From an uncultured Chromatiales bacterium (lineage in GTDB: Bacteria > Bacteroidota > Ignavibacteria > SZUA-365): 64,000 nucleotides of DNA. A program made the translations under genes and the position numbers. Numbering within the stretch: the stretch's first letter is position 1; each line of letters opens with the position of its first letter. Location of the stretch: positions 821 to 64,820 of the forward strand of contig CAZWNO010000004.1 of NCBI GenBank assembly GCA_964635845.1, given 5' to 3'. Positions 1 through 64,000 of the stretch are shown here, piece after piece. The notes beneath the pieces were generated by a model that made no database searches, had not been told where the DNA came from, and saw only the letters and a list, made by a program, of their open reading frames with translations.

Positions 1-704
1 GTGGCGCCGATACCGCGGCGCACGCGTCCCGTCGTGCGCATCATCCTGCGCAGGATCTGCGCGACGTCCGCCACCTCGAAAGGCGTGCGCATGTCGGGAC
101 CCGTCACAAGCTCGATCAGCGGCATGCCGAGACGGTCGGTGTTGTAGATGCGGTTGTGTCCGCTGTCGCTGATCTCGCGGCACGAGTCCTCCTCGATGCC
201 GAGCTGTATCATCGAGATCTTCCGGTCGCCGTAGGGAATCGCGCCGTGCACGCCGCAGATCGCCGTGCGCTGGAAGCCCGTCGGAATGCTGCCGTCGAGA
301 TACTGCTTCCGCGCGATATGCACCTCGTCGACCAGCGTCAGGCCGGCGAGCATCGAAATCTCCAGCGCGATGTCGAGCGCCTCGTCGTCGAGCATGAACG
401 GCGGCGTGTCGTCCATCTCGTAGGTGCAGACGGTTTCCCTGTGGACGCGGTAGATGATGTTCTTTTTTGTCTTGAACTCCATCAGCGCGGTGCCGTCGTA
501 CTCGCCGAGTTCGGACAGGGTGGGACGCATGTGCCGGAGGATCTCGGCGTGGTACTCGTGCGAGTAGCGGCCGGCCGGACAGCGGCAGAACAGCTTGCTC
601 TTCGTCAGCAGCTGCTGATGCACTTCGAGACCGGATTTGAATCCGACGGTCGCGTAATCCTCGGACGTCATTTCCTCGAAGGGTTTGAATTCGAAATCGT
701 ACAT
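1..704 (-). CDS. Asp/Glu-tRNA amidotransferase subunit, GatB/GatE family (N-terminal ~234 aa; C-terminus runs off the window start)
   Basis: Reverse-strand translation from ATG 704..702 reads MYDFEF..GFKSGLEVHQQLLTKSKLFCRC..DDTPPF..IELVTGPDMRTPFEVADVAQILRRMMRTTGRVRRGIGA. The HQQL and R/KRGIG motifs look more like archaeal-type GatE than GatB. The listed + ORF 156..818 is its antisense shadow. Confidence 0.6.
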   Translation of the reverse strand, partial: MYDFEFKPFEEMTSEDYATVGFKSGLEVHQQLLTKSKLFCRCPAGRYSHEYHAEILRHMRPTLSELGEYDGTALMEFKTKKNIIYRVHRETVCTYEMDDTPPFMLDDEALDIALEISMLAGLTLVDEVHIARKQYLDGSIPTGFQRTAICGVHGAIPYGDRKISMIQLGIEEDSCREISDSGHNRIYNTDRLGMPLIELVTGPDMRTPFEVADVAQILRRMMRTTGRVRRGIGA

Positions 705-816
705 GGGGGTTGTCGGGATGAATGTCGAAAAAAGGTATGTCCTGACAAAATTAAGACAATGGGGTGCGGGAAACAAACAGCCGTCCTGGCGGATTCGCCG
801 CATGACGGATCGGGAT

Positions 817-868
817 GATGGAACGATGGAACGATGGAATGATGGAACGATGGAAGGATGGAAAGATG
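817..868. repeat. Tandem repeat, 8-bp unit gatggaaN, about 6.5 copies, upstream of the pirin gene
   Basis: Direct reading. Confidence 0.85.
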
Positions 869-970
869 TTTTTATGTGTGCTTCCGTTATCTTTCCTTAC
901 AATTTCCCGAGCCAACGCTTTACGTGGCCGCGGACTTTCCCGAATCCGTGCATGTCTGAAAGGAATCCCC

Positions 971-1987
971 ATGAGCGACAGAGATGTCATCAATCTTGCC
1001 CCCCTCGGCTTCCAGTGGCCGACACTCGATCCGTTTCTCTTCTGCGTGCATCATGCGGACCGCTATCCGAAGGCGAATGCGGAAATGGGACCCGCCGCGT
1101 CGCTGGCCGGCCGCGACATGGGACAGGATTTCACACCGAAGGATGGGTGGCGCATGTACCACGGCCTGCGCGTGCCGGGCTTTCCCGCGCATCCGCATCG
1201 CGGTTTCGAGACCGTGACCGTGGTGCTCGAGGGGTTCGTCGACCATTCGGACTCGCATGGCGCGGCGGGACGCTACGGCGAAGGAGATGTGCAGTGGATG
1301 ACCGCCGGGAGCGGACTCCAGCATGCGGAGATGTTCCCGCTGCTGAAAGAGGATGCGGATAATCCCCTCGAACTGTTCCAGATCTGGCTCAATCTTCCAA
1401 AGCGGAGCAAGTTCGTCGATCCGCATTACAGGATGCTCTGGTCCGAAGATATTCCCGTCCCCGAAGAGCGCGACGCGCAGGGGAGGGCGGCGCGCGTGCG
1501 CGTCATCGCCGGACGGTTCGGCGGTGTCGAAGCGCCGCCGCCCGCGCCCGACTCCTGGGCCGTCGATGAGGCGAACGCCGTCGCGATCTGGATCATCAGC
1601 CTCGATGCCGGCGCGGAGTGGACGCTGCCCGCCTCGTCCCCGGCGCTGCGCCGCATGCTCTACTTTTTCGAGGGAGAGGATCTGCAGGTCGCCGATACCG
1701 GCCTGCCGCGATATCATGCCGCGGAGGTCGCGGCTGACCGCGAAATACCTCTGCGCAACGGCTCGACTCCGTCGCGCATCCTGCTCCTACAGGGACGTCC
1801 CATCGACGAATCCGTCGCGCAATATGGTCCGTTCGTCATGAACACGCAGGGTGAAATAAGGGATGCATTCGTCGATTTCCAGAAAACACAGTTCGGCGGA
1901 TGGCCGTGGGACCGTCCCGATCCGGTTCATCCGCCCGCGAGCGGACGTTTTGCCCGCTATGCGGACGGCAGCGAGGAACACAGATAA
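971..1987 (+). CDS. Pirin family cupin protein
   Basis: HPHRGFETVTVVLEGFVDHSDSHG and the two-cupin layout are typical of pirin. The longer ORF from 815 starts inside an 8-bp tandem repeat, so the start at 971 is preferred. Confidence 0.75.
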   Translation: MSDRDVINLAPLGFQWPTLDPFLFCVHHADRYPKANAEMGPAASLAGRDMGQDFTPKDGWRMYHGLRVPGFPAHPHRGFETVTVVLEGFVDHSDSHGAAGRYGEGDVQWMTAGSGLQHAEMFPLLKEDADNPLELFQIWLNLPKRSKFVDPHYRMLWSEDIPVPEERDAQGRAARVRVIAGRFGGVEAPPPAPDSWAVDEANAVAIWIISLDAGAEWTLPASSPALRRMLYFFEGEDLQVADTGLPRYHAAEVAADREIPLRNGSTPSRILLLQGRPIDESVAQYGPFVMNTQGEIRDAFVDFQKTQFGGWPWDRPDPVHPPASGRFARYADGSEEHR

Positions 1988-1992
1988 ACAGG

Positions 1993-4509
1993 ATGCATGG
2001 CGGAGCCATGCCACGTCGCGGGCACCCGGAATACCGTATGACAGGATCGAAACACATCACGGTGAAAGAACTGGAATTCCCGAAGGGGAAGAGACGGTCG
2101 CTCATCGGCATCGTGTGCGTCGTGCTGTGCGTCATCATCGCCGCGACATACTATTACTACCTGAAGGAGAAGCAGGGACTGCTGCAGCAGGCCTCGAATG
2201 AACTCATGTCGGTGACGAGGCTGAAATCCTCCCAGCTGTCGGGTTGGTACGCGGATGAATTGCACGATATCGAGCTGTTGGCGTCGAACGAAATCGTCCT
2301 GTCGCTGTTCGAGCGGTGGAGAGCGAGCGGTGCATCGTCGGATCGCAACGCGCTGACGCATCTGCTCCGCGCACTCGGCGATGAACACGGATACACGGAT
2401 CTCTTTCTCTGTACGAGCGAGGGCTACCGCTATTACGCGGATTCCGATTCCATCCAATCCTGCAATCCGGCGCTCCTCGCGCTCGTGCCGGTCGCGCTGC
2501 GGACAACGGGGGCGGTCTCGACAGACATATACATCTGCCCGCATCACGGAGACTACCATCTCGACTTCCTGGCATCGCTGGAGATGCGAAAGCGCGACGC
2601 CGGTGTCGTGCTCGTCGGGCGTTTCGATCCGGTCCGGACGGTGTTTCCGGTCGTGGAAGAATGGCCGACGGCCAGCCCTTCGACGGAAACGCTCATCGTA
2701 CGGCGCGAGGGAGATTCGCTCCGGATCCTCAGCAATCTGCGTCACCGGTCCATCGCCCCGCTGCGCAAGACCGTCTCGATCAACGATACGGCGACGGCGA
2801 TCGTCCAGGCGGTGAACGGCCGCTTTGGATTGCGCGAGGCCGTGGACTACCGCGGCGTGAAAGTGATCGCCTACATCAGTCCGATCCCGCGGACGCCGTG
2901 GATCATGGTGTCGAAAATCGATCGCACCGAAGTGTTCGATGCTCTCTATTTCGAGATGAGTCTGATCCTGGCCCTGATGCTCGCCTGTGTCCTCGCCGTC
3001 GTCGGAGGCATGTCCTACTTCTTCAGCCAGAGGCAGAGCGATATGTATCGCGCAATGTTCGAGGAACACGGCGCGGTGAAACTGCTTCTGGATCCCGGGA
3101 CGGGAGACATCGTCGACGCGAACCATGCGGCAGCGGTCTTCTACGGGTGGAGCAGGGAAGAACTGCGGCGTATGCGCGTCCAGGACATCAACCTCCTCCC
3201 GCCTGCACGGGTTGCCGGGATACTGCGTCAGACCATCGACGAGGAACGCCTGCACAACGAATTCCGTCATCGGCGCGCCGATGGATCCGTGCGCGACGTG
3301 GAAGTCTTCGCCGGAGCGCTGCGCATCCGGGGAATGGATCTGATCTATGCGATCATTCACGATGTGACCGAGAAGAAGGAAGGAGAACGCTCGATCAAAC
3401 TGCTCGGTCGCTCCGTCGAGCAGAGCCCCGTGGCGATCATGATAACCAATCCCGAAGGCGTGATCGAATACGTGAATCCCGAGTTCACGAAGGTGACCGG
3501 CTATGCCTCCGAGGAAGCCGTCGGCCGCAGGCCGAATATTCTCAACTCGGGGTACCACCCGCGCGAGTTCTACGCGGAGTTGTGGGGGACGATCATCGCG
3601 GGCGGGGAATGGATCGGGGAATTCTGCAATAAAAGGAAGGATGGAACGCTGTTCTGGGAACGCGCCGTCATCGCCCCGGTTCTCGACGACGACGGCGTCA
3701 TCACGCATGTGATCGGTATCAAGACCGACATCACGGCGGAGAAGCAGCTCCTGTCCGAACTCGTCACCGCGAAGGAGCGGGCGGAGGAGAGCGACAGGCT
3801 CAAATCCGCGTTCCTCGCCAACATGAGTCACGAGATCCGCACGCCGATGAACACCATCGTCGGATTCGCGGACTTTCTCATCGATCCCGATCTGTCGCCC
3901 GAGGACAGGAGTGAATTCACCGCGATCATCCGCCAGCGGTCCTACGATCTCCTGACGATCATCAATGACATTCTCGACATCTCGCGCATCGAAGCCGGCG
4001 TGGTGAAGATCGTCGAGGAGGACTGCGACATCGACGGACTCCTGCAGGAACTGTATGTTTCCTTCCAGCATCTGTCGAACGGCGATGGCAGGCCTCGGGT
4101 CCGCCTGCTTTGCCACAGCGAACTGAACGCGGGGGAGAACCGCTGTGTCGTCGATGCATCCCGCCTGCGTCAGGTCATGACCAATCTTCTCTCGAATGCG
4201 TTCAAGTTCACGCATGAGGGAACGATCACCTTCGGCTGCCGCGCATGGAACAACGCGGAGTTGCTGTTCTATGTCGAGGACACCGGAATCGGCATCGAAC
4301 CGGATGCCTGCGCGTTCATCTTCGACCGTTTCCGGCAGGCCGACGATTCCCCGACGCGGCGCTACGGCGGGACGGGTCTTGGCCTCGCGATCTCGCAGGG
4401 CATCGTGACCCTGCTGGGCGGAAAGATCTGGGTGGAATCCGAAGCCGGCAGCGGCAGCACATTTCAATTCACCATCCCGAGAAAAACGCCGCCGGTCGGC
4501 ACGAATTGA
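1993..4509 (+). CDS. Membrane sensor histidine kinase with an extracytoplasmic sensor domain, two PAS domains, HisKA and HATPase_c
   Basis: A TM segment IGIVCVVLCVIIAATYYYYL is followed by PAS-like blocks, an H-box SHEIRTPMN, and G-boxes DTGIGI and GGTGLGL. The start is ambiguous among ATGs at 1993, 2011 and 2038. Confidence 0.8.
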   Translation: MHGGAMPRRGHPEYRMTGSKHITVKELEFPKGKRRSLIGIVCVVLCVIIAATYYYYLKEKQGLLQQASNELMSVTRLKSSQLSGWYADELHDIELLASNEIVLSLFERWRASGASSDRNALTHLLRALGDEHGYTDLFLCTSEGYRYYADSDSIQSCNPALLALVPVALRTTGAVSTDIYICPHHGDYHLDFLASLEMRKRDAGVVLVGRFDPVRTVFPVVEEWPTASPSTETLIVRREGDSLRILSNLRHRSIAPLRKTVSINDTATAIVQAVNGRFGLREAVDYRGVKVIAYISPIPRTPWIMVSKIDRTEVFDALYFEMSLILALMLACVLAVVGGMSYFFSQRQSDMYRAMFEEHGAVKLLLDPGTGDIVDANHAAAVFYGWSREELRRMRVQDINLLPPARVAGILRQTIDEERLHNEFRHRRADGSVRDVEVFAGALRIRGMDLIYAIIHDVTEKKEGERSIKLLGRSVEQSPVAIMITNPEGVIEYVNPEFTKVTGYASEEAVGRRPNILNSGYHPREFYAELWGTIIAGGEWIGEFCNKRKDGTLFWERAVIAPVLDDDGVITHVIGIKTDITAEKQLLSELVTAKERAEESDRLKSAFLANMSHEIRTPMNTIVGFADFLIDPDLSPEDRSEFTAIIRQRSYDLLTIINDILDISRIEAGVVKIVEEDCDIDGLLQELYVSFQHLSNGDGRPRVRLLCHSELNAGENRCVVDASRLRQVMTNLLSNAFKFTHEGTITFGCRAWNNAELLFYVEDTGIGIEPDACAFIFDRFRQADDSPTRRYGGTGLGLAISQGIVTLLGGKIWVESEAGSGSTFQFTIPRKTPPVGTN

Positions 4510-4540
4510 AAAAGGCGCCCCTCGCGGGACGCCCTTCTCA
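4510..4540 (-). terminator. Rho-independent terminator for the minus-strand gene at 4563..5873
   Basis: Imperfect GC hairpin ggcgcccctcgcgggacgcc. On the minus strand it is followed by a T-run (aaaaa on the plus strand). Confidence 0.45.
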
Positions 4541-4562
4541 CGGGAGAGCAGACAGCCGGCCC

Positions 4563-5873
4563 TTACTTCATCAGCATCATTTTCTTCGTCGCCATGCCCA
4601 GCGCGGATTCAAGGCGATAGAAATAGATTCCGGAAGGGAAATCTCCGGCGTCGAATGTCACCGCATGCGTCCCGGCCGCGGCAGTGCCTTCAGCGAGTAC
4701 ACGGACCTCGCGTCCGAGATGATCGAGGACGCTCAGACGCAATTCGGTCTCTTCCATCAGGCTGTAACGGATCTCGGTCGAGGGATTGAAGGGATTGGGG
4801 AAATTCTGCTCCAGTGTGAAACCGCTCGGCACCGATGGAGCGAATGCAATTTTGGGCGCGGCGCCGCAGGAACCGCTCACCAGGTATCCCGCCGCGACGC
4901 CGTCGTCGACGGACAGCTGTTCGATGCTGTGCCGCACGGCGATCTTGCATGCCACCGTCGTGCTGTTGCCGGAGGCATCCTCGGCGCGGATGAACACGGT
5001 GTAGACGCGTCCGTTCGCTTCGCCCTGACGCTCGCTGCGCAGCTGGACGGACTGGCAATCCGGAGCGATGACGATGTCATCCCAGGTGTCGCCGTCACCG
5101 AGATCGACCGCGTTCTCGACTTCGTCGCTCCCTGCCGATCTGATGAACACCGTGGGTGCATTGTCACAATCGTCACTCAGCGATGCGATCATCTGTGAAA
5201 GCGTAAAGGTGTGGTAGATGTGATTCGGCGTCCACATCTCGAGTCCGCTGACGGTCGTGATCACCGGGGCGGTCTCGTCAATTTTCATGAATGAAATATC
5301 GTCCATCCCGAAATCATTCCCGCCAGGTGCGAGATTCAGATCGACGATCTCGATCGTCGCCGTGGCGTTCGCTCCGGAATTCCACACGCCGGTGTACTGC
5401 GCCCAGTTGAACGTCGTGGCGGGTGCGAAATAGTTGGCGCCGACCTGCACGCCGTTCACGCGGAAGCTCAGCACCGCGCGATTGATCGCTCCGCAATGAG
5501 AATTGACCCAGGCCGACAGACGGTAGTTGGTCCCGGCGAGAACGGGAACCGTCTGCGACCACAGGACGCGATTCACCGCGACCGAGCCGTTCACCACCAT
5601 GAGCTTCCCCGCACCGCTCGTGTGATCCACGCCGCCGTAGCAATAATGGGAGACCGTCGGCGTGCTGGTGACGTCGTAGGTCCCTTCGTTCAGGATATCG
5701 TTGGGCGAATAAAAGTACTGGGAGAGGAATGCACTGTTTCCCTGTTCGAAATCGCCGTTCGTGACAAGTTCGCCGCACTGGCCGAAGGCGGGACGGGCGA
5801 GGACCAGCAGCGCCGCGGCCGCGACGAGCGCTGCCGGAATGCGGATGTGAAGACCGTTCTGTATCTGTATCAT
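4563..5873 (-). CDS. Secreted protein with a CBM4/9-like (NGDFE jelly-roll) domain and a T9SS (Por) C-terminal sorting domain
   Basis: Signal peptide MIQIQNGLHIRIPAALVAAAALLVLARPAFGQ. QCGELVTNGDFEQG motif. C-terminal FPNPFNPSTEIRYSL..GIYFYRLE..KKMMLMK has the T9SS tail pattern. Confidence 0.7.
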   Translation of the reverse strand: MIQIQNGLHIRIPAALVAAAALLVLARPAFGQCGELVTNGDFEQGNSAFLSQYFYSPNDILNEGTYDVTSTPTVSHYCYGGVDHTSGAGKLMVVNGSVAVNRVLWSQTVPVLAGTNYRLSAWVNSHCGAINRAVLSFRVNGVQVGANYFAPATTFNWAQYTGVWNSGANATATIEIVDLNLAPGGNDFGMDDISFMKIDETAPVITTVSGLEMWTPNHIYHTFTLSQMIASLSDDCDNAPTVFIRSAGSDEVENAVDLGDGDTWDDIVIAPDCQSVQLRSERQGEANGRVYTVFIRAEDASGNSTTVACKIAVRHSIEQLSVDDGVAAGYLVSGSCGAAPKIAFAPSVPSGFTLEQNFPNPFNPSTEIRYSLMEETELRLSVLDHLGREVRVLAEGTAAAGTHAVTFDAGDFPSGIYFYRLESALGMATKKMMLMK

Positions 5874-6078
5874 ACGGGGCTCCGTTGATGGGAGTATGGT
5901 TGCTCTCGTCCCGGGTATCGGGGGAAAGCCTGTTGTCGTGTGAAGGGACGGTGGATAATATACGACACGTTATATCCGAATACAACATATCCGACGGTCA
6001 GCCGCGCGTGGACGCGGCGCGCGACCGTTCCGCCTAAGCTCCGCTTTGCGGAGCGAAGGCGGATGGCTATCTTTCCGC

Positions 6079-6807
6079 ATGATTGAAATACGGAACCTGC
6101 GAAAATCCTTCAACGGCAACGACGTCCTGCGCGGTGTGGACCTGACGATTCCCACCGGCGAGACCATCGCCGTCATCGGTCAGAGCGGCTGCGGGAAGAG
6201 CGTACTGCTCAAGCATATCATCGGACTGCTCACGCCGGACGAGGGGGAGATTCTCGTCGACGGACAGAATGTGCACAGGCTGCCGTCGAAAGAACTGTAT
6301 CTCCTGCGGGGCCGCTTCGGTTTTCTGTTCCAGGGCGCGGCGCTCTTCGATTCGATGACCGTGCTCGAGAACGTGTCGCTGGGACTCGTCGAGAATTCCC
6401 CGATGACGGAAAAAGAGATCCGCGGCATCGTCGCGGAGAAGCTCGCCCTTGTCGGCCTGCCCGGGATCGAGGACAAGAAGCCGGCCGAGCTTTCCGGCGG
6501 CATGCGCAAGCGTGTCGGCCTTGCGCGCGCGCTCGCGACGAATCCCGATTACATCCTCTACGACGAACCGACGACAGGGCTCGACCCCGTCATGTCCAAC
6601 CAGATCGACGCACTCATCGCCGAAATCACGGGCAAGCTCAGCGCCACCTCGATCGTCGTCACCCACGACATGTTCAGCGTCTACAACATCGTCGACCGCG
6701 TGGCGCTGATGCACGAGGGACGCATCTATTTTTCCGGGACGCCTGCGGAGTTCCAGTCTGCGGATGACCCGGTGATTCGCGATTTTATTGAGCGGTTTGG
6801 AAAATAG
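6079..6807 (+). CDS. ABC transporter ATP-binding protein, MlaF/Ttg2A-like (copy 1)
   Basis: Walker A GQSGCGKS, signature LSGGMRKRVGLARA, Walker B ILYDEPTTGLD, H-loop VTHDM. Identical to copy 2 except for the last ~25 codons. Confidence 0.85.
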   Translation: MIEIRNLRKSFNGNDVLRGVDLTIPTGETIAVIGQSGCGKSVLLKHIIGLLTPDEGEILVDGQNVHRLPSKELYLLRGRFGFLFQGAALFDSMTVLENVSLGLVENSPMTEKEIRGIVAEKLALVGLPGIEDKKPAELSGGMRKRVGLARALATNPDYILYDEPTTGLDPVMSNQIDALIAEITGKLSATSIVVTHDMFSVYNIVDRVALMHEGRIYFSGTPAEFQSADDPVIRDFIERFGK

Positions 6808-6809
6808 GC

Positions 6810-7025
6810 TGTAGGCTTTAAGCTGTAAGCGGAAGGCAAGAAGGCAGAAGTGTAGCTTCGTTATGCCGATTGGACGCCCTGGGAGCGGCGCGCACCAGCG
6901 CGCGGTAGCCAGGTACCGCGGTGTTGATGGTGAAGGCTGGACGCAGAAGTGTCGCTTCGTCATGCCGAGTGGTCGCCCTGAGTCCGCCTGAGGCGGACGA
7001 AGGGTGACCGTATCGAGGCACGGCA
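6810..7025. repeat. Cluster of degenerate intergenic repeats (GTCATGCCG family plus an inverted copy of the 29.1 kb hexamer repeat)
   Basis: gaagtgtagcttcgttatgccgattggacgccctg and gaagtgtcgcttcgtcatgccgagtggtcgccctg are two related copies. gaccgtatcgaggcacggcag at 7005..7025 matches the 3' half of the 40-bp repeat at 10724 and 12099. Confidence 0.6.
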
Positions 7026-7083
7026 GAACTTGAGATTCCCCACGCACTCTCATCACTTCCGGCGAGTCCCGCTACCGTATCCG

Positions 7084-9672
7084 CTACCGCGCCACGGGAA
7101 GGCGCAGCAGCGACTGTCCTTCCGGGGTGATCAGCAGGACGATGTAAAGACCCGATGGCACGGGGGGAATCGTGATCGCGAGTTGATGGACTCCGGAGTC
7201 CATTGTCCCGAATTCAGTCCTGCCGAGTTCCCGACCGAGCATGTCGAACAGGACTGCGCGCAGCGGCATGCGGTGTGCGAGTTCGACGGCCAATGTCGCC
7301 GATGTCGCTGCGGGAACGGGATACACCGCATGGATGCGCAGCGCCGTCGGGAGCGGAGCGGCAGACACGATGCCGGTCGGCAGTTTTCCCGATCCGTACA
7401 GGTAAATCTTCAATTCCGGATGCATCGGGTCGTTTGTCGCGAAGAGCAGGTAGGTATGGAAATATCCGGTGGATCGCGGAGAAAACCGGATCCAGAGGGG
7501 CTGCGGTTCGAATGGTTTGATCTCCTTTGGGAACGGTTCCTCGATCGCGAAGTGCACGCTGTCCGCGCCGTCGAAGCGCGGCGATCCGAGCCGCATGATT
7601 GTCCCGCCCGCATTGATGGGAAAGTACCCCCGCACCTGGGAGTCCCCGACGGCGACCGCGTCGAACGGCAGTGATCCGTATGCCGGCTGGAGCACCGGCC
7701 ACGGCGGCCAGCCGACGGACGCGCGCAATGCGGTGCGTGTTGGCGTAACGCTGACGGCATCATGGTCGATCAGCATCGTGGCGGAAAGACCTGCCGTGCT
7801 TGAAAACACGCATCGCAAGGTGAGTGAATCCATCCCGTGCGCCGGAAGCTCGGCGGCCGGTGCGCGAAGAAGCTGGAACAGCTCCGCATCGGGTCCTTCG
7901 ATTGTCACGGACCGGATGCGCAGCGGCGCGGCGTTCGGATTCTCTATCAGGAGTGTCGTATCCGATATTATTTCCGCACCGATGTATCCGAAATCCACGA
8001 GCCCGGGAATCCGCGGCGGCAGATCTTCATCCGCCGGCGCGGTGAAGCAGCGCACGCTCACTTCGCGGATGTACCCTGACGGCGGTGCGGTCGACTCGAT
8101 GAGCAGCCGTCCGAATTGCGTCCCCGCCTGTTGTCCGCCCTGTTCCAGAAGGAGCACGGCATTGCTCCGCGCGGGGATCAGCCGGGGGATCGGGGGAACG
8201 ATGCGCAGCACATCGGTGTCGAAATCGGGGAGTTCGATCGAGTGAATATCCAGCGGTCTCCCGCCGGTGTTGCGCAGCACGACCGCATGCGTTGTCGGAG
8301 TTCCCTCCCGCGTGTCGCACATGACCGCATCCTGCACGCTCAGTTCAGGCTGCAGCTGGCGGGTGTTCCGGATCGCGCCCGAGGCGATGATCGCATGCAG
8401 GCAGCCGTCTGTGAATACCGCATTCGTCAGCCGCGCATCGCAGCTGTCGTTCAGGCTGAGGTTCCACGCGTCGAAGAGGAGCAGCCCGACAGTATCGGTT
8501 GTCAGAAATGCGGGCGCGAGACTCGTCCACTGGAGTGAGGTCTGTCCGGGGATGAAAGTCATCGGCGCGTCCGGGCGAAGCGCCGCGGACGAGGTAGTGT
8601 CCAGACCGATGAAGCGGATGGTGCCGTTCCCGAACTCGATCGAGCAGGTGAACGGGGGCAGCGAATCCCGCGGGAAGGCGCGGTCGGTCAGCAGCGGCAG
8701 GCGCGCCCGCCCGTCCTCGCCGACCTCCGCCACGCCGAGCGCGAAGCGCACCGGGGTGAGCTGCGTCGAATCGTAGCGGGACCGATAGGTCCTCGCCACG
8801 GAAAGGGTGTCGTTGCAGACATCGGAGAACAGCAGCCGTGATGTCCGCAGCAAGCCCCTGGGACATGGTTCCGGCATCGCGTACACGGCGGAACACTCGT
8901 TGAACCGCTCCGTCGCGAGGCGGAGCGCTTCCTCCATGATCGAGGTCAGCTGAGTGGGATAAATGGTCTGGAAGTATTTTCCGCCCGTGAGCATGGCGAG
9001 CATTTCCATATCCGAATTCGGAGTGGAACTCCCCAGCGAGATGGCGACGATGCGGATGTGTTCCTTCTGTGCGAGCGCGATGATCTCGGCGACGGTTCTC
9101 GAGGAACTTCCATCCATTCCGTCTGTGAGGCACACGAGCGTGCGGGCGTTGCCGGACGCCGAGCTGGCGATCTCGATCAGCGCCGTGTAGATGCCGTCGT
9201 AGAGGGACGTGAAGCCGCTCGGTTCCAAGGCATCGACGGCGGCGTGCAGCTTCGCGGCTTCGTTCGTCAGCTTCTGGGCCACCGTCACGTCGGTCGAGAA
9301 CCAGACCACCGCCGCCTCGTCCGTCGTCCATACCATCCGATCGATGAGCGCATGCATCGCCTCCCGCAGACCCCGTATCCCGTAGCCGGTCATGCTGCCG
9401 CTGTGGTCGAGCGCGAAGCCCATCGTGACCGGGTAACGCAGTCCGGGCTCGGGACAGAACAGGTCGAACCGCGCGACATCGACGGAATCGTTTTCGATGA
9501 TGCGAAGCCGGTCTTTCGTAACTCCGACGATGCTGCCGTCACAGGCGAGTGACCAGTAATATTCCACGTCCGGGTGGAGGTACGCGATGCGCGCCGATCG
9601 CAACTCGGGCTGCGCGGCCGCCGGATAGGCGAGGATGGTCAAAAGGATGAAGGTAAAAAGCCGCGCGATCAT
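7084..9672 (-). CDS. Large secreted von Willebrand factor A (vWA, MIDAS DxSxS) domain protein with a T9SS C-terminal sorting domain
   Basis: Signal peptide MIARLFTFILLTILAYPAAAQ (the ORF could extend to 9735). MIDAS motif FALDHSGSM. C-terminal GLYIVLLITPEGQSLLRLPVAR has the T9SS tail pattern. Confidence 0.7.
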   Translation of the reverse strand: MIARLFTFILLTILAYPAAAQPELRSARIAYLHPDVEYYWSLACDGSIVGVTKDRLRIIENDSVDVARFDLFCPEPGLRYPVTMGFALDHSGSMTGYGIRGLREAMHALIDRMVWTTDEAAVVWFSTDVTVAQKLTNEAAKLHAAVDALEPSGFTSLYDGIYTALIEIASSASGNARTLVCLTDGMDGSSSRTVAEIIALAQKEHIRIVAISLGSSTPNSDMEMLAMLTGGKYFQTIYPTQLTSIMEEALRLATERFNECSAVYAMPEPCPRGLLRTSRLLFSDVCNDTLSVARTYRSRYDSTQLTPVRFALGVAEVGEDGRARLPLLTDRAFPRDSLPPFTCSIEFGNGTIRFIGLDTTSSAALRPDAPMTFIPGQTSLQWTSLAPAFLTTDTVGLLLFDAWNLSLNDSCDARLTNAVFTDGCLHAIIASGAIRNTRQLQPELSVQDAVMCDTREGTPTTHAVVLRNTGGRPLDIHSIELPDFDTDVLRIVPPIPRLIPARSNAVLLLEQGGQQAGTQFGRLLIESTAPPSGYIREVSVRCFTAPADEDLPPRIPGLVDFGYIGAEIISDTTLLIENPNAAPLRIRSVTIEGPDAELFQLLRAPAAELPAHGMDSLTLRCVFSSTAGLSATMLIDHDAVSVTPTRTALRASVGWPPWPVLQPAYGSLPFDAVAVGDSQVRGYFPINAGGTIMRLGSPRFDGADSVHFAIEEPFPKEIKPFEPQPLWIRFSPRSTGYFHTYLLFATNDPMHPELKIYLYGSGKLPTGIVSAAPLPTALRIHAVYPVPAATSATLAVELAHRMPLRAVLFDMLGRELGRTEFGTMDSGVHQLAITIPPVPSGLYIVLLITPEGQSLLRLPVAR

Positions 9673-9900
9673 GACATTCGAATCGGATGCCAGGTGCTGC
9701 ATGTTCCGCAAGCGGGGACAATCCTGTTTTTTCACGGTGGAGTCTCTGGAGAGTGACGGTAAAGGATCAAACTCTCCGGATTAACCCGAATGACGAGGGA
9801 AAGTTACATTCGAGACGGCATGCAGGCGGGGCCTCCGTGCCGGGAGTGCGTCCGCCCGGGTTCCGCTTTGCGGAGCGAAGGCGGATGGCTATCTTTCCGC

Positions 9901-10629
9901 ATGATTGAAATACGGAACCTGCGAAAATCCTTCAACGGCAACGACGTCCTGCGCGGTGTGGACCTGACGATTCCCACCGGCGAGACCATCGCCGTCATCG
10001 GTCAGAGCGGCTGCGGGAAGAGCGTACTGCTCAAGCATATCATCGGACTGCTCACGCCGGACGAGGGGGAGATTCTCGTCGACGGACAGAATGTGCACAG
10101 GCTGCCGTCGAAAGAACTGTATCTCCTGCGGGGCCGCTTCGGTTTTCTGTTCCAGGGCGCGGCGCTCTTCGATTCGATGACCGTGCTCGAGAACGTGTCG
10201 CTGGGACTCGTCGAGAATTCCCCGATGACGGAAAAAGAGATCCGCGGCATCGTCGCGGAGAAGCTCGCCCTTGTCGGCCTGCCCGGGATCGAGGACAAGA
10301 AGCCGGCCGAGCTTTCCGGCGGCATGCGCAAGCGTGTCGGCCTTGCGCGCGCGCTCGCGACGAATCCCGATTACATCCTCTACGACGAACCGACGACAGG
10401 GCTCGACCCCGTCATGTCCAACCAGATCGACGCACTCATCGCCGAAATCACGGGCAAGCTCAGCGCCACCTCGATCGTCGTCACCCACGACATGTTCAGC
10501 GTCTACAACATCGTCGACCGCGTGGCGCTGATGCACGAGGGACGCATCTATTATTCCGGTACGCCCGCCGAATTCCAGTCCGCCGACGATCCGGTGATCC
10601 GCGATTTCATCGCGCGGTTCGGAAAATAG
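9901..10629 (+). CDS. ABC transporter ATP-binding protein, MlaF/Ttg2A-like (copy 2)
   Basis: Nucleotide-identical to copy 1 from about 9864 to about 10548. It then diverges almost only at synonymous sites, with F to Y and E to A replacements. Confidence 0.85.
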   Translation: MIEIRNLRKSFNGNDVLRGVDLTIPTGETIAVIGQSGCGKSVLLKHIIGLLTPDEGEILVDGQNVHRLPSKELYLLRGRFGFLFQGAALFDSMTVLENVSLGLVENSPMTEKEIRGIVAEKLALVGLPGIEDKKPAELSGGMRKRVGLARALATNPDYILYDEPTTGLDPVMSNQIDALIAEITGKLSATSIVVTHDMFSVYNIVDRVALMHEGRIYYSGTPAEFQSADDPVIRDFIARFGK

Positions 10630-10722
10630 GCGATAGGCGATAGGCGGTTGGCGGCAGGCAGTGGGCAGCAGGCGGCAGGCAGTGGGCAGCAGGCGGCAGG
10701 CAGTGGGCAGCAGGCGGCAGGC
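10628..10722. repeat. Tandem repeat, 21-bp unit ggcagcaggcggcaggcagtg, about 3.5 copies, preceded by gcgatagg x2
   Basis: Direct reading of the sequence. Confidence 0.8.
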
Positions 10723-10723
10723 C

Positions 10724-10763
10724 GTCATGCCGGGCAGGTCGCGAAGCGACCGTATCGAGGCAC
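10724..10763. repeat. 40-bp repeat gtcatgccgggcaggtcgcgaagcgaccgtatcgaggcac (copy a), abutting the ATG of the next gene
   Basis: Identical copy at 12099..12138 and a partial copy at 7005..7025. Contains a small hairpin gtcgc-gaa-gcgac. Confidence 0.8.
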
Positions 10764-12050
10764 ATGAAACAAGGTACCATTGAAATGAAGAAAATACAGA
10801 TAGATAATTCGAATTTCGAACTCTTCGACATGCCGACACGCGAAGATACGAAGGATGGAAACGGAAGTCCCGCTCGCGGCAGCCACAGCCTGGTCATTCA
10901 TCCCCGGTCCGGCAGCGTGCTGTCGAAGGAGGAAAAACAGTTCAACCGCCTCACCAGGGAGATCGCGGATCTCCAGCGACGGATCGGGGAGAGGACGGTC
11001 GAACTGGACAAAATACTCGACCTCTACCATGCGCGGTTGTATCCGCTGCGGAAGGAGGGCGCGGAACTGGATATCGAATTCGCCCGCCTCATCGCCACTG
11101 CGGCGCGGACGATGCGCTTCGGGAAGAACCAGGTGGAACGCGTCCGATACTTCATCCGGGATCTGTTCGAGAACGCGTTCGTCCTCGTCGAGCCCGATCC
11201 CGATACAATCGCCCTGTACGACGCGTGGGCGGAGGTCCTCGACGAGGAGGAGAAGAAGGAAACCCTCAATGCAATGAAAATCAGCATCGAGGAGTATGCG
11301 AGAGAAATGTTCGGTATGGACCTCGACATTTCGGAGAAGGAGCTTTCGGAACTCGACGGGAGTCCCGAATCCTACGCCCGCTTCCTGAGCCGTCTCATCG
11401 AACAGATGAGCGGGAAATCCTGGGAGGATATGCCTCCGGAACGCCCGCGCCGGAAAACGGCGAAACAGCTCGCCGCGGAAGAACGGAAACGAACGGAAGC
11501 CCTGGCAGAGGCGCGTAACACCCGCGCGATCTATCTTTCGCTCGCCAAGGCGCTGCATCCCGACCTCGCTGTCGACAACGACGATCGCACGCGGCGCGAG
11601 CAGCTCATGCGGCAGGTGACCGCGGCGTACCAGGCAGGCGATATGACGGCGCTGCTCCGACTCGAAATGGAATGGGTCGCCCGGGAAGACGGCGGACTGC
11701 ACCGCATGCCCGAGGAAACACTGCGCTCCATGATCTCCGCGCTCAAGACGCAGGCGGCCGTGCTTCGTGACGAACTACGCGGACTCCCGTACCATCCCCG
11801 TTACGAGCTGCTCGAACGATACGCGGAGATGTCCACCCAGAGAGCGATAAACGCGATCGAACGCGATATGCGAGCATACGATGATCAGATCGACAACAAT
11901 CGCGCGCTGCTGGAATCGATCGGACCGAAACCGACGAAGAAGACGATCATGGAACTGGTGGACGCCGCGGAAGAAGCGGCATCCCAGGACTATTTCTTCG
12001 AGGACATCATCCGGGAGTATGCATCAGGCTTGAAGAAGCGTCACCGGTGA
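10764..12050 (+). CDS. Hypothetical coiled-coil protein with an internal J-domain-like segment (HPD motif)
   Basis: RAIYLSLAKALHPDLAVDNDDRTRREQLMRQVTAAYQAGD resembles J-domain helices II-III with the HPD tripeptide. GC3 supports this frame over the antisense ORF 10725..11702. Confidence 0.45.
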   Translation: MKQGTIEMKKIQIDNSNFELFDMPTREDTKDGNGSPARGSHSLVIHPRSGSVLSKEEKQFNRLTREIADLQRRIGERTVELDKILDLYHARLYPLRKEGAELDIEFARLIATAARTMRFGKNQVERVRYFIRDLFENAFVLVEPDPDTIALYDAWAEVLDEEEKKETLNAMKISIEEYAREMFGMDLDISEKELSELDGSPESYARFLSRLIEQMSGKSWEDMPPERPRRKTAKQLAAEERKRTEALAEARNTRAIYLSLAKALHPDLAVDNDDRTRREQLMRQVTAAYQAGDMTALLRLEMEWVAREDGGLHRMPEETLRSMISALKTQAAVLRDELRGLPYHPRYELLERYAEMSTQRAINAIERDMRAYDDQIDNNRALLESIGPKPTKKTIMELVDAAEEAASQDYFFEDIIREYASGLKKRHR

Positions 12051-12098
12051 CCAGCGATGCATGGCCGTTTCTCGAAGCGGCGCATGGACAGGCAGACC

Positions 12099-12152
12099 GT
12101 CATGCCGGGCAGGTCGCGAAGCGACCGTATCGAGGCACGGTCCCTCGATACG
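12099..12152. repeat. 40-bp repeat copy b, extended by an inverted repeat cgtatcgagg/cctcgatacg that forms a hairpin
   Basis: Identical to 10724..10763. It lies just after the stop of the J-domain gene and is a direct repeat with copy a. Confidence 0.8.
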
Positions 12153-12316
12153 CCGTCCGCCTGCGGCGTCCGGCTACTCGGGATGACAGAAGGAAAATGG
12201 AGATTGTCCAATACAGTTGTATATTTGTCTAATGTCCGAGGAGTGGGAAGTGCTGAGTGCCCAGGCTCGGACATTGGAGGCGACGATCGCGAGAACGCTG
12301 CGGAGGTTTTTCAGGC

Positions 12317-12730
12317 GTGAAAACGGAACTCATTCAGACATTGACCGCGACCTTCGAGGGACACGCCCAACTCACAGAGAACGGTGTGGAATACTGGCTG
12401 GCACGGGATCTTCAGCATCTGCTGGGATATGCAGAGTGGCGGAATTTTCACAACACGGCGATTTCCAAGGCAAGAACGGCCTGTGAGGTCTCCGGGCATT
12501 CGGCATCGGATCATTTTGTTGACGTCAACAAAACGATACAGATGCCGAAAGGTGCGGAAAAGGAACATGTCGCGAACAACGAGGTCGTGCGCAACACTTT
12601 GCTGGAACGCGGCATCCATCCAGAATCGCTCCCCGCTGACGAGGATGTGAAAAAAGTCGAACGGCGGCTTGCTTCCGAAGAAAAGAAATCGCTGAAGAAT
12701 CCGGAAGCTCTGCGAACAGAGGATGCATGA
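12317..12730 (+). CDS. dinD: DNA-damage-inducible protein D-like (DinD / Bro-N domain), short form
   Basis: EYWLARDLQHLLGYAEWRNFHNTAISKARTACEVSGHSASDHFVDVNKTI closely parallels E. coli DinD (WRNFQKV..ATQACEASGHAASDHFVE). A GTG start at 12317 has a GGAGG RBS 9 nt upstream. The ORF as listed begins at 12257. Confidence 0.6.
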   Translation: MKTELIQTLTATFEGHAQLTENGVEYWLARDLQHLLGYAEWRNFHNTAISKARTACEVSGHSASDHFVDVNKTIQMPKGAEKEHVANNEVVRNTLLERGIHPESLPADEDVKKVERRLASEEKKSLKNPEALRTEDA

Positions 12731-14727
12731 AAAAAATCACCCTCAGTAAAGCACCGCTCAGCCTGCTCACGTCGGATGAGTCGCGTTACCGCATCCGCTA
12801 CCGTGACGAGCTCAACGAGGCGCAGTACGAGGCCGCGACGCAGATTGACGGTCCCGTGCTCGTCGTGGCGGGCGCGGGTACGGGCAAGACGCGCACGCTG
12901 ACCTACCGCGTCGCGCGGCTGATCGAGTCGGGCGTGCTTCCCGAGGCCGTGCTGCTGCTGACCTTCACGCGGAAGGCCGCGCGCGAGATGCTGCGCCGCG
13001 CGGCCATGCTGCTCGACGAGCGCACCGAACGCGTCTCCGGCGGCACCTTCCATTCCTTCGCCAACATGGTGCTGCGGCAGCACGCCGCGGAGGTCGGCTA
13101 CGCATCGAATTTCACCATCCTCGACCAGGGCGATTCGGAGGACGTGATCAACGTGCTGCGCTCGCGCCTGGGACTCGCCGCGAAGGAAAAGCGTTTCCCG
13201 CGGAAGCAGACGCTGCAGCGGATGTACAGCGCGACGGTGAACACGCTGACGCCGCTGGAGATCGTCGTGGCGAAGGATTACCCGCAATTCGCCGGACAGA
13301 TCGACGACATCGAGGCGCTCGCGCGCGCGTACGTCGCCTACAAGCGCGCGAATAACATCATGGACTACGACGACCTGCTCGTCAACCTCGTCACCCTGCT
13401 CGAACAGCGCGAGCAGGTCCGCCTCCGCATGGGCGAGCGCTACCGCTACATCATGGTCGACGAGTACCAGGACACCAACAAGCTGCAGGCCCGCATCGTC
13501 CGGCAGCTCGCGGCGACGCACGACAACGTGATGGCCGTGGGCGACGACGCGCAGAGCATCTACTCCTTCCGCGGCGCGAATTTCCGCAACATCATGGATT
13601 TCCCGAAGGACTTCCCGGGCTGCCGCGTCATCACCCTCGAGGAGAATTACCGCAGCACACAGCCGGTGCTGGATTTCACGAACGAAATCATCCGGATGGC
13701 CGCGGAGAAATACAGCAAGACCCTGTACACGACGCGGCGGGAGGGGATGACGCCCGCGCTGATTTCGATGGAAGGCGAAAACACCCAGTCGCGCTTCATC
13801 GCGCAGCAGGTGCTCGAACTCCGCGAGGAGGGCGTGCCTCTCAAGGAAATCTCAGTACTCTTCCGCGCCGGCTACCACAGCTTCGATCTGGAAATCGAAC
13901 TCGCGCGGTACAACATTCCGTACGTGAAATTCGGCGGACTCAAGCTCATGGAGACCGCGCATATCAAGGACATGCTGGCCTACCTGCGCATCGTCGAGAA
14001 TCCGAAGGATGTGATCTCGTGGACCCGGGTCCTGCTGCTGCTCGACGGCATCGGTCCCGTTTCCGCCGAGCGCGTCACCGACGAGATCACGCGCGGGCTC
14101 AATCCTCTCGCCGAGTCCGCGACCGGGCGCCTGATGCAGCTCGTGCGCGGCGCGGAACTCCCGGTGCTTCTCGACGTGCTGCGCGAGGTAGCGCCCGAGC
14201 GCATCGCGCCGGGGGACAAAACCGAGCGCCTGCTCCGATATTACACACCGATTCTCAAGGCGCGGTACGACGACCATCCCAAGCGGCTCAAGGACCTCGA
14301 GATGTTCCAGACCATCGCCGAGCGTTACGGCCAACTCGCGATCATGCTCACCGACATGGCGCTCGAGCCGCCCAACGAGAGCGTCGAGGACCTCCTGCCC
14401 GAGGGACACGAGGATGAATTCCTCACCCTCTCGACCATTCATTCCGCCAAGGGGCTCGAGTGGAACACCGTCTTCGTGATGTATCTCGTCGACGGCCGTT
14501 TCCCCGTCACCGCCGCGGCCGACAGCTTCGAATCTATGGAAGAGGAGCGCCGGCTCTTCTACGTCGCCTGCACCCGCGCCAAGCAGCGCCTCTACCTCAC
14601 CTATCCCACCAACATCTTCGACCGCGCCACCGGCACCATCCTCGGCAAACCCTCCCGCTTCCTCGACGGCATCCCCGACCAGCTCGTCGACGGCTATGTG
14701 GTGGAGAGGGAAGACCGGCAGGATTGA
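12727..14727 (+). CDS. UvrD/PcrA/Rep-family ATP-dependent DNA helicase
   Basis: Motif I VVAGAGTGKTRTLTYR, motif II DEYQDTN, motif IV/V. C-terminal LYVACTRAKQRLYLTY. Confidence 0.85.
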   Translation: MKKITLSKAPLSLLTSDESRYRIRYRDELNEAQYEAATQIDGPVLVVAGAGTGKTRTLTYRVARLIESGVLPEAVLLLTFTRKAAREMLRRAAMLLDERTERVSGGTFHSFANMVLRQHAAEVGYASNFTILDQGDSEDVINVLRSRLGLAAKEKRFPRKQTLQRMYSATVNTLTPLEIVVAKDYPQFAGQIDDIEALARAYVAYKRANNIMDYDDLLVNLVTLLEQREQVRLRMGERYRYIMVDEYQDTNKLQARIVRQLAATHDNVMAVGDDAQSIYSFRGANFRNIMDFPKDFPGCRVITLEENYRSTQPVLDFTNEIIRMAAEKYSKTLYTTRREGMTPALISMEGENTQSRFIAQQVLELREEGVPLKEISVLFRAGYHSFDLEIELARYNIPYVKFGGLKLMETAHIKDMLAYLRIVENPKDVISWTRVLLLLDGIGPVSAERVTDEITRGLNPLAESATGRLMQLVRGAELPVLLDVLREVAPERIAPGDKTERLLRYYTPILKARYDDHPKRLKDLEMFQTIAERYGQLAIMLTDMALEPPNESVEDLLPEGHEDEFLTLSTIHSAKGLEWNTVFVMYLVDGRFPVTAAADSFESMEEERRLFYVACTRAKQRLYLTYPTNIFDRATGTILGKPSRFLDGIPDQLVDGYVVEREDRQD

Positions 14728-14732
14728 ACACC

Positions 14733-15200
14733 ATGTCGCTGCTGATCCAGGAAGTTCCTGCAACTGATGCTCCATTGGAGCTGTTGCTCCTCGCCGATCC
14801 CTCGGAAGACAACATTCGCTCCTATCTTCCAGGATCGAAGTGTTTCGTTATTGCATGTGATGCGGTCGTGGTTGGTGCATGCGTCGTACAGCCACGCGGC
14901 GCGGACACATATGAACTCATGAGCATCGCGGTGGATCCCGCACGGCAGAAATCCGGATACGGCACCGCGCTGTTGAAATGGGTTATCGATTACTACCGCA
15001 ACGCCGGCGCACGGTGGCTCGAGGTGGGGACCGGCACGTTCGGCTATCAGCTCGCCTTCTACCAGCGTCAGGGTTTCCGGGTGACGAGCATCGACCGTGA
15101 CTTCTTCGTCAGGAACTACCCCGAGCCGATCTTCGAGGATGGCATTCAGCTCATCGACATGCTGCGACTGACGCTGTGGTATCCGGGGACTGTTGACTGA
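14733..15200 (+). CDS. GNAT family N-acetyltransferase
   Basis: VDPARQKSGYGTALL matches the GNAT motif A (Q/RxxGxG/A). About 155 aa. Confidence 0.6.
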   Translation: MSLLIQEVPATDAPLELLLLADPSEDNIRSYLPGSKCFVIACDAVVVGACVVQPRGADTYELMSIAVDPARQKSGYGTALLKWVIDYYRNAGARWLEVGTGTFGYQLAFYQRQGFRVTSIDRDFFVRNYPEPIFEDGIQLIDMLRLTLWYPGTVD

Positions 15201-15214
15201 CCGCGAATTCTCGC

Positions 15215-16165
15215 ATGTTATATTCACATGGAAGATTACTCATGCAGAGCCTTCGAAGTCTAATTGTTATCTGGCTGATTAGAAACAGACACCTGTTCAG
15301 GATGAAGCTGAGACCTGAAGTGGTGGATGCCGGTTTTTCCGTGGAAAAATTCAGAGAAGACGTGATCAAAGCTGCAGCAAAAATGAAGATGCAGAAAGGC
15401 ATCACCACGAAGAAACAAACCATAAATACAATCGAAGCCGAATGGATTATTCCAGAGAAACCTGCTGAAGGTAAGGTGCTGCTATACATACATGGTGGCG
15501 GATTTATTTCAGGTTCATGTAGTACGCACCGTAGGCATGTCGCAAAATTTGCGTGTGGCTGTCAATTGAAATCATTGGTATTTGATAACAGGCTTGCCCC
15601 GGAACATCCTTTTCCTGCTGCACTTGATGATTGTGTCACAGTATATAAATGGCTTCTGGAGGATGGCTGCAAATCCGATGACATCATTGTCGGTGGCGAA
15701 TCATCCGGTGGCACGTTGACGCTTGCTTTGCTTTTGGCATTGAAGGAACAAGGGATCGACATGCCAAAGGCCGCATTTTCGGTTTCACCAGTAACGGACC
15801 TCAGATGTCTGGCTGATTCTTTTCATTATAATGCCAGGAATGATATAGCTCCTCTGGACTCCTGGAACGTATGGACAAAACTCTACATTGGCGATAATGA
15901 TCCGACACTGCCGCTCTTGTCCCCTCAGATGGGGAATTATTCAGGTCTGCCCCCACTCCACGTATGTGTCGGAACGTATGAAATTCATTTGGATGATTGC
16001 GAGAATGTGGCAAGAAAGGCCAAAGAACAGGGAGTGGATGTAACGTTGAGTAAATGGCCTCGAATGGTTCACGCATTTCCAATCCTCTCCCCGCTATTTC
16101 CGGAAGCAAAAAATGCTATGACGGAGATCTGCGAATTTGTAAAAAGTCATATAACAGCAGCATGA
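15215..16165 (+). CDS. Alpha/beta hydrolase, family IV (HSL-like) esterase/lipase
   Basis: HGGGF oxyanion motif. GESSGG nucleophile elbow. Conserved acidic and His positions. The gene lies in a local low-GC patch. Confidence 0.8.
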   Translation: MLYSHGRLLMQSLRSLIVIWLIRNRHLFRMKLRPEVVDAGFSVEKFREDVIKAAAKMKMQKGITTKKQTINTIEAEWIIPEKPAEGKVLLYIHGGGFISGSCSTHRRHVAKFACGCQLKSLVFDNRLAPEHPFPAALDDCVTVYKWLLEDGCKSDDIIVGGESSGGTLTLALLLALKEQGIDMPKAAFSVSPVTDLRCLADSFHYNARNDIAPLDSWNVWTKLYIGDNDPTLPLLSPQMGNYSGLPPLHVCVGTYEIHLDDCENVARKAKEQGVDVTLSKWPRMVHAFPILSPLFPEAKNAMTEICEFVKSHITAA

Positions 16166-16313
16166 ACGAAAACTGGCGATTCTGCTGCGCTCCATTGCCG
16201 GCCGGTCATGCACGGCGTTCGCCAGAGGAGATAGACGAAAATGCGCCGCGCACTTGAAGCAATCACACTTCAAATGATTTTTCGACAACTATCTTGAAAA
16301 CCATCGACCGCAT

Positions 16314-16898
16314 ATGTCAAAGCGCATCGCCCCTCGTACGCCTGTCTTCTTCCCAACGCCTGAGGCATTTCGCAGGTGGCTGTCTCGTCACGCCTCCTCA
16401 GCCTCCGAACTCCTCGTCGGCTTCTACAAGGTTGACTCTGGCCGGCCCAGCCTCACCTGGTCTGAGTCCGTCGATGAAGCAATCTGCTTCGGCTGGATCG
16501 ACGGGATTCGAAAGAGCATCGACGACGTGTCCTACCAGATTCGGTTCACACCGCGCAGACCAGGCTCGAACTGGAGCGCCATCAACATCGCGAAGGCGGA
16601 AGTCCTGATCTCCCAAGGGCGCATGCAGCCTCCCGGCATGCTCGCCTACACACATTGCGCGGATCACGGATCGAACGCCTCCTCCTCCGGGCAAGAGGCT
16701 CCTCCAGCCTTCACTGCGGAGGAACAGGCGCTCTTCGCGCAGTCACCCGCCGCGTGGCAATTCTTCAACGGCACACCACCGAGCTATCAGCGAGCCGTCA
16801 TCCGTTGGATCGCAAGTTCCAGGCATTCAACCACTCGGGCACGTCGTCTCGCGCACCTCATCGAATCATGCGCAGCCGGCAAGCGCTTGCAGTCCTAG
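16314..16898 (+). CDS. YdeI/OmdA-family (DUF1801-like) protein
   Basis: FYKVDSG..SLTWSESVDEAICFGWIDGIRKSIDDVSYQIRFTPRRPGSNWS matches the YdeI/OmpD-associated family pattern. Confidence 0.55.
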   Translation: MSKRIAPRTPVFFPTPEAFRRWLSRHASSASELLVGFYKVDSGRPSLTWSESVDEAICFGWIDGIRKSIDDVSYQIRFTPRRPGSNWSAINIAKAEVLISQGRMQPPGMLAYTHCADHGSNASSSGQEAPPAFTAEEQALFAQSPAAWQFFNGTPPSYQRAVIRWIASSRHSTTRARRLAHLIESCAAGKRLQS

Positions 16899-16934
16899 CG
16901 TACCGGCTGCGAACTCAACACGTGAGGCATCGGC

Positions 16935-17015
16935 GTGAGGGAAAATGTGATTGAGGGAATATTCTCCGCACTGGACGCCGTCAAGCCCACTGGGCTGGGG
17001 ATGGCGGGGTAACTC
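16935..17015. repeat. ~80-bp dispersed repeat, copy A (agggaaaatgtgattgagggaatattc..gacgccgtcaagccc..tgggctggggatggcggggt)
   Basis: About 90% identical to 19575..19655. Both copies lie just after a + strand gene. Confidence 0.75.
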
Positions 17016-17137
17016 CTGCCCCTCGATACATTCGTCTTCGCTTCGCGACTCCGCCTTACTCGGCGTGATGGTACCATGAGGCGTCTGTGATGATGTATCA
17101 AGACGCACGTACGAGAAATAGGGAATACAATCCCTTC

Positions 17138-17166
17138 TTGACAAAGGTATCTGGAATCTGTATAAT
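17138..17166 (+). promoter_or_regulatory. Consensus sigma70-type promoter (TTGACA, 17-bp spacer, TATAAT)
   Basis: ttgaca at 17138..17143, spacer aaggtatctggaatctg, tataat at 17161..17166. About 100 nt upstream of the ATG at 17274. The leader contains hairpins gaacc-gcaaga-ggttc and ggctc-gtgat-gagcc. Confidence 0.6.
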
Positions 17167-17273
17167 GGGCGCAAGCAGTCATTACAGTTCGACCCAGGAG
17201 GAACCGCAAGAGGTTCGGAGCTTCTGTTGATAGCAATCAAGGCTCGTGATGAGCCTGGGAGTAAAAGACTGAA

Positions 17274-18428
17274 ATGAAAATGAAGCGGTATCCGGCTGGA
17301 CCGGTCGCTCTCTTCGCGATCGCGGCGATGGTTGCCCTCGTGGCATGCTCGAATTCCAGCGAGCCCCCGCTCCCGCCCGATCCCGGAATCGTCGACACCA
17401 CGACGCATGACTACAGTTGGGAGTACCATTTCATCGATGCCCCGCGGGGTGAAATCAATTTCCTGCGCGACATCCAGATCGTGGACGAGGACGATATCTG
17501 GTTTGTCGGGGAGATCTATACCGACACGCTGAATTACAGTATCCCGCATCGCAAAACCATCAGATTCCTTAACACAATCCATTGGAATGGAGCAACTCTT
17601 TCAGGTTATTCGTATGAATCGATCGTAGCAAGCGGGGAGGTGGAGAGGGCTAATTTCTATGCCTTGGCCAATCGGCGACGCACAAAGTATTTAATCTCGG
17701 GTCTTGGCATTACCGAATTGAACGACGATACGATTGTGTTTCACGACATGCGGATTTTGAATGGGAAGTGGTACGGATTTGAAATGGCGAGTACCGAAGC
17801 CAGTGGGAAGATGTTCATTTACGGACTCCCCGGATTCCTGGCAGAACTGGTGCAGGCGGGGCCGCTCCAACCTATCGGGATTCGGCAGATTCCGCTCCCC
17901 ACTCAAGCTCCGGTGCGTGCATTCGTCGAAGTAAACGAGCAGGAATACTTCATCGGCGTGTATTCCGACGAGACGGGGGAACATCACTGGTATCACTCCA
18001 AGGATGGAATGCTGCTCGAGTATTCGTTCTCCGCGGTCGGCGTTTACAGCCGCGATTATTGTACTGCGCTGTGGGCGAGCGATGACAAGTTGTTCGCGAC
18101 CAGTACGCCCTTCCTGTTCGTCCAGTCGCTCGCGGATACATCGGACAGGGTGTTCGTCAATTTTCTGGACGATCTCGGACGGTCATCGGTAGGACGCATC
18201 GAGAAGATGACGGGGCGCGCGAACAATGACATTTTTTTCGTCGGCCAAGTGTCGACGGTAATGCATTACAACGGAAAGACTTTCCACGTTTATGACGAAA
18301 TAGCCGAAAGGGCATCGATGAGCCGTTTCTGGGATGTCACAATCGCAGGTGACAAGGTGTACATCGTCGGTGTCCGGGAATTTGGAGGACAATATCAAGC
18401 TGTACTTATAATCGGTACGAAACAATAG
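17274..18428 (+). CDS. Hypothetical lipoprotein
   Basis: Signal peptide and lipobox AMVALVAC|SNS. No recognisable catalytic motif. Confidence 0.55.
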   Translation: MKMKRYPAGPVALFAIAAMVALVACSNSSEPPLPPDPGIVDTTTHDYSWEYHFIDAPRGEINFLRDIQIVDEDDIWFVGEIYTDTLNYSIPHRKTIRFLNTIHWNGATLSGYSYESIVASGEVERANFYALANRRRTKYLISGLGITELNDDTIVFHDMRILNGKWYGFEMASTEASGKMFIYGLPGFLAELVQAGPLQPIGIRQIPLPTQAPVRAFVEVNEQEYFIGVYSDETGEHHWYHSKDGMLLEYSFSAVGVYSRDYCTALWASDDKLFATSTPFLFVQSLADTSDRVFVNFLDDLGRSSVGRIEKMTGRANNDIFFVGQVSTVMHYNGKTFHVYDEIAERASMSRFWDVTIAGDKVYIVGVREFGGQYQAVLIIGTKQ

Positions 18429-18440
18429 ACGCTTCTCAGT

Positions 18441-19508
18441 TTGAGCCCTAGAACGAACGTCATATTGCTTGCGGCATTGGTACTGATACTCCCGACGGCC
18501 TGCGAGGACGAGCACGGACTCGCTCCACCTGACGCTCCTTGCGCTTCGTGCGATACCTGCAACAACCTGAAACTGCCGCCCACAGGTCCTTGGTACCAGG
18601 ATGGCGAAATCGTTCCCGCCGTGCAGGACACGTATCGGGGGAAAATGTCGCCGGACGGAAGGTATCTCGCGTTTCTCGGGGGCAATTCGGATTACAGGAA
18701 CGACGAAAGGACCTATCCGATCAGCGGACTGGTGGTGCAGGATGTGGCTACGAAGCGCGTGCTGCACTTCTTTCTGGGATTTTACAGCTGGTTTTCCTGG
18801 CATCCCGATGCGAAGCATCTGTATTATGTAGAGAGTTCGATACTTCGCAGATTGAATGTACAAACAGGCGAAAACGTTCGCTACGACAGCCTTGGGCATT
18901 GGGAAGGGGTGGAGGTGACTGGTTCCGGTAGGTTCATCTATTTATCAGGCTATAGAGACGGAAATGCCAGGAATGGTATCTGGCGATGCAAGGAAGACGG
19001 ATCCGAAATTTTCTTCGTAACGGATGATGCAGTGTTCAAATGGAACTACGTGACGGCCGATGATTCGCTGCTGTGCGCATTGAATCTCGGAAAAACTGCT
19101 CATCCCGAAGGCGTATACTTTCTGAACGTCTTGACCGGATCCATGCGGTTCATAGGGATTCCCTCTCTCCATGAACAATTTTACGCATCAAGTCACCGGG
19201 GATTGTTATCGAGAGATGGAAAGTTGATCCTGTTCCAACCATATGTGGAGGACAAGAAACTCAACGACGGATATGCCGATGCGGGAGTCTGGCTACTCGA
19301 TCTCGAAAGCCTGCGTTTGCGGCAGGTGTTGCCGAAGCACCTCCATTACCGGTTCCGCTTTCGGAATCCACAATGGTGCACGGACCGAACCTTCATCGCC
19401 GATTGGCTGTGTGTGAAGGACTCAACGGTATCCTTGTATGAATACTCGCTGGACGGCCGTCCGCTGAGAAGATTGACGGACAGGAATCTCCGATTCTGGG
19501 AGAAATAA
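18441..19508 (+). CDS. Hypothetical lipoprotein with TolB-like beta-propeller repeats
   Basis: Lipobox LILPTAC. Repeated SPDGRYLAF and DGKLILF blades. Confidence 0.5.
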   Translation: MSPRTNVILLAALVLILPTACEDEHGLAPPDAPCASCDTCNNLKLPPTGPWYQDGEIVPAVQDTYRGKMSPDGRYLAFLGGNSDYRNDERTYPISGLVVQDVATKRVLHFFLGFYSWFSWHPDAKHLYYVESSILRRLNVQTGENVRYDSLGHWEGVEVTGSGRFIYLSGYRDGNARNGIWRCKEDGSEIFFVTDDAVFKWNYVTADDSLLCALNLGKTAHPEGVYFLNVLTGSMRFIGIPSLHEQFYASSHRGLLSRDGKLILFQPYVEDKKLNDGYADAGVWLLDLESLRLRQVLPKHLHYRFRFRNPQWCTDRTFIADWLCVKDSTVSLYEYSLDGRPLRRLTDRNLRFWEK

Positions 19509-19574
19509 TCCGGAAGCGGAAATCAATCTACCAAGTCTCGTGATGAGTCTGTCCGGGGGTCCCGACGAACTCTT

Positions 19575-19655
19575 CGCCGGCAGGGAAAATGTGATTGAGG
19601 GAATATTCATCGCGCTCGACGCCGTCAAGCCCCATGGGCTGGGGATGGCGGGGTG
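19575..19655. repeat. ~80-bp dispersed repeat, copy B
   Basis: See copy A at 16935..17015. Confidence 0.75.
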
Positions 19656-19863
19656 AACGTGCATGTTGCCGGCGCGCCATGGATCATCCGCGATTATGCT
19701 TGTTTTGAGTGTGCGGCTTTTAATAAAATCGGGTATCTTGATCGGAATGCAAACGGTACGTCGAGGCGCGTCGCCCGGCAGGCGGTGAAGCCCGAAATTC
19801 TCGGTAAACACAAGTGCAGCGTCACGCAAAAGCTCTTACACGCGCTGGAGGTATCCTGACCTC

Positions 19864-20142
19864 ATGAATGACATGATTCTTTACACCACCGAAGACGGCC
19901 GAAGCCAGATCAAACTGCGGGCGGCTCGGCAGACGGTATGGCTTACCCAGCGAGAAATATCGGAGTTGTTTGATGTGAGCGTGGACAACATCGGCCTGCA
20001 TCTCAAGAACATTTATGAAGATGGAGAATTGGTTCGCGAGGCAACTGCCGAGGAATCCTCGGTAATTCAAATCGAGGGCAACCGTAAGGTGCGCCGCTCC
20101 TCGATACAGACGTCGCGTCGGCTACTCAGGATGAAGGTTTGA
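19864..20142 (+). pseudogene. RhuM-family protein, N-terminal fragment only (92 codons; full-length members are ~340 aa)
   Basis: ILYTTEDGRSQIKLRAARQTVWLTQREISELFDVSVDNIGLHLKNIYEDGEL matches the conserved RhuM N-terminus. The reading frame ends before the core domain. Confidence 0.55.
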
Positions 20143-20151
20143 TTCCATCTG

Positions 20152-20820
20152 TCATTTGTCATCTGTCATATTTCCGTTCTCGGTATGACGGGTGATGACG
20201 GCTTTCCTCTCGGTGAATGTATTCAGTTCCTCGTGGATCCTCGCGCGGAGGGAGCGGCGGACGCGAATGGTGTAGCGCGTGTCGTCGAGATAGGCGCGGT
20301 CGAGCACCTCGACGCCGTGCAGTTCGAGGACGTGATGTACCTGGCTGGTGACGTCGTAGGGGAAGGTGATGAGGAAGGTTTCGGTGAGATGGCGGCGTTC
20401 GATCACGCAGCGGGAGAGCACGGCGTCGGCGGCGTCGGTGTAGGCGCGGGCGAGTCCACCCACGCCGAGCTTCGTGCCGCCGAAGTAGCGCACGACCACG
20501 ATGCCGACGTCGGTCAGTCCGAGACGGTCGATGGCGCCGAGAATGCGCCTGCCCGCGGTGCCGCTCGGCTCGCCGTCGTCGCTGTAGCGGAATTCCATAC
20601 CTTCATATCCGATGCGCCAGGCGAAGCAGTGATGCGTCGCGTTGTAATGCTCCCGGCGCAGGGCATCGAGCGCGGTGGTGAACGTCCCCGCGTCGCCGCA
20701 GGGGATCGCGTAGGAAAGGAAGCGCGATCCGACTATCTTTATTTCCGTATCCTCGCGTCCGGCGACGGTCAGGAAGGAATCATCCGGGGAACTGTGGTGT
20801 TGCTGGTCTGGAGGCGGCAC
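20152..20820 (-). CDS. yigZ: IMPACT/YigZ family protein (UPF0029)
   Basis: GSRFLSYAIP..HHCFAWRIG..DDGEPSGTAGRRIL..VVVVRYFGGTKLGVGGLARAY. Confidence 0.8.
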   Translation of the reverse strand: MPPPDQQHHSSPDDSFLTVAGREDTEIKIVGSRFLSYAIPCGDAGTFTTALDALRREHYNATHHCFAWRIGYEGMEFRYSDDGEPSGTAGRRILGAIDRLGLTDVGIVVVRYFGGTKLGVGGLARAYTDAADAVLSRCVIERRHLTETFLITFPYDVTSQVHHVLELHGVEVLDRAYLDDTRYTIRVRRSLRARIHEELNTFTERKAVITRHTENGNMTDDK

Positions 20821-20890
20821 TTTTGTTCTTGCGGCTGTCTCGTTGCGATGCTTCGACTAAGGTACTGAATCCACGGGAGGTCTTCCAACC

Positions 20891-22012
20891 ATGAAAATCG
20901 GCATTACCTGTTATCCCACCTACGGCGGCAGCGGCGTCGTCGCGACGGAACTGGGCCTCGCGCTCGCGGACCGTGGCCACGAGGTGCACTTCATCACCTA
21001 TGACCGGCCGTTCCGCCTCGATCATTTCCATGACCGCGTGTACTTCCACGGCGTCGAGATCAGCGCGTACCCGCTGATCGAATTCGACCTGTACACGCTC
21101 GCGCTGACGAGCAAGCTCGTCGAGGTCGTGCGGTTCGAAAAGCTCGACATCCTCCACATGCACTACGCGATCCCGCACGCGGTCAGCGCCTACCTCGCCC
21201 GGCAGATCCTGGGTGTCGACAACATCAAGACCGTCACCACGCTGCACGGGACGGATTCGACGCTCGTGGGACTCGAACCATCCTTTCTCCCGCTCATGCG
21301 CTTCGCGCTGCAGCATAGCGACGGCGTCACGGCGGTGTCGCGCTTCCTCCGCGACAAGACGCTGAGCACCTATCAGCTCGACGTGGATATCGAGGCCATC
21401 CCGAACTTCATAGACACGGAAGTCTACGCGCCGCGCGAGTCCTGCCGCTACCGTGAACTCTTCGCTCCGGACGGCCAAAAGGTGATCGTCCATACGTCGA
21501 ATTTCCGCCCGGTCAAGCGCGTGCAGGATGTGATCCGCACGTTCGCGAAAGTCCGCGAGCAGATTCCCGCCAGGCTTCTCCTGATCGGCGACGGTCCCGA
21601 TCGAACGGATTGCGAGGTGCTGTCGCGCGAACTGCATGTGCAGGACGACGTCCGTTTCCTCGGCAAGCAGGACGCGCTCGTCGACATCCTCACCGCCTCC
21701 GATCTGTTCATGCTGCCGAGCCAGTCCGAGAGTTTCGGACTGTCCGCCCTCGAAGCCATGAGCTGTGGACTGCCCGTCATTTCCACCAGCATCGGCGGCA
21801 TTCCGGAAGTGAATCTCCACGCGGAAACCGGCTATATCGCCGAGATCGGAGACGTCGACCGCATGGCCCGCTACGCCGTCGAACTGCTCTCGAACGAGGC
21901 GCGGTACGCCATGTTCTCGAAGGCCGCGCGCCGCCGCGCGGTGGAGGTCTTCGACAAGCACATCATCGTCCCCCGGTACGAAGCATACTACGAGCGTATC
22001 CTCGGGCGGTAA
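20891..22012 (+). CDS. bshA: N-acetyl-alpha-D-glucosaminyl L-malate synthase (bacillithiol biosynthesis glycosyltransferase), GT4
   Basis: MKIGITCYPTYGGSGVVATELGLALADRGHEVHFIT..HYAIPHA..TTLHGTD..GKQD..ESFGL..EAM is collinear with B. subtilis BshA. Confidence 0.8.
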   Translation: MKIGITCYPTYGGSGVVATELGLALADRGHEVHFITYDRPFRLDHFHDRVYFHGVEISAYPLIEFDLYTLALTSKLVEVVRFEKLDILHMHYAIPHAVSAYLARQILGVDNIKTVTTLHGTDSTLVGLEPSFLPLMRFALQHSDGVTAVSRFLRDKTLSTYQLDVDIEAIPNFIDTEVYAPRESCRYRELFAPDGQKVIVHTSNFRPVKRVQDVIRTFAKVREQIPARLLLIGDGPDRTDCEVLSRELHVQDDVRFLGKQDALVDILTASDLFMLPSQSESFGLSALEAMSCGLPVISTSIGGIPEVNLHAETGYIAEIGDVDRMARYAVELLSNEARYAMFSKAARRRAVEVFDKHIIVPRYEAYYERILGR

Positions 22013-22542
22013 GCCATCTGGAGTCAGGAACAAGGACTTTCCGCACCTTCACACTGTTGCCGAAGAAGTGATGGATCGGGTGGTGATTACTTTCGGTGAC
22101 GGTCTGGTCCGGGGCCAGGGAGCGGCCGAATGACCCCAAGGTAGAGCGTGAGATTATTGCCATGAGCCGGAGCCCGGGAAAGACGACCACAGGGATAATC
22201 CCGGCTGCGGCACATAATGGATTCCGTTTGTCGCAATTAGAACAGATGCGAATCATAAAAAGATAAAATTATTTATTTAAAGGTAAACAGCAGGGAAACG
22301 ATACGCATCGCCGTATGTATGTCCATGGAATTGCACGACTTAGAGAGCAAGAATGTCCGGGTGGGCGAGAACACTTTATCAGACGAACAAGTAGGGAATT
22401 GATTTCAGGTATTGACAAAGTCTGGGCAGGCTGATTATCATTACACCAATAAGATCCGTAACACCCCTTCTCGGAGGACAGGTCGAGTGCCCGGAGAATC
22501 CCCCGGAAACAGACTGAGCTTTTGCGGTTCACCGTACGCCTG

Positions 22543-22730
22543 AACCGTCGAGCCGCGAGAACCGTCGAGCCGTGAGAACTGTCGAGCCGCGAGAACTGTC
22601 GAGGCATGAGAACCGTCGAGCTGCGAGAACTGTCGAGCCGCGAGAACTGTCGAGGCATAAGAACCGTCGAGCTGCGAGAACTGTCGAGCCGCGAGAACTG
22701 TCGAGCCGCGAGAACTGTCGAGCCGCGTGA
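22543..22730. repeat. Tandem repeat, 17-bp unit gagaacYgtcgagcYgc, about 11 copies, in the 5' leader of the gene at 22754
   Basis: Direct reading. Unit length is not a multiple of 3. The ORFs 22269..22802, 22441..22782 and 22529..22786 are repeat artefacts. Confidence 0.85.
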
Positions 22731-22753
22731 TCCAATGCAAAGGAAAAACAAGT

Positions 22754-24862
22754 ATGCAGCACAAAATATCGACGAAGCGCAACCACGTAATAATTTTAAC
22801 AACGCTGTTGATGCTTATTCTGGTAGTTGGTGCGCCGCGTCTAAATGCTCAATGGAATGCAGTTGAGCTTGCGTATGGCGGCAGTGTTCTGGATGCGATT
22901 CAGAGTACCGATAAAGGCATGTATATATTGACCGAAAGGGGCGGTATTTATACGCTTGATAAAGAAGGAACTACATGGATATATTTATGTAAATACGATA
23001 TTACAGATCCTATTGCTCTGCATTTATTCTCGGCGAATCCGAGGGCTATATACTGTTTTAGGGAAAGCATATATATATACGATCGAAAGCTGGGTATCTG
23101 GAGCGACCTGGAAACGAATAAGGTAAGCGCACTACCGGTAAAATCTGCATCAGTACTTTCAGATAGCATCATTATTTTTACGGATGGCCAGGAGGTCTTC
23201 AAGTCAACGAACTCTGGCGCATCCTGGGAAGTTGTTTTACACCATGCGCCTCTCGGATTAGACTGGATTTCGGCAATTACAGTGAACGCGAACAATACTG
23301 TCTACCTTACAGCGGAAGACACGACGTATATTTCGAACGATGGAGCTGCGAGTTGGAAAAAAATATATAATAATATGAAATTATACATTAACATCGCATA
23401 TAGGGTAAGTCGCACGATATTCCCTGTCGGAACGACGTCAATATGCAAGATTACGGAAAATGGAATTTTATTGTACTCCGATATAGACGAGGAGTGGGCC
23501 GGTGTATTTAATACTGCGGGTATGAATGCCAGACCTACGATCTTCGCAATAGACAGTTCGATATTCTGTTTTCAACGAATTTCCGACGAATTCATGATTT
23601 ATCGCAGCACTGATTGGGGTAGATCCTGGGATTCAACAGCTATCGCGTCCTTCGCTTTCGCTTTTCCGTACATCTTCGGTAGCAACGAGAGAAATCTGTA
23701 TGTAACGGATTATAGAAATTGTGTGGTAAGCATAAATGATGGGAATGGCAGTATGGCATATATGATGACTGGAATATCGGAACTTTCTACAAGATTAATC
23801 GCCGCGGAGAACCGAAGAGTACACACAAGGAGCAGCACTTTGGATGTTCATAGGGGATCTTCTGATAGCGCATTTCTTTATAATATCACAGGGCCGTGGC
23901 CTGCACGGGATATATACCTCACAACAGAAGGAGACGTTATCAGATTGGAGACGTCTATCATAGAGAAAACTACAGACGGGGGAGAAAAATGGATTGATGT
24001 GGGTGAGATTCAAAACTGGGACGCATATTTTGAAAAAACGGAAAGCGCGATTTATCTGGCAGGCAGGTATGGGGTATATTCGCTCAATACTAGAAATAAA
24101 AATATAAGAGATCTGTCGGATTCGGCGACATATCGTGTTGCCGTGAATTCACAGAAGGTTGTTACTGCAGTCACATACAGCTCGTATATTTTGATCATTC
24201 GTGAAGCGGAGGAGATATATAAAATTGATGCCAGGAATATCAATGAGTTGGTTGACGACATTTTGATATTTGACGATAATACACTGCTTTTGGCGGCTGG
24301 TGAAGAGTTGTACAGAGGTTATGGCGAAATGGGGACTTGTGTACGATTGGAGGAAGAAACATTTGATGCAACAGAAAAAATGTTGTTGCATGAGTCAGGA
24401 ATGATTTTTTCGTTGTCAAAGCAAGGCGGAGTGCAATATTCATCAGACACCGGGCGCAGCTGGATTGCAATTGACATTTCGAGTCTGGGAGCGGAAGTGA
24501 GAGATCTGGCCATTGATGATATGTTTTTATATGTATGCACCAGGGGCGCAGGGGTACATATGATGAATATTTCCAGCCTCATATTAGATGTTGATGAAGA
24601 CGCATATGATAAGAGGACGGAAAATATATTGGTATATCCTAACCCGGCGTCGACGCAGTTGACAATCCTCGGTATCAATGATTGCGATTCGCGGATAACC
24701 ATTACTTTATCAGATATAATGGGTCGTAAATTATATGTTAGGAATACCGGTAATTGTTCACCAGGTACAATCAACGTTGACAGCATGATCCCTGGTATAT
24801 ACATCATAACGATAGAGAAGAATAATTATCCCGTTGGCTCGCAGTTGGTAATAATTGAATAA
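22754..24862 (+). CDS. Secreted BNR/Asp-box repeat tandem beta-propeller protein (GH74/sortilin-like fold) with a T9SS C-terminal domain
   Basis: Signal peptide MQHKISTKRNHVIILTTLLMLILVVGAPRLNAQ. Repeated SxDxGxxW blocks (STNSGASWEV, SNDGAASWKK, STDWGRSWDS, TTDGGEKW). C-terminal YPNPASTQLTIL..PGIYIITIE. GC is about 40%. Confidence 0.65.
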   Translation: MQHKISTKRNHVIILTTLLMLILVVGAPRLNAQWNAVELAYGGSVLDAIQSTDKGMYILTERGGIYTLDKEGTTWIYLCKYDITDPIALHLFSANPRAIYCFRESIYIYDRKLGIWSDLETNKVSALPVKSASVLSDSIIIFTDGQEVFKSTNSGASWEVVLHHAPLGLDWISAITVNANNTVYLTAEDTTYISNDGAASWKKIYNNMKLYINIAYRVSRTIFPVGTTSICKITENGILLYSDIDEEWAGVFNTAGMNARPTIFAIDSSIFCFQRISDEFMIYRSTDWGRSWDSTAIASFAFAFPYIFGSNERNLYVTDYRNCVVSINDGNGSMAYMMTGISELSTRLIAAENRRVHTRSSTLDVHRGSSDSAFLYNITGPWPARDIYLTTEGDVIRLETSIIEKTTDGGEKWIDVGEIQNWDAYFEKTESAIYLAGRYGVYSLNTRNKNIRDLSDSATYRVAVNSQKVVTAVTYSSYILIIREAEEIYKIDARNINELVDDILIFDDNTLLLAAGEELYRGYGEMGTCVRLEEETFDATEKMLLHESGMIFSLSKQGGVQYSSDTGRSWIAIDISSLGAEVRDLAIDDMFLYVCTRGAGVHMMNISSLILDVDEDAYDKRTENILVYPNPASTQLTILGINDCDSRITITLSDIMGRKLYVRNTGNCSPGTINVDSMIPGIYIITIEKNNYPVGSQLVIIE

Positions 24863-24945
24863 TCGAGCGCAATATCGTTTGTGTCACAGCCTCGAAATCA
24901 GTATTACGGATCAAATATGAGCACGCCATGGCTCGAATAGAACAA

Positions 24946-25407
24946 TTCGTTGGCAAACATCACGCGCTGATTCTTCACGTCCGCCACGACACTGACGTAG
25001 CGATGAACCCGGCTACGCGACATCTCATCGATCGCGATCGCCGTCACATCGTCAAAATCCTCGCGCTCCCGCGTACGTCCAACGTGGTGGTCAAGTATGC
25101 ACTACAGACGCGTGTCACTTTCCCGCACCTGTCGCGCGATGGCAGCGACCGGCATCTGCGGCTCCATGCTCATGACCAGGGCTTCGAAGAGCAATGTGAA
25201 ACCACTGCTCGTCCGCGCCCAAGGGACATGGACATGCAAGACGCCACATCGTTCGCAAATAAATCGGGGAACGCGGGCATGGAGGTAGCAGACATGTTGG
25301 AAGAAGTCAATATGATGCCATTGTTTCTCGACCGTGTCATGCTGCGGAAGGTCCGCAGCAGCACAGATCGGACAGATGAACAGGCGGTCCACCGGGAAGT
25401 CCAGCAA
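24946..25407 (-). pseudogene. ISL3-family transposase remnant A (N-terminal ~150 codons including the zinc finger; C-terminal DDE part absent)
   Basis: MLDFPVDRLFICPICAAADLPQHDTVEKQWHHIDFFQ..RCGVLHVHVPWARTSSGFTLLFEALVMSM matches the ISL3 Tnp N-terminus. About 85% identical to 28505..28900. Interrupted by a stop. Confidence 0.7.
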
Positions 25408-25651
25408 AAGATCGAGACAAGACTTATCAGCAGGGAATTCACTGTGCTTGCAGAACCAGGATGGTGTCAGTCCAAGAGCATCGGCGAAGAGCGTTTTGGT
25501 AGGAGAAAGTATGGGTTGATTCGCGCTGTGAAAGATGCCCGAAACCTGCGCAAATCAGGCCATTCACGCTATGCTATCCACGCGAAACAGAGAGGAGCCA
25601 GCGCTGTCCTAGACAGCGCCGTAGTCAGGCAATATTATTACATAACACAAT

Positions 25652-27757
25652 ATGCTATATAGAATGAATACGAAAATGCTATTATTAGGAAGTATTTTAC
25701 TAATGCTGATTGTAAGCGGCCAGCGTAGCTTTTCACAAGAGAATTGGAAATGGGTAAATCCGGAACTCACCGGACGTGCATTATTTGATGTATGCAGTGC
25801 CAGTGACAGCGTTATTATAATAGTAGGTCAGGACGGCGAAATACTTCGCTCCAGAGATGGTGGAAGGACATGGCAGAATATTGAAACGGCTGCAATTGAA
25901 GACATCACATCGGTATCGTTTTGCGATAATATGCATGGGATCCTTGTTGGTAAGCAAGGACTGGTTATGTCGACCGAGGATGGAGGTCTTACCTGGAACA
26001 TGAGAGAGTCTATGGTCACTTGGGATTTACAGGCTGTCGCCACTCGAAATGCGAATGTTATTGCTGCTGGTGTTAATGGTACCATTACAAGATCGACAAA
26101 TTACGGAATGGACTGGGTTAATATCTCTTTGATGACAATAGATGATATAACAGGAATCGATTTCATTGATGATACAACTATAATAATGGTAGGTTTATCT
26201 GGATTAATCAAGCTATCAACGGATTTCGGAAAAGGATGGGTAGCCATCCAGCCCCCAGTCGAAAGGGATTTTTTTTCTGTCGCATTTTCTGATGAAAAGA
26301 CAGGAATTATCGGCGGCTCATATGGATTACTCGGTACGACTGATGGAGGCATATCCTGGTTCATAATAGAAGACGAAGTATTAAAAAGAATAAATAGTGT
26401 TTCCGATGCAGGTGACGGCAATTTCATAGCTGTTGGAGTTGTTGGTGCTATAAAAATGGGTAATATGAGTATTTCGAGTTGGCGAGAGATTAGTGAATGG
26501 GATGATGTCGATCTAACTGGAGTTAAGTACGTAAATGATAGTATTATTGTATGCGTCGGATTCTATGGTGAGATACTTGTTTCGCGTAATGGAGGTGAGA
26601 GTTGGGCAAGAGGAAATAAAGGAGTCAGATCGAGACTAAGAGACATTACTTTGTTCGAGTCTTACTCGGGTTGCATCGTTGGTAATGACGGTACCGTGAT
26701 CATAACCGATGATGATGGCGAGACATGGGTTCCCATTGATGCAGGTATTGCATGGAATTTGAAGGCGGTAGAGTATGTTGGAAATGATGGATTATTTGCC
26801 TCTGGAACGCAAGGCATTATCAGGTCGAATGATGCGGGGTTAACCTGGAGCGATGTTCTTTTGGGCTCGGAAGAAAGTATTAATAGTATATTTTTTACCG
26901 ATATGGAGGCAGGCTATGCGGTGGGGGACAATGGTGCTATGATACGGACGATCGATGGCGGATTGTCGTGGGTTAGGATGGGTACGAATTTAAACCAAAG
27001 TCTACATGATATATACTTTAAAAGTAAGGATACTGGTGTACTTGTGGGTAATTATGGAATTATCGAGATCACGTATAATGGTGGTGACACTTGGAACAGC
27101 ATTGGAGATGAGCTCGAAGATATTCACTTGACGTCTGCGGTAATAAGTGAGGAGGGAATTGTGGTAGCAGTTGGACGGGATTCGCGAGTATGTATATCTC
27201 ATGATTATGGTGCAAGTTGGGACTTTCAAGATATACGTGGTGTATCTGTGATGCAAAAAGTTATCATTCTCGCGGATAATAGCTATGCAATATGTACCAC
27301 ATTAGGAAAAGTATTCCGTTCAATTAATTTAGATGGCGAATGGCAAGACATGAAGACGGGAATACGAAATACATTACATTCGCTTGCGTGTAATTCGTCT
27401 GGTTATTTGTACGCTGTCGGAGAAGGTGGTACGATTGTCAGAACAAATACAAAGATATTGGAAATAGAGGACATCCCAGGAGATGACTTTTCAGGAGCAG
27501 TTACTGCTGAGGTGTATCCATTCCCAATAGTAGCTGACAAAGTCCGGATCCGACTACCGAAAATCGTAGTGAATGGAATAGCAACAATATTTATACATGA
27601 CCTTGCCGGCCGACTGATTTGGCGATGTGTGGCAACTTTCGATGGATATGGCGGGCTGGAAGCGGAAATAAACATCCCGAATTTGAAACCAGGGATATAT
27701 TATTCAAGAATATATGTTGATAATAAAAACTATTTTGCAAAAATGATTGTCGAATGA
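25652..27757 (+). CDS. Secreted BNR/Asp-box repeat tandem beta-propeller protein (Ycf48/GH74-like) with a T9SS C-terminal domain, paralogue of 22754..24862
   Basis: At least 11 S/TxDGGxTW blades (SRDGGRTWQNIE, STEDGGLTWNM, TTDGGISWFII, SRNGGESWARG, TIDGGLSWVRMG and others). Signal peptide. C-terminal KPGIYYSRIYVDNKNYFAKMIVE. Confidence 0.65.
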   Translation: MLYRMNTKMLLLGSILLMLIVSGQRSFSQENWKWVNPELTGRALFDVCSASDSVIIIVGQDGEILRSRDGGRTWQNIETAAIEDITSVSFCDNMHGILVGKQGLVMSTEDGGLTWNMRESMVTWDLQAVATRNANVIAAGVNGTITRSTNYGMDWVNISLMTIDDITGIDFIDDTTIIMVGLSGLIKLSTDFGKGWVAIQPPVERDFFSVAFSDEKTGIIGGSYGLLGTTDGGISWFIIEDEVLKRINSVSDAGDGNFIAVGVVGAIKMGNMSISSWREISEWDDVDLTGVKYVNDSIIVCVGFYGEILVSRNGGESWARGNKGVRSRLRDITLFESYSGCIVGNDGTVIITDDDGETWVPIDAGIAWNLKAVEYVGNDGLFASGTQGIIRSNDAGLTWSDVLLGSEESINSIFFTDMEAGYAVGDNGAMIRTIDGGLSWVRMGTNLNQSLHDIYFKSKDTGVLVGNYGIIEITYNGGDTWNSIGDELEDIHLTSAVISEEGIVVAVGRDSRVCISHDYGASWDFQDIRGVSVMQKVIILADNSYAICTTLGKVFRSINLDGEWQDMKTGIRNTLHSLACNSSGYLYAVGEGGTIVRTNTKILEIEDIPGDDFSGAVTAEVYPFPIVADKVRIRLPKIVVNGIATIFIHDLAGRLIWRCVATFDGYGGLEAEINIPNLKPGIYYSRIYVDNKNYFAKMIVE

Positions 27758-28155
27758 GCGCTCATAGCTCTGACATGATGTGTTGAATTGAGCGTCGTCG
27801 ATTTAGGATGTAATATCGATGCAGTTTTGCTGCAAAATAGCGATTAACACGCAAAATATCGATCAGAGCCTTGCCGCGCCCCTCTCTGTCAGGATAGTTG
27901 ACCTTGCGCTGTGAAGTCAGAACTACATCAGTAGCGACGTCAAGTTGCACCTGTGATAAGGTTGGGCCCCTTGATATCGCCGATCAAACAGAGGTATTAA
28001 ACAGGTCTTAGCTGCATCTTTCAAGAGCAGGTGTGTTGAGCGTCAGGAGAAAAGTCGGAAGGCGTATTCGGTCAGGTACGAACGGTTAAGACGAACGTAA
28101 GTCAACCATCGAAGAAGTATCGAGAGCAGCATTCGCCGTCGAAACCGGGATTTAG

Positions 28156-28900
28156 TCATTGTCCCGGGACAAGATGGGAGGGAGCCTGAGTTCTTTTCCA
28201 TTGACACGCGGCATGAAAGTGGCGTGAGAATCGTTCAGGCGCTGGTACGGAACATGGGAATCTGCATACCGATGTCAAGTCAGCCATCCAAGCGGCAATC
28301 CTGTGAGGATCTGAAAATAAAAAGAGGTATGCAGAGGGGGACCGGTCGAAGGTGATTTCCGCATCCGGCAGAGACTCCGCCACTCCAGCGACGAAGGCCG
28401 GCGACATGTCCATGCTGACATGCTTGATCGTGTGAGCCGTGCCGCCATGCGCCTCGAAGTCCGCGGCAAACCGCTCGATGACGTTCTGTCCTTTCCTTTC
28501 GGTGGCAAACAACATGCGCCGCTTCTTCACGTCCGCCACGACACTGACATAGCGATGGCCCAGGCGACGCGACGTTTCATCGATCGCGATCGCCGTCACG
28601 CCGGCAAAATCCTCGCGCTCCCGCGCACGTCCAACATGGTGGTCAAGGATGCGGCACGGACGCGTGTCACTTTCCCGCACCTGTCGCGCGATGGCAGCGA
28701 CCGGCATCTGCGGCTCCATGCTCATGACCAGGGCTTCGAAGAGCAATGTGAAACCACTGCTCGTCCGCGCCCAAGGGACATGGACATGCAAGACGCCACT
28801 GTGCTCGCTACGAATTAAGGGAACGCCGGCATGGGGGTAGCAGACATGTTGGAATAAGTTCATATGACGCGATTATTTCTCGACCGTGTCATGCAGGGAA
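28156..28900 (-). pseudogene. ISL3-family transposase remnant B (internal ~215 codons; frameshifted at the 5' end, truncated at the 3' end)
   Basis: GVLHVHVPWARTSSGFTLLFEALVMSMEPQMPVAAIARQV..TAIAIDETSRRLGHRYVSVVAD..RRMLFATERKG matches the ISL3 Tnp, including the start of the DDE domain. Same orientation as remnant A. Confidence 0.7.
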
Positions 28901-29059
28901 TATCAGCAATGGTCGAAGGCGGTCGGAAGTCGAGACATGCCGGCGTATCGAGCCACATTCCGTGCCTTTCACAGCCCTTCGATACGGTCGCCGAGGCGAC
29001 CTATTCGGGCAGACGCACTGCTGCCAACAGCCCGCTACGTCGGGTCTGCGACAAACGGC

Positions 29060-29210
29060 CAACAACCATAAGCTTAAGGCTTAAAGCTTAAAGCCTACAG
29101 CCTACAGCTTACAGCTTACAGCCTACAGCCTACAGCTTACAGCCTACAGCCAAAAGCCCAAAGCCAACGGCCAACTGCCAACTGCCAACTGCCAAAAGCC
29201 AACTGCCATC
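29060..29210. repeat. Simple-sequence region of hexamer tandem repeats (gcttaa / agccta / cagctt / ccaact variants)
   Basis: Direct reading. An inverted short copy lies at 6810..6830. Confidence 0.8.
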
Positions 29211-29326
29211 CTCCCCCTACCTTGTAAGGGGACGGCGAATACGGTATTTTGCCGTGACTTGCTTTATTCGGCGTCCCGCGCCTAACTTGAATATTGGTGC
29301 ATCGTTAACGCAGAACTGAACGTTTC

Positions 29327-31846
29327 GTGAATCCACGCCCATTCATCACGCTTCCGCTCCTCCTGACGGCCGTACTCCTCCTGCAGGGCTGCGCGGTCTG
29401 GGAATTCGTCGACACGCGCTGGCAGAATGCGACAGGGTACTTCAACACGTATTACAACGCCGCGAAGCTCTACGACGAAGCGGAGGCGGAGATCGAGAAG
29501 AATCAGGCCAGCCGGACCATCGATCCGAACCAGGGATCGGTGGAAATGGAGCCCGCGATGGCGGATGGAGTCCCGGGCGAGGAATCGGACGTGCCCAAGG
29601 AAAAGATGCATCGCCAGATCGCGATGATGGAAACCGGCGCGCCTTCGACCGCGATCATGAAACTGGACAAGGTGATCGAAAAGGGATCCCGCATCCTTGT
29701 CAACTATCCGAAAAGCAAGTGGGTCGACAACGCCCTGCTGCTCATCGGGAAGAGCTACTATCACAAGTCAGAGGCCCTGCGCGCGGAGCGGAAATTCCAG
29801 GAATTGCTCGACAGGTACCCCGAGAGCAGCCTCGTTCCCGAAGCCATCCTCTGGCTGGGGAAAACCTACGTGCGGCTGGAAAAATACGAGACCGCGGAAG
29901 GCCTGCTCGACCGCGCGATCGAGGAAGCGGTGCGCGAAGGCGAACCCGATATCGCGGCCGCAGCCTATTTCGAACTCGGGAAAATGTACCTGCTTCAGGA
30001 CAACCGCGCCGAAGCGGTGAAGAAATACGAGCAGGCCGTCGACTTCGCGAGCGACGAGGACCGGCGGATGCAGATCCAGCTCGCCCTCGCGCGCGAATAC
30101 GAACGGCTCGGCGAAAAGGAGAAGGCGGCGAAAGCCTACCGGGACATCTTCAGGCTGGATCCGAGCACCGAGCTGGCATTCATCGCGGAACTGAATTACG
30201 CGAAACTCTCGCGTGAACTCGGGGATCTCGACGAGGCCAGCAACACGCTGATCAACATGCTCGACAATCCCCTCTATCTCGACTACGACGGGCAGATCCA
30301 GCTCGAGATCGGCAACCTGTACTACGCCTACCACAAGCGCTATGCGCTGGCCGGCGATACGCTGGCACGCGATGCGTTCGCGGCCGCCATGGACCAGTAC
30401 AGCTTCGTCGACACGACCTTCAAGGGAAAGGAAGAAGCGGCGGATGCATCCTTCGCGAAGGGACGGATTTACGAAGAGGACATCAAGGATTACGACAACG
30501 CGTTCCAGAACTACAACAACGCCAAGCTGGCGTTTCCGGGTGCGGCGTCCGCGCGGCTTTCCACCCATAAGGCGAAGGTCTTCGGAGAATACCGCAAACT
30601 GCGGAACCAGATCAGCATGAAGGACACGACGCTGTTCTTCGTGCTCAATCCCGACACGCTGCGGCTGCGCGATTCGCTTCGCGTCATCTCCGATTCGCTC
30701 GACCGCGAACGCCGCAAGGCCGAAGGACTCGATGAGAAGCTGATGACGGAGGAGCAGCGGATGGCCGAGCGCTTCCGCCGCCGCCGGCCGCACGGACGCA
30801 ACACGGGCCGTATCAATCCATGGCTGCGGGAAACCGAGAAACAGCAGGTGGCGATGGCGGCCGGCCTGAAGGCCACCGAACAGGCCGTCGCGGTCTCGGG
30901 TCCGGAATACCGGCGCATCAATCTCCGCCAGACGGATCCCGACTCGCTGCGTACCGTGCTCGCCGAACTCTATATGGAAATGGGATGGCAGATGTACGAC
31001 CAGATAGGGAACATCGACTCCGCCCGCCACTACTATCAGAAGGCGCTCGACAACAGGCTCTCCGATTCGCTGCGTCCCCAGGCCGTCTATACGATGGCCG
31101 CCATCGAGCGGAAGGCAGGCAACGAGAGCGAAGCCGTCGCGCTGGAGGACCGCCTGATCCGTGATTATCCCTTCAGCCGCTATGCGCATGGGATCATGCA
31201 GCTGCGCGGCATCCCTCTCCCCAAGGATTCGACCTCTCTCGCGATCGAAGCGTACGAGCAGGCGGCGCGTGTACTCGAACGGGGCGACCGCGAAACCGGT
31301 GTCACACTGATGCGGGCGGTGATGCAGGATTTCCCCGATAGTGATCAGGCGCTGCGGGCGAAACTTGCCATCGCGATGCTCTACGAAGAATATCGCGGCG
31401 ACGAAGCCCTCGCCATGTACAAGGAGATGGTGGCGGAGCATCCCGATTCCCGTTACAGCAAGCGGGGGAAAGAGATCCTCGCGGCGATCGAGAATTTCGA
31501 GAAGGATGCCGTTCGGCGGCAGAAGGAAGCGGAAGCGAAGGCGGAAGCGAATCGTATCGCGGAGGAGGAGCGGAAGCGCAAGGAGGCGCGCTTCCAAAAT
31601 CCGCTTCTGGACGAAGAACTGAAAGTCATGCGCGACTCCGTCCGCTCGCGGGAGCCGAAGATCGATCCCTCGCGCGACAAGGATTTCCCTCTCCGCCTGC
31701 CGGGCGAGGATCCCGTGCGCGACACCACGGAGGCGAAGCCGCTCTTCGTTCCGGACAGGAATCCCGGGAGCATCCGTCAGCCGGGAACGATTCCCGGAGG
31801 CGACACGCTCCGGCGACTCCCCCCACCCCAAAAGCTCGAGAAATGA
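29327..31846 (+). CDS. Tetratricopeptide-repeat lipoprotein with a Lys/Glu-rich C-terminal region
   Basis: Lipobox LLLQGC. Multiple TPR-like 34-aa helical repeats (YFNTYYNAAKLYDEAE..). C-terminal charged low-complexity segment. Confidence 0.6.
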   Translation: MNPRPFITLPLLLTAVLLLQGCAVWEFVDTRWQNATGYFNTYYNAAKLYDEAEAEIEKNQASRTIDPNQGSVEMEPAMADGVPGEESDVPKEKMHRQIAMMETGAPSTAIMKLDKVIEKGSRILVNYPKSKWVDNALLLIGKSYYHKSEALRAERKFQELLDRYPESSLVPEAILWLGKTYVRLEKYETAEGLLDRAIEEAVREGEPDIAAAAYFELGKMYLLQDNRAEAVKKYEQAVDFASDEDRRMQIQLALAREYERLGEKEKAAKAYRDIFRLDPSTELAFIAELNYAKLSRELGDLDEASNTLINMLDNPLYLDYDGQIQLEIGNLYYAYHKRYALAGDTLARDAFAAAMDQYSFVDTTFKGKEEAADASFAKGRIYEEDIKDYDNAFQNYNNAKLAFPGAASARLSTHKAKVFGEYRKLRNQISMKDTTLFFVLNPDTLRLRDSLRVISDSLDRERRKAEGLDEKLMTEEQRMAERFRRRRPHGRNTGRINPWLRETEKQQVAMAAGLKATEQAVAVSGPEYRRINLRQTDPDSLRTVLAELYMEMGWQMYDQIGNIDSARHYYQKALDNRLSDSLRPQAVYTMAAIERKAGNESEAVALEDRLIRDYPFSRYAHGIMQLRGIPLPKDSTSLAIEAYEQAARVLERGDRETGVTLMRAVMQDFPDSDQALRAKLAIAMLYEEYRGDEALAMYKEMVAEHPDSRYSKRGKEILAAIENFEKDAVRRQKEAEAKAEANRIAEEERKRKEARFQNPLLDEELKVMRDSVRSREPKIDPSRDKDFPLRLPGEDPVRDTTEAKPLFVPDRNPGSIRQPGTIPGGDTLRRLPPPQKLEK

Positions 31847-31850
31847 CCAC

Positions 31851-32702
31851 ATGCCAGTGACCAACGCAGATCCGCCGGAGATCAGCGCCGACCCGCCGGC
31901 AGTCAACGCCGATCCGCCGGCAGTCAACGCCGACCTGCGGGTGACGGCGATTGAAGCGATCGCGGAAGACACCTGGGCGCTGCGTTTCCGCAGTCCGGAA
32001 CTCGCGGCGCGGCTGCGGCCGGGACAGTTTCTCAACATCCGCACCAGCGATCAGCTCGATCCTCTGCTGCGCCGTCCGTACAGCATTTCCGATGTGATCG
32101 GGGACGAATGCGAGATCCTGTTCTCCCTCGTGGGGAAGGGCACGCACGCCCTCTCGCACAAACAGCCCGGTGATCATATCGGAGTCCTGGGTCCGCTGGG
32201 CAACACCTTCGGTTACGCGAAGTCCTTCGGCACGGCCCTGATCGTGGCGGGCGGCATCGGCGTCGCGCCGTTTCCCTTTCTGACGAAAGAACTGCGCAAG
32301 CGCGAAATTCCGTTCATCACCTTTCTCGGAGCGCGCAGTGCGGCACGCGTGGTCTCGCGCGGACTCGCCAGTCGGCACATCGCAACCGACGATGGCAGCA
32401 TGGGATTCCACGGGACGGTGGTCGCCGCGCTCGGGGAATACCTCGATGCGCATCCGGTCGATGGTCCGATGATCTTCGCCTGCGGTCCGAATCCCATGCT
32501 GCGGGCAGTCCAGCAGTTCGCCCATGAACGCGGGATCGCGTGCGAGCTTTCGCTCGAATCGGAAATGGCCTGCGGCATCGGCATCTGCCAGGGCTGTCCG
32601 GTCGAACGCCATCAGGGCAAGCGCAAATATGCGCTGGTCTGCACCGAGGGACCCTGCTTCGATTCGCACGACATCATCTTTCACGGGCATCACCACGCAT
32701 GA
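31851..32702 (+). CDS. pyrK: Dihydroorotate dehydrogenase electron-transfer subunit
   Basis: LRRPYSISD (FAD site), GPLGNTF, ALIVAGGIGVAPF, FACGPNPML. C-terminal CGIGICQGCPV..C is the 2Fe-2S cluster motif. An alternative in-frame GTG start at 31941 would put the 21-bp x3 repeat (ADPPAVN x3) in the leader. Confidence 0.8.
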   Translation: MPVTNADPPEISADPPAVNADPPAVNADLRVTAIEAIAEDTWALRFRSPELAARLRPGQFLNIRTSDQLDPLLRRPYSISDVIGDECEILFSLVGKGTHALSHKQPGDHIGVLGPLGNTFGYAKSFGTALIVAGGIGVAPFPFLTKELRKREIPFITFLGARSAARVVSRGLASRHIATDDGSMGFHGTVVAALGEYLDAHPVDGPMIFACGPNPMLRAVQQFAHERGIACELSLESEMACGIGICQGCPVERHQGKRKYALVCTEGPCFDSHDIIFHGHHHA

Positions 32703-33646
32703 ACACGACGTTCGCACTCGGGACCATGCATCTGAAGAACCGGGTACTCGTGGCATCCGGCACCTTCGGCTACGGCAACGAGGCCGCGCCGTACACGGAT
32801 CTCTCGCGCCTCGGAGGCATCGTCACGAAGTCGGTGAGCATGCTCCCGCGTCAGGGCAATGCGCCGACGCGCATCGCCGAGACTCCCGCGGGCATGCTCA
32901 ATTCCATCGGACTCGCGAACGTCGGCATCGATGCGTTCATCGCGGAGAAGCTCCCCTTCCTTCGGAATATCGACACGTCCATCATCGTCAATATCGCGGC
33001 GAGCAGCGTCGACGAGTACATTGCCGTGCTTGAACGGCTCGAGGACGAACAGGGGATAGAGGCGTATGAAATCAATGTCAGCTGTCCCAACGTGAAGGAA
33101 GGCGGACTCAACTTCGGCACGCGCAGCGAGATGACCGCGACCATCACGCGCGAGCTGCGCCGCAGGACGAAACGCACGCTGATGATCAAGCTGACACCGA
33201 ACGTGACGCATATCGTGGACTTCGCGAAGGTGTGCGAGGCCGAGGGCGCGGATGCCGTGTCGCTCATCAACACGCTCGTGGGCATGGCCGTCAATATCCA
33301 CACGCGCCGGCCCGTGCTCTCCACGATCACCGGCGGACTCAGCGGTCCGGCCATCAAACCCGTCGCTCTCGCGAAGGTGTTCGAGGTCTCCAAGGCCGTC
33401 TCCATTCCCGTCATCGGCATCGGCGGGATCACGACCTGGGAGGACGCGATCGAATTCCTGCTCGTCGGCGCCTCGGCGATCCAGGTCGGCACCGCCAGTT
33501 TCCGCGACCCGGATGCGGCGGTGAAAATCGCGGCCGGAATGCAAGAGTACTGTTCCGCTCAGGGGATCGACGACATGCAGGAACTGGTCGGCGGTCTGCG
33601 CATCGACGCCGGCGTCGCCGCGCCCGGATTTGTCAAGACACAGTGA
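32699..33646 (+). CDS. pyrD: Dihydroorotate dehydrogenase catalytic subunit (class 1B)
   Basis: ASGTFGYG, NSIGLANVG, NVSCPN (catalytic Cys), GGLSGPAIKP, IGIGGI. ATGA overlap with the pyrK stop. Confidence 0.85.
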   Translation: MNTTFALGTMHLKNRVLVASGTFGYGNEAAPYTDLSRLGGIVTKSVSMLPRQGNAPTRIAETPAGMLNSIGLANVGIDAFIAEKLPFLRNIDTSIIVNIAASSVDEYIAVLERLEDEQGIEAYEINVSCPNVKEGGLNFGTRSEMTATITRELRRRTKRTLMIKLTPNVTHIVDFAKVCEAEGADAVSLINTLVGMAVNIHTRRPVLSTITGGLSGPAIKPVALAKVFEVSKAVSIPVIGIGGITTWEDAIEFLLVGASAIQVGTASFRDPDAAVKIAAGMQEYCSAQGIDDMQELVGGLRIDAGVAAPGFVKTQ

Positions 33647-33656
33647 AAGGAATCGG

Positions 33657-34637
33657 ATGTTGCCAGGCATGGCGGATACATTCACCGATATTCGGACCGA
33701 AATGAAGGCGACCATCGCGGGCGCCTTTCTTTGCATTGAGAGCGGCCGCGGAGTGCTGCGCATGAACGGTCGCGATGCGCGCGACCTCCTGCACCGGCTG
33801 TCGAGCGCCCGCATCGACGATCTGCGGGAGGGTGCGCTGCGCGAAACCCTGCTGACGAGCGAGAAAGGCCGCGTGATCGACGCCCTGCTCGCAATGCGGA
33901 CCGCGGACACCCTGAAGCTCCTGACTTCGCCGGGGAGAAGCGCCGAGGTGATTTCCTGGCTCGAGAAATTCACGATCATGGAGGATTGCACCTACGCGGA
34001 CGTGAGCTCCGACTACGCGCAGTTCTCCGTCTACAATCTGGCCCCCGGATGGGAATCGTTTTTCGCCGACATCGCGCTTCCGGCTCCCGGTGCGTTCGAT
34101 TCCGTTTCACTCTCCGGAGTCGAGGCGGAGCTGCTGCATCACCACAGCGTCACCGGCGCGGGCCTGCGCATTCTCTGCCGCGCGGAAGAGGTCGGGCGGC
34201 TCTGGATGCAGCTGACACAGCTGCGCGGACTGCCCGCCGTCGGCAAACAGGGATTCGCGCTGTGGCGGATCAGGAATCTCATTCCGGCGATGGGGCATGA
34301 GCTGGGCGACCGCACGAATCCGCTCGAGGCGGGTGCGGAAGCCGCCGTGGATTTCCGCAAGGGCTGCTTCATCGGACAGGAGGTGATCGCGCGGCTCGAC
34401 AGCTACGACAAGGTGCAGCGCCATCCGCGCCGGCTGCTGTTCGGCCACGACAGCGCGACGGAGATCCCGGTGAACACGCCGCTCGAGCACGAGGGCACCG
34501 ATGCCGGCTTCGTCACCACCGCGGCCTTCGATCCGGAACGGGGACGCATGGTCGGCATCGGCCTGGTACGGCAGTCCTTCGAAGCCGCGGGCACGCGGCT
34601 GCGCTGCGGCGGCATGGAAGCGGAGGTCCTCGCCTGA
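33657..34637 (+). CDS. ygfZ: YgfZ/CAF17 folate-binding protein (GcvT-like)
   Basis: KGCFIGQEVIARLDSYDKVQRH matches the YgfZ KGC[Y/F]xGQE signature. Start chosen for the AAAGG RBS; an alternative is 33630. Confidence 0.65.
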   Translation: MLPGMADTFTDIRTEMKATIAGAFLCIESGRGVLRMNGRDARDLLHRLSSARIDDLREGALRETLLTSEKGRVIDALLAMRTADTLKLLTSPGRSAEVISWLEKFTIMEDCTYADVSSDYAQFSVYNLAPGWESFFADIALPAPGAFDSVSLSGVEAELLHHHSVTGAGLRILCRAEEVGRLWMQLTQLRGLPAVGKQGFALWRIRNLIPAMGHELGDRTNPLEAGAEAAVDFRKGCFIGQEVIARLDSYDKVQRHPRRLLFGHDSATEIPVNTPLEHEGTDAGFVTTAAFDPERGRMVGIGLVRQSFEAAGTRLRCGGMEAEVLA

Positions 34638-34701
34638 CGATCGGGATCCGACGCGGCGAACGGGCTTCCGATGAGTTCGCGACTGCACGCAGAATTGCAG
34701 C

Positions 34702-34762
34702 GCGGGAATGCAGGAATAACCAATCGGGAATGCAGGAATAACCGATCGGGAATGCAGGAATA
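34702..34762. repeat. Tandem repeat, 22-bp unit cgggaatgcaggaataaccaat, about 3 copies, just upstream of the SDR gene
   Basis: Direct reading. Confidence 0.8.
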
Positions 34763-34773
34763 GCGGAGCGGGT

Positions 34774-35496
34774 ATGACAGTTTCCAGACGTGTTTTCATC
34801 ACCGGTTCAGGCCGACGTCTCGGCCGGCAGCTCGCGCTCGCATTCGCGGAGCGGGGCTACGACGTCGTCCTGCATGCCTTCGGGAGCGCCGACGGTTTGC
34901 CGGAAACAGAGCAGCGTATCCGCGGACTCGGCCGCGACGTGTTTTCCGTGCGGGGGGACCTTCGCCGCGTCGCGGACATCCGGCGCATGGCGGAGGAAAT
35001 CGCGCGGCGCTGTGCGCGGCTCGACGTCCTCGTGAACAATGCGGGCGTCTTTCCCACCGCGGCGTTCGAGGATGTCAGCGAGGAACTGTGGGACGATACC
35101 CTCGCCGTCAATGCGAAGAGCCAGTTTTTCATGACCCAGGCGCTCCTGCCGCTGCTGCGCGCGGCGAAGGGATGCGTTGTGAATCTCGCCAGCGCCGGAG
35201 CGTTCGAGCCCTGGCGCGATCACCTTCCCTACAATGTCTCGAAGGCTGCGGTCGTGATGCTGACGCGCGCCATGGCGAAGGCGCTCGCGCCCGACGTGCG
35301 GGTCAACGCCGTGGCGCCGGGAATCATCATCGTGCCGGGCGAGGAGTCCATCGATCACATCCCGGCGTCGCGCTTCCCCATGCAGCGCTACGGCACGCCC
35401 GAAGACCTCGCGGCCGCGGTACTGTTCCTTGCCGAGGGTACTTCCTACGTCACCGGCCACATCCTTCCCGTCACGGGCGGCGCGGCCGCGATGTAA
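34774..35496 (+). CDS. SDR family oxidoreductase
   Basis: N-terminal TGSGRRLG Rossmann motif, NNAG, and the YNVSKAA catalytic tyrosine-lysine. Confidence 0.75.
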   Translation: MTVSRRVFITGSGRRLGRQLALAFAERGYDVVLHAFGSADGLPETEQRIRGLGRDVFSVRGDLRRVADIRRMAEEIARRCARLDVLVNNAGVFPTAAFEDVSEELWDDTLAVNAKSQFFMTQALLPLLRAAKGCVVNLASAGAFEPWRDHLPYNVSKAAVVMLTRAMAKALAPDVRVNAVAPGIIIVPGEESIDHIPASRFPMQRYGTPEDLAAAVLFLAEGTSYVTGHILPVTGGAAAM

Positions 35497-35525
35497 TCAA
35501 TTCGACAACCATCAGGACACTCCTC

Positions 35526-36353
35526 ATGTCAGCTTCCAATCCGACCAAGGCCTACAAGGATCTCGAATTTCTCAACAGTCCCGATGCGCGGACGATCCGT
35601 CTCCTGGCGGAATATCTCGAGCCCCTGCGGCGCTTCAGGCAGCAGAGGATAAAGGACACGGTGGTGTTTTTTGGATCGGCGCGGCTGAAGTCGCGGCAGG
35701 ACGCGCTGCAGGAAAAACAGGACGTCCTCGACTCCATTCAGCGTTCGAGCAAGGTGAAGACGCCGAAGACCCTGCTCGACCGGCTCCGCCAGGCCGAGAC
35801 GATGCTGGACATGTCGCGGTATTACGACGATGCCGTCGAGCTGGCCCGCCTGATGTCCGAGTGGTCGCTGACGCTCGGGAAGCAGCGCTTCGTCGTCTGT
35901 TCGGGCGGGGGACCGGGCATCATGGAAGCGGCGAACCGGGGTGCGCACTTGGCCGGCGCGAAATCGATCGGCCTGAACATCAGCCTGCCATTCGAGCAGT
36001 TCGCGAATGCATACATCCCTCCCGAGCTGAATTTCGAATTCCATTACTTCTTCATGCGCAAGTTCTGGTTCGTCTACCCCGCCAAGGCGCTCGTCGTGTT
36101 CCCCGGCGGCTTCGGAACCATGGATGAGCTGATGGAGATCCTCACCCTGGTGCAGACGGAAAAATTGCGCAAGGAAGTGTTCATCGTACTTTATGGCGGG
36201 GATTTCTGGAATGGGATCATTAATTTTGATGGACTGGTGAAACACGGCGTCGTCAGTCCCGACGATCTCCGGCTTTTCCAGATTTGTAATACTCCGAAAG
36301 AAGCTTTTAATTATCTTAAGAGGAAGTTGACCGACAGGTATTTGAACGAATGA
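35526..36353 (+). CDS. LOG family protein (nucleotide 5'-monophosphate nucleosidase / PpnN-type)
   Basis: SGGGPGIMEAANRGA and VFPGGFGTMDELMEILTLVQT match the LOG/TIGR00730 motifs. Confidence 0.7.
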   Translation: MSASNPTKAYKDLEFLNSPDARTIRLLAEYLEPLRRFRQQRIKDTVVFFGSARLKSRQDALQEKQDVLDSIQRSSKVKTPKTLLDRLRQAETMLDMSRYYDDAVELARLMSEWSLTLGKQRFVVCSGGGPGIMEAANRGAHLAGAKSIGLNISLPFEQFANAYIPPELNFEFHYFFMRKFWFVYPAKALVVFPGGFGTMDELMEILTLVQTEKLRKEVFIVLYGGDFWNGIINFDGLVKHGVVSPDDLRLFQICNTPKEAFNYLKRKLTDRYLNE

Positions 36354-37249
36354 GCACGACACGCGAACTGTACGCGCTGTACTCGTTGCTCGACGACCCT
36401 CAGGCAAGCGTTCAGAAGGCGGTCCGCGACCGAATTCTCGCACTCGGTGAAGACGCGGTGGCCGGCCTGAGAGAGCTGACGGAAGTACATGGCGATCTCC
36501 ACCACGACGTCGTACGCGAAATGGTGAATGAGATCCGCCGCGGCGCTGCGCTTCGCCGTCTCGGGAGGGAGTTCGACGGGCCGGAGGAACCGATCGACCT
36601 CGAGGAAGGGGCCTTCATCCTCAGCAAGTACGGTTTTCCCGAGATCAACATCGCGACGTATCAGCGGCGGCTCGACGACATGGCCGCGGATATCCGCGTC
36701 CTGGCGGGCAGCAGGGCCGCGCCGCTCGACTTGTTCATGAAGCTCCGCAGTTACCTCTTCAGCGACCTGGGCTTCATCGGAAACCGGGAAGACTATTACA
36801 ATCCCAACAACAGCTATATCAACAAGGTGATCGATTACCGCAAGGGCATCCCGATCACGCTGTCCGTCCTCATGCTCATTCTCGGCAAGCGTCTCGGTCT
36901 GACCCTGAACGGCATCGGCATGCCGATGCATTTCCTCGTGCAATACGACGACGGTTCCCGCATGTTCTTCGTCGACGCCTTCAACAGCGGCATCATCATC
37001 ACCCGCGACCAGTGCCGGCTCATGCTCTCGTCGAGCGGGATCCGCCTCACTCCGGAAATGCTGGCCCCCGTCACCACGCGCGACATCGTCGAGCGCATGT
37101 GGCGGAATCTCTACCTGGCCTATCAGCAGCAGGGCGACGAGGAGGAGACCGCGCGCGTCGCCGAAATCCTCGCTTTCATCAATCCCGACTTCAAGGTCAA
37201 CAACACGATGGACGACGAGCCCGACGACGAGGAGGACGAGGACTTCTGA
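36350..37249 (+). CDS. Transglutaminase-like (SirB1/Transglut_core2-type) protein with an acidic C-terminus
   Basis: IDYRKGIPITLSVLMLILGKRLGL..GIGMPMHFLVQY matches the transglutaminase-core2 pattern. Ends DDEPDDEEDEDF. Confidence 0.45.
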   Translation: MSTTRELYALYSLLDDPQASVQKAVRDRILALGEDAVAGLRELTEVHGDLHHDVVREMVNEIRRGAALRRLGREFDGPEEPIDLEEGAFILSKYGFPEINIATYQRRLDDMAADIRVLAGSRAAPLDLFMKLRSYLFSDLGFIGNREDYYNPNNSYINKVIDYRKGIPITLSVLMLILGKRLGLTLNGIGMPMHFLVQYDDGSRMFFVDAFNSGIIITRDQCRLMLSSSGIRLTPEMLAPVTTRDIVERMWRNLYLAYQQQGDEEETARVAEILAFINPDFKVNNTMDDEPDDEEDEDF

Positions 37250-37287
37250 ACTCGTCATCCCGCCGCCTCATCCTTCACGGAGGTCGA

Positions 37288-38265
37288 ATGACACGCAGCC
37301 TCGGTATCGCACTTCTGTTTTTCCTTCCCGTCTCACTGTTTTCCCAGAGCATCCTCTTCGAAGAGCGCTTCACCGGCGGCCAGCTGCAGAACGAATGGCG
37401 TCCCGGTTTCAACGGCAACTCCATGGATGTCGAGAGTCTGCTGAACAATCCGAGCGGCGACGGCTGGGTCGGCAAGCTGGGGAATCATTTTTCCGGCGGG
37501 AACGTGGGCGCGACGCATTCCTCCGTGCACTTCACCGATTTCTACTATGAAGCCCAGGTGTACATTCCGGTCGACGAGGGCGTGTACTACGGCCTCGAGT
37601 TCCGGGTCGACACGACGGGACTCTCTTCCGGCTACCAGTTCATCGCCCGCTTCCTGCCCGGCGGCATGGTGACACCGCGTCTGCGCTTCCGCCTGCGTCC
37701 CTCCGACAACCCCGGCACTCCGACGGTCCTGCGCGACTGGGAGGAGGCGGAAATCCCCGGCGGCATTCCCGTGCTGAGCGGCTGGCACAAGCTCGCGGTC
37801 AAGGCGGAAGGCCACCGGTTCTGGTTTTACTATGACGGCCAGATGCTGCCCGGGTCGCCGATCATGGACTTCACCTCCCTGGGCGGCACGATCGGCGCCT
37901 ATGTGTGGGACAGCTCGTCGCCGATGCTGAACCTCTACATCGACGACATCATGGTGTATTCGGATATTCCCACGGGGATATCCGATCCGGCCGCCGAAGT
38001 CCCGGCCGCCGTGCTGCTGCAGCCCTACCCCAATCCCGTGCGCGAAGGAGCAACGATCGTCTTCGAACTCCCGAAGCCGGAGCATGTCACCATCAACGTC
38101 TACGATTTCTGCGGGCGGGAGCGCGTCCGCATCGCGGATGCGGTATACGACGCCGGACGGCACAGCGCAGCCTGGAACGGCGCCGGCCTGCCAGAAGGCA
38201 GTTACCTGCTCCGGCTCGCGACACCGTCGTCCGTTCAATCGCGGGTGATGACGGTCCTGCACTGA
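37288..38265 (+). CDS. Secreted concanavalin/LamG-like (DUF1080-like jelly-roll) protein with a T9SS C-terminal domain
   Basis: Signal peptide MTRSLGIALLFFLPVSLFSQ. WHKLAVKAEGHRFWFYYDG motif. C-terminal LQPYPNPVREGATIVFELP..GSYLLRL has the T9SS tail pattern. Confidence 0.55.
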   Translation: MTRSLGIALLFFLPVSLFSQSILFEERFTGGQLQNEWRPGFNGNSMDVESLLNNPSGDGWVGKLGNHFSGGNVGATHSSVHFTDFYYEAQVYIPVDEGVYYGLEFRVDTTGLSSGYQFIARFLPGGMVTPRLRFRLRPSDNPGTPTVLRDWEEAEIPGGIPVLSGWHKLAVKAEGHRFWFYYDGQMLPGSPIMDFTSLGGTIGAYVWDSSSPMLNLYIDDIMVYSDIPTGISDPAAEVPAAVLLQPYPNPVREGATIVFELPKPEHVTINVYDFCGRERVRIADAVYDAGRHSAAWNGAGLPEGSYLLRLATPSSVQSRVMTVLH

Positions 38266-38346
38266 GATGGCTCCCCTCCCGGGCTGATTTTTCCGGAGGC
38301 TTGAAACCGCTTCCACTTCCACCCGTATACTTCCCGAAATTACTGC

Positions 38347-39783
38347 GTGAGCATGATGTTTCGAGAAGAATACATGACGGGAATCCCCATCACTACCACC
38401 GCGGTGCGACCGGATACAGCGCATCCGAATACAGCGCGACCGGATACAGCGCGACCGGATACAGCGCCTCCGGATACGGTGCATCCGAATACGGCGCATC
38501 CGAATTCGGTGCGACCGGATTCAGCGCATACGGATACGGTGCGGACACAGCGCCCTGCGTCCACCGCCCTTGCACCGGACGCCGAGAGCCAACGCGACGG
38601 CGGGCGCGCTGTGTCGGAAGAACCGCTGCCGGTGACCTATTCGCTGCGGGCGGGGGCAGCGGATTCCGACGCGTATTACAGGGACATTTCCCGGCTCGCC
38701 GACACCGTGCTGCTCTCCTGGAACCGTGAAACCGGCACGCTGCGCGAGCGCTACATGGCCTGGCTGCGCGAAAGCCGTTACGAGCCGCTGCGGGACGAGC
38801 GGGAATACACGTTCGACATTCTCACGCTCGGAGTGATGTGGCGCACGTACGGCGCCCGTGTACGCCGCACACCCGCGGCTGCCGCGCTGGTCTGTTCCGC
38901 GCTGCATGCGCTCCATCGCCGTTTCCCGCGTCTCAAGCCCTCGGTCGATCCCCTGCGTGGCAAGCTGGCGTCGCGCTTCCTGGCGGGGAATGGAATGCCG
39001 GACGAGACCCTCGACATGCCGTCGCAGCGCGACCTCGAGCAGCTCCTGCGCTGGATGAACGCCACCGGCGAGTACCGGGAAGAGACGGCGCGGCTGCGGG
39101 GGCTCGTCATGTTCCTCCGCTTCTGCGATCCTGACGAGCGCGGCTGGCATCTCGGCCATGTCCTGGGCATCAGCGGAGAATTCGAATCGCTTGCGGAAAC
39201 GCGGCTCGCGCGCTACACCGAAGGCGTCGCGCGTTTCCACCGGGAAAAGCTTCCAGACTACCGGGGCAGGGAGGACGCGCTGCTCGCCGGACGCAAGCGC
39301 ATCGAATATCACCTTTCCATGCTCGGTGCCGAGCTGATGAACCGGGCGTTCCGCGATGAGTACGAGAAAACCCAAACGCGCGCCGTGCTGCTCCCGGCCT
39401 GCATGCGCGGCAGCGCCGCCGGCGGCTGCCGGGCGAGGAAGAACGACCTCGATCTCGACTGCACGCAGTGCACGCGCGACTGCCGCGTCGGTCAGCTCAC
39501 CCGCGAGTACGCGGCGCAGGGGATCGGCACGCACATCATCCCGCATTCGTCCGACTTCACGCGCTGGCTCCGTGACTGGGCTGCAGGACGCGACATCGGC
39601 GTGATCGGCGTCGCCTGTGTGCTGCATCTGATCACCGGGGGATTGGAACTTCGCGCGCTCGGCATTCCCGCGCAGTGCGTGCTTCTCGACTTCTGCGGCT
39701 GCAGCGGTCACTGGGATCCCGCCGGCAGGCAGACCGAACTCAATCAGGAACAGCTGCGCGCCTCGGCCCGGCTGCACAGCTAG
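38347..39783 (+). CDS. Cys-rich hypothetical protein, possibly DUF116-like, with N-terminal PDTAx pentapeptide tandem repeats
   Basis: LLPACMRG..GGC..DCTQCTRDC..IIPHS..GVIGVACVLHLITGG..LDFCGCSGHW cysteine pattern. 15-bp coding tandem repeat 38400..38540. Family assignment is from memory only. Confidence 0.4.
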   Translation: MSMMFREEYMTGIPITTTAVRPDTAHPNTARPDTARPDTAPPDTVHPNTAHPNSVRPDSAHTDTVRTQRPASTALAPDAESQRDGGRAVSEEPLPVTYSLRAGAADSDAYYRDISRLADTVLLSWNRETGTLRERYMAWLRESRYEPLRDEREYTFDILTLGVMWRTYGARVRRTPAAAALVCSALHALHRRFPRLKPSVDPLRGKLASRFLAGNGMPDETLDMPSQRDLEQLLRWMNATGEYREETARLRGLVMFLRFCDPDERGWHLGHVLGISGEFESLAETRLARYTEGVARFHREKLPDYRGREDALLAGRKRIEYHLSMLGAELMNRAFRDEYEKTQTRAVLLPACMRGSAAGGCRARKNDLDLDCTQCTRDCRVGQLTREYAAQGIGTHIIPHSSDFTRWLRDWAAGRDIGVIGVACVLHLITGGLELRALGIPAQCVLLDFCGCSGHWDPAGRQTELNQEQLRASARLHS

Positions 39784-39832
39784 GCCAAGCAGCGCGGCCG
39801 GGCAGCGCGGCCGGGCAGCGCGGCCGAGCATA
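39784..39832. repeat. Tandem repeat, 15-bp unit cagcgcggccgggca, about 3 copies, directly after the stop codon
   Basis: Direct reading. Confidence 0.8.
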
Positions 39833-40141
39833 GCGGCTGAGCAGCGCTGTTCCAACCGATCCGGACCTCCGCAAACGACGCCGCCAAATCCCGTAACCGC
39901 CACCTCCGGACCTCCGCAACCGACGCCTCCGGACCCGCCTCCCCGGGACAAACCGGAATTGCGCGGGGTATTGATTTCTCTGTTTCTATTCAGTATGTTT
40001 GATATCGACCCGCCATGCAAGATTTGCCAACGGGCAATTTCCAAGCGGTTGCACGAGCAACCCATCGATTCTTGATACTGTGCCACTATCTGGAATTTGA
40101 TGATTTTCAATTGATTTGGCACTCAGTATCAGGAGTTCGGA

Positions 40142-40438
40142 ATGAACATCTACGTAGGCAACCTCGCTTATGGTATCCGCGAAGAAGAGCTGCGCTCGGT
40201 CTTCGAAAACCATGGCGCAGTCGATTCCGTCAAGGTCATCATGGATCGCGACACCGGTCGCTCCAAGGGTTTCGCGTTCGTCGAAATGCCGAATGATGCG
40301 GAAGCGAAAGCGGCCATCGAGCAGCTCAATGGCGTGGAACTGCAGGATCGCAGTATCACGGTCAATGAAGCGAAGCCGCGCGAAACGCGTTCGAACCATG
40401 GTGGCGGCGGTGGTGGCTACCGTGGAAATCGCTGGTAA
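40142..40438 (+). CDS. Glycine-rich RNA-binding protein with one RRM
   Basis: RNP-2 IYVGNL and RNP-1 KGFAFVEM. Gly-rich tail GGGGGGYRGNRW. A long ~180-nt upstream leader. Confidence 0.85.
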   Translation: MNIYVGNLAYGIREEELRSVFENHGAVDSVKVIMDRDTGRSKGFAFVEMPNDAEAKAAIEQLNGVELQDRSITVNEAKPRETRSNHGGGGGGYRGNRW

Positions 40439-40463
40439 GAGAAATCTGCACCACATGAATATG

Positions 40464-40497
40464 AAAAGGCGTCCCGGTTAACGGGACGCCTTTTTCA
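40464..40497 (+). terminator. Rho-independent terminator
   Basis: Perfect hairpin ggcgtcccg-gttaa-cgggacgcc followed by ttttt. Confidence 0.8.
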
Positions 40498-40589
40498 CAT
40501 GCTCGCTGCATCGTTCCCGCGAAGGGGTGGAGGATGCGCGATCCTGCTCGGGGGTTCTTCCCGTCCCGGCAATCCTCAGCGGGCTGCGA

Positions 40590-40660
40590 TTGAAAAAAAA
40601 TATTTCTCCTTGATTGCATATATCGGATATAACCAATTATATTTATCCGATATACGATCC
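40590..40660 (+). promoter_or_regulatory. AT-rich promoter/operator region of the arg operon with two palindromic TATCSGATA sites
   Basis: tatcggata at 40621..40629 and tatccgata at 40645..40653 (mutual reverse complements, 24 bp apart). ttgatt -35-like at 40610. A GC trough in an otherwise 65% GC genome. Confidence 0.4.
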
Positions 40661-40895
40661 ACATACCTGACCGCAATGACTCATTTCCGTTTCCACGGAC
40701 AACGCTGCATTCCTGCCCGCCTCCGCAGCCGCGCGTTCCAGCGACGATACGGCGACCACGCCTGCGCCATCATGCGACGATGCGTCATTTCTGATCCCCT
40801 GAAAAAATCGGAATCACATCCTCCGCCGGCGCGTGCGATACGTGCCGGCGGCATTTGATACTCACGTTTCCCGTGAATTGTGCAAAGGACACAGC

Positions 40896-41627
40896 ATGCT
40901 GGTGAGTTTCTCCGTAGAAATCGGTTGTGCGGCCCATGCGGAATGGGCCGGAACCATCTGTCGGTCCATCGAGGAGGCGGCGCGCGCGCGCGGAACGGGC
41001 ATCGCGCGGCGCAGTCCGGAGTACATCGTCGAAAAGCTGAGGGAGGGGAAAGCCGTCATCGCGTTCGCGCGGGTCGACGAATCCTCCGCTCCGGATTTCG
41101 CAGGATTCTGCTATATCGAATCCTGGGGAGGGAAGAAGTATGTCGCCAATTCGGGACTGATCGTGCGTCCCGAGTACCGGCACAGCGGGCTCGCCCGCGA
41201 CATCAAGCGCCGCGCTTTTGAACTCTCGCGCGAGAAGTATCCGGCGGCCAAGCTGTTCGGCATCACGACCAGCCATGCGGTGATGAAGATCAACACGGAC
41301 CTCGGCTATGTTCCCGTTCCGTTCAGCGAGCTGACCGACGACGAGGAGTTCTGGGCCGGCTGTCGGAGTTGTCCCAATCACGATATCCTCCTGCGCACGC
41401 AGCACAGGATGTGCCTCTGCACCGGCATGCTCTGCGATCCGGAGGATCCCCGCACGCGCATGCGGGAAGCGATCCACCGTCACCTCGTCACCATCTCGCT
41501 CCCCGAGAATGGAGCGGAAGAACGGCACCCGCCACGCATCGGCGAAGGGCATATCACGGCTGAAGTGGAACACGTCACAACTGAAGTGGAACACAGCACG
41601 TTTGAAAACGAGGTGATCGATGCCTGA
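40896..41627 (+). CDS. GNAT family acetyltransferase, first gene of the arg operon (candidate N-acyl-glutamate synthase)
   Basis: RPEYRHSGLARDIKRRAFEL is a GNAT motif A-like segment. Sits immediately upstream of argG. An alternative start is 40833. Confidence 0.5.
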   Translation: MLVSFSVEIGCAAHAEWAGTICRSIEEAARARGTGIARRSPEYIVEKLREGKAVIAFARVDESSAPDFAGFCYIESWGGKKYVANSGLIVRPEYRHSGLARDIKRRAFELSREKYPAAKLFGITTSHAVMKINTDLGYVPVPFSELTDDEEFWAGCRSCPNHDILLRTQHRMCLCTGMLCDPEDPRTRMREAIHRHLVTISLPENGAEERHPPRIGEGHITAEVEHVTTEVEHSTFENEVIDA

Positions 41628-42820
41628 AAGGAAAATCGCGGTGCTCGCCTTCAGCGGCGGACTCGACACGACTTACTGCGCGCTGCATCTGGCGAAGGAT
41701 CTGGGGTACGAGGTGCACGCGGTCACCGTGAACACGGGCGGCTTCGACGATGCGGCGCTGCGGGAGATCGAATCCCGCGCACGCGCGCTCGGCGCCGCGC
41801 GGCATGTCACGCTCAACCGGACGCAGGATTTTTACGATCGCTGCGTGCGCTTTCTCGTGTATGGCAATGTCCTGCGCGGCAATGTCTATCCGCTTTCGGT
41901 GAGCGCCGAACGGGTATTCCAGGCCGAGGCCATCGCGCGGTACGCCCGGGAAAGCAATGCCGACGCAGTCGCGCACGGATCGACCGGCGCGGGGAACGAT
42001 CAGGTGCGTTTCGACACGGTGTTCAACATCCTCCTGCCCGGCGTCCGGATCATCACACCGATCCGTGATCATGCGCTGTCGCGGGAGGAAGAGATCGCGC
42101 GGCTCCGGGAGCACGGCGTGGAGATGGACTGGAGCAGGGCCGCATACTCGATCAACAGGGGACTCTGGGGTACGTCTGTCGGCGGTCGCGAAACGCTGAC
42201 ATCGGGACAGCCGCTCCCCGAGGGGGCCTGGCCCACTCCCTGCACGAAGACGGACAGCGAGGAGATCGAACTGCAGTTCATCCGCGGTGAATTGAAAGGT
42301 GTGAACGGCGAACCGTACGCATCACCGATCGATGCGATCCGCGCGGTGGAGCGAATCGCTTCCGCCTACGCCGTGGGACGAGGGATGCATGTCGGCGACA
42401 CGATCATCGGATTGAAAGGACGCGTCGGCTTCGAAGCGGCGGCTCCCCATCTCATCATCGCCGCGCATCGCCTGCTGGAGAAGCACACGCTGACGAGGCA
42501 GCAGCAGCTGCTCAAGGACCAGCTGGCCCTGACCTACGGATCGCTCGTGCACGAGTCGCAGTTTCTCGATCCCGCGGCGCGCGACATCGAACGGTTTTTC
42601 GAAAGCACGCAGACGACGGTCAACGGAGTGGTGCGCGTACTGCTGGCGCCGTACCGCTTCGAACTGCTTGGCCTGCGGTCGGAGAACGATCTGATGGCAG
42701 GACGCTTCGGCGCCTACGGCGAAATGAGCACACTGTGGTCCGGTGAGGACGTGCGCGGATTCTCGCGCATCTATTCCAACAACCTGATGATGTACTTCGC
42801 CGTGAACGGGGAGGGGCAGG

Positions 42821-42828
<8 letters not shown>
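41620..42828 (+). CDS. argG: Argininosuccinate synthase
   Basis: AFSGGLDTTYC (PP-loop), AHGSTGAGNDQVRF. Confidence 0.9.
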
Positions 42829-43795
<967 letters not shown>

Positions 43796-43804
43796 GGAAA
43801 GACC

Positions 43805-44980
43805 ATGGTGCTTTTCGACGTGTATCCGCGGTATGACATCGAACTCGTTCGCGGCGAGGACGTCTGGGTGTGGGACGCCGCGGGCACGCGGTATCTCGAC
43901 GCGTACGGAGGCCATGCGGTGATATCCATCGGACACGCGCATCCGCATTTCACCGGGCGCGTCGCGGAACAGCTGCGCCTGCTGCCGTTTTACAGCAACG
44001 CGTTCCGGAACACACTGCAGGAGGAATACGCGCGGCAGCTGGGGACGTCCTGCGGATATCCGGAATACCAGCTCTTTTTATGCAATTCAGGGGCCGAGGC
44101 CAACGAGAATGCGCTCAAGCTGGCGTCGTTTCACACCGGGCGCGGAGCCGTGCTCGCATTTCGCGGCGCGTTCCACGGACGCACGTCCGGCGCCGTCGCG
44201 GTCACGGATAATTCCTCGATCCGCGCGCGCTTCAACGAGAGTCATGCGGTCGTGTTCGCGCCGCTCAACGACATCGGCGCGCTGCGGGAAGCATTCGCGC
44301 ATCACCAATTCGCCGCCGCGATCATCGAAGGCATCCAGGGCGTCGCCGGCATCAGGGAAGCGGAGGATCACTTCCTCCGCGAGCTGCGCGCGTTGTGCAC
44401 CGCGCAGGGCAGCGTGCTGATCCTGGACGAGGTGCAGTCGGGATTCGGACGCAGCGGACGGTTTTTCGCCCATCAGCAATCCGGCGTCGCGGCAGACATC
44501 GTCACGATGGCGAAGGGCATGGGCAACGGGTTCCCCGTTGCGGGACTGCTGATCGCACCGGAGCTGCGCCCGAAGCACGGTCTGCTCGGGACGACCTTCG
44601 GCGGCGGACATCTGGCGTGCGCGGCGGCGCTGGCCGTCGTCGAAGTGCTGCGGCGGCAATCCCTGCAGCAGAATGCGGCGGAAACCGGCGCATGGCTGCG
44701 GCAGCGGCTCGCCGCAATCGAAGGCATCGCCGAAGTGCGCGGCCGTGGATTGATGCTGGGCTTCGATACCGATACTCCCGCGAAGGAACTGCGCCTGCGG
44801 CTGCTGCATGATCACGGGGTGCTTGCGGGCGGCGGTGGCGGTCCGTCCACGGTGCGGCTGCTGCCCCCGCTGACGCTCGACATCGAACGGGCTGCAATGA
44901 TTGCCGATGCGGTGGAAGCGGCGCTGCAAGGCCTGCATGAACGTCCGGTCACAACGCACACACAAGGAAACGCGGCATGA
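43805..44980 (+). CDS. argD: Acetyl(succinyl)ornithine aminotransferase, class III PLP aminotransferase
   Basis: LILDEVQSGFGRSGRFFA. TMAKGMGNGFPV carries the PLP lysine. Confidence 0.85.
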   Translation: MVLFDVYPRYDIELVRGEDVWVWDAAGTRYLDAYGGHAVISIGHAHPHFTGRVAEQLRLLPFYSNAFRNTLQEEYARQLGTSCGYPEYQLFLCNSGAEANENALKLASFHTGRGAVLAFRGAFHGRTSGAVAVTDNSSIRARFNESHAVVFAPLNDIGALREAFAHHQFAAAIIEGIQGVAGIREAEDHFLRELRALCTAQGSVLILDEVQSGFGRSGRFFAHQQSGVAADIVTMAKGMGNGFPVAGLLIAPELRPKHGLLGTTFGGGHLACAAALAVVEVLRRQSLQQNAAETGAWLRQRLAAIEGIAEVRGRGLMLGFDTDTPAKELRLRLLHDHGVLAGGGGGPSTVRLLPPLTLDIERAAMIADAVEAALQGLHERPVTTHTQGNAA

Positions 44981-45924
44981 AAAAGTTTTTATCCGTTCAC
45001 GACGCAGGGGATCTCGCGGGGCTGATCGCCGAGGCGCGGGCGCACAAGGCCGATCCCTTTGCATGCGAGCAGCTCGGGCGCCGGCGCACGCTCGGACTGG
45101 TCTTCTTCAACGCCAGCCTGCGCACGCGGCTCAGCACGCAGCGTGCGGCGCAGAATCTCGGCATGAACGTGATTGTGCTCAACACGGGCCAGGATGCCTG
45201 GCAGCTCGAGTTCGCCGACAGCACGATGATGGACGGCGGCAGTGCCGAACACATCCGCGAAGCGGCGGGCGTGCTGGGCGAGTACTGTGACATCATCGGC
45301 GTGCGCGCGTTTCCCGCGCTGAAGGATCGCGAAGCCGACGAACGCGAAGAGGTGATCTCGGCCTTCGTCCGGTTCAGCGGCAGGCCGGTGCTGAGCCTCG
45401 AATCCACCACGCGCCATCCCCTGCAGTCCCTCGCGGATTGTGTCACGGTGGACGAACTGTGTCCCGTCGCTCGCCCGAAAGTGGTGCTCACCTGGGCGCC
45501 GCACCCGCGCGCGCTTCCGCAGGCCGTGCCGAATTCCTTCGTCGAATGGATGCGCGCGATGGACGTGAACCTCGTCGTGTCGCACCCGCTGGGGTACGAG
45601 CTGTCGCCGGCATTCATGAAGGACACGGTGGTGGAGTACGACCAGTCCGCGGCCTTCGAAGGCGCGCATTTCATCTATGCGAAAAACTGGTCCAGCTATC
45701 GCGAGTATGGACAGATCCTCCGGAACGACGCGGAGTGGATGGTCACTGCGGGCAAAATGGCGGCCACGGCGGATGCGAAATTCATGCACTGCCTGCCGGT
45801 GCGGCGGAATATCGTCGTGGAGGATGCCGTGCTCGACGGTCCCTCCTCGGTCGTGCTGCGGCAGGCGGGTAACCGCATCTGGTCCGCGCAGGCGGTGCTG
45901 CGGCGCATGCTGGAGGCGCTGTAG
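44977..45924 (+). CDS. argF': N-acyl-L-ornithine carbamoyltransferase (AOTCase/SOTCase type ArgF'), not a classical OTCase
   Basis: The carbamoyl-phosphate motif is SLRTR (FNASLRTRLS) rather than STRTR. HCLP motif FMHCLPVRR. Collinear with Bacteroides/Xanthomonas ArgF'. Confidence 0.75.
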   Translation: MKKFLSVHDAGDLAGLIAEARAHKADPFACEQLGRRRTLGLVFFNASLRTRLSTQRAAQNLGMNVIVLNTGQDAWQLEFADSTMMDGGSAEHIREAAGVLGEYCDIIGVRAFPALKDREADEREEVISAFVRFSGRPVLSLESTTRHPLQSLADCVTVDELCPVARPKVVLTWAPHPRALPQAVPNSFVEWMRAMDVNLVVSHPLGYELSPAFMKDTVVEYDQSAAFEGAHFIYAKNWSSYREYGQILRNDAEWMVTAGKMAATADAKFMHCLPVRRNIVVEDAVLDGPSSVVLRQAGNRIWSAQAVLRRMLEAL

Positions 45925-45927
45925 CGT

Positions 45928-46713
45928 ATGAGCGCGCACACCGCGACCGTCGTCAAGTTCGGCGGACGCCTGCTCGAGGATGCGGGCCGCCGTCGCACGG
46001 CACTCGAAGGGTTTTCCTGCCTGTCCGGTCCGCGCGTGCTCGTGCACGGCGGGGGACAGGCCGCGAGCGCGCTTGGCGAACGGCTCGGTGTCGCGCCGCG
46101 CATCGTCGATGGAAGAAGAATAACGGACCGGGAAACCCTTGATATCGTCACCATGGTGTACGGCGGACTGGTGAACCGGTCGATCGTGGCGGAACTGCAG
46201 GCGCTTCGCTGCAACGCCTGCGGCGTCGCGGGAGCCGATTACGACATGCTGCGCGCCGGGCGGCGGCCCGTGCGCGAGATCGATTACGGCCATGTCGGAG
46301 ACATCACGCGCGTCAACGCGGATGTGTTGCAGAGGCTGCTGGAGCAGGGGATCGTTCCGGTGATCGCTCCCCTGACGCACGACGGAGCCGGCGGACTGCT
46401 GAACACCAATGCCGATACCATCGCCGCGGCCGTGGCCGCGACGCTCTCCGCATCGCTGGCGGTCACGCTCGTGTACTGCTTCGATCGCCCGGGCGTGAGC
46501 GGAGAGGGAGGCAGGACGCTCGATCGGATCACCCCGGATACGGCAGGGGAACTGCGGGCGCGCGGAGTTATCTCGTCCGGCATGCTGCCGAAGCTGGAAT
46601 CCGCTTTCTCGGCGAAGCGCGCCGGTGCCGCGCGTGTCATGCTCTGCGGCATCGGGCAGCTCGTGCCGGCCGCGGAGGGACATAAGGATGCAGGAACGGA
46701 GGTCTGCCTGTGA
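45928..46713 (+). CDS. argB: Acetylglutamate kinase
   Basis: VVKFGGRLL, LVHGGG, and amino acid kinase family blocks. Confidence 0.85.
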   Translation: MSAHTATVVKFGGRLLEDAGRRRTALEGFSCLSGPRVLVHGGGQAASALGERLGVAPRIVDGRRITDRETLDIVTMVYGGLVNRSIVAELQALRCNACGVAGADYDMLRAGRRPVREIDYGHVGDITRVNADVLQRLLEQGIVPVIAPLTHDGAGGLLNTNADTIAAAVAATLSASLAVTLVYCFDRPGVSGEGGRTLDRITPDTAGELRARGVISSGMLPKLESAFSAKRAGAARVMLCGIGQLVPAAEGHKDAGTEVCL

Positions 46714-47774
46714 GCACGCTCTCCGAGGCGATCGCGCTGCTGGCCGATCTGATCCGCACGCCCTCGTTCAGCCGCGAGGAACAGGCGACCGCGGATCTGC
46801 TGGCGCAGTGGCTTCAGGCGCGCGGCGCGACCGTGCATCGGAAGGGGAACAATCTCTGGACATTCGGAAAGGCATTCGACGCGGAGGCGCCGACCGTCAT
46901 GCTCTGTTCGCATCATGACACGGTACGTCCCGTGGCGTCGTGGCAGCGCGATCCCTTCGATCCGCTCATCGTGGACGGACGAATCGTCGGACTGGGCAGC
47001 AATGATGCGGGCGGCTGCGTTGCAGCGCTCTGCGGCACGTTCCTCTCACTGCATGAACGCCGGGATCTTCCTTTCAACCTGCTGCTCGTACTCAGCGCCG
47101 AGGAGGAAATCGCGGGCGATGGCGGCGTGGCGAGCGTGATGGACGAGGTCGGTCCTGTCGAACTCGCGATCATCGGCGAACCGACGGAGATGCAGCTGGC
47201 TGTCGCGGAGAAAGGCCTGCTCGTTCTGGACTGCGTCGCGCACGGCATCGCCGGACATGCGGCGCGTTCGACCGGCGTCAACGCCATCAGTGTCGCGATG
47301 CGCGACATCGACTGGATCGAACGGTATTCCTTTCCGCTGCAATCGGCGCGGCTGGGCCAGGTGAAGATGACCGTCACCCAGATCGAAGCGGGGACGCAGC
47401 ACAATGTCGTTCCGGACCGCTGCCGCTTCGTGGTCGATGTGCGCGTCACCGAGCGCTACACGCACGAGGAAATCCTCGCGACGCTGCGGGAGCATCTGCA
47501 CTCGGATGTACAGCCACGCTCCATGCGGCTGCGTCCTTCCGCGATACCTGACAATCATCCCATCGTGCAGGCGGCCGCGGGGATGGGACTCGCGTGCTTC
47601 GGTTCGCCGACCATGTCGGATCAGGCGCTGCTCAGTGTCCCCTCGGTGAAAATCGGACCCGGGCGCTCGGAGCGCTCGCACACCGCCGGGGAATTCATCA
47701 CCCTCGAGGAACTCGAACACGGACTGCGGATCTATCACGAACTCATTCAACGATATGCGGAGCTGCGGAGATGA
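46710..47774 (+). CDS. argE: M20-family deacylase (ArgE/DapE-like: acetyl- or succinyl-ornithine deacylase)
   Basis: CSHHDTV..GSNDAGG metal-binding motifs. ATGA-type overlaps with its neighbours. Confidence 0.7.
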   Translation: MSTLSEAIALLADLIRTPSFSREEQATADLLAQWLQARGATVHRKGNNLWTFGKAFDAEAPTVMLCSHHDTVRPVASWQRDPFDPLIVDGRIVGLGSNDAGGCVAALCGTFLSLHERRDLPFNLLLVLSAEEEIAGDGGVASVMDEVGPVELAIIGEPTEMQLAVAEKGLLVLDCVAHGIAGHAARSTGVNAISVAMRDIDWIERYSFPLQSARLGQVKMTVTQIEAGTQHNVVPDRCRFVVDVRVTERYTHEEILATLREHLHSDVQPRSMRLRPSAIPDNHPIVQAAAGMGLACFGSPTMSDQALLSVPSVKIGPGRSERSHTAGEFITLEELEHGLRIYHELIQRYAELRR

Positions 47775-49114
47775 AACTCTGGGATAAGGGCGGCAAGACC
47801 GACGAAAGGATCCATCGCTTCACCGTGGGCCGCGATCCTGCATTCGATCTGCAGCTCGCCGAATACGACGTGCTCGGTTCCCTGGCCCACGCACGCATGC
47901 TTCAGGAGTGCGGAATACTGAGCGGCGAAGTGTGGCGCGCCGTCGAAGCCGGGCTGCAGTCCATCTACCGCGCGATCGCGGACGGGACCTTCGTCATCGA
48001 GGACGGGATCGAGGATGTGCATTCGCAGATCGAGCTGCTGCTCACGCGCGGCGCGGGCGAGGCGGGGAAGAGCATCCATGCCGCGCGCTCGCGCAACGAT
48101 CAGGTGCTGCTCGACCTGAAGCTGTATCTCCGCGATCGCATACGCGACATCGTCGGCGAGGTCGCCCTGCTGGCCGGCGAGCTGCTCGACCGCAGCGACC
48201 GCCACGCGGCGGTCATGCTGCCCGGGTACACGCACGGACAGGCGGCGATGCCGTCGTCGTTCGGCCTGTGGTTCGCCGCGCATGCCGAGAGTCTCGCGGA
48301 GGACCTCATCCCGCTCCATGCGGCGTACCGTATCGCCGACCGCAATCCTCTCGGATCCGCGGCGGGATATGGATCCTCGTTCCCGATCGACCGCGACCGC
48401 ACGACCGCGCTGCTCGGCTTCGAGGCGATGCATGTGAATGCGATCGATGCGCAGCTGAGCCGCGGAAAGACCGAGCGCATCGCGGCGCAGGGCTTATCCT
48501 CCGTGGCGGCATCGCTCGCGCGCTTCGCCGCCGATGTGTGCATGTATGTCTCGGGAAACCATGGATTTCTCCGTCTCCGCGAGGAAATCACGACGGGATC
48601 GAGCATCATGCCGCACAAGCGCAATCCCGACGTCTTCGAACTGATCCGCGCGCGCTGCAACCGCATACAGGCCGTGCCGGGCGACATCGCGATGAGCATG
48701 ATCAATCTCCCATCGGGATACCATCGCGACCTGCAGATCATCAAGGAACTGCTGTTCCCCGCCATTGAGGAACTGCGCGACTGCCTGCGCATCGCGCGCC
48801 ACGCCCTCGCGTTCCTCGAAGTGACGGAGGGATTGCTCGACGATCCGCGCTATCGGGACATCTTCAGCGTCGACGCCATCCAGCAGTGCATGGCCGGCGG
48901 AATGACATTCCGCGATGCGTACCGCGAAGTCGCGGCGAGTCTGCAGGATGGAAGCTTCACGATTCCGGAGTCGCCGGGGTCCACCCATCAGGGCAGTCCG
49001 GGCTATCTCTGCAACGACCGCATCCGCGCGATGCTTTCGGATGAGGTCGCCCGATTCCCCTTCGCACGCCGCGACGAGGCCTTCCGTACGCTGCTGACGC
49101 CAGCCACCTGCTGA
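47771..49114 (+). CDS. argH: Argininosuccinate lyase
   Basis: GSSIMPHKRNPD fumarase/lyase signature. Start at MKLWDKGGK overlaps the argE stop. Confidence 0.9.
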   Translation: MKLWDKGGKTDERIHRFTVGRDPAFDLQLAEYDVLGSLAHARMLQECGILSGEVWRAVEAGLQSIYRAIADGTFVIEDGIEDVHSQIELLLTRGAGEAGKSIHAARSRNDQVLLDLKLYLRDRIRDIVGEVALLAGELLDRSDRHAAVMLPGYTHGQAAMPSSFGLWFAAHAESLAEDLIPLHAAYRIADRNPLGSAAGYGSSFPIDRDRTTALLGFEAMHVNAIDAQLSRGKTERIAAQGLSSVAASLARFAADVCMYVSGNHGFLRLREEITTGSSIMPHKRNPDVFELIRARCNRIQAVPGDIAMSMINLPSGYHRDLQIIKELLFPAIEELRDCLRIARHALAFLEVTEGLLDDPRYRDIFSVDAIQQCMAGGMTFRDAYREVAASLQDGSFTIPESPGSTHQGSPGYLCNDRIRAMLSDEVARFPFARRDEAFRTLLTPATC

Positions 49115-49180
49115 TGCCTCGCACCTGCCGATGCCTCGCACCTGCTGATGCCTGGCGTCTGCTGATGTCTGGCGCCTGGA
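49100..49180. repeat. Tandem repeat, ~17-bp unit cacctgcYgatgcctcg, about 4.5 copies, overlapping and following the argH stop
   Basis: Direct reading. Confidence 0.8.
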
Positions 49181-49348
49181 TGGTCGCGAGTCATGTGCCG
49201 CCATAGCCTGCGCGGTGACAGGGAACCCGACCTCGCCCATCGAGAGCGGATATTTGGGAAAATTCGGATATTGCGTCGGAACAACGGCAATCACTTCAGG
49301 TATACCGATGCTGGGCTGTTGCTTTCGCATTTCACTTTCGAGGATTGC

Positions 49349-49837
49349 ATGCGGCGATTCATTCACACACTGACCCTGCTGTTCTTCATCGCTTCGACCG
49401 GGTGGAGCCAGACATACAGCGGCATCATCACCGGCGAGTATGTCCGCCGCCACTTCAAGCTCAAGGCTGGCGAGGTGGTGAAATTCGAGGAGTTCAAGAC
49501 GAAGACTTTTCCGACCGCCACCGTGGTCTGGGGAAAACCCGACAGGGGCGACGAGATGCGCATCAAGGCCGGGGTGGCGCCGGCGGGCAGCAAGTTGATG
49601 GTGGTCTTCACCGAGATCAAGTCGGAAAAGGAATTCGACCGCGTGCTCGGAACCTACAAGGACGGAGAGCCGGTCAAGGGAGTCGGCCGCAAAGCCGTCT
49701 GGTCGGAGAAGTGGAAGCAGCTGACCGTGCTGCTCTCGCCCAGACTCCTGATTCATGTGCATCTCGATAACCCCGGCACGACGAACCTGAAAGCTTCGCT
49801 CGTCGCCGTGGCGAGGGACATCGACAGGAAGCTCTGA
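49349..49837 (+). CDS. Small secreted hypothetical protein
   Basis: Signal peptide MRRFIHTLTLLFFIASTGWSQ. No recognised motifs. Confidence 0.5.
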   Translation: MRRFIHTLTLLFFIASTGWSQTYSGIITGEYVRRHFKLKAGEVVKFEEFKTKTFPTATVVWGKPDRGDEMRIKAGVAPAGSKLMVVFTEIKSEKEFDRVLGTYKDGEPVKGVGRKAVWSEKWKQLTVLLSPRLLIHVHLDNPGTTNLKASLVAVARDIDRKL

Positions 49838-50216
49838 TCCCGGCTTCTCGCCGGCGGACAGGTCCGGAGCCGGCGCATGATTCTCCTCGATTGACGGGTC
49901 CAAACTCTTGATATTCTGAAACTTTGCATGTAGTTTTCACGCGCACCCATCGGACGACCTCCAAATGGAAAATAAGATCGTCCGCCCCATCCTCGCCTGA
50001 ATCAACACGCACCTTCGCCGCCTCGCTTCCGGGGCCGATACGCACATCCGGAACAGATCCATTTCTCGAGGATCGCTTCCCTCGGTGTCCATTCGCCATG
50101 GACTGAGCAGCATGTACCGGGCAGATCCGCTGCCCGCCGTATCCGTGATCCACACCCGCCATTTCCGGAGTAATTTTATGGACAATATCCTCAATCCGCC
50201 GTATCGCAGTGAAGCG

Positions 50217-50930
50217 ATGCGGTTCCAGACCGCCCGAACGCCGCGGCGCGGAGGTCTTGCGATCCTGATGTCCCTGCTTCTGCTGATCTCGACGAATGCG
50301 GGCGCGCAGACGGTGTCCCATCCGGCGGCCGAGATCACGACGGCGGCGAAGCATTACACCTATGTGCACATGCTCTCCGCGACAGAGAAAAAGGATATCG
50401 AATACATCATTGTCCGCGCCTCGGACGGTGAGATCAAGACGGTCTTCAACGCCTGCGACGTCTGCTACCTTGCGGACAAAGGGTATTCGCAAAGCGGCAG
50501 CGATCTCCGCTGCAACAATTGCGGCAACCGGTTCGCCATCGACACGCTCGGCGGGAAGAACACGGCCGGCACCTGCCACCCCGGCTACCTGCCGCACCGC
50601 ATCGAGGGCGATCAGGTCGTGATCGACGTCGCCGACCTCATTGTCGGCGCCTATTATTTCAAGACGCAGACCGTGACCGGCATCGGTGTGCGGGAGGAGG
50701 CTCCGGCCGCATTTTCCATCCTGCAGAATCGGCAGGAACTGACGGTAATCCTGCCCGGCAGCGGGCACCGCGAGTTCCGCATCTTTTCGATCAACGGACA
50801 GCTCCGCAGATCCTTCACCGACGCATCCCGCGTCGTGAGGATTCCCCTGCAGGGCATGATCCCGGGTGCGTATGTGCTCGCCGTCGTCGATGCGGCGACG
50901 ATGAATTCGAAAGTGTTTCTGGTCCATTGA
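50217..50930 (+). CDS. Secreted Cys-rich protein resembling the FtrD/DUF2318 metal-binding domain, with a T9SS C-terminal domain
   Basis: Signal peptide. NACDVCYLADKGYSQSGSDLRCNNCGNRFAIDTLGGKNTAGTCHPGYLP is a CxxC..CxxC..C pattern. C-terminal FRIFSINGQL..GAYVLAVVD..KVFLVH has the T9SS tail pattern. Confidence 0.5.
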   Translation: MRFQTARTPRRGGLAILMSLLLLISTNAGAQTVSHPAAEITTAAKHYTYVHMLSATEKKDIEYIIVRASDGEIKTVFNACDVCYLADKGYSQSGSDLRCNNCGNRFAIDTLGGKNTAGTCHPGYLPHRIEGDQVVIDVADLIVGAYYFKTQTVTGIGVREEAPAAFSILQNRQELTVILPGSGHREFRIFSINGQLRRSFTDASRVVRIPLQGMIPGAYVLAVVDAATMNSKVFLVH

Positions 50931-50965
50931 CACATTCACCGCAGTCCCCATTCACGCGAGGCAAT

Positions 50966-51601
50966 ATGAAATCGCAATTGCTCCTCCTTTCCTCTTTATT
51001 TCTAATCCTTCTCGGCTGCTCCGAGGAAAGCACGAATCCGAATACCGACGCCGAGACGAGTGTCCCGGAAATCCGGAGCCTGACTGCGGAGAAGACGCAG
51101 ATCCTCTATGGCGGACAGGACCCGGCGGTCATCACCTGCGATGCGACAGGCGGCAACCTGACCTATGTATGGGAAGTCGATCTCGGCGACATCATCCCGA
51201 TGAATGCCTCCCGCTCGAAAGTGAGCTTCAACGGCAGCGCCTGCTGTGTGGGGGAGAAAGTGATCACCTGCACTGTGTCGAATGCGAAGGGCAGCGCGTC
51301 CAGGTCCATCGTCATCACCATTCTCGAGGTCGTCAATCCGCCCGAGATCATCGCACTCGAGGCCGACAGGACGGAAATCCATGAAGGGGAGGCCGCTTCC
51401 CTCGTCTGCTACGCGATCGGGGGGAACCTGAAGTACGCGTGGGCGAGCGACTGCGGCGCGCTGACCATCGATGCGAACGACAACTCGAAGGCGACGATGG
51501 CCGCCACGGCGGAATGCAGGGGAACGCGCACGGTCACCTGCACCGTCTCCAATGAAAAGGGGACGGACGTGAAGACGATGCAGATCTCGATTGCGGATTG
51601 A
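50966..51601 (+). CDS. Lipoprotein with two Ig-like ~70-aa repeats
   Basis: Lipobox LILLGC|SEE. Internal duplication ..GGNLTYVWEVD..CTVSNAKGSASRSIVITI / ..GGNLKYAWASD..CTVSNEKGTDVKTMQISI. Confidence 0.55.
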   Translation: MKSQLLLLSSLFLILLGCSEESTNPNTDAETSVPEIRSLTAEKTQILYGGQDPAVITCDATGGNLTYVWEVDLGDIIPMNASRSKVSFNGSACCVGEKVITCTVSNAKGSASRSIVITILEVVNPPEIIALEADRTEIHEGEAASLVCYAIGGNLKYAWASDCGALTIDANDNSKATMAATAECRGTRTVTCTVSNEKGTDVKTMQISIAD

Positions 51602-51623
51602 TCGAATAAAGGAGCGCCCTATC

Positions 51624-52961
51624 ATGAAACTGCCGGTACTGCTCCTGGGCATGCTCGTGCTCAACGGGCTCCGCTGCGAGACGCACGCACAGTGCTGCAC
51701 GGCGGGGAATCCCGTGAACACGAACTGCACGCTGACCACGGACGGTGCGCATCTGCTCAACGTCTCCTGGTCGTATATGTACTCCCAGTCCAACGCCTAC
51801 TACCGCGGCACGCAGCGGCTCGACAGGGAGTACGCCGAGAGCCGCTACGACTACGCCTCGCTGGCGCTCTCCTATGCGGTCTCGGACAGGCTGAGACTCA
51901 CAGCGGATCTCGGGTACTATTTCGACAAGTCGCAGCGGTTCGTCCAGAGTGATTACACGCGATATGCACAGGGGATTTCGGATGCGACCTTCGGCATCGG
52001 GTATGGTACCTATTCCACCGATGACGGGCTTTTCGAACTCGTGCAGACCGCGCGCGTGACCATTCCCGTCGGAAAATTCGATCAGGAGTATGACGGCGTC
52101 GTGCTGCCCATCGATTTTCAGCCGTCCTCGGGCAATTACCGGTATAGCCTCGGACTGATTCTGAGCAAGCGATTCGAGGACAGCGATTTCGCGCTCATGT
52201 CCTTCAACTCCGTCGAGTTCTCGCAGGCGATCGAGACACGGAATACCTATCATAAATACGGCAACCTCTATCTCGCGTCCGTCATGGGGACATATCGCAT
52301 CACGCCTACGCTCCTTGCATTGCTTCAGCTGCGCTGGGAAATGCGCGACAGGGCGCTGAACGGAACGACCGGTATCGGAGCAGCGTCGACGAATCAATAC
52401 TCCTTCCTGAACTCCTCCGGAGGGGTCATCGCCTATGTCGCCCCGCAGGCGGCGGTCAATCTCTTCAATGACTGGCAGTTCTCCATCCAGTACAACTATC
52501 CGATCTACAGGAATATCTACGGCGAGGAACAGCTGACCAACCGGCATTCCGTGACACTCGGCCTCTCGCGCGTCATCGATCTCGGAGGGAGCGGCGGCGC
52601 TGGTGAGATGGAAGGCACGGGTGCGATGGAAAGCGCGGGTGCGATGGAAGGCACGGGTGCGATGGAAGGCACGGGTGCGATGGAAGGCGCGGGCGGCGCG
52701 CTGCACTCCGCCACCGTCCATGTCCGCGGGAACTGCGATATGTGCAAGGATCGGATCGAATCCGTCGCCGGAGCGCAGGCGTATGTCCACACGGCGAAGT
52801 GGGAGTCCGCCACCGAGACGCTCACGCTGTACTACGAGGAACACCTCCCCGACATCGACGGGATAGAAAAGGCGCTCGCCGAATCGGGTCATGACACTGA
52901 TTCCCATACGGCTCCCGACGATGTATATAATCATCTCCCGGAGTGCTGCCAGTACCGCTGA
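51624..52961 (+). CDS. Outer-membrane beta-barrel protein fused to a Met-rich hexapeptide repeat and a C-terminal HMA-like (CxxC) metal-binding domain
   Basis: Signal peptide. Alternating amphipathic strands ending ..VTLGLSRVI. (AMEGTG)x5 repeat. TVHVRGNCDMCKDRIE..GHD has the HMA betaalphabetabetaalphabeta layout with a CDMC motif. GGAG RBS. Confidence 0.55.
   Translation: MKLPVLLLGMLVLNGLRCETHAQCCTAGNPVNTNCTLTTDGAHLLNVSWSYMYSQSNAYYRGTQRLDREYAESRYDYASLALSYAVSDRLRLTADLGYYFDKSQRFVQSDYTRYAQGISDATFGIGYGTYSTDDGLFELVQTARVTIPVGKFDQEYDGVVLPIDFQPSSGNYRYSLGLILSKRFEDSDFALMSFNSVEFSQAIETRNTYHKYGNLYLASVMGTYRITPTLLALLQLRWEMRDRALNGTTGIGAASTNQYSFLNSSGGVIAYVAPQAAVNLFNDWQFSIQYNYPIYRNIYGEEQLTNRHSVTLGLSRVIDLGGSGGAGEMEGTGAMESAGAMEGTGAMEGTGAMEGAGGALHSATVHVRGNCDMCKDRIESVAGAQAYVHTAKWESATETLTLYYEEHLPDIDGIEKALAESGHDTDSHTAPDDVYNHLPECCQYR
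52603..52700. repeat. Coding tandem repeat, 18-bp unit ggtgcgatggaaggcacg, about 5 copies (Met-rich AMEGTG)
   Basis: Direct reading. Lies inside CDS 51624..52961. Confidence 0.85.
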
Positions 52962-53156
52962 TCCCATCCACCTCCGGATTTCCCGACCTGCTATTCACCT
53001 ACCTGATGTGATTGTAAACACATATCGCGCGGTCGGAGAGAGCCGCAAATATCATGCGGACCTGTTGTAAAAAAAGCGCGATCTGCATATACTATATCAT
53101 CAACTATCCCGCATCAGACGGGTGACCGTCGTTCACATACATGAAAGGATCAATCC

Positions 53157-53909
53157 ATGTACAGATTCCCCGTGCTTCTTGTCGGAGCACTGTTCGCGCT
53201 GTTTGTCATCACCGCCTGCGACGAGGACGATCCCGCCCAGCCCGCACAGCCAGTCACGCACGACGGACAGAGTGTCGCACTGGGACAGGGTCAGGTCACG
53301 GCCTACGAACGTGTCGCAGCGGACGGTACGCTGCTCGCCGTCGGCGTCCGTTTCAGTGAAGGCGCATTGAACGAACTGCCGGATACCGATACCCCGGTGT
53401 CCCTCACGCTCCCGAAGAAGGCGGCGAATTCGCCGTATCAGAGCGCCAGTTTCGACTGGAATCCTCACGGGCATTTTCCCACGCCGATCTACGGACTGGC
53501 GCATTTCGACGTCCATTTCTACGTGGTCGATGAACAGGCGCGCGCCGCGGTCGTACCCGGACCGGATCTTGTTCCGCCCGCAGCCCAGTACATGCCGCAG
53601 GACTACATGTCCGCCGTCGATGCCGTCCCGAACATGGGCACGCATTACATAGACAGCACCGCGGCGGAACTTCACGGCGCCGCGTTCGACAAGACCTTCA
53701 TCTACGGTTTCTATCAAGGAGACCTGTATTTCTTCGAACCGATGATCACGAAGGCGTTCTTCGAAACGAAGCCGAATGTCACCGTCGATATCAAGCAGCC
53801 CGCCGCGTTCAAGGTCACGGGCAAGGCATATCCGAAAAAATACACGGTGAGTTATGACTCCGCGCGCAAGGAATACTCCGTCGAACTGACGGACATGCAG
53901 CTGCGCTGA
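53157..53909 (+). CDS. Hypothetical lipoprotein
   Basis: Lipobox FVITAC|DEDD. His-containing segment NPHGHFP..HFDVHFY. Probable sigma70 promoter ttgtaa-17-tatact at about 53065..53095. Confidence 0.5.
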   Translation: MYRFPVLLVGALFALFVITACDEDDPAQPAQPVTHDGQSVALGQGQVTAYERVAADGTLLAVGVRFSEGALNELPDTDTPVSLTLPKKAANSPYQSASFDWNPHGHFPTPIYGLAHFDVHFYVVDEQARAAVVPGPDLVPPAAQYMPQDYMSAVDAVPNMGTHYIDSTAAELHGAAFDKTFIYGFYQGDLYFFEPMITKAFFETKPNVTVDIKQPAAFKVTGKAYPKKYTVSYDSARKEYSVELTDMQLR

Positions 53910-54065
53910 GCCGCAAAATCATCGACAACCTTCGGGCGGAGGCGTGCGTTGTGCGCGCCTCTGCCCGTTACGTATTGCATTCCGCCGATGCGTCGTGTGC
54001 GGCGGTCATCGACGTGGACTTGAATCACACGCACTTTCTGCCGAGATTGGACACATACGCATCAC

Positions 54066-55826
54066 ATGCGCGGAGCTGGCGTGGAGATTCCGGCGTTGAC
54101 AGAGAAGCTGGCGGTCCGGATATTCAAGGGATTCGAGACCTACCTCGTGCGTTTCCGCGCCGTGACGAGGAGGGCCAGGAAGCGTTTCGAGACGATGGAC
54201 TGGCGGCGCGGTCGGCAGGACGCGATCGATCGGCTGGGGATTTACGATGATTGCATCGCGGAAGCAACACGAGCCCTCCATGTCATGCTCGACGGGATTC
54301 CTGATCCTGAAGCCGACTGGCCGCTGGTGAAGCAGGCGTATTCCGATCGCGTGGGGGACCGCTGTGACAGGGATATCGCGGAGACCTTCTTCAATTCCGT
54401 GACGCGCAAGGTCTTCAATACCACGGGTATCGACCGGACGACGGAGTTCATCCGCCTCGATCCCCCGGAGCAGCTGACGGCATTCTGTACCGACCTGTTC
54501 ACGAAATATGAAGGGCAGACCGACGCGACGATACTGATCTGGCTGGTCCTGTCACAGCATGCGTTCCGCATCCCCTACGCCAATCTCGCGCGCGACATCA
54601 CGCGGGTGGCGAACGAGATCAACCTGTTTCTCTGGCCTCTGACGAGAAAGCATGCGGAGTACACGGCGGAAATCCTCAACCACGTGTTCTTCAGGAACAA
54701 GGTCGCCTATATCATCGGACGCATGCAGATCGATGCACATACCGTACCGCTCATCCTTCCGATGTACAACAGCGAGGATGGCATCTATATCGACGCGGTG
54801 CTGCTGACGCGCGCCGACGTCAATAATATCTTCGGTTTCGCGTATTCGTATTTCCATGTCGAGACGGACGCGCCGAACGATCTGGTGCATTTCCTGCAGT
54901 CGATGCTTCCCGGGAAACCGATTTCCGAGATATACAACTCCATCGGATACAACAAGCACGGGAAGACCGAATTCTACAGGGATCTGCACCGCCACGTGCA
55001 CATCGAAAACGAGAAATTCGTGCTCGCACCCGGACTGGAAGGCGCGGTGATGATCGTGTACACGCAGCCCCATTATCCGTACGTGTTCAAGGTGATCAAG
55101 GACAGGCCGTGCTTCCTCCGCTCGACGCGGCTCACGAACAAATCGATCACCGCCGATCAGGTGAAGGCTCGGTACCGTTTCGTCAGCAGCCGCGACCGCG
55201 TCGGCCGCCTCGTGGACACGCAGGAGTTCGAGAGCATCCGCTTCCGGCTGGAGCGGTACGACGACGAAGTCGTGAACGAATTCGCGCTGGCCGCCCGTGA
55301 AACGGTACGGGTGGTGGACGGGTACCTCATCATCGACCACTGCTACATCCAGAGGAAAGTCGTCCCCCTGCCGATCTTCCTGGAAACGGAGACTTCGCCG
55401 GAACATATACGCCAGATACTGCTGGATTTCGGGTATTTCATCAAGGACCTCGCCGGGACGGGACTCTTTCCGGTGGACCTGTTCAACAAATGGAATTACG
55501 GTGTCGGCGAACGGAGCAGGGTGGTGCTCTACGACTATGACGACATCATGCCGCTCGAGAGCGTCAGTTTCCATGTCAAGCCGAAGCCGCGCGACGAGTA
55601 TGAGGAATACCAGTCCGATGAGGATCGCATCACCGCTGATGAAAATGATTTTTTCATGGACGAGATCGAGACCTGGCTCGGGATCCCGACACCGCTCAAG
55701 GGGATCTTCGACGCGGTGCACCGCGACCTGTATACGAAAGAATTCTGGGAGCGTACACAGCGGAGCGTCCGCCGCGGGGAGGTCGTCGATATCTTCCCCT
55801 ACGACCGCGGCAAACGCTTCAGCTGA
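54066..55826 (+). CDS. aceK: Isocitrate dehydrogenase kinase/phosphatase
   Basis: Collinear with E. coli AceK: RFETMDW, DIAETFFNSV, TEFYRD, VFKVIKDR, DRVGRLVDTQEF, YIQRKVVPLPIFLE, VVLYDYDDI, C-terminal GKRFS. Confidence 0.85.
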   Translation: MRGAGVEIPALTEKLAVRIFKGFETYLVRFRAVTRRARKRFETMDWRRGRQDAIDRLGIYDDCIAEATRALHVMLDGIPDPEADWPLVKQAYSDRVGDRCDRDIAETFFNSVTRKVFNTTGIDRTTEFIRLDPPEQLTAFCTDLFTKYEGQTDATILIWLVLSQHAFRIPYANLARDITRVANEINLFLWPLTRKHAEYTAEILNHVFFRNKVAYIIGRMQIDAHTVPLILPMYNSEDGIYIDAVLLTRADVNNIFGFAYSYFHVETDAPNDLVHFLQSMLPGKPISEIYNSIGYNKHGKTEFYRDLHRHVHIENEKFVLAPGLEGAVMIVYTQPHYPYVFKVIKDRPCFLRSTRLTNKSITADQVKARYRFVSSRDRVGRLVDTQEFESIRFRLERYDDEVVNEFALAARETVRVVDGYLIIDHCYIQRKVVPLPIFLETETSPEHIRQILLDFGYFIKDLAGTGLFPVDLFNKWNYGVGERSRVVLYDYDDIMPLESVSFHVKPKPRDEYEEYQSDEDRITADENDFFMDEIETWLGIPTPLKGIFDAVHRDLYTKEFWERTQRSVRRGEVVDIFPYDRGKRFS

Positions 55827-55936
55827 CCGCCGGTCGCGATCACCCGCCATGGGAGGAAATACGATGACGCCCAGATGAAAAACCTCCCTGACGAGTATTA
55901 GGAATCACCCGGAAAATTTCCCGTCCGGCACCACAT

Positions 55937-55964
55937 CCCCGCAATAGCGGGGATATTTTTTTTC
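55937..55964 (+). terminator. Rho-independent terminator after aceK
   Basis: Hairpin ccccgc-aata-gcgggg followed by atatttttttt. Confidence 0.75.
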
Positions 55965-56310
55965 TGGCCCTATTGACTTTTGCATGTCGTATACGGATAT
56001 TTTGGAGCAACAATATCCGTTAGCCTTAAACAGAAGAGTCATGTTACACGTCGCGTGTATCGCGAGACGCTTCTGCTTCTCCGGGTAGTTTCGAGCAGGA
56101 TAGCCGTTCCTGATCATGGTCCCCGAATGCGGGGGAGGACGGCACGTCTCAGATGTCTGCTCAAGAGGTCTGTTTCTATCCGGAATATGAACATCCAATC
56201 AATGCACTTCGGCGCATACGTGAATGCAATGCGTCGTGTGAGGGGCCATGCTGTCATGGCCCCGGAAATGGAACTTCAACTATCCATCCAATCAGAGTCG
56301 AGGACACAGT

Positions 56311-59300
56311 ATGAGACGATGTACGACGCCATGGGGACTGTTGCTGATGCTGATCAGCCTGTCAGTCCCCATTCACGCACAGACCGGCTGGGGCGTGGAC
56401 AGATACGAGGGCTTCAAGGCCGACACGGCCGGCAATGGGACCCTCAGCTATTCATGGTCCACGGGCAATCTCGGCAATACCTGGAACGAGGGGGAGTGGG
56501 TCCCATACATGCTGACGTTGAAGAACGTCAACATCAACAACCCCGCATTCAGCGACATCACGGTCTGCTATGACTTCACCCGTGGCAATCTCGACGCCCG
56601 ATTCATCGATCTTGTGCGCAGCGTCCAGATCGGCACGGTCGTGCGGAGCAACAGCCAGGGCTGGCCGATGGACTCCTCCGGTGCGGCATATCCCATGACC
56701 ACGAGAGCCGAGCTGGAAACCGCCCAGAATTCACAGGGACTCACCCAGTGGGGCACGGAGTACTTCTGGGCAGGATATGAACTTCTTCACCCGGATACAT
56801 CGCGAACAAACAGGTCCACGACGGGAGGGATCGGCGCGCCCGACGATGCGACGCGCTGCTTCACGATCACCCGGCAGGATATCATCGACGCGTATGGCGG
56901 AATCAACAATGTGCCGAACACGAGCACATTCTATATTTATTTCCAGCTGCATGAAGCGCAGACCTTCGTCTGGAACAACACACTTCAGTCGCAGCTGAAC
57001 CAGTTTCCGACCGACCAGTGGGGAGGCTACCTCTATGGAATCGCGCCGTTCAGCACCGACCAGCGACAGGGTTCAGGATTCGTTTCCGGCGCCTCGGGAC
57101 ACACCTACCTGACGCTCGGGAACAAGACAGTCCCCATCCCGATTCCGCCACAGCCCGCGGGACAGCTTTCCGGTCTGAAGTGGCATGACATCAACGGAAA
57201 TCAGGTACAGGATGGCAGTGAAACCGTACTCGACGGCTGGCCGATTTACATCTCGACCATCATCGGCAACCTGCCGATTTCCGACACCGTTCTCACGAAC
57301 GGCGCGGGATCGTGGACGATCACGGGGCTCCCGCAGGCACTCTACCTGGTCAGCGAGGAACTCGGGAACGCACCGACCACGGGAGCCTCGGCGGGGTATA
57401 CGAATGCCGCGCCCGCGTTCGCCCAGAATCCCCCTTCGGAATGGGTACAGACCTATCCCGATGCCAATTCGATAGGTGCGAACATCGATGGAGTTCCTAC
57501 CACCCCGGCGGGAATTCTGCTCGGCCAGGGGCCGTTCTCCTGGGAAGTCGATCTCACGAATTCCGTCACGGCCGGATTGATCGATTTCGGGAATCATGTG
57601 CCGGCTCCAGTCTGCGCCGTGTTTCCCGCGGATACGACCATCTGCGACGAATCGCAGGTGACGCTCACCGCGCAGCGGATCGCACAGGGCACGCCGCCCT
57701 ACAGCTATCTCTGGTCGGGACCCAACAGTTTCAGCGCCACCACACAGAGTATCGTCGTCCCGGCTTCCGCCGCGGGCACATATACTGTCGTGCTCACCGA
57801 TGCCAACGGACTCAGCTCCACCGGATGTTCCGGAACGGTGAACGTCTTCCCGATTCCGGATTTCGAAATCGCGGGAGACAGCGTCGTCTGCGCGCTCACG
57901 TCGTCGCACACATACCGGGCATCGTTCGATCCGAACTCTCCGGTTCCCATCGATTCCATTGTTTCCTGGCAGTGGGCGATCAGCGGAAACGGCACGATTA
58001 CTTCGGGTACGACCGATGATTCGGTGACGGTGAGTTCCACTGGCGCCGGATCCTTCATACTGACCCTGACCGTCGTCGATGTCTACGGCTGCTCGGAGAC
58101 AGTGACACGGACGATCACCGTGCAGGCGAATCCGGTCTGCTCGATCACTCCGGTCGGCGATGTCTGTCCGGGTTCGACCGGCAATGTCTTCAGCGGTCCC
58201 GCCGGAGCGTACACCTATCTCTGGGGTATCAGCGGCAACGGCAGCATCAATGGCAGCATCAATAATCCGACCGTCAGCGTGGATGCCGGCGTCGCCCTCG
58301 GCTCCTTCACCCTCACGCTGACCATCACGGAGACGAGCTTCCCCTTCTGTACCAGCACCTGTTCGCTGCTGGTCGAGGTCCGGGACATCACCCCTCCCGT
58401 CATCAGCTGCGCGGTGGACACGACCATCGAATGTCCCGTCCCGGCGACGCTTCCCTTCACGACGCCCACGGCGACGGACAATTGTGATCCGAATCCGGGA
58501 GTCGTGATCAGCAACACGGTGGTCACTCCCGGTCAGTGTCCAAGCGAGTACAGCGTGAGCCGCACCTGGGTCGCGACCGATGTGTACGGCAACAAGGACA
58601 GCTGCTCGCAGACGATCCACGTCATCGACACCACGGCGCCCACCGTCACTCCCGCATCCGATCTGATCGTCGAATGCGACGGCGCAGGCAACACGGCAGC
58701 CCTCAACGGCTGGCTCGCCAACCATGGCGGCGCCACGGCAGCCGATGCCTGCGGACAGGTGACCTGGAGCGATAACTTCACGGGGCTCTCGGATCTCTGC
58801 GGAGCCACCGGAAGCGCGACCGTGACGTTCTACGCCACGGACGACTGTGGCAACGTGGACTCGACCACGGCCACATTCCGCATTATCGATACGACTCCGC
58901 CCGTGGTGACTGCCGCCTCCGACACGACAGTCGAATGCGACGGCTCGGGCAACACGACGGAACTCAACAATTGGCTCACCAGCCATGGCGGAGCAACGGC
59001 CTCCGACGTGTGCGGATCCGTGACCTGGAGCAACAACTTCACCACGCTTTCGGACCTCTGCGGAGCCACCGGCAGTGCGACGGTGACCTTCTACGCAACC
59101 GACGACTGTGGAAATGTCGATTCGACATCCGCGACGTTCACGATCATCGATACGACTCCGCCCCTGGTGACCGCCGCCTCCGACACGACAGTCGAGTGCG
59201 ACGGCGCAGGCAACACGGCGGCCCTCAACAGCTGGCTCGCGAACCATGGCGGCGCAACCGCCACGGATGCGTGCTCCGGCGTCGTGTGGACCAACAGCTA

Positions 59301-61383
59301 CAATGCGCTCAACTTCGTCCCGACCTGCGGCGGAGCGGGCTTCGTCGATGTGACGTTTTACGCGACCGACGACTGCAACAATGTCGATTCGACCACCGCG
59401 CGCTTCACGATCGAGGACACCACGCCTCCGGATATAACGGTGGCGGCGCAGGACACGACAGTGGAATGCGACGGCGCCGGCAACACGGCTGCGCTCAACA
59501 GCTGGCTTGCCAACCATGGCGGCGCGGTTGCGGACGACGTGTGCTCCGACTTCGACTGGACGCATAATTTCACAGCCCTCAGCGACGGCTGCGGCGCCAC
59601 GGGCAGCGCGGCGGTGACGTTCTACGCCACCGACGACTGCGGCAACGTGGATTCGACCACGGCAACGTTCACGATCATCGATACGACACCACCGTCCATC
59701 TCGGCGGGAGTGATCGACACCTGTTTCTCCAATCAGGCGGATGCAGAGGCGGCCGCCATCGCGGCGACGACATCGAGCGATGTCTGCGGTGGAGTGACGC
59801 TGACGGCAAGCACGATCGGCGACTGTGACGCGATCATCACCGTGAGATCGACCGACGCCTGCGGCAATGCGGACTCGGTTTCCTACAACACGACGATCGA
59901 CGGCACTCCGCCGGTGTTCACCTACGTTCCCGCGGATACGTCCATCGAGTGCACCGAGACTCCGGTGTTCGGTACACCCACGGCCACGGACAACTGCATC
60001 ACCGTCGATGTCGTCCAGGTCGGACAGGATGTGACGACTCCGGGCGGCTGTCCGCAGGAGTACTCGGTCACCCGGACCTGGAAGGCGATCGACGGCTGCG
60101 GCAACCAGTCGCCGAACGTCAGCCAGACCATCTTCGTCGTCGACGACACTCCGCCCATTGTCACGGCGGCGCCTGACGACACGGTGGCATGCAGTCAGCC
60201 GGTCGTGTTCACCGATCCGACATACAGCGACAACTGCGACCCGAATCCGTCGCTGATCGTGGTGCGGGATACCGTGATCTATTCCAGCGGCATCTTCACC
60301 CACATCAAGTCGTGGCAGGCGATCGACGCATGCAATAACATCTCCGATACCGCCACTCAGACCATTTTCGAGATGTGCAACCAGTTCGAGACCCTTACGC
60401 AGGGCTTCTACGGAAACTCCGGCGGATCCTTCTGCGGCAACGGACTGGGCACGGCGGCATTGATCGATTCCCTGCTCGCCGCGAACGGTGACACGATCAT
60501 CGTCGGCGTCGACGGTTCCGGATCCCTCACAATGATCACGGGCGACGCGAACTGCGTGATCCGGTACCTGCCGGGCGGCGGAAAACCGACGGCGCTCAAG
60601 AGCGACTACCATTTCAACCAGAGCAACTGCAACATCATCCCGAACACCATGCCGCTCAACAAGCAGGGCAGGTTCAGCAATATCCTTCTTTCGCAGACCA
60701 TCACGCTGGCCCTGAACCTGAGACTGGACACACTGCTCACGACCTCATTCTACCTGCCGGATCCTTCGACACCGTGGATGAGGACGGAAGGCGCGGACTA
60801 TGTCAACGGCATCTGCGGTGATGGCGACGATCTGCCCGACAGCACGTTCATGAGCTTCTATTTCCCGCCCAGCGTGCTGAGCGCTCTCGGGTCGAATGGA
60901 ACGAACAGGACTGCCGCGGATCTGCTCGCCATGGCGAATCAGGCGCTTGCCGGCACCACCTTCCCGGGTGTGTCGCTCGCCGATATCGTTGCCGCAATCG
61001 ACGCAATCAACAAGGGCTTCGATGAAGCCAGATTCTTCAGCGGATACTACGTCACTCCTCCGCCGAAAGCGGCGAGCGCCGATGTTCTGCCGACTGGATT
61101 CGAACTTCATCAGAACCACCCGAATCCGTTCAACCCCGTGACGACGATCACCTATACCCTGCCGGAGCGCAGCACCGTCTATCTCGCGGTGTACAACTCC
61201 CTCGGTGAGGAAGTCGCCGTCCTCGTGAACGGAGAAATGCCCTCCGGTACCCATGGCGTCACCTGGAATGCCGGCATGGCGCTAGGCAACATCGCGACCG
61301 GCGTGTTCACCTATCGCATCCACGCGACGAGTGAGGACGGCACGGTATTCCACGATCAGCGGAAGATGATGCTGGTCAAATAA
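56311..61383 (+). CDS. Giant (1,691 aa) secreted adhesin-like protein with an SdrD/Cna-B-like domain, at least 6 HYR-like Ig repeats and a T9SS C-terminal domain
   Basis: Signal peptide MRRCTTPWGLLLMLISLSVPIHAQ. Repeated ~90-aa units DTTPPxVTAASDTTVECDG.GNTAALN.WL..HGGATA.D.CG.VTW..NF..L...CGATGSA.VTFYATDDCGNVDS. C-terminal NHPNPFNPVTTITYTLP..GVFTYRI. Preceded by a ~340-nt leader with a perfect hairpin gggccatg-ctgt-catggccc at 56243..56263. Confidence 0.75.
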   Translation: MRRCTTPWGLLLMLISLSVPIHAQTGWGVDRYEGFKADTAGNGTLSYSWSTGNLGNTWNEGEWVPYMLTLKNVNINNPAFSDITVCYDFTRGNLDARFIDLVRSVQIGTVVRSNSQGWPMDSSGAAYPMTTRAELETAQNSQGLTQWGTEYFWAGYELLHPDTSRTNRSTTGGIGAPDDATRCFTITRQDIIDAYGGINNVPNTSTFYIYFQLHEAQTFVWNNTLQSQLNQFPTDQWGGYLYGIAPFSTDQRQGSGFVSGASGHTYLTLGNKTVPIPIPPQPAGQLSGLKWHDINGNQVQDGSETVLDGWPIYISTIIGNLPISDTVLTNGAGSWTITGLPQALYLVSEELGNAPTTGASAGYTNAAPAFAQNPPSEWVQTYPDANSIGANIDGVPTTPAGILLGQGPFSWEVDLTNSVTAGLIDFGNHVPAPVCAVFPADTTICDESQVTLTAQRIAQGTPPYSYLWSGPNSFSATTQSIVVPASAAGTYTVVLTDANGLSSTGCSGTVNVFPIPDFEIAGDSVVCALTSSHTYRASFDPNSPVPIDSIVSWQWAISGNGTITSGTTDDSVTVSSTGAGSFILTLTVVDVYGCSETVTRTITVQANPVCSITPVGDVCPGSTGNVFSGPAGAYTYLWGISGNGSINGSINNPTVSVDAGVALGSFTLTLTITETSFPFCTSTCSLLVEVRDITPPVISCAVDTTIECPVPATLPFTTPTATDNCDPNPGVVISNTVVTPGQCPSEYSVSRTWVATDVYGNKDSCSQTIHVIDTTAPTVTPASDLIVECDGAGNTAALNGWLANHGGATAADACGQVTWSDNFTGLSDLCGATGSATVTFYATDDCGNVDSTTATFRIIDTTPPVVTAASDTTVECDGSGNTTELNNWLTSHGGATASDVCGSVTWSNNFTTLSDLCGATGSATVTFYATDDCGNVDSTSATFTIIDTTPPLVTAASDTTVECDGAGNTAALNSWLANHGGATATDACSGVVWTNSYNALNFVPTCGGAGFVDVTFYATDDCNNVDSTTARFTIEDTTPPDITVAAQDTTVECDGAGNTAALNSWLANHGGAVADDVCSDFDWTHNFTALSDGCGATGSAAVTFYATDDCGNVDSTTATFTIIDTTPPSISAGVIDTCFSNQADAEAAAIAATTSSDVCGGVTLTASTIGDCDAIITVRSTDACGNADSVSYNTTIDGTPPVFTYVPADTSIECTETPVFGTPTATDNCITVDVVQVGQDVTTPGGCPQEYSVTRTWKAIDGCGNQSPNVSQTIFVVDDTPPIVTAAPDDTVACSQPVVFTDPTYSDNCDPNPSLIVVRDTVIYSSGIFTHIKSWQAIDACNNISDTATQTIFEMCNQFETLTQGFYGNSGGSFCGNGLGTAALIDSLLAANGDTIIVGVDGSGSLTMITGDANCVIRYLPGGGKPTALKSDYHFNQSNCNIIPNTMPLNKQGRFSNILLSQTITLALNLRLDTLLTTSFYLPDPSTPWMRTEGADYVNGICGDGDDLPDSTFMSFYFPPSVLSALGSNGTNRTAADLLAMANQALAGTTFPGVSLADIVAAIDAINKGFDEARFFSGYYVTPPPKAASADVLPTGFELHQNHPNPFNPVTTITYTLPERSTVYLAVYNSLGEEVAVLVNGEMPSGTHGVTWNAGMALGNIATGVFTYRIHATSEDGTVFHDQRKMMLVK

Positions 61384-61521
61384 TCGATCGTCCATACGGA
61401 ACGAGAAAGCAGGTCCCCCCGGGGACCTGTTTTCGTTTCCGGCTTCTTGCGCACTCGTCCGGTGCATTGCGTATCCTCGGCGAATTGCACATTTTCTCAA
61501 GACATCAGGAAAGGATCAACG

Positions 61522-62898
61522 ATGATACCCAAGGAATGGCGAACAGAGCGCGACGCCCTCGGCGAAGTGCGGATTCCCGGCGATGTCCTCTGGGGCGCGC
61601 AGACGCAGCGTGCGGTGGAGAATTTCAGGATCAGCGGGCGTGGTTTTCCCCGCGCATTCATCCTGGCGCTCGCGAGAATCAAGCTCAACGCCTGCGAGGC
61701 GAATGCGGAATTGGCCGTACTGGACCGCGACATTGCAGACGCGATCAAATCCGCCGCGTGGGAAGTGATCAATGGCAGGCACGGCGAACAGTTTCCCGTC
61801 GACGTGTACCAGACCGGTTCGGGCACCTCGACGAACATGAACATGAACGAGGTGCTCGCGCACAGGGCCACGCAGCTGCTGCGGGAACAGGGAGAAAACG
61901 CGCGCACGGTGCATCCCAACGATCACGTGAATGCGGGACAGTCGAGCAACGACGTCATTCCTACTGCAATGCATCTCGCCGCGCTCACGAGCATCGACGA
62001 TATGCTGCTGCCCGCGATGGCGAAGCTGTATGCGGCGCTGCTGGAGAAAACCGATGAGTTCGCGGACGTCGTGAAAGTCGGACGCACGCATCTGATGGAC
62101 GCGGCGCCGCTGACGATGGGGCAGGAATTCAGCGGCTACGCCGCTCAGGTCGAGAAGGGGATCCGCCGCATCCGGCAGGCGCGGGAAGCGCTGCTCGAGC
62201 TGCCGCTCGGCGGGACGGCGGTGGGCACGGGATTGAATGCGCATCCGGATTTCGCGAGGCGGGTCATCGCGGCGCTGGCGATACAGACGGGGCTGCCGCT
62301 CCGGGAGGCGGAAAATCACTTCGAGGCGCAGGCCGCGCGCGACGCCGCGGTCGAGGCATCCGCCTCGCTGAAGACCGTCGCGGTGAGCCTGATGAAAATC
62401 GCGAATGACATTCGATGGATGTCCTCGGGACCGCGCGCCGGTCTCGACGAACTCAGCCTGCCCGCGCTGCAGCCCGGTTCCTCGATCATGCCGGGGAAAG
62501 TCAATCCAGTCATCCCCGAAGCTCTCGCCATGGTCTGCGCACGTGTGATGGGGAACGACGTTACCGTGACGATCGCCGGACAGAGCGGCAATTTCGAACT
62601 CAACGTCATGATCCCACTCATCACCGTCACGCTGCTCGAGTCCGTCGAGCTGCTGGCGAATGCCGTCGTCGCCTTCGCGACACGATGTATCGCGGGCATC
62701 GAAGTCCGCCGCGATCAGCTGCGACAGCAGGCTGAACGGAACCTGATGACTGTCACAGCGCTCGTGCCCGCGATCGGTCACGAAGCTGCGGTCGCCATCG
62801 CCCAGGAGGCCGAGCGCAGCGGACGCGATATACTTGACGTGGCGCGGGAACGAAGCGGTCTCGGCGAGGAAGAACTGGACCAGCTTCTGCGAAAATAA
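61522..62898 (+). CDS. fumC: Fumarate hydratase class II
   Basis: GSSIMPGKVNPV signature. QTGSGTSTNMNMNEV and KVGRTHLMDAAPLTMGQEFSGY match FumC rather than aspartase. AGGAAAGGA RBS. Confidence 0.8.
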   Translation: MIPKEWRTERDALGEVRIPGDVLWGAQTQRAVENFRISGRGFPRAFILALARIKLNACEANAELAVLDRDIADAIKSAAWEVINGRHGEQFPVDVYQTGSGTSTNMNMNEVLAHRATQLLREQGENARTVHPNDHVNAGQSSNDVIPTAMHLAALTSIDDMLLPAMAKLYAALLEKTDEFADVVKVGRTHLMDAAPLTMGQEFSGYAAQVEKGIRRIRQAREALLELPLGGTAVGTGLNAHPDFARRVIAALAIQTGLPLREAENHFEAQAARDAAVEASASLKTVAVSLMKIANDIRWMSSGPRAGLDELSLPALQPGSSIMPGKVNPVIPEALAMVCARVMGNDVTVTIAGQSGNFELNVMIPLITVTLLESVELLANAVVAFATRCIAGIEVRRDQLRQQAERNLMTVTALVPAIGHEAAVAIAQEAERSGRDILDVARERSGLGEEELDQLLRK

Positions 62899-63021
62899 CC
62901 GCGCGGAGGCATGCGGCGGGGGAATGATCGCCGTGCTTCGCGTGTCTCCATGATATCGGCATTTCCATGCCTTTCGCTGAGCTCGCCTGGAAGCATGTAT
63001 CTAACGAGAATGGAGGACCGG

Positions 63022-64000
63022 ATGCATTGTCGCTTTCGTCAACTGACTGTCCGCCTCGGTCTTACAGCCTGCCTCGGTTTCACGGCCTGCCTCGTGTGCG
63101 TGACGGGAGGAAGCCTCCGCGCGCAGGGCATGGGATATGCCTGGCTCGATTTCGGAACACGGGATACGATCGTCGTCCGGGCCGGAGATCCGGTCCATTT
63201 CGATGTCGTGATGCGGGATGTCAGAGGTGATACCATCAGGAACTGGGATTCCGTCGGCATGCCCATCGAGCTGCATGTGATCGGATCGGATGCGGAACGC
63301 GATACAAGCACTGCTTCCTGGAGCGCGCGACCGGACGATTACACCTGGCTGCAGATCAACAGCGGCGGTGTGGAGCTGCCGCGCATCGGTCCGCAGGAAT
63401 TCTATCTCGCCGAGTCCGAGTTCAAGGACGGTGTCGCGCACCTGGCGTTCCTCTCGAGCAAGGTGGAAACCGGCACGCGCATCGAGGCCGCTCCGTACAT
63501 CGACTCGTTGATATCACGCTCGCCGCCGATCACGCGCATCCCGCTCGGTGTGGATCATTTCCTCGTCGATTGGACGCCGCAGCAGCAAGGTGAAAACGCG
63601 TCCACGTTTTTTCTCGAACGTCCGATCGAACTGATCGTCACGCCCCGCGACCGCTTCACGAATCCCCTGACGGACTCGCTCGATGTCGCCATCCTCGTGA
63701 ACTTCATGGATGAATTCTCGGCTGTCCCCGGTCATGCCTTTCCGCCGTTCGCCGCGCCCCGGCGCCTGAGCGGGGAGCAGGTGTTCGCGGTTCTCCCCGA
63801 TACCACGAGGCAGCGGGGACAGTCGGCGGGATATGTCGTCACCGCGTATGTATCGAAGAATTACAGCATCGCCGGGAGATGCGATTCCTTCTTCGTCGCA
63901 ATCCACCCACCGTATCCCTTTTCGCTGCTGTCTCCGGACGATGGTACGAAAGTGAGAATCGACCGATGGGATGAAATCATGGGCTTTCGCTGGGGACGGC
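63022..64000 (+). CDS. Secreted hypothetical protein (partial; continues past the window end)
   Basis: GGAGG RBS. Signal peptide MHCRFRQLTVRLGLTACLGFTACLVCVTGGSLRAQG. Open frame with high GC3 to position 64000. No recognised motifs. Confidence 0.5.
   Translation, partial: MHCRFRQLTVRLGLTACLGFTACLVCVTGGSLRAQGMGYAWLDFGTRDTIVVRAGDPVHFDVVMRDVRGDTIRNWDSVGMPIELHVIGSDAERDTSTASWSARPDDYTWLQINSGGVELPRIGPQEFYLAESEFKDGVAHLAFLSSKVETGTRIEAAPYIDSLISRSPPITRIPLGVDHFLVDWTPQQQGENASTFFLERPIELIVTPRDRFTNPLTDSLDVAILVNFMDEFSAVPGHAFPPFAAPRRLSGEQVFAVLPDTTRQRGQSAGYVVTAYVSKNYSIAGRCDSFFVAIHPPYPFSLLSPDDGTKVRIDRWDEIMGFRWGR

Follow-up and report, generated by a model that had tools for sequence, protein, structure and literature searches.

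Between an AT-rich patch and the first gene of an arginine biosynthesis operon, an Arg-codon leader open reading frame (ORF) and a hairpin occupy a stretch of 240 nt within the 64,000-nt piece of DNA analyzed here (the window). This pair was the best-conserved regulatory feature of the region; it had been missed in the initial annotation. Weighing all the evidence, we consider it likely that the region is a succinyl-type arginine operon controlled by this leader ORF. The succinyl arginine pathway itself has already been described for Bacteroidota, and the noteworthy part is the upstream leader.

The leader ORF (40676-40783, plus strand; MTHFRFHGQRCIPARLRSRAFQRRYGDHACAIMRR) comprised 35 codons, without indels, in nine distinct sequences. 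Codons M1, R5, L16, R17, R23, R24, R34 and R35 and the stop were invariant, so that six of the eight invariant codons, the stop uncounted, specify arginine. Four of these form two tandem CGA CGA pairs on the plus strand: codons 23-24 (40742-40747), with every nucleotide the same in all relatives, and codons 34-35 (40775-40780), which abut the leader stop. CGA is otherwise rare, accounting for 6 of the 226 Arg codons (2.7%) across the eight operon genes. As read from the alignment, the leader region shared about 90% nucleotide identity with relative L003, while the protein encoded by the following GNAT gene was only 81% identical. A single base set the window apart from two independent assemblies of the same organism: position 40783 (plus strand) is C in the window and A in both assemblies, and it was the sole mismatch over 15,578 nt (L001) and over 2,467 nt (L002). 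The C turns the leader stop TGA (40781-40783) into TGC, and the ORF thereby extends to a TGA at 40856-40858, giving 60 codons.

Variation in the leader ORF was flat over the three codon positions (0.34, 0.26 and 0.35), and one alternative frame was also nearly stop-free; the open frame taken by itself is therefore weak evidence, and the invariant GCGACGA, though in frame, may simply be a motif of the RNA or DNA. Across Bacteroidota, short upstream ORFs with RR within the last eight residues were found at 76 of 162 loci, compared with 15 in the reverse-complement control, and RRR occurred at 35 of the 162 loci, compared with 3 in the reverse complements and about 1 in shuffles. Runs of any other residue were found at no more than three loci. 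The Arg codons of these leaders varied by lineage (CGT/CGC, CGG, CGA or AGG/AGA), an indication that the signal lies in what the codons mean and not in a nucleotide motif. No Arg-run leader ORF was present in argR-first operons (0/28). Taken together, these results suggest that the 35-codon leader probably lets the ribosome sense the arginine supply. Neither Rfam 15 nor the literature that could be searched yielded an Arg-codon leader for an arginine biosynthesis operon.

Promoters of Bacteroidetes have the consensus -33 TTG / -7 TAnnTTTG. A predicted promoter resembling it (40614-40645, plus strand), with TTG at 40614-40616, a 21-nt spacer and TATATTTA at 40638-40645, was located in the AT-rich patch (40590-40660, plus strand; 27% GC), from which transcription most likely starts, at about 40650 as we infer. 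The promoter and its spacing were kept in eight relatives according to the alignment, with TATGTTTG as the variant in L174. As the initial annotation had described, the patch carries two 9-bp palindromes, TATCGGATA at 40621-40629 and TATCCGATA at 40644-40652; the distance given as 24 bp is in fact 23 nt from start to start, with a gap of 14 nt. Both are enclosed by an inverted repeat without strand, TATATCGGATA / TATCCGATATA (40619-40654), in which 40619-40629 pairs perfectly with 40644-40654 over 11 nt, and whose conserved core is GGATA (40625-40629)-N14-TATCC (40644-40648).

It is possible, if doubtful, that an arginine repressor exerts the main control of the operon and has these palindromes as its operator. 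The perfect 11-nt repeat overlaps the predicted -7 box through the right arm of its core, and the core was exact in four of eight relatives (five of nine sequences including the organism's own L001; one or two mismatches in the rest), even though the left arm sits in an otherwise unconstrained promoter spacer. One compensatory change, C:G to T:A, was seen in L003. The core was also over-represented in the window: GGATA-N8-16-TATCC gave 4 matches against 0.27 expected, a number reached in 0 of 100 shuffles, and CGGATAT gave 20 against 10.1, likewise reached in 0 of 100. However, the -7 box alone accounts for part of the right arm, and the 9-bp palindromes decay, not being kept as palindromes in the eight relatives (L003 has TTATGGATA and TATCCAATA). 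Their pattern with one mismatch gave 16 matches against 10.4 expected, barely above chance (5 of 100 shuffles reach 16), and the only other exact copy (7959) falls within an 883-aa ORF. The related motif pair reported at 5971-5995 was confirmed, as two minus-strand copies of CGGATAT at 5972 and 5987. The core and CGGATAT pairs are also found, at 5953, 49247 and 55995, ahead of unrelated genes. A 162-aa ORF, an ABC ATPase gene and genes for secreted proteins are preceded in this way, so the core is not an arg-specific operator. No ARG box with up to three mismatches was detected in 40500-40900, and neither the 64-kb window nor the surroundings of the operon in relatives contained an argR-like gene. 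As in ArgR/ARG-box systems, paired palindromic sites overlap an arg operon promoter here; in contrast to those systems, the sequence departs from the ARG-box consensus, the motif occurs at non-arg genes as well, and argR-first operons lack the leader. What survives of the operator idea is a conserved inverted-repeat core at the promoter, a candidate protein-binding site overlapping the -7 box; conservation of the 9-bp palindromes, arg specificity and likeness to the ARG box do not.

Downstream of the leader stop lies a C-rich, G-poor spacer (40784-40822, plus strand; GC skew -0.30), in which C exceeded G by 0.14-0.30 in all nine sequences, making it a possible Rho loading site. It is followed by hairpin H1 (40823-40851, plus strand), formed by CCGCCGGCGCG, the loop TGCGATA and CGTGCCGGCGG, with 92.7% of cells paired and two pairs changed on both sides (covarying). 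A small hairpin H2 (40863-40875, plus strand; CACG / TTTCC / CGTG) showed two compensatory changes, yet weak support (72% of cells paired). It is unlikely that these elements make up a classical attenuator of the trp/his type, with H1 as an intrinsic terminator and ribosome stalling forming a mutually exclusive antiterminator. The tandem cognate codons near the leader stop and the stable, GC-rich H1 (-18 to -26 kcal/mol) agree with such a design, as do canonical T-runs after the equivalent hairpin in L174 (T9) and L017 (T8). However, H1 was without a T-run in the window and in seven close relatives (L003, L006, L008 and L170-L173), antiterminator pairing in the leader was no better than in shuffles, and H1 was kept in every constrained fold. 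Phylum-wide, a hairpin with a T-run was not enriched in leader-positive loci (15/76 versus 11/86).

It is still less probable that the 240-nt leader is a structured RNA, such as a riboswitch or a protein-binding element, in which the ORF is incidental: the nucleotide-invariant GCGACGA, related GCGA(C)GATACG motifs recurring three times, the nearly invariant H1 loop, the flat variation over codon positions and a gene for an RRM RNA-binding protein immediately 5' of the leader region in several relatives are consistent with it, but no Rfam family matched, H1 is the only supported helix, the length, start and stop of the ORF are invariant whereas the post-stop spacer has indels, and the feature common to the phylum is an Arg run in differing codons, not one sequence.

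The arginine leader ORF resembles trpL, hisL and pheL in being a short ORF before a biosynthetic operon, in having runs of codons for the operon's own amino acid near its end, and in being followed by a conserved hairpin; it differs in that arginine would be sensed and that, in this clade, there is no T-run terminator or detectable antiterminator. A Bacteroidetes trp leader motif exists in Rfam. In E. coli tnaC, a stalled ribosome covers a Rho loading site by the stop. In the mechanism that we propose, the leader ORF rather than the GNAT gene would be transcribed first and would presumably be translated. When charged tRNA-Arg is scarce, the ribosome would stall at the Arg pairs and operon expression would probably rise; when arginine is plentiful, it would complete the ORF and depart, and expression would probably fall. 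H1 may serve as a factor-dependent terminator or pause site, and Rho may load at the C-rich stretch by the stop when no stalled ribosome is covering it, in the manner of tnaC and speF orf34. A further level of control may come from a DNA-binding protein at the GGATA-N14-TATCC repeat, which lies over the -7 box. In Salmonella, the upstream ORF orf34 of speF senses arginine by ribosome pausing at two consecutive Arg codons; its target is a polyamine gene, and part of its action goes through RNase G (PMC6386406). The leader described here has no sequence similarity to orf34, and its second Arg pair abuts the stop, followed by the C-rich stretch.

The operon downstream appears to be a complete and ordinary Bacteroidota-type arginine biosynthesis operon using N-succinylated intermediates. 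Its eight genes (40896-49114, all on the plus strand) had been placed and ordered correctly: an N-acylglutamate synthase with a GNAT fold, which belongs to the arg-operon GNAT family and is presumed to be ArgA2/BT3761 (40896-41627), argG for argininosuccinate synthase (41620-42828), argC (42821-43795; its TIGR01850 score exceeds the cut-off), argD for an acetyl/succinyl-ornithine family aminotransferase (43805-44980), argF' for a knotted transcarbamylase (44977-45924), argB for N-acylglutamate kinase (45928-46713), an M20 ArgE/DapE-family deacylase (46710-47774) and argH for argininosuccinate lyase (47771-49114). The knotted ArgF', the GNAT in first place and the M20 deacylase bear out the assignment to the N-acyl-ornithine type. 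The genes are tightly packed, with two 8-nt overlaps, three 4-nt overlaps and gaps of 9 and 3 nt; coupling by ATGA overlaps throughout did not hold, as ATGA occurs twice and GTGA once and the other junctions differ.

Which acyl group is used had been called undecidable from sequence, and this was too cautious. ArgF', with its SLRTR motif as described (FFNASLRTRLS), matched the N-succinylornithine transcarbamylase (SOTCase) of B. fragilis (1JS1, 2FG6) with an E-value of 2.4e-116, far more strongly than the N-acetylornithine transcarbamylase (AOTCase) of X. campestris (7e-55). Position 90 is A/S/P/V/Q in the succinyl enzyme and Glu92 in the acetyl enzyme, which is further marked by Asn185, where the succinyl type has Pro181, and by Lys302 (PMC4581275, PMC7311316). 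ArgF' has Ala90, Pro181 and Val replacing Lys302, so all three published discriminators are of the succinyl type. The succinyl-binding residues H176, R178 and R278 are present, and K236, E142 and W75 could be read off the alignment. From these residues it can be inferred that ArgF' acts on N-succinylornithine; by pathway logic, the M20 deacylase is a predicted N-succinylcitrulline desuccinylase (PMC7311316).

The leading GNAT protein alone gave a weak assignment to PF00583 (E-value 0.0013, under Pfam's cut-off), while at the family level the assignment was solid, with 29 of 35 members of the arg-operon GNAT family matching; arg operons of Bacteroidota commonly contain a member of this family. 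An AlphaFold model (pLDDT 86) adopted the GNAT fold, with N-acetylglutamate synthases 2R8V and 5YO2/5YGE as best matches. Genetics in B. thetaiotaomicron tie BT3761/ArgA2 to the first step of the pathway (PMC8121099, PMC9026213). The arg-operon family is probably the BT3761/ArgA2 family, and the GNAT is a predicted N-succinylglutamate synthase. It would thus put a succinyl group on glutamate; ArgB, ArgC and ArgD would turn succinylglutamate into N-succinylornithine, ArgF' would carbamoylate it, the M20 enzyme would take the succinyl group off, and ArgG and ArgH would complete arginine.

[quoted passage not shown] Unlike in B. thetaiotaomicron, where the genes are scattered, all eight form one compact operon here; Ala replaces the Pro at position 90 of the Bacteroides SOTCase, the operon is headed by the leader ORF and not by argR, and the host is an uncultured Bacteroidota-group organism with 63-65% GC. 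The X. campestris AOTCase (3KZK) pathway likewise uses a knotted transcarbamylase on N-acylated ornithine and a deacylase on acyl-citrulline, but Glu92, Asn185 and Lys302 of that enzyme are replaced here by Ala, Pro and Val. The GC content of the genes was 62-70%, compared with 27% in the AT-rich patch, and the neighbouring RRM gene ends with a classical terminator at 40464-40494.

Eight arg genes lie on the plus strand of the window and are supported by the ORF listing, NCBIfam and Pfam: a GNAT-like gene (40896-41627), argG (41620-42828), argC (42821-43795), argD (43805-44980), argF' (44977-45924), argB (45928-46713), an M20 ArgE/DapE-family deacylase gene (46710-47774) and argH (47771-49114). 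Independent gene calls in public assemblies with the same sequence gave the same order as the initial annotation. That annotation had also proposed translational coupling through ATGA overlaps, and the packing is indeed tight: neighbouring genes overlap by 8 nt at two junctions and by 4 nt at three (ATGA, GTGA and ATGA), and the other two junctions leave 9 and 3 nt; however, ATGA occurs at two junctions only. The host is an uncultured bacterium of 63-65% GC, and the nearest named genomes among the matches listed were metagenome-assembled genomes of Kapaibacteriota, Ignavibacteria and Rhodothermales.

We then compared ArgF', the knotted transcarbamylase with the SLRTR motif, with characterised enzymes. 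The motifs SxRT, HPxQ and HxLP, by which transcarbamylases bind carbamoyl phosphate (PMC4581275), were all found in the alignment to the B. fragilis N-succinylornithine transcarbamylase (SOTCase) structure 1JS1, as SLRTR, HPLQ and HCLP. The proline-rich loop TWAPHPRALPQAVPNS aligned with TWAPHPRPLPQAVPNS, and W75 of the 80's loop is kept, both being traits of the knotted group. The match to B. fragilis SOTCase (1JS1, 2FG6) was nearly gapless with an E value of 2.4e-116, whereas that to X. campestris N-acetylornithine transcarbamylase was much weaker (E 7e-55). A review from the group behind the transcarbamylase structures distinguishes acetyl from succinyl enzymes by Glu92 versus A/S/P/V/Q, Asn185 versus Pro and Lys302 versus V/I/E (PMC4581275), and the GapMind authors' rule takes S, P, A or V at position 90 as succinyl (PMC7311316). 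As read from the alignments, ArgF' is of the succinyl type at all three discriminators, with Ala90, Pro181 and Val (RRNIVVED vs RRNVKATD). The residues H176, R178 and R278, which anchor the succinyl moiety in the solved structure (PMC4581275), are identical in the alignment to 1JS1, and K236, E142, W75, F112 and R110 are also kept. Since ArgF' shows the succinyl pattern at every discriminator and keeps the succinyl-holding residues, the acyl group is predictable from sequence, and ArgF' is predicted from these residues to prefer N-succinylornithine. The initial annotation had considered the acyl group beyond reach of sequence and had suggested aligning ArgF' with the two enzymes at the specificity position; that alignment, with Ala at position 90, falls on the succinyl side, and in the light of the published residue rules the earlier view was too cautious.

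The GNAT protein alone missed the Pfam threshold for PF00583 (E 0.0013); 29 of 35 aligned members of its family, which is large in Bacteroidota, matched this domain, and PDB GNAT structures were found with the family profile. The best PDB matches of its AlphaFold model (mean pLDDT 86) were N-acetylglutamate synthases, namely N. gonorrhoeae NAGS (2R8V) and M. tuberculosis ArgA (5YO2/5YGE), so that the family profile and the model both recovered a GNAT fold. GNAT is the first gene of an operon with a succinyl-type ArgF', an arrangement shared by the relatives, and its homologues in Bacteroidaceae, Odoribacter and Calditrichota genomes were 59-62% identical among the matches listed; BT3761 and Cabys_1732 share 59% identity (PMC8121099). 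BT3761 ("ArgA2"), the arg-operon GNAT of B. thetaiotaomicron, is required for growth without arginine and has been proposed as an N-succinylglutamate synthase (PMC8121099, PMC7311316, PMC9026213), succinyl-CoA use by the protein itself having been inferred (PMC7311316). We presume that the window GNAT belongs to the same type and predict it to be an N-succinylglutamate synthase. The family also carries an invariant C-terminal motif with four Cys (GCxSCPN ... CLCTGM, alignment A3) outside the core GNAT fold, which may bind metal, and the tail past residue 195 is variable and of low confidence in the model. Both the succinyl pathway and the role of GNAT are already published. The operon is a further instance of a pathway that has been described and mapped in Bacteroidota; it is ordinary by itself and adds little, its specificity being readable from published rules.

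The region in front of the operon was then compared by aligning the corresponding loci of eight distinct relatives (GNAT identity 63-81%); one more locus, L175, lacks this leader type. The 240 nt from an AT-rich patch to the GNAT start codon are more conserved than coding sequence, with approximately 90% nucleotide identity to the relative L003 (read from the alignment) versus 81% identity for the GNAT protein. A leader ORF starts at 40676 on the plus strand and is exactly 35 codons long without indels in nine distinct sequences, whereas indels do occur in the spacer 3' of it. Eight of its sense codons are invariant, and six of these encode Arg (codons 5, 17, 23, 24, 34 and 35), the others being Met1 and Leu16. 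Codons 23-24 read CGA-CGA in every sequence, CGA being used for 6 of the 226 Arg codons across the eight operon genes, while codons 34-35 form an Arg pair adjoining a TGA that is invariant in the aligned sequences. The upstream ORF with a conserved run of cognate codons, as expected of an attenuator, is present in the relatives. Elsewhere the peptide is free to vary, and the variation is flat across codon positions, which is the expectation for a regulatory leader with a peptide that serves no purpose in itself; given this flat variation, the open frame alone is also weak evidence.

Stronger evidence for the leader came from the phylum comparison. We collected 162 distinct regions upstream of the GNAT gene from genomes and metagenomes among the matches listed, which reached at most 66% identity to the window GNAT; closer relatives were retrieved individually. 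In this set, 76 of 162 loci had a short ORF whose final eight residues include RR, compared with 15 on the reverse complement. RRR was found at 35 loci, the reverse complement giving 3 and shuffled sequences about 1; no run of any other amino acid rose above 3. The end codons differ by lineage: leaders of Flavobacteriaceae close with CGT-CGT-CGC-CCG-stop and those of Balneolaceae with CGG-CGG-CGG-stop, other lineages use CGA or AGG/AGA, and the feature common to these predicted leaders is arginine rather than a nucleotide motif. A near-exclusion of leader and argR at the same position was discarded as confounded, because the argR gene fills that space, and the test was redone with the region upstream of argR. 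Among the matches listed, an Arg-run ORF preceded argR in none of 28 argR-first operons (L050, L056, L097 and 25 others), compared with 68 of 118 loci without argR in front. From these sequences, the leader and an operon-encoded repressor look like alternative arrangements.

In Flavobacteriaceae, the arg leaders end in ...RRRP-stop within an invariant CGCCCGUAAGGGUG hairpin (alignment A7: L035:8894-9009, L040:8899-9015, L063:8895-9012 and 20 further loci), and the leader ATG lies only about 8 nt past the -7 box. A second hairpin downstream has a covarying stem (GGAAAU/AUUUCC, GGAGCC/GGCUCC, GGAACC/GGUUCC) and an invariant, Shine-Dalgarno-like loop, AGGUGAGUCC. This element had no Rfam match.

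Downstream of the window leader, a C-rich, G-poor spacer (40784-40822; C minus G 0.14-0.30 in all nine sequences) leads into a stable hairpin, H1 (40823-51), which is 92.7% paired over eight sequences and has two base pairs in which both partners have changed, and then a small hairpin, H2 (40863-75), with weaker support than H1. Rfam 15 returned nothing at the leader in a gathering scan of the whole window, no match in a permissive scan of 40440-40920, and no leader match when eight related loci were scanned at the gathering threshold. Two known systems resemble the window leader more closely than a trp-type scheme does. In Salmonella speF orf34 (PMC6386406), ribosome pausing at two consecutive Arg codons senses arginine, and in E. 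coli tnaC, a ribosome stalled where the leader ends masks an adjoining Rho loading site. The second Arg pair here adjoins the stop codon, with the C-rich stretch next, an arrangement that a mechanism of this kind would fit. A trp-type scheme fared worse. In the more distant relative L174, a run of nine T's comes after H1, as in a textbook terminator, and the Calditrichota locus L017 has T8; no T-run followed H1 in the window or close relatives, and among the matches listed phylum-wide, a hairpin with a T-run was not enriched at leader-positive loci. Moreover, candidate antiterminator pairings to the 5' arm of H1 were no better than shuffles, and H1 was retained in constrained folds. Since neither a T-run terminator nor an antiterminator was found, the classical scheme fails here at two defining points, and a trp/his-class attenuator, with its intrinsic terminator and mutually exclusive antiterminator, is unlikely for the window clade.

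The window is identical to two independent public assemblies of the same organism (L001 over 15,578 nt and L002 over 2,467 nt) except at position 40783, which is C in the window and A in both assemblies. This sole difference falls on the third base of the leader stop codon, turning TGA into TGC, and the window leader consequently reads on to the TGA at 40856-58, through the spacer and H1 (60 versus 35 codons). If the leader model is right, regulation is probably altered towards constitutive expression. A polymorphism or an error in the consensus could also account for the difference.

Taken together, we tentatively propose, at somewhat less than even confidence, that a previously undescribed Arg leader peptide controls the succinyl-type operon of many Bacteroidota without operon-encoded ArgR, through a non-classical downstream element. 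The leader would be a short ORF ending in tandem or triple Arg codons, and the downstream element may work via Rho or translation control, the Flavobacteriaceae version having the invariant Shine-Dalgarno-like loop. In the stop-loss variant of the window, ribosomes would traverse the spacer and hairpin, which could lock the operon on.

Control of arginine biosynthesis by the repressor ArgR is textbook knowledge, and to our knowledge the classical leader-peptide attenuators (trp, his, phe, leu, thr, ilv) include none for arginine. If true, an Arg-codon leader found across the phylum in alternation with an operon-encoded ArgR would fill this gap, and it would show how ribosome-sensing switches are built by organisms making little use of Shine-Dalgarno pairing. 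We found no arginine leader peptide in Bacteroidota in the openly available full-text literature. A paper on Flavobacterium psychrophilum mentions leader-peptide attenuation upstream of amino-acid operons and does not name arginine in its main text, and the known arginine-sensing upstream ORFs, speF orf34 of Salmonella and rbfL of S. aureus (PMC13009471), serve other genes. A version of the leader is present in cultured Flavobacteriaceae, which offers an experimental handle, and small regulatory ORFs may hide in the "empty" leaders of 200-250 nt in these genomes, a warning for annotation.

The AT-rich patch (40590-40660, 27% GC) lies downstream of a gene for an RNA-binding protein of the RRM type (NCBIfam Rbp_regulator, 40142-40438), which has its own terminator hairpin (40464-94) and holds the same place directly upstream of the arg operon in L003, L006, L172 and L173. 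The patch carries a Bacteroidetes-type promoter pattern, kept in the relatives with fixed spacing: TTG (40614-16), 21 nt, and TATATTTA (40638-45). Two 9-bp palindromes had been reported here as resembling a repressor operator; their positions (40621-29 and 40644-52) are right, but they start 23 nt apart, not 24, and neither stays palindromic in the relatives, L003 reading TTATGGATA and TATCCAATA. The two together form one perfect 11-nt inverted repeat, whose core GGATA(AA)-N-(TT)TATCC is kept at the same centre, exactly in four of eight relatives and with 1-2 mismatches in the rest; L003 shows one compensatory C:G to T:A change. Given that the left arm is conserved in a promoter spacer with no other demand on it, the repeat is a plausible candidate site for a protein that would bind across the -7 box.

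The site is not specific to arg genes. In the window, GGATA-N8-16-TATCC occurred 4 times versus 0.27 expected, and CGGATAT 20 times versus 10 expected. Pairs of CGGATAT, 15-19 nt apart and direct or inverted, are intergenic at 5972/5987, 49247/49265 and 55994/56013 (regions 5953-5993, 49247-49271 and 55994-56019), the first being the related pair previously noticed near 5971..5995, and one more lies within a gene (37961-37984). GGATA-N14/15-TATCC was also found at 5953 and 55995, in the same regions as the first and third intergenic pairs. Beside these other sites lie genes for secreted proteins and for an ABC ATPase, and an ORF of 162 aa, and on motif distribution the sites look like those of a regulator not tied to arginine genes. 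An ARG box (18-bp pair, TGAAT-N4-ATTCA core) had no match at up to 3 mismatches in 40500-40900, and no argR-like gene turned up in the window when its six frames were scanned for motifs. The promoter repeat does not look like an ArgR operator: the ARG box is missing and core copies stand at non-arg genes.

A gene of 177-178 aa runs divergently from the arg promoter region on the minus strand in three relatives (L006:1135-1668, L008:101-637 and L170:2055-2591) and is absent from the window; it was dropped as a named regulator, having no meaningful Pfam match. At the other end of the operon, 4.4 copies of a 17-nt tandem repeat, CACCTGCTGATGCCTCG (87% matches), cover the argH stop codon at 49105-49178, and their absence from L003 and L006 points to a recent lineage-specific expansion. 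Far from the arg operon, group II intron domains D1-D4 were matched at 27958-28077 (Rfam RF01999, 54.5 bits).

Follow-up and report, generated by a model that had tools for sequence, protein, structure and literature searches.

A three-gene module that looks like a route for a soft metal across the outer membrane of uncultured Bacteroidota-like bacteria

Four co-directional open reading frames, g1 to g4, raise the question of what an outer-membrane barrel ending in an HMA domain might do beside a lipoprotein and a secreted cysteine-rich protein (Table 1). They lie in the window, by which we mean the whole stretch of 64,000 nucleotides that was analysed. An initial annotation had read all four genes as one module handling copper or another metal. 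The reading frames are present as it described and re-translation confirmed their coordinates, but the conserved module is the set of g2, g3 and g4, and both g1 and g5 lie outside it. This module looks like a probably undescribed route for a soft metal across the outer membrane in uncultured Bacteroidota-like bacteria, with copper as its likely cargo and arsenic possibly that of related versions. No description of the g2-g3-g4 module was found in the literature.

Table 1. Features of the locus, in window coordinates.
Feature	Position	Strand	Details
g1	49349..49837	co-directional with g2-g4	162 aa, N-terminus hydrophobic
g2, secreted FtrD-like (DUF2318) protein with T9SS sorting domain	50178..50930	+	250 aa
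g2 Cys cluster: CDVC, 15 residues, CNNC, then GTC(H)P	50454..50576	+	five invariant Cys, Rieske-type fold
g2 T9SS type A C-terminal sorting domain, beta-sandwich	50709..50927	+	
g3, lipoprotein with two Ig/PKD-like domains	50966..51601	+	211 aa
g3 lipobox Cys18 (LLGC)	51017..51019	+	
g3 vicinal Cys93-Cys94, Ig domain 1	51242..51247	+	
g4, outer-membrane barrel-linker-HMA fusion	51624..52961	+	445 aa; 62 homologues, alignment, AF2 model
g4 mature N-terminus QCCTAGN (Cys24-Cys25)	51690..51710	+	pLDDT <50 for residues 15-39
g4 12-stranded beta-barrel, COG4313/Phenol_MetA_deg type	51753..52580 (residues 44-319)	+	DSSP 12 strands, pLDDT ~90
g4 disordered Gly/Met/Glu linker	52581..52697 (residues 320-358)	+	pLDDT <50 for residues 323-358
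18-bp tandem repeat GGTGCGATGGAAGGCACG x5.1, encoding (AMEGTG)n	52602..52693	.	TRF score 156, 91% matches
g4 C-terminal HMA-CC domain, ferredoxin-like HMA fold	52698..52958	+	pLDDT ~95, beta-alpha-beta-beta-alpha-beta
g4 CDMC pair C371-x-x-C374	52734..52745	+	
g4 C441-C442 in C-terminal extension Y..LP.CC.YR	52944..52949	+	

On its own, the g4 sequence gave no Pfam match and matched CopZ only at E 0.097. HMM searches for HMA and barrel families were thus negative on g4 itself but positive on its homologues, with HMA found in 23 of 31 family members and Phenol_MetA_deg (PF13557) in 11 of the 31. The predicted structure (AF2, pLDDT 80.8 overall) contains both domains, and a Foldseek search with this model returned the COG4313 channel Pput2725 (PDB 4RL8; E 1e-12, TM 0.79) and FapF (5o65, TM 0.77), with which g4 has a 12-stranded barrel in common at a sequence identity of ~13%. 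Homologues, model and fold search together support the initial view that g4 combines an outer-membrane barrel, a linker and an HMA domain. We infer from the model that this domain is periplasmic, because an even-stranded barrel has both of its ends on the periplasmic side. What separates g4 from the COG4313 channels and FapF is the C-terminal HMA fusion together with an invariant QCCxAGN N-terminus, a motif kept in 81 of 83 barrels; the genomic context differs too, being one of metal(loid) genes instead of genes for aromatic catabolism or amyloid. In Pput2725, 14 N-terminal residues ahead of strand 1 fill the barrel lumen and occlude it (PMC4493636), and by analogy the QCC segment of g4 would do the same in its own barrel. 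The barrel-HMA fusion had been put forward as an undescribed architecture, and we found no literature on it, but it is not restricted to this genome: ~50 clusters at 90% identity carry it, annotated merely as "hypothetical" or "HMA domain-containing protein".

The model and a family profile both identify the CDMC domain as a genuine HMA. It has the fold and CxxC position of CopZ, MerP and the N-termini of CopA and ATP7B, and a profile of 26 HMA-CC domains matches such folds at 1e-9 to 4e-23 over profile positions 4-75 of 90 (CopZ 6ff2, 1.2e-09; CopA N-terminus 1p6t, 1.9e-19; ATP7B, 4.4e-23). HMA-CC differs from canonical HMA domains in its motif, GNC(D/E)MC instead of GMTCxxC, in a His-Asp where canonical domains carry Tyr or Phe (G422-H423-D424 in g4), and in an extension of ~15 residues that ends in an invariant Cys-Cys. 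The profile keeps C14, C17, G65, D67, Y78, C84 and C85 without exception and H66 to at least 90%; every cysteine that the initial annotation named is invariant among homologues, far beyond chance. The domain also differs in its partners, being fused to CusB-type adaptors, to the periplasmic N-terminus of TonB-dependent receptors and to T9SS tails as well as to outer-membrane barrels.

A Met-rich (AMEGTG)x5 tract ahead of this domain had been taken as a hallmark of copper handling. The tandem repeat exists, encoding GEMEGTGAMESAGAMEGTGAMEGTGAMEGAG, and the g4 linker holds 5 Met in 43 residues, but the feature is not common to the family, since the linkers of 29 of 31 homologues are 15-34 residues long with 0-1 Met. 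Among the 31 aligned homologues, linker repeats occur only in g4 and its closest relative, which has a different repeat in the same place (21-bp x7.8, GDGEPMS). The Met-rich repeat of this genome is a lineage-specific elaboration of the tether and stands outside the core mechanism. The 18-bp array is also where two independent short-read contigs, both 100% identical to the window, break off, either at its edge or inside it.

The lipoprotein g3, initially passed over as a bystander, is a near-universal partner of the barrel with an invariant dithiol. Of 88 fetched loci, 85 have a lipoprotein matching a custom HMM of its family immediately 5' of the barrel, and the g3-g4 pair, near-universal across the 83 non-redundant loci (all of them from MAGs or metagenomes), is the conserved core of the module. 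By Pfam, g3 matches PKD (25.5 bits, cut-off 23.5) and Ig_2 (5.9e-06). Single-domain family members carry CC in 52 of 65 cases and CxSC at the same position in the other 13, and 15 of 16 two-domain proteins have CC in domain 1. After the lipobox Cys, the family shows a LES-like C-x-K-(D/E)-(D/E), with K at +3 in 83% and D/E at +4 in 56%, the published LES being K-(D/E)2 (PMC5080379); this signal suggests that g3 is probably exposed at the cell surface.

The pairing bears on a reading in which g4 would be a COG4313 channel of the usual sort that passes some small hydrophobic compound, its HMA domain would only sense metal and thereby gate or regulate the channel, and g2 and g3 would be unrelated surface proteins. 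The COG4313 family has been implicated in hydrophobic-molecule uptake, its solved channels are thought to carry hydrophobic molecules rather than ions (PMC4493636), which we counted against a metal reading, and barrel-only paralogues were found. However, the dithiol lipoprotein accompanies the barrel in nearly every locus, those with barrels only included, the lumen-side N-terminus has an invariant Cys-Cys, and no catabolic genes recur among the nearest neighbours of HMA-bearing loci, so that we hold such a channel to be extremely improbable.

For g2, the ATG at 50178 is a more likely start than 50217, as it fits homologues of 250-251 aa, and the gene call of 250 aa in an identical contig (L090) also favours it. 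The protein matches the FtrD-like family PF10080 (1.3e-22, 80.3 bits, cut-off 26.3), as do 33 of 33 homologues, 13 of which additionally match PF18962. Its five conserved Cys include two CxxC pairs, as in FetA (PMC10783030), and in the AF2 model (pLDDT 83) the N-terminal domain has a Rieske-ferredoxin type fold with CxxC-15 residues-CxxC. The description of g2 as an FtrD/DUF2318-like T9SS cargo holds for the domain and for the tail, but not for a locus of Ftr type, since the census of nearest neighbours found no Ftr1 or P19-type iron-uptake genes recurring beside the module, in contrast to Ftr/FetMP loci. Moreover, g2 is soluble, with a signal peptide and a T9SS domain, whereas the FetA/FtrD domain is part of a polytopic inner-membrane protein. 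The T9SS gene slot is occupied by either an FtrD-like or an HMA-CC protein, depending on lineage, and because the latter can fill it we regard g2 as a probable metal binder.

Alternatively, the Rieske-like fold could hold an Fe-S cluster and have a redox role. Metal would then not be transported at all; the cysteines would instead relay thiol-disulfide exchange or electrons across the outer membrane, and g2 would be an Fe-S redox protein outside the cell, for example to reduce extracellular substrates or to keep surface thiols reduced. Apart from the fold and its Cys spacing, this agrees with the redox role proposed for the DUF2318 domain of Campylobacter FetA (PMC10783030), with the CcdA/DsbD-like membrane protein, thioredoxin-fold protein and rhodanese encoded beside the barrel-only cassette, and with CxxC in place of CC in one lipoprotein subfamily. 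We consider it very unlikely, however, as a metal-binding HMA-CC domain can take the slot of g2, the HMA fold binds metal and is not of redox type, an electron donor at the outer membrane is not evident, and the copper and arsenic contexts favour metal(loid) substrates.

Those contexts come from a survey in which the carriers, in 79 of 79 genome loci and in all named protein matches, were MAGs or metagenomes, with no cultured carrier seen among them. In the window and its closest relatives, the module set lies among arginine-biosynthesis and glycosidase genes, and no metal genes were seen near it, which we counted against a copper reading. The candidate member g1 was rejected here, its synteny with the module being confined to the closest lineage and a GH26 gene lying between g1 and g2 in L001. 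Copper, as first suggested, is nevertheless the best supported metal, from CusA-type pumps, CueP and a CueO-like oxidase that flank the modules of relatives. Specifically, cusA-cusC-cusB comes right before the module and in the same orientation in L003 and L005; the adjacent RND pumps match TIGR00914 at 1088 bits and keep the CusA triad M573/M623/M672, whose residues are Cu(I)/Ag(I) ligands (PMC8092243). CueP is encoded immediately 3' of the module in three lineages (L005, L012 and L031), and a CueO-like oxidase with a T9SS tail adjoins it in L003. When 131 nearest neighbours of 30 HMA-bearing loci were assigned to Pfam families, the only metal-specific ones to recur were related to copper, namely CusB-type adaptors (4), HMBD (4) and CueP (3), and no ars, mer, Zn or Fe family recurred. 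The architecture of the window (FtrD-like protein, two-domain lipoprotein, barrel-HMA) occurs in 13 loci, of which only ~5 have an explicit copper context, which we likewise counted against a copper reading.

The thiophilic substrate might not be copper but As(III) or methylarsenite, Hg(II), Cd(II) or Zn(II), in which case the nearby copper genes would reflect mixed metal islands. Vicinal Cys pairs typically bind As(III) and Hg(II), ArsD, MerT and MerA being examples, and barrel-only relatives that keep both QCC and the lipoprotein dithiol sit inside arsenic islands (48 loci, with ArsR in 36, ArsF-like in 31, ArsG in 29, ArsC in 20, ACR3 in 17 and ArsM in 12). In addition, the His-Asp that is invariant beside the HMA site, like the four-Cys site of g2, would also fit Zn(II) or Cd(II). 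Yet in the 35 HMA-bearing loci no ars gene lies within 7 kb, mer genes did not turn up at any locus, HMA-CC co-occurs with CusB, HMBD and CueP and not with ars genes, and the Met triad of the adjacent pumps is specific for Cu/Ag. A substrate of this kind therefore appears improbable to us.

We propose, with a probability of roughly 45%, that g2, g3 and g4 are the three parts of an outer-membrane module that moves a thiophilic metal by thiol ligand exchange, Cu(I) being the most likely metal and Ag(I) possibly a second one. The HMA-CC domain of g4 would take Cu(I) in the periplasm and hand it on to the CC in the barrel lumen, from there to the Ig-domain CC at the surface, and finally to the extracellular Cys cluster. 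In this scheme g3 would be flipped onto the cell surface by its LES-like signal, g2 would be displayed there or released through T9SS, and the driving force would be an affinity gradient, with no need of TonB. We lean towards an outward direction, in which periplasmic Cu(I) coming from CopA/CueP-type systems would be removed, because those neighbourhoods that are informative hold resistance determinants, and because the barrel-only sister clade lies within arsenic resistance operons under ArsR control.

The same hardware could run inward as TonB-independent copper acquisition, the T9SS protein capturing scarce copper, the lipoprotein and barrel passing it inward and the HMA domain receiving it for cuproenzymes. 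Nutrient-capture systems of Bacteroidota likewise combine a secreted binder, a surface lipoprotein and a barrel (PMC5080379), and HMA-CC occurs on TonB-dependent receptors, which are importers and adjoin the module in L017, L028 and L035; we counted both as uptake-like traits against efflux. Genes for CuA-type cupredoxins and a NapH-like protein lie immediately upstream in L012 and L014, an Fnr-like regulator does so in 9 of 9 loci that pair a T9SS HMA-CC protein with a barrel lacking HMA, and the neighbourhood in the window is one of housekeeping genes rather than a resistance island. Set against this are the position of the module behind a CusCBA efflux operon in L003 and L005, the arsenic resistance operons of the sister clade, where import would be counter-productive, and the absence of energy coupling for accumulation, and we judge acquisition rather unlikely.

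For the thiol relay, PcoB offers a precedent in function: it is an outer-membrane barrel whose disordered His/Met-rich periplasmic region is required for Cu efflux (PMC12509749). A periplasmic region of this kind, disordered, poorly conserved and with many copper ligands, is common to PcoB and g4. PcoB/CopB share with g4 relatives a barrel in copper-resistance contexts, and with g4 a debated direction of transport (PMC9210255). There is no sequence relationship: g4 gave no CopB Pfam match and its barrel is COG4313-like. Its appendage is C-terminal and a folded HMA, its ligands are Cys rather than His/Met, its module includes a dithiol lipoprotein as obligate partner as well as a T9SS cargo, and its Met-rich tract is limited to its own lineage. 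The MerP-MerT-MerA relay resembles the mechanism proposed here in its Cys hand-over, including HMA CxxC sites and vicinal Cys pairs. The CusF-CusB-CusA Met relay is similar in passing a soft metal step by step from one pair of ligands to the next (PMC8092243). Both cross the periplasm or the inner membrane, whereas the g2-g4 relay would cross the outer membrane and end at the cell surface. Finally, Sus-like systems also encode a lipoprotein with a LES-like signal beside its barrel, but the g4 barrel is small, 12-stranded and TonB-independent, and the g3-type lipoprotein is an Ig-fold of 120-210 aa with a dithiol, unlike SusD, in a module that does not involve glycan genes.

Re-translation of 49349..53000 returned four co-directional ORFs on the plus strand, as the initial annotation had described, and these are listed in the table together with their neighbours. 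The first of them, g1, matched no family in Pfam or in further family searches, and ATG 50178 is the likeliest start of g2 because it gives the length of the homologues and matches the length called for this gene on a contig of identical sequence. Short gaps separate g2 from g3 (35 nt) and g3 from g4 (22 nt), and longer ones lie between g1 and g2 (340-380 nt) and between g4 and the downstream gene g5 (195 nt). A scan of 49700..53300 for sigma-70 promoters and terminators gave counts no higher than the shuffled level. All four ORFs had been taken as a single module, and conservation of neighbourhood and of Cys residues among relatives does hold for g2 (an FtrD-like T9SS protein), g3 (an Ig/PKD lipoprotein) and g4 (a barrel-linker-HMA protein). 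We exclude g1 from the module, and likewise g5, as their synteny is limited to the closest lineage, where other genes intervene (locus L001); the two flank the module in the window's lineage only.

Coordinates of the features in and around the module (window positions; residue numbers for the parts of g4)
Feature	Position	Strand	Description
17-bp tandem repeat	49105-49178		CACCTGCTGATGCCTCG; 4.4 copies, 87% matches; 3' end of argH-like gene and intergenic region before g1
g1	49349..49837	+	162 aa; hydrophobic N-terminus; secreted
g2	50178..50930	+	250 aa
g3	50966..51601	+	211 aa; lipobox LLGC; two Ig/PKD-like domains
g4	51624..52961	+	445 aa; signal peptide ends ..THA before QCC
g4 N-terminus	residues 15-39		pLDDT <50 (AlphaFold2)
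g4 barrel	residues 44-319		12 strands, pLDDT ~90 (AlphaFold2)
g4 linker	residues 323-358		disordered (AlphaFold2)
g4 C-terminal domain	residues 361-445		beta-alpha-beta-beta-alpha-beta, pLDDT ~95 (AlphaFold2)
18-bp tandem repeat	52602..52693		5.1 copies, 91% matches; encodes (AMEGTG)n
g5	53157-53909		TTHB210-like lipoprotein (PF18197, 3.4e-11)
AceK gene	54066-55826		full length; NF002804, 553.7 bits vs cut-off 488
Repeat protein gene	56248-61383		1711 aa; secreted

Scanning a single genome for each species added 79 loci, all of them from MAGs, and our own HMMs for the four parts were run on all loci. In 85 of the 88 fetched loci the gene directly upstream of the barrel encodes the Ig lipoprotein, and the architectures of 83 non-redundant loci fall into five classes. 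Class A, to which the window belongs, combines the FtrD-like T9SS protein with a two-domain lipoprotein and the barrel-HMA protein (13 loci). Class B has a T9SS protein with HMA-CC, meaning an HMA domain with CxxC, an extra His-Asp and a C-terminal Cys-Cys, together with a one-domain lipoprotein and barrel-HMA (6 loci). Class C consists of lipoprotein and barrel-HMA (7 loci), class D of an HMA-CC T9SS protein, lipoprotein and a barrel without HMA (9 loci), and class E of lipoprotein and barrel only (48 loci). The mature N-terminus of the barrel carries the motif QCCxAGN in 81 of 83 cases. A Cys-Cys pair is found in 52 of the 65 single-domain lipoproteins, the remaining 13 having CxSC at the same position, and in domain 1 of 15 of the 16 two-domain members. 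The PKD score of g3 itself is 25.5 bits, above the Pfam gathering score. Every locus with the FtrD-like protein has the second Ig domain, which occurs elsewhere only where the contig is cut off upstream, and this domain may serve to dock that protein. The lipoprotein family (n=72) shows after its lipobox Cys a K at +3 (83%), D/E at +4 (56%) and D/E at +5 (39%), similar to the published surface-export signal of Bacteroidota lipoproteins, K-(D/E)2 or Q-A-(D/E)2 after Cys (PMC5080379), whereas g3 of the window has SEES after LLGC, which is acidic and lacks the K. Directly upstream, each of the nine class D loci (L025-L027, L029, L030, L034, L035, L039 and L043) has an Fnr-like regulator of the Crp family (e.g. 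L035 9072-9764) whose N-terminus carries a Cys motif (e.g. HCCNCSMKSPLF), and which may control the module as a sensor of redox state or of metal.

As a single sequence g4 matched no Pfam family, reached CopZ at just E 0.097 and gave E ~1 with phmmer against the PDB, so that family-level profiles were required. Its 62 homologues (~50 full length), from Bacteroidota, Ignavibacteriota and Kapabacteria MAGs, have precomputed matches to PF13557 and/or PF00403. Among 31 that were scanned, 23 matched HMA (PF00403) and 11 matched Phenol_MetA_deg (PF13557) at E <=0.01, the precomputed matches to the latter being flagged weak and g4 itself having none. The AlphaFold2 model of g4 from the homologue alignment (pLDDT 80.8) has the four regions given in the table. 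By Foldseek the best structural match of the barrel is the COG4313 channel Pput2725 (4rl8; E 1e-12, TM 0.79), with FapF also near, and in Pput2725 the lumen is filled from the periplasm by the 14 residues at the N-terminus (PMC4493636). The QCCxAGN segment of g4 is strongly conserved and lies in the region of pLDDT <50, and its conservation fits a structural role for the N-terminal segment. That g4 is an ordinary channel for hydrophobic compounds fitted with a metal sensor seems to us highly improbable.

In the C-terminal domain the modelled elements follow the HMA pattern (E361-367, H372-383, E390-394, E399-404, H411-420, then a short strand), and the CxxC, C371/C374, which is invariant in the alignment of homologues, sits at the junction of loop 1 and helix 1. 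A profile of 26 such domains matched solved HMAs (CopZ 1.2e-9, CopA N-terminus 1.9e-19, ATP7B 4.4e-23) over positions 4-75 of 90, so by profile comparison this is a true HMA fold, followed by an extension of ~15 residues. The invariants of HMA-CC are the CxxC pair, a Gly-(His)-Asp in place of the aromatic residue of canonical HMAs, a Tyr and the terminal Cys-Cys. Structure prediction and family profiles therefore agree on the fusion of barrel and HMA in g4 that had been suspected, Pfam being silent for g4 alone. As the number of barrel strands is even and the N-terminus of the barrel is on the periplasmic side, we infer that the HMA-CC domain is periplasmic.

The 18-bp tandem repeat noticed earlier in g4 is confirmed as encoding a Met-rich (AMEGTG)n tract, and it is lineage-specific. 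Repeats occur among the 31 homologues only in the linkers of the window protein (5 Met in 43 residues) and of its closest relative, P0001 (7 Met in 74); the linkers of the other 29 have 15-34 residues (mostly ~19) and 0-1 Met. The two repeat units are unlike, 18 bp (AMEGTG) in the window versus 21 bp x7.8 (GDGEPMS) in P0001, and each holds one Met together with acidic residues, which hints, from these two cases, at selection for a Cu-friendly tether. An exact search of JGI metagenome contigs for the repeat junction found no match, and exact sequence look-ups gave no record for g4 and, for g3, two identical contigs ending at the repeat. The short-read contigs L090 (SRR8925735) and L091 (SRR14117730), which come from sequencing runs independent of each other, match the window (48001-52665) with 100% identity over 4665 and 3056 nt, which places the same strain in at least two samples. 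Both stop at or inside the 18-bp array, so that the repeat evidently breaks assemblies.

The description of g2 as an FtrD/DUF2318-like T9SS cargo is borne out by a match to PF10080 (FtrD-like, formerly DUF2318) at 1.3e-22 (80.3 bits; cut-off 26.3) and by a type A T9SS C-terminal sorting domain (PF18962 / TIGR04183); its homologues match PF10080 in 33/33 cases and PF18962 in 13/33. The g2 model has two domains (pLDDT 83). Five Cys residues, which form a cluster on a Rieske-type fold, are invariant in 22 sequences (CDVC, 15 residues, CNNC, then G.C.P), with a spacing that parallels the Rieske CxH..CxxH, Cys taking the His positions. In contrast to the DUF2318 proteins of Ftr/FetMP systems, g2 has 250 aa, a single hydrophobic segment at its N-terminus and a T9SS domain, and is not part of a polytopic inner-membrane protein. 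The earlier link to Ftr-type metal uptake has to be abandoned, and Ftr-type iron uptake is rejected, since Ftr1 and P19 are absent among the neighbours. The only literature on the DUF2318 domain deals with Campylobacter FetA, in which the domain is periplasmic and has been suggested to act in redox (PMC10783030); that the module as a whole acts as a redox relay we regard as quite improbable.

The genomic context of the HMA-bearing classes argues for copper as the metal. Two loci, L003 (Kapabacteria) and L005 (Ignavibacteria), have cusA-cusC-cusB ahead of the module, in the same direction and with short gaps. The pumps of these two loci match TIGR00914 at 1088 bits and keep M573, M623 and M672 as well as the D405/E939/K984 relay of E. 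coli CusA. The pump of L035 likewise keeps the Met triad, which in CusA forms the site for Cu(I)/Ag(I) (PMC8092243); given this triad, we reject the reading that the neighbouring RND pumps are of the CzcA type for Zn/Co/Cd. CueP lies directly downstream of the module in L005, L012 and L031, and L003 is flanked by a CueO-like oxidase that ends in a T9SS tail. Upstream in L012 and L014 there are CuA-type cupredoxins together with a small lipoprotein rich in Met, and HMA-CC is also fused to CusB-type adaptors with HMBD. A Pfam census of the 131 nearest neighbours in 30 class A-D loci found recurrent Crp/Fnr regulators (10), T9SS tails (10), CusB-type adaptors (4), HMBD (4), TonB-dependent receptors (4) and CueP (3), and no recurrent ars, mer, Zn or Fe families. 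We reject a mercury system as well, since merA, merR and merT are all missing from the neighbour clusters and Pfam families that recur in the 83 loci. The HMA-bearing branch, window included, thus tracks copper, and for the window this assignment comes from its relatives, as its own neighbours are arginine-biosynthesis genes, the TTHB210-like lipoprotein and AceK. L012 (2797-8197) and L014 share, in the same order, a conserved block upstream of the module that encodes a CxxCH porin-like protein, the Met-rich small lipoprotein, two CuA-type cupredoxins, of which one includes a cytochrome c part, and a NapH-like ferredoxin membrane protein; the block may be an uncharacterised copper-dependent respiratory module.

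We propose that the module serves export-side handling of Cu(I), with a probability of roughly 45%, on account of the Cus, CueP and multicopper-oxidase contexts and of the ArsR-controlled sister clade. The closest functional precedent for g4 is PcoB, an outer-membrane barrel with a disordered His/Met-rich periplasmic region that is needed for Cu efflux (PMC12509749), and which was argued in a structural study to facilitate uptake (PMC9210255). The g4 protein is outside the CopB family (no match to PF05275 at E <=1) and may work in a PcoB-like manner without belonging to it. Against the contexts that speak for export, the opposite direction, uptake, would draw on the fusion of HMA-CC to the periplasmic N-terminus of TonB-dependent receptors, on a layout that resembles capture systems, with a secreted binder, a surface lipoprotein and a barrel, on the Fnr-like regulator of the class D loci and on the cupredoxin neighbours; we consider it unlikely, if a serious competitor to export. 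The HMA-CC domains of the receptors number two to three, in the order HMA, CarboxypepD_reg, Plug, barrel (P0173, P0223, P0123, P0172 and P0197). Beside the module, a related TonB-dependent receptor has the motif (A)CC(N/S)L(S/A)ESF, another vicinal Cys pair (L017 6014-8263, L035 12718-14928 and L066 7379-9610), and genes next to it encode Cys-rich proteins, 160-224 aa long, in which CC pairs occur several times (CCCK, SCC, TCC; L017 5011-5685 and L035 12129-12611), that of L017 having no NCBIfam family. The neighbour cluster c22, considered as a P-type ATPase, proved instead to be a TonB-dependent receptor.

The barrel-only cassette lies within arsenic islands of Bacteroidales/Flavobacteriales MAGs (L033 and L040-L088; e.g. 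L076 9584-10888, L048 3354-4660 and L066 9613-10957). On one side it is flanked by ArsR/SmtB (36 of the 48 class E loci), an ArsF-like thioredoxin-fold protein (31/48), the CcdA/DsbD-like ArsG (29/48), an ArsP/SaoE-like permease (28/48) and a rhodanese (26/48), and on the other by ArsC (20/48), ArsM (12/48) and ACR3 (17/48). As an outer-membrane part of ars operons, this cassette has apparently not been described before. Taken together, the copper context of classes A-D and the arsenic islands of class E indicate that the whole family tracks thiophilic metal(loid)s; that the substrate of the module is a thiophilic one other than copper is, in our assessment, improbable. In eight ars-type loci (cluster c16) a secreted protein of ~245 aa ending in GGCCPGGSSKGCK adjoins an FtsX-like permease and an ABC ATPase (e.g. 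L056 5126-5863), and the L056 protein has no NCBIfam match.

The mechanism that we put forward builds on the parts, their folds, the invariant dithiols and the obligate adjacency demonstrated here, from which we infer a chain of thiol sites and its topology. Metal would be handed from the periplasmic HMA-CC (CxxC, His/Asp and CC) to the lumen QCC of the barrel, from there to the surface Ig-CC of the lipoprotein, and finally to the extracellular Cys5 protein, or to HMA-CC in other lineages. More tentatively, the dithiol lipoprotein and the QCC barrel could form the core of an unrecognised, TonB-independent and cysteine-lined outer-membrane translocon for soft metal(loid)s in the FCB group (Bacteroidota, Ignavibacteriota, Kapabacteria), one that swaps accessories between resistance islands and would be the missing dedicated outer-membrane step of Cu/As detoxification. 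With HMA-CC, the FtrD-like protein or T9SS parts as accessories it would serve Cu(I)/Ag(I), and as the bare pair in ars operons it would serve As(III)/methylarsenite.

Each of the domains is of a known kind; the novelty lies in how they are combined, in the invariant Cys-Cys motifs and in a core of two genes. Searching 1.84 billion representatives with the barrel-HMA profile gave 206 clusters at E <=1e-30 and 2,336 at E <=1e-10; the best 150 of the 206 comprise ~17 barrel-HMA clusters, ~90 barrel-only clusters and many multi-HMA-CC proteins, all non-barrel clusters among these 150 being HMA-CC proteins. The source names are only 'hypothetical', 'transporter', 'ATPase', 'HMA domain-containing protein' and 'DUF2318 domain-containing protein'. 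Within the searchable literature we found neither this architecture nor any component of the outer membrane described for Bacteroidota ars/cus islands, and nothing relevant linking T9SS, HMA and copper, or the MetA pathway and arsenic. Neither the genome scan (one genome per species) nor the protein names revealed a cultured carrier. The chance is substantial that we are dealing with an outer-membrane metal(loid) translocon of a new type. To our knowledge, the passage of copper, silver and arsenic species through the outer membrane is little understood, with the direction disputed even for PcoB and no such system described for Bacteroidota-like phyla, and the family offers a concrete, testable candidate: a small barrel with Cys pairs in its lumen-side N-terminus, in a partner lipoprotein and in a tethered chaperone domain. 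If the proposal is true, models of metal(loid) resistance gain an outer-membrane component, metal handling is added to the roles of T9SS, the function of the widespread HMA-CC domain is explained, and metagenomic surveys of metal-impacted environments obtain marker genes for copper/arsenic stress.

Further features of the window lie on either side of the module. A 17-bp tandem repeat precedes g1, and farther downstream the 1711-aa protein contains ~95-aa tandem repeats (..DTTPP..ECDGAGNTAALN..ATDDCGN..); its C-terminus resembles a T9SS sorting domain (NHPNPFNPVTTITYTL...), with no T9SS HMM match at E <=1e-3. AceK, the bifunctional isocitrate dehydrogenase kinase/phosphatase, is mostly known from Proteobacteria, and the full-length copy in the Bacteroidota-like genome of the window is syntenic in L001.
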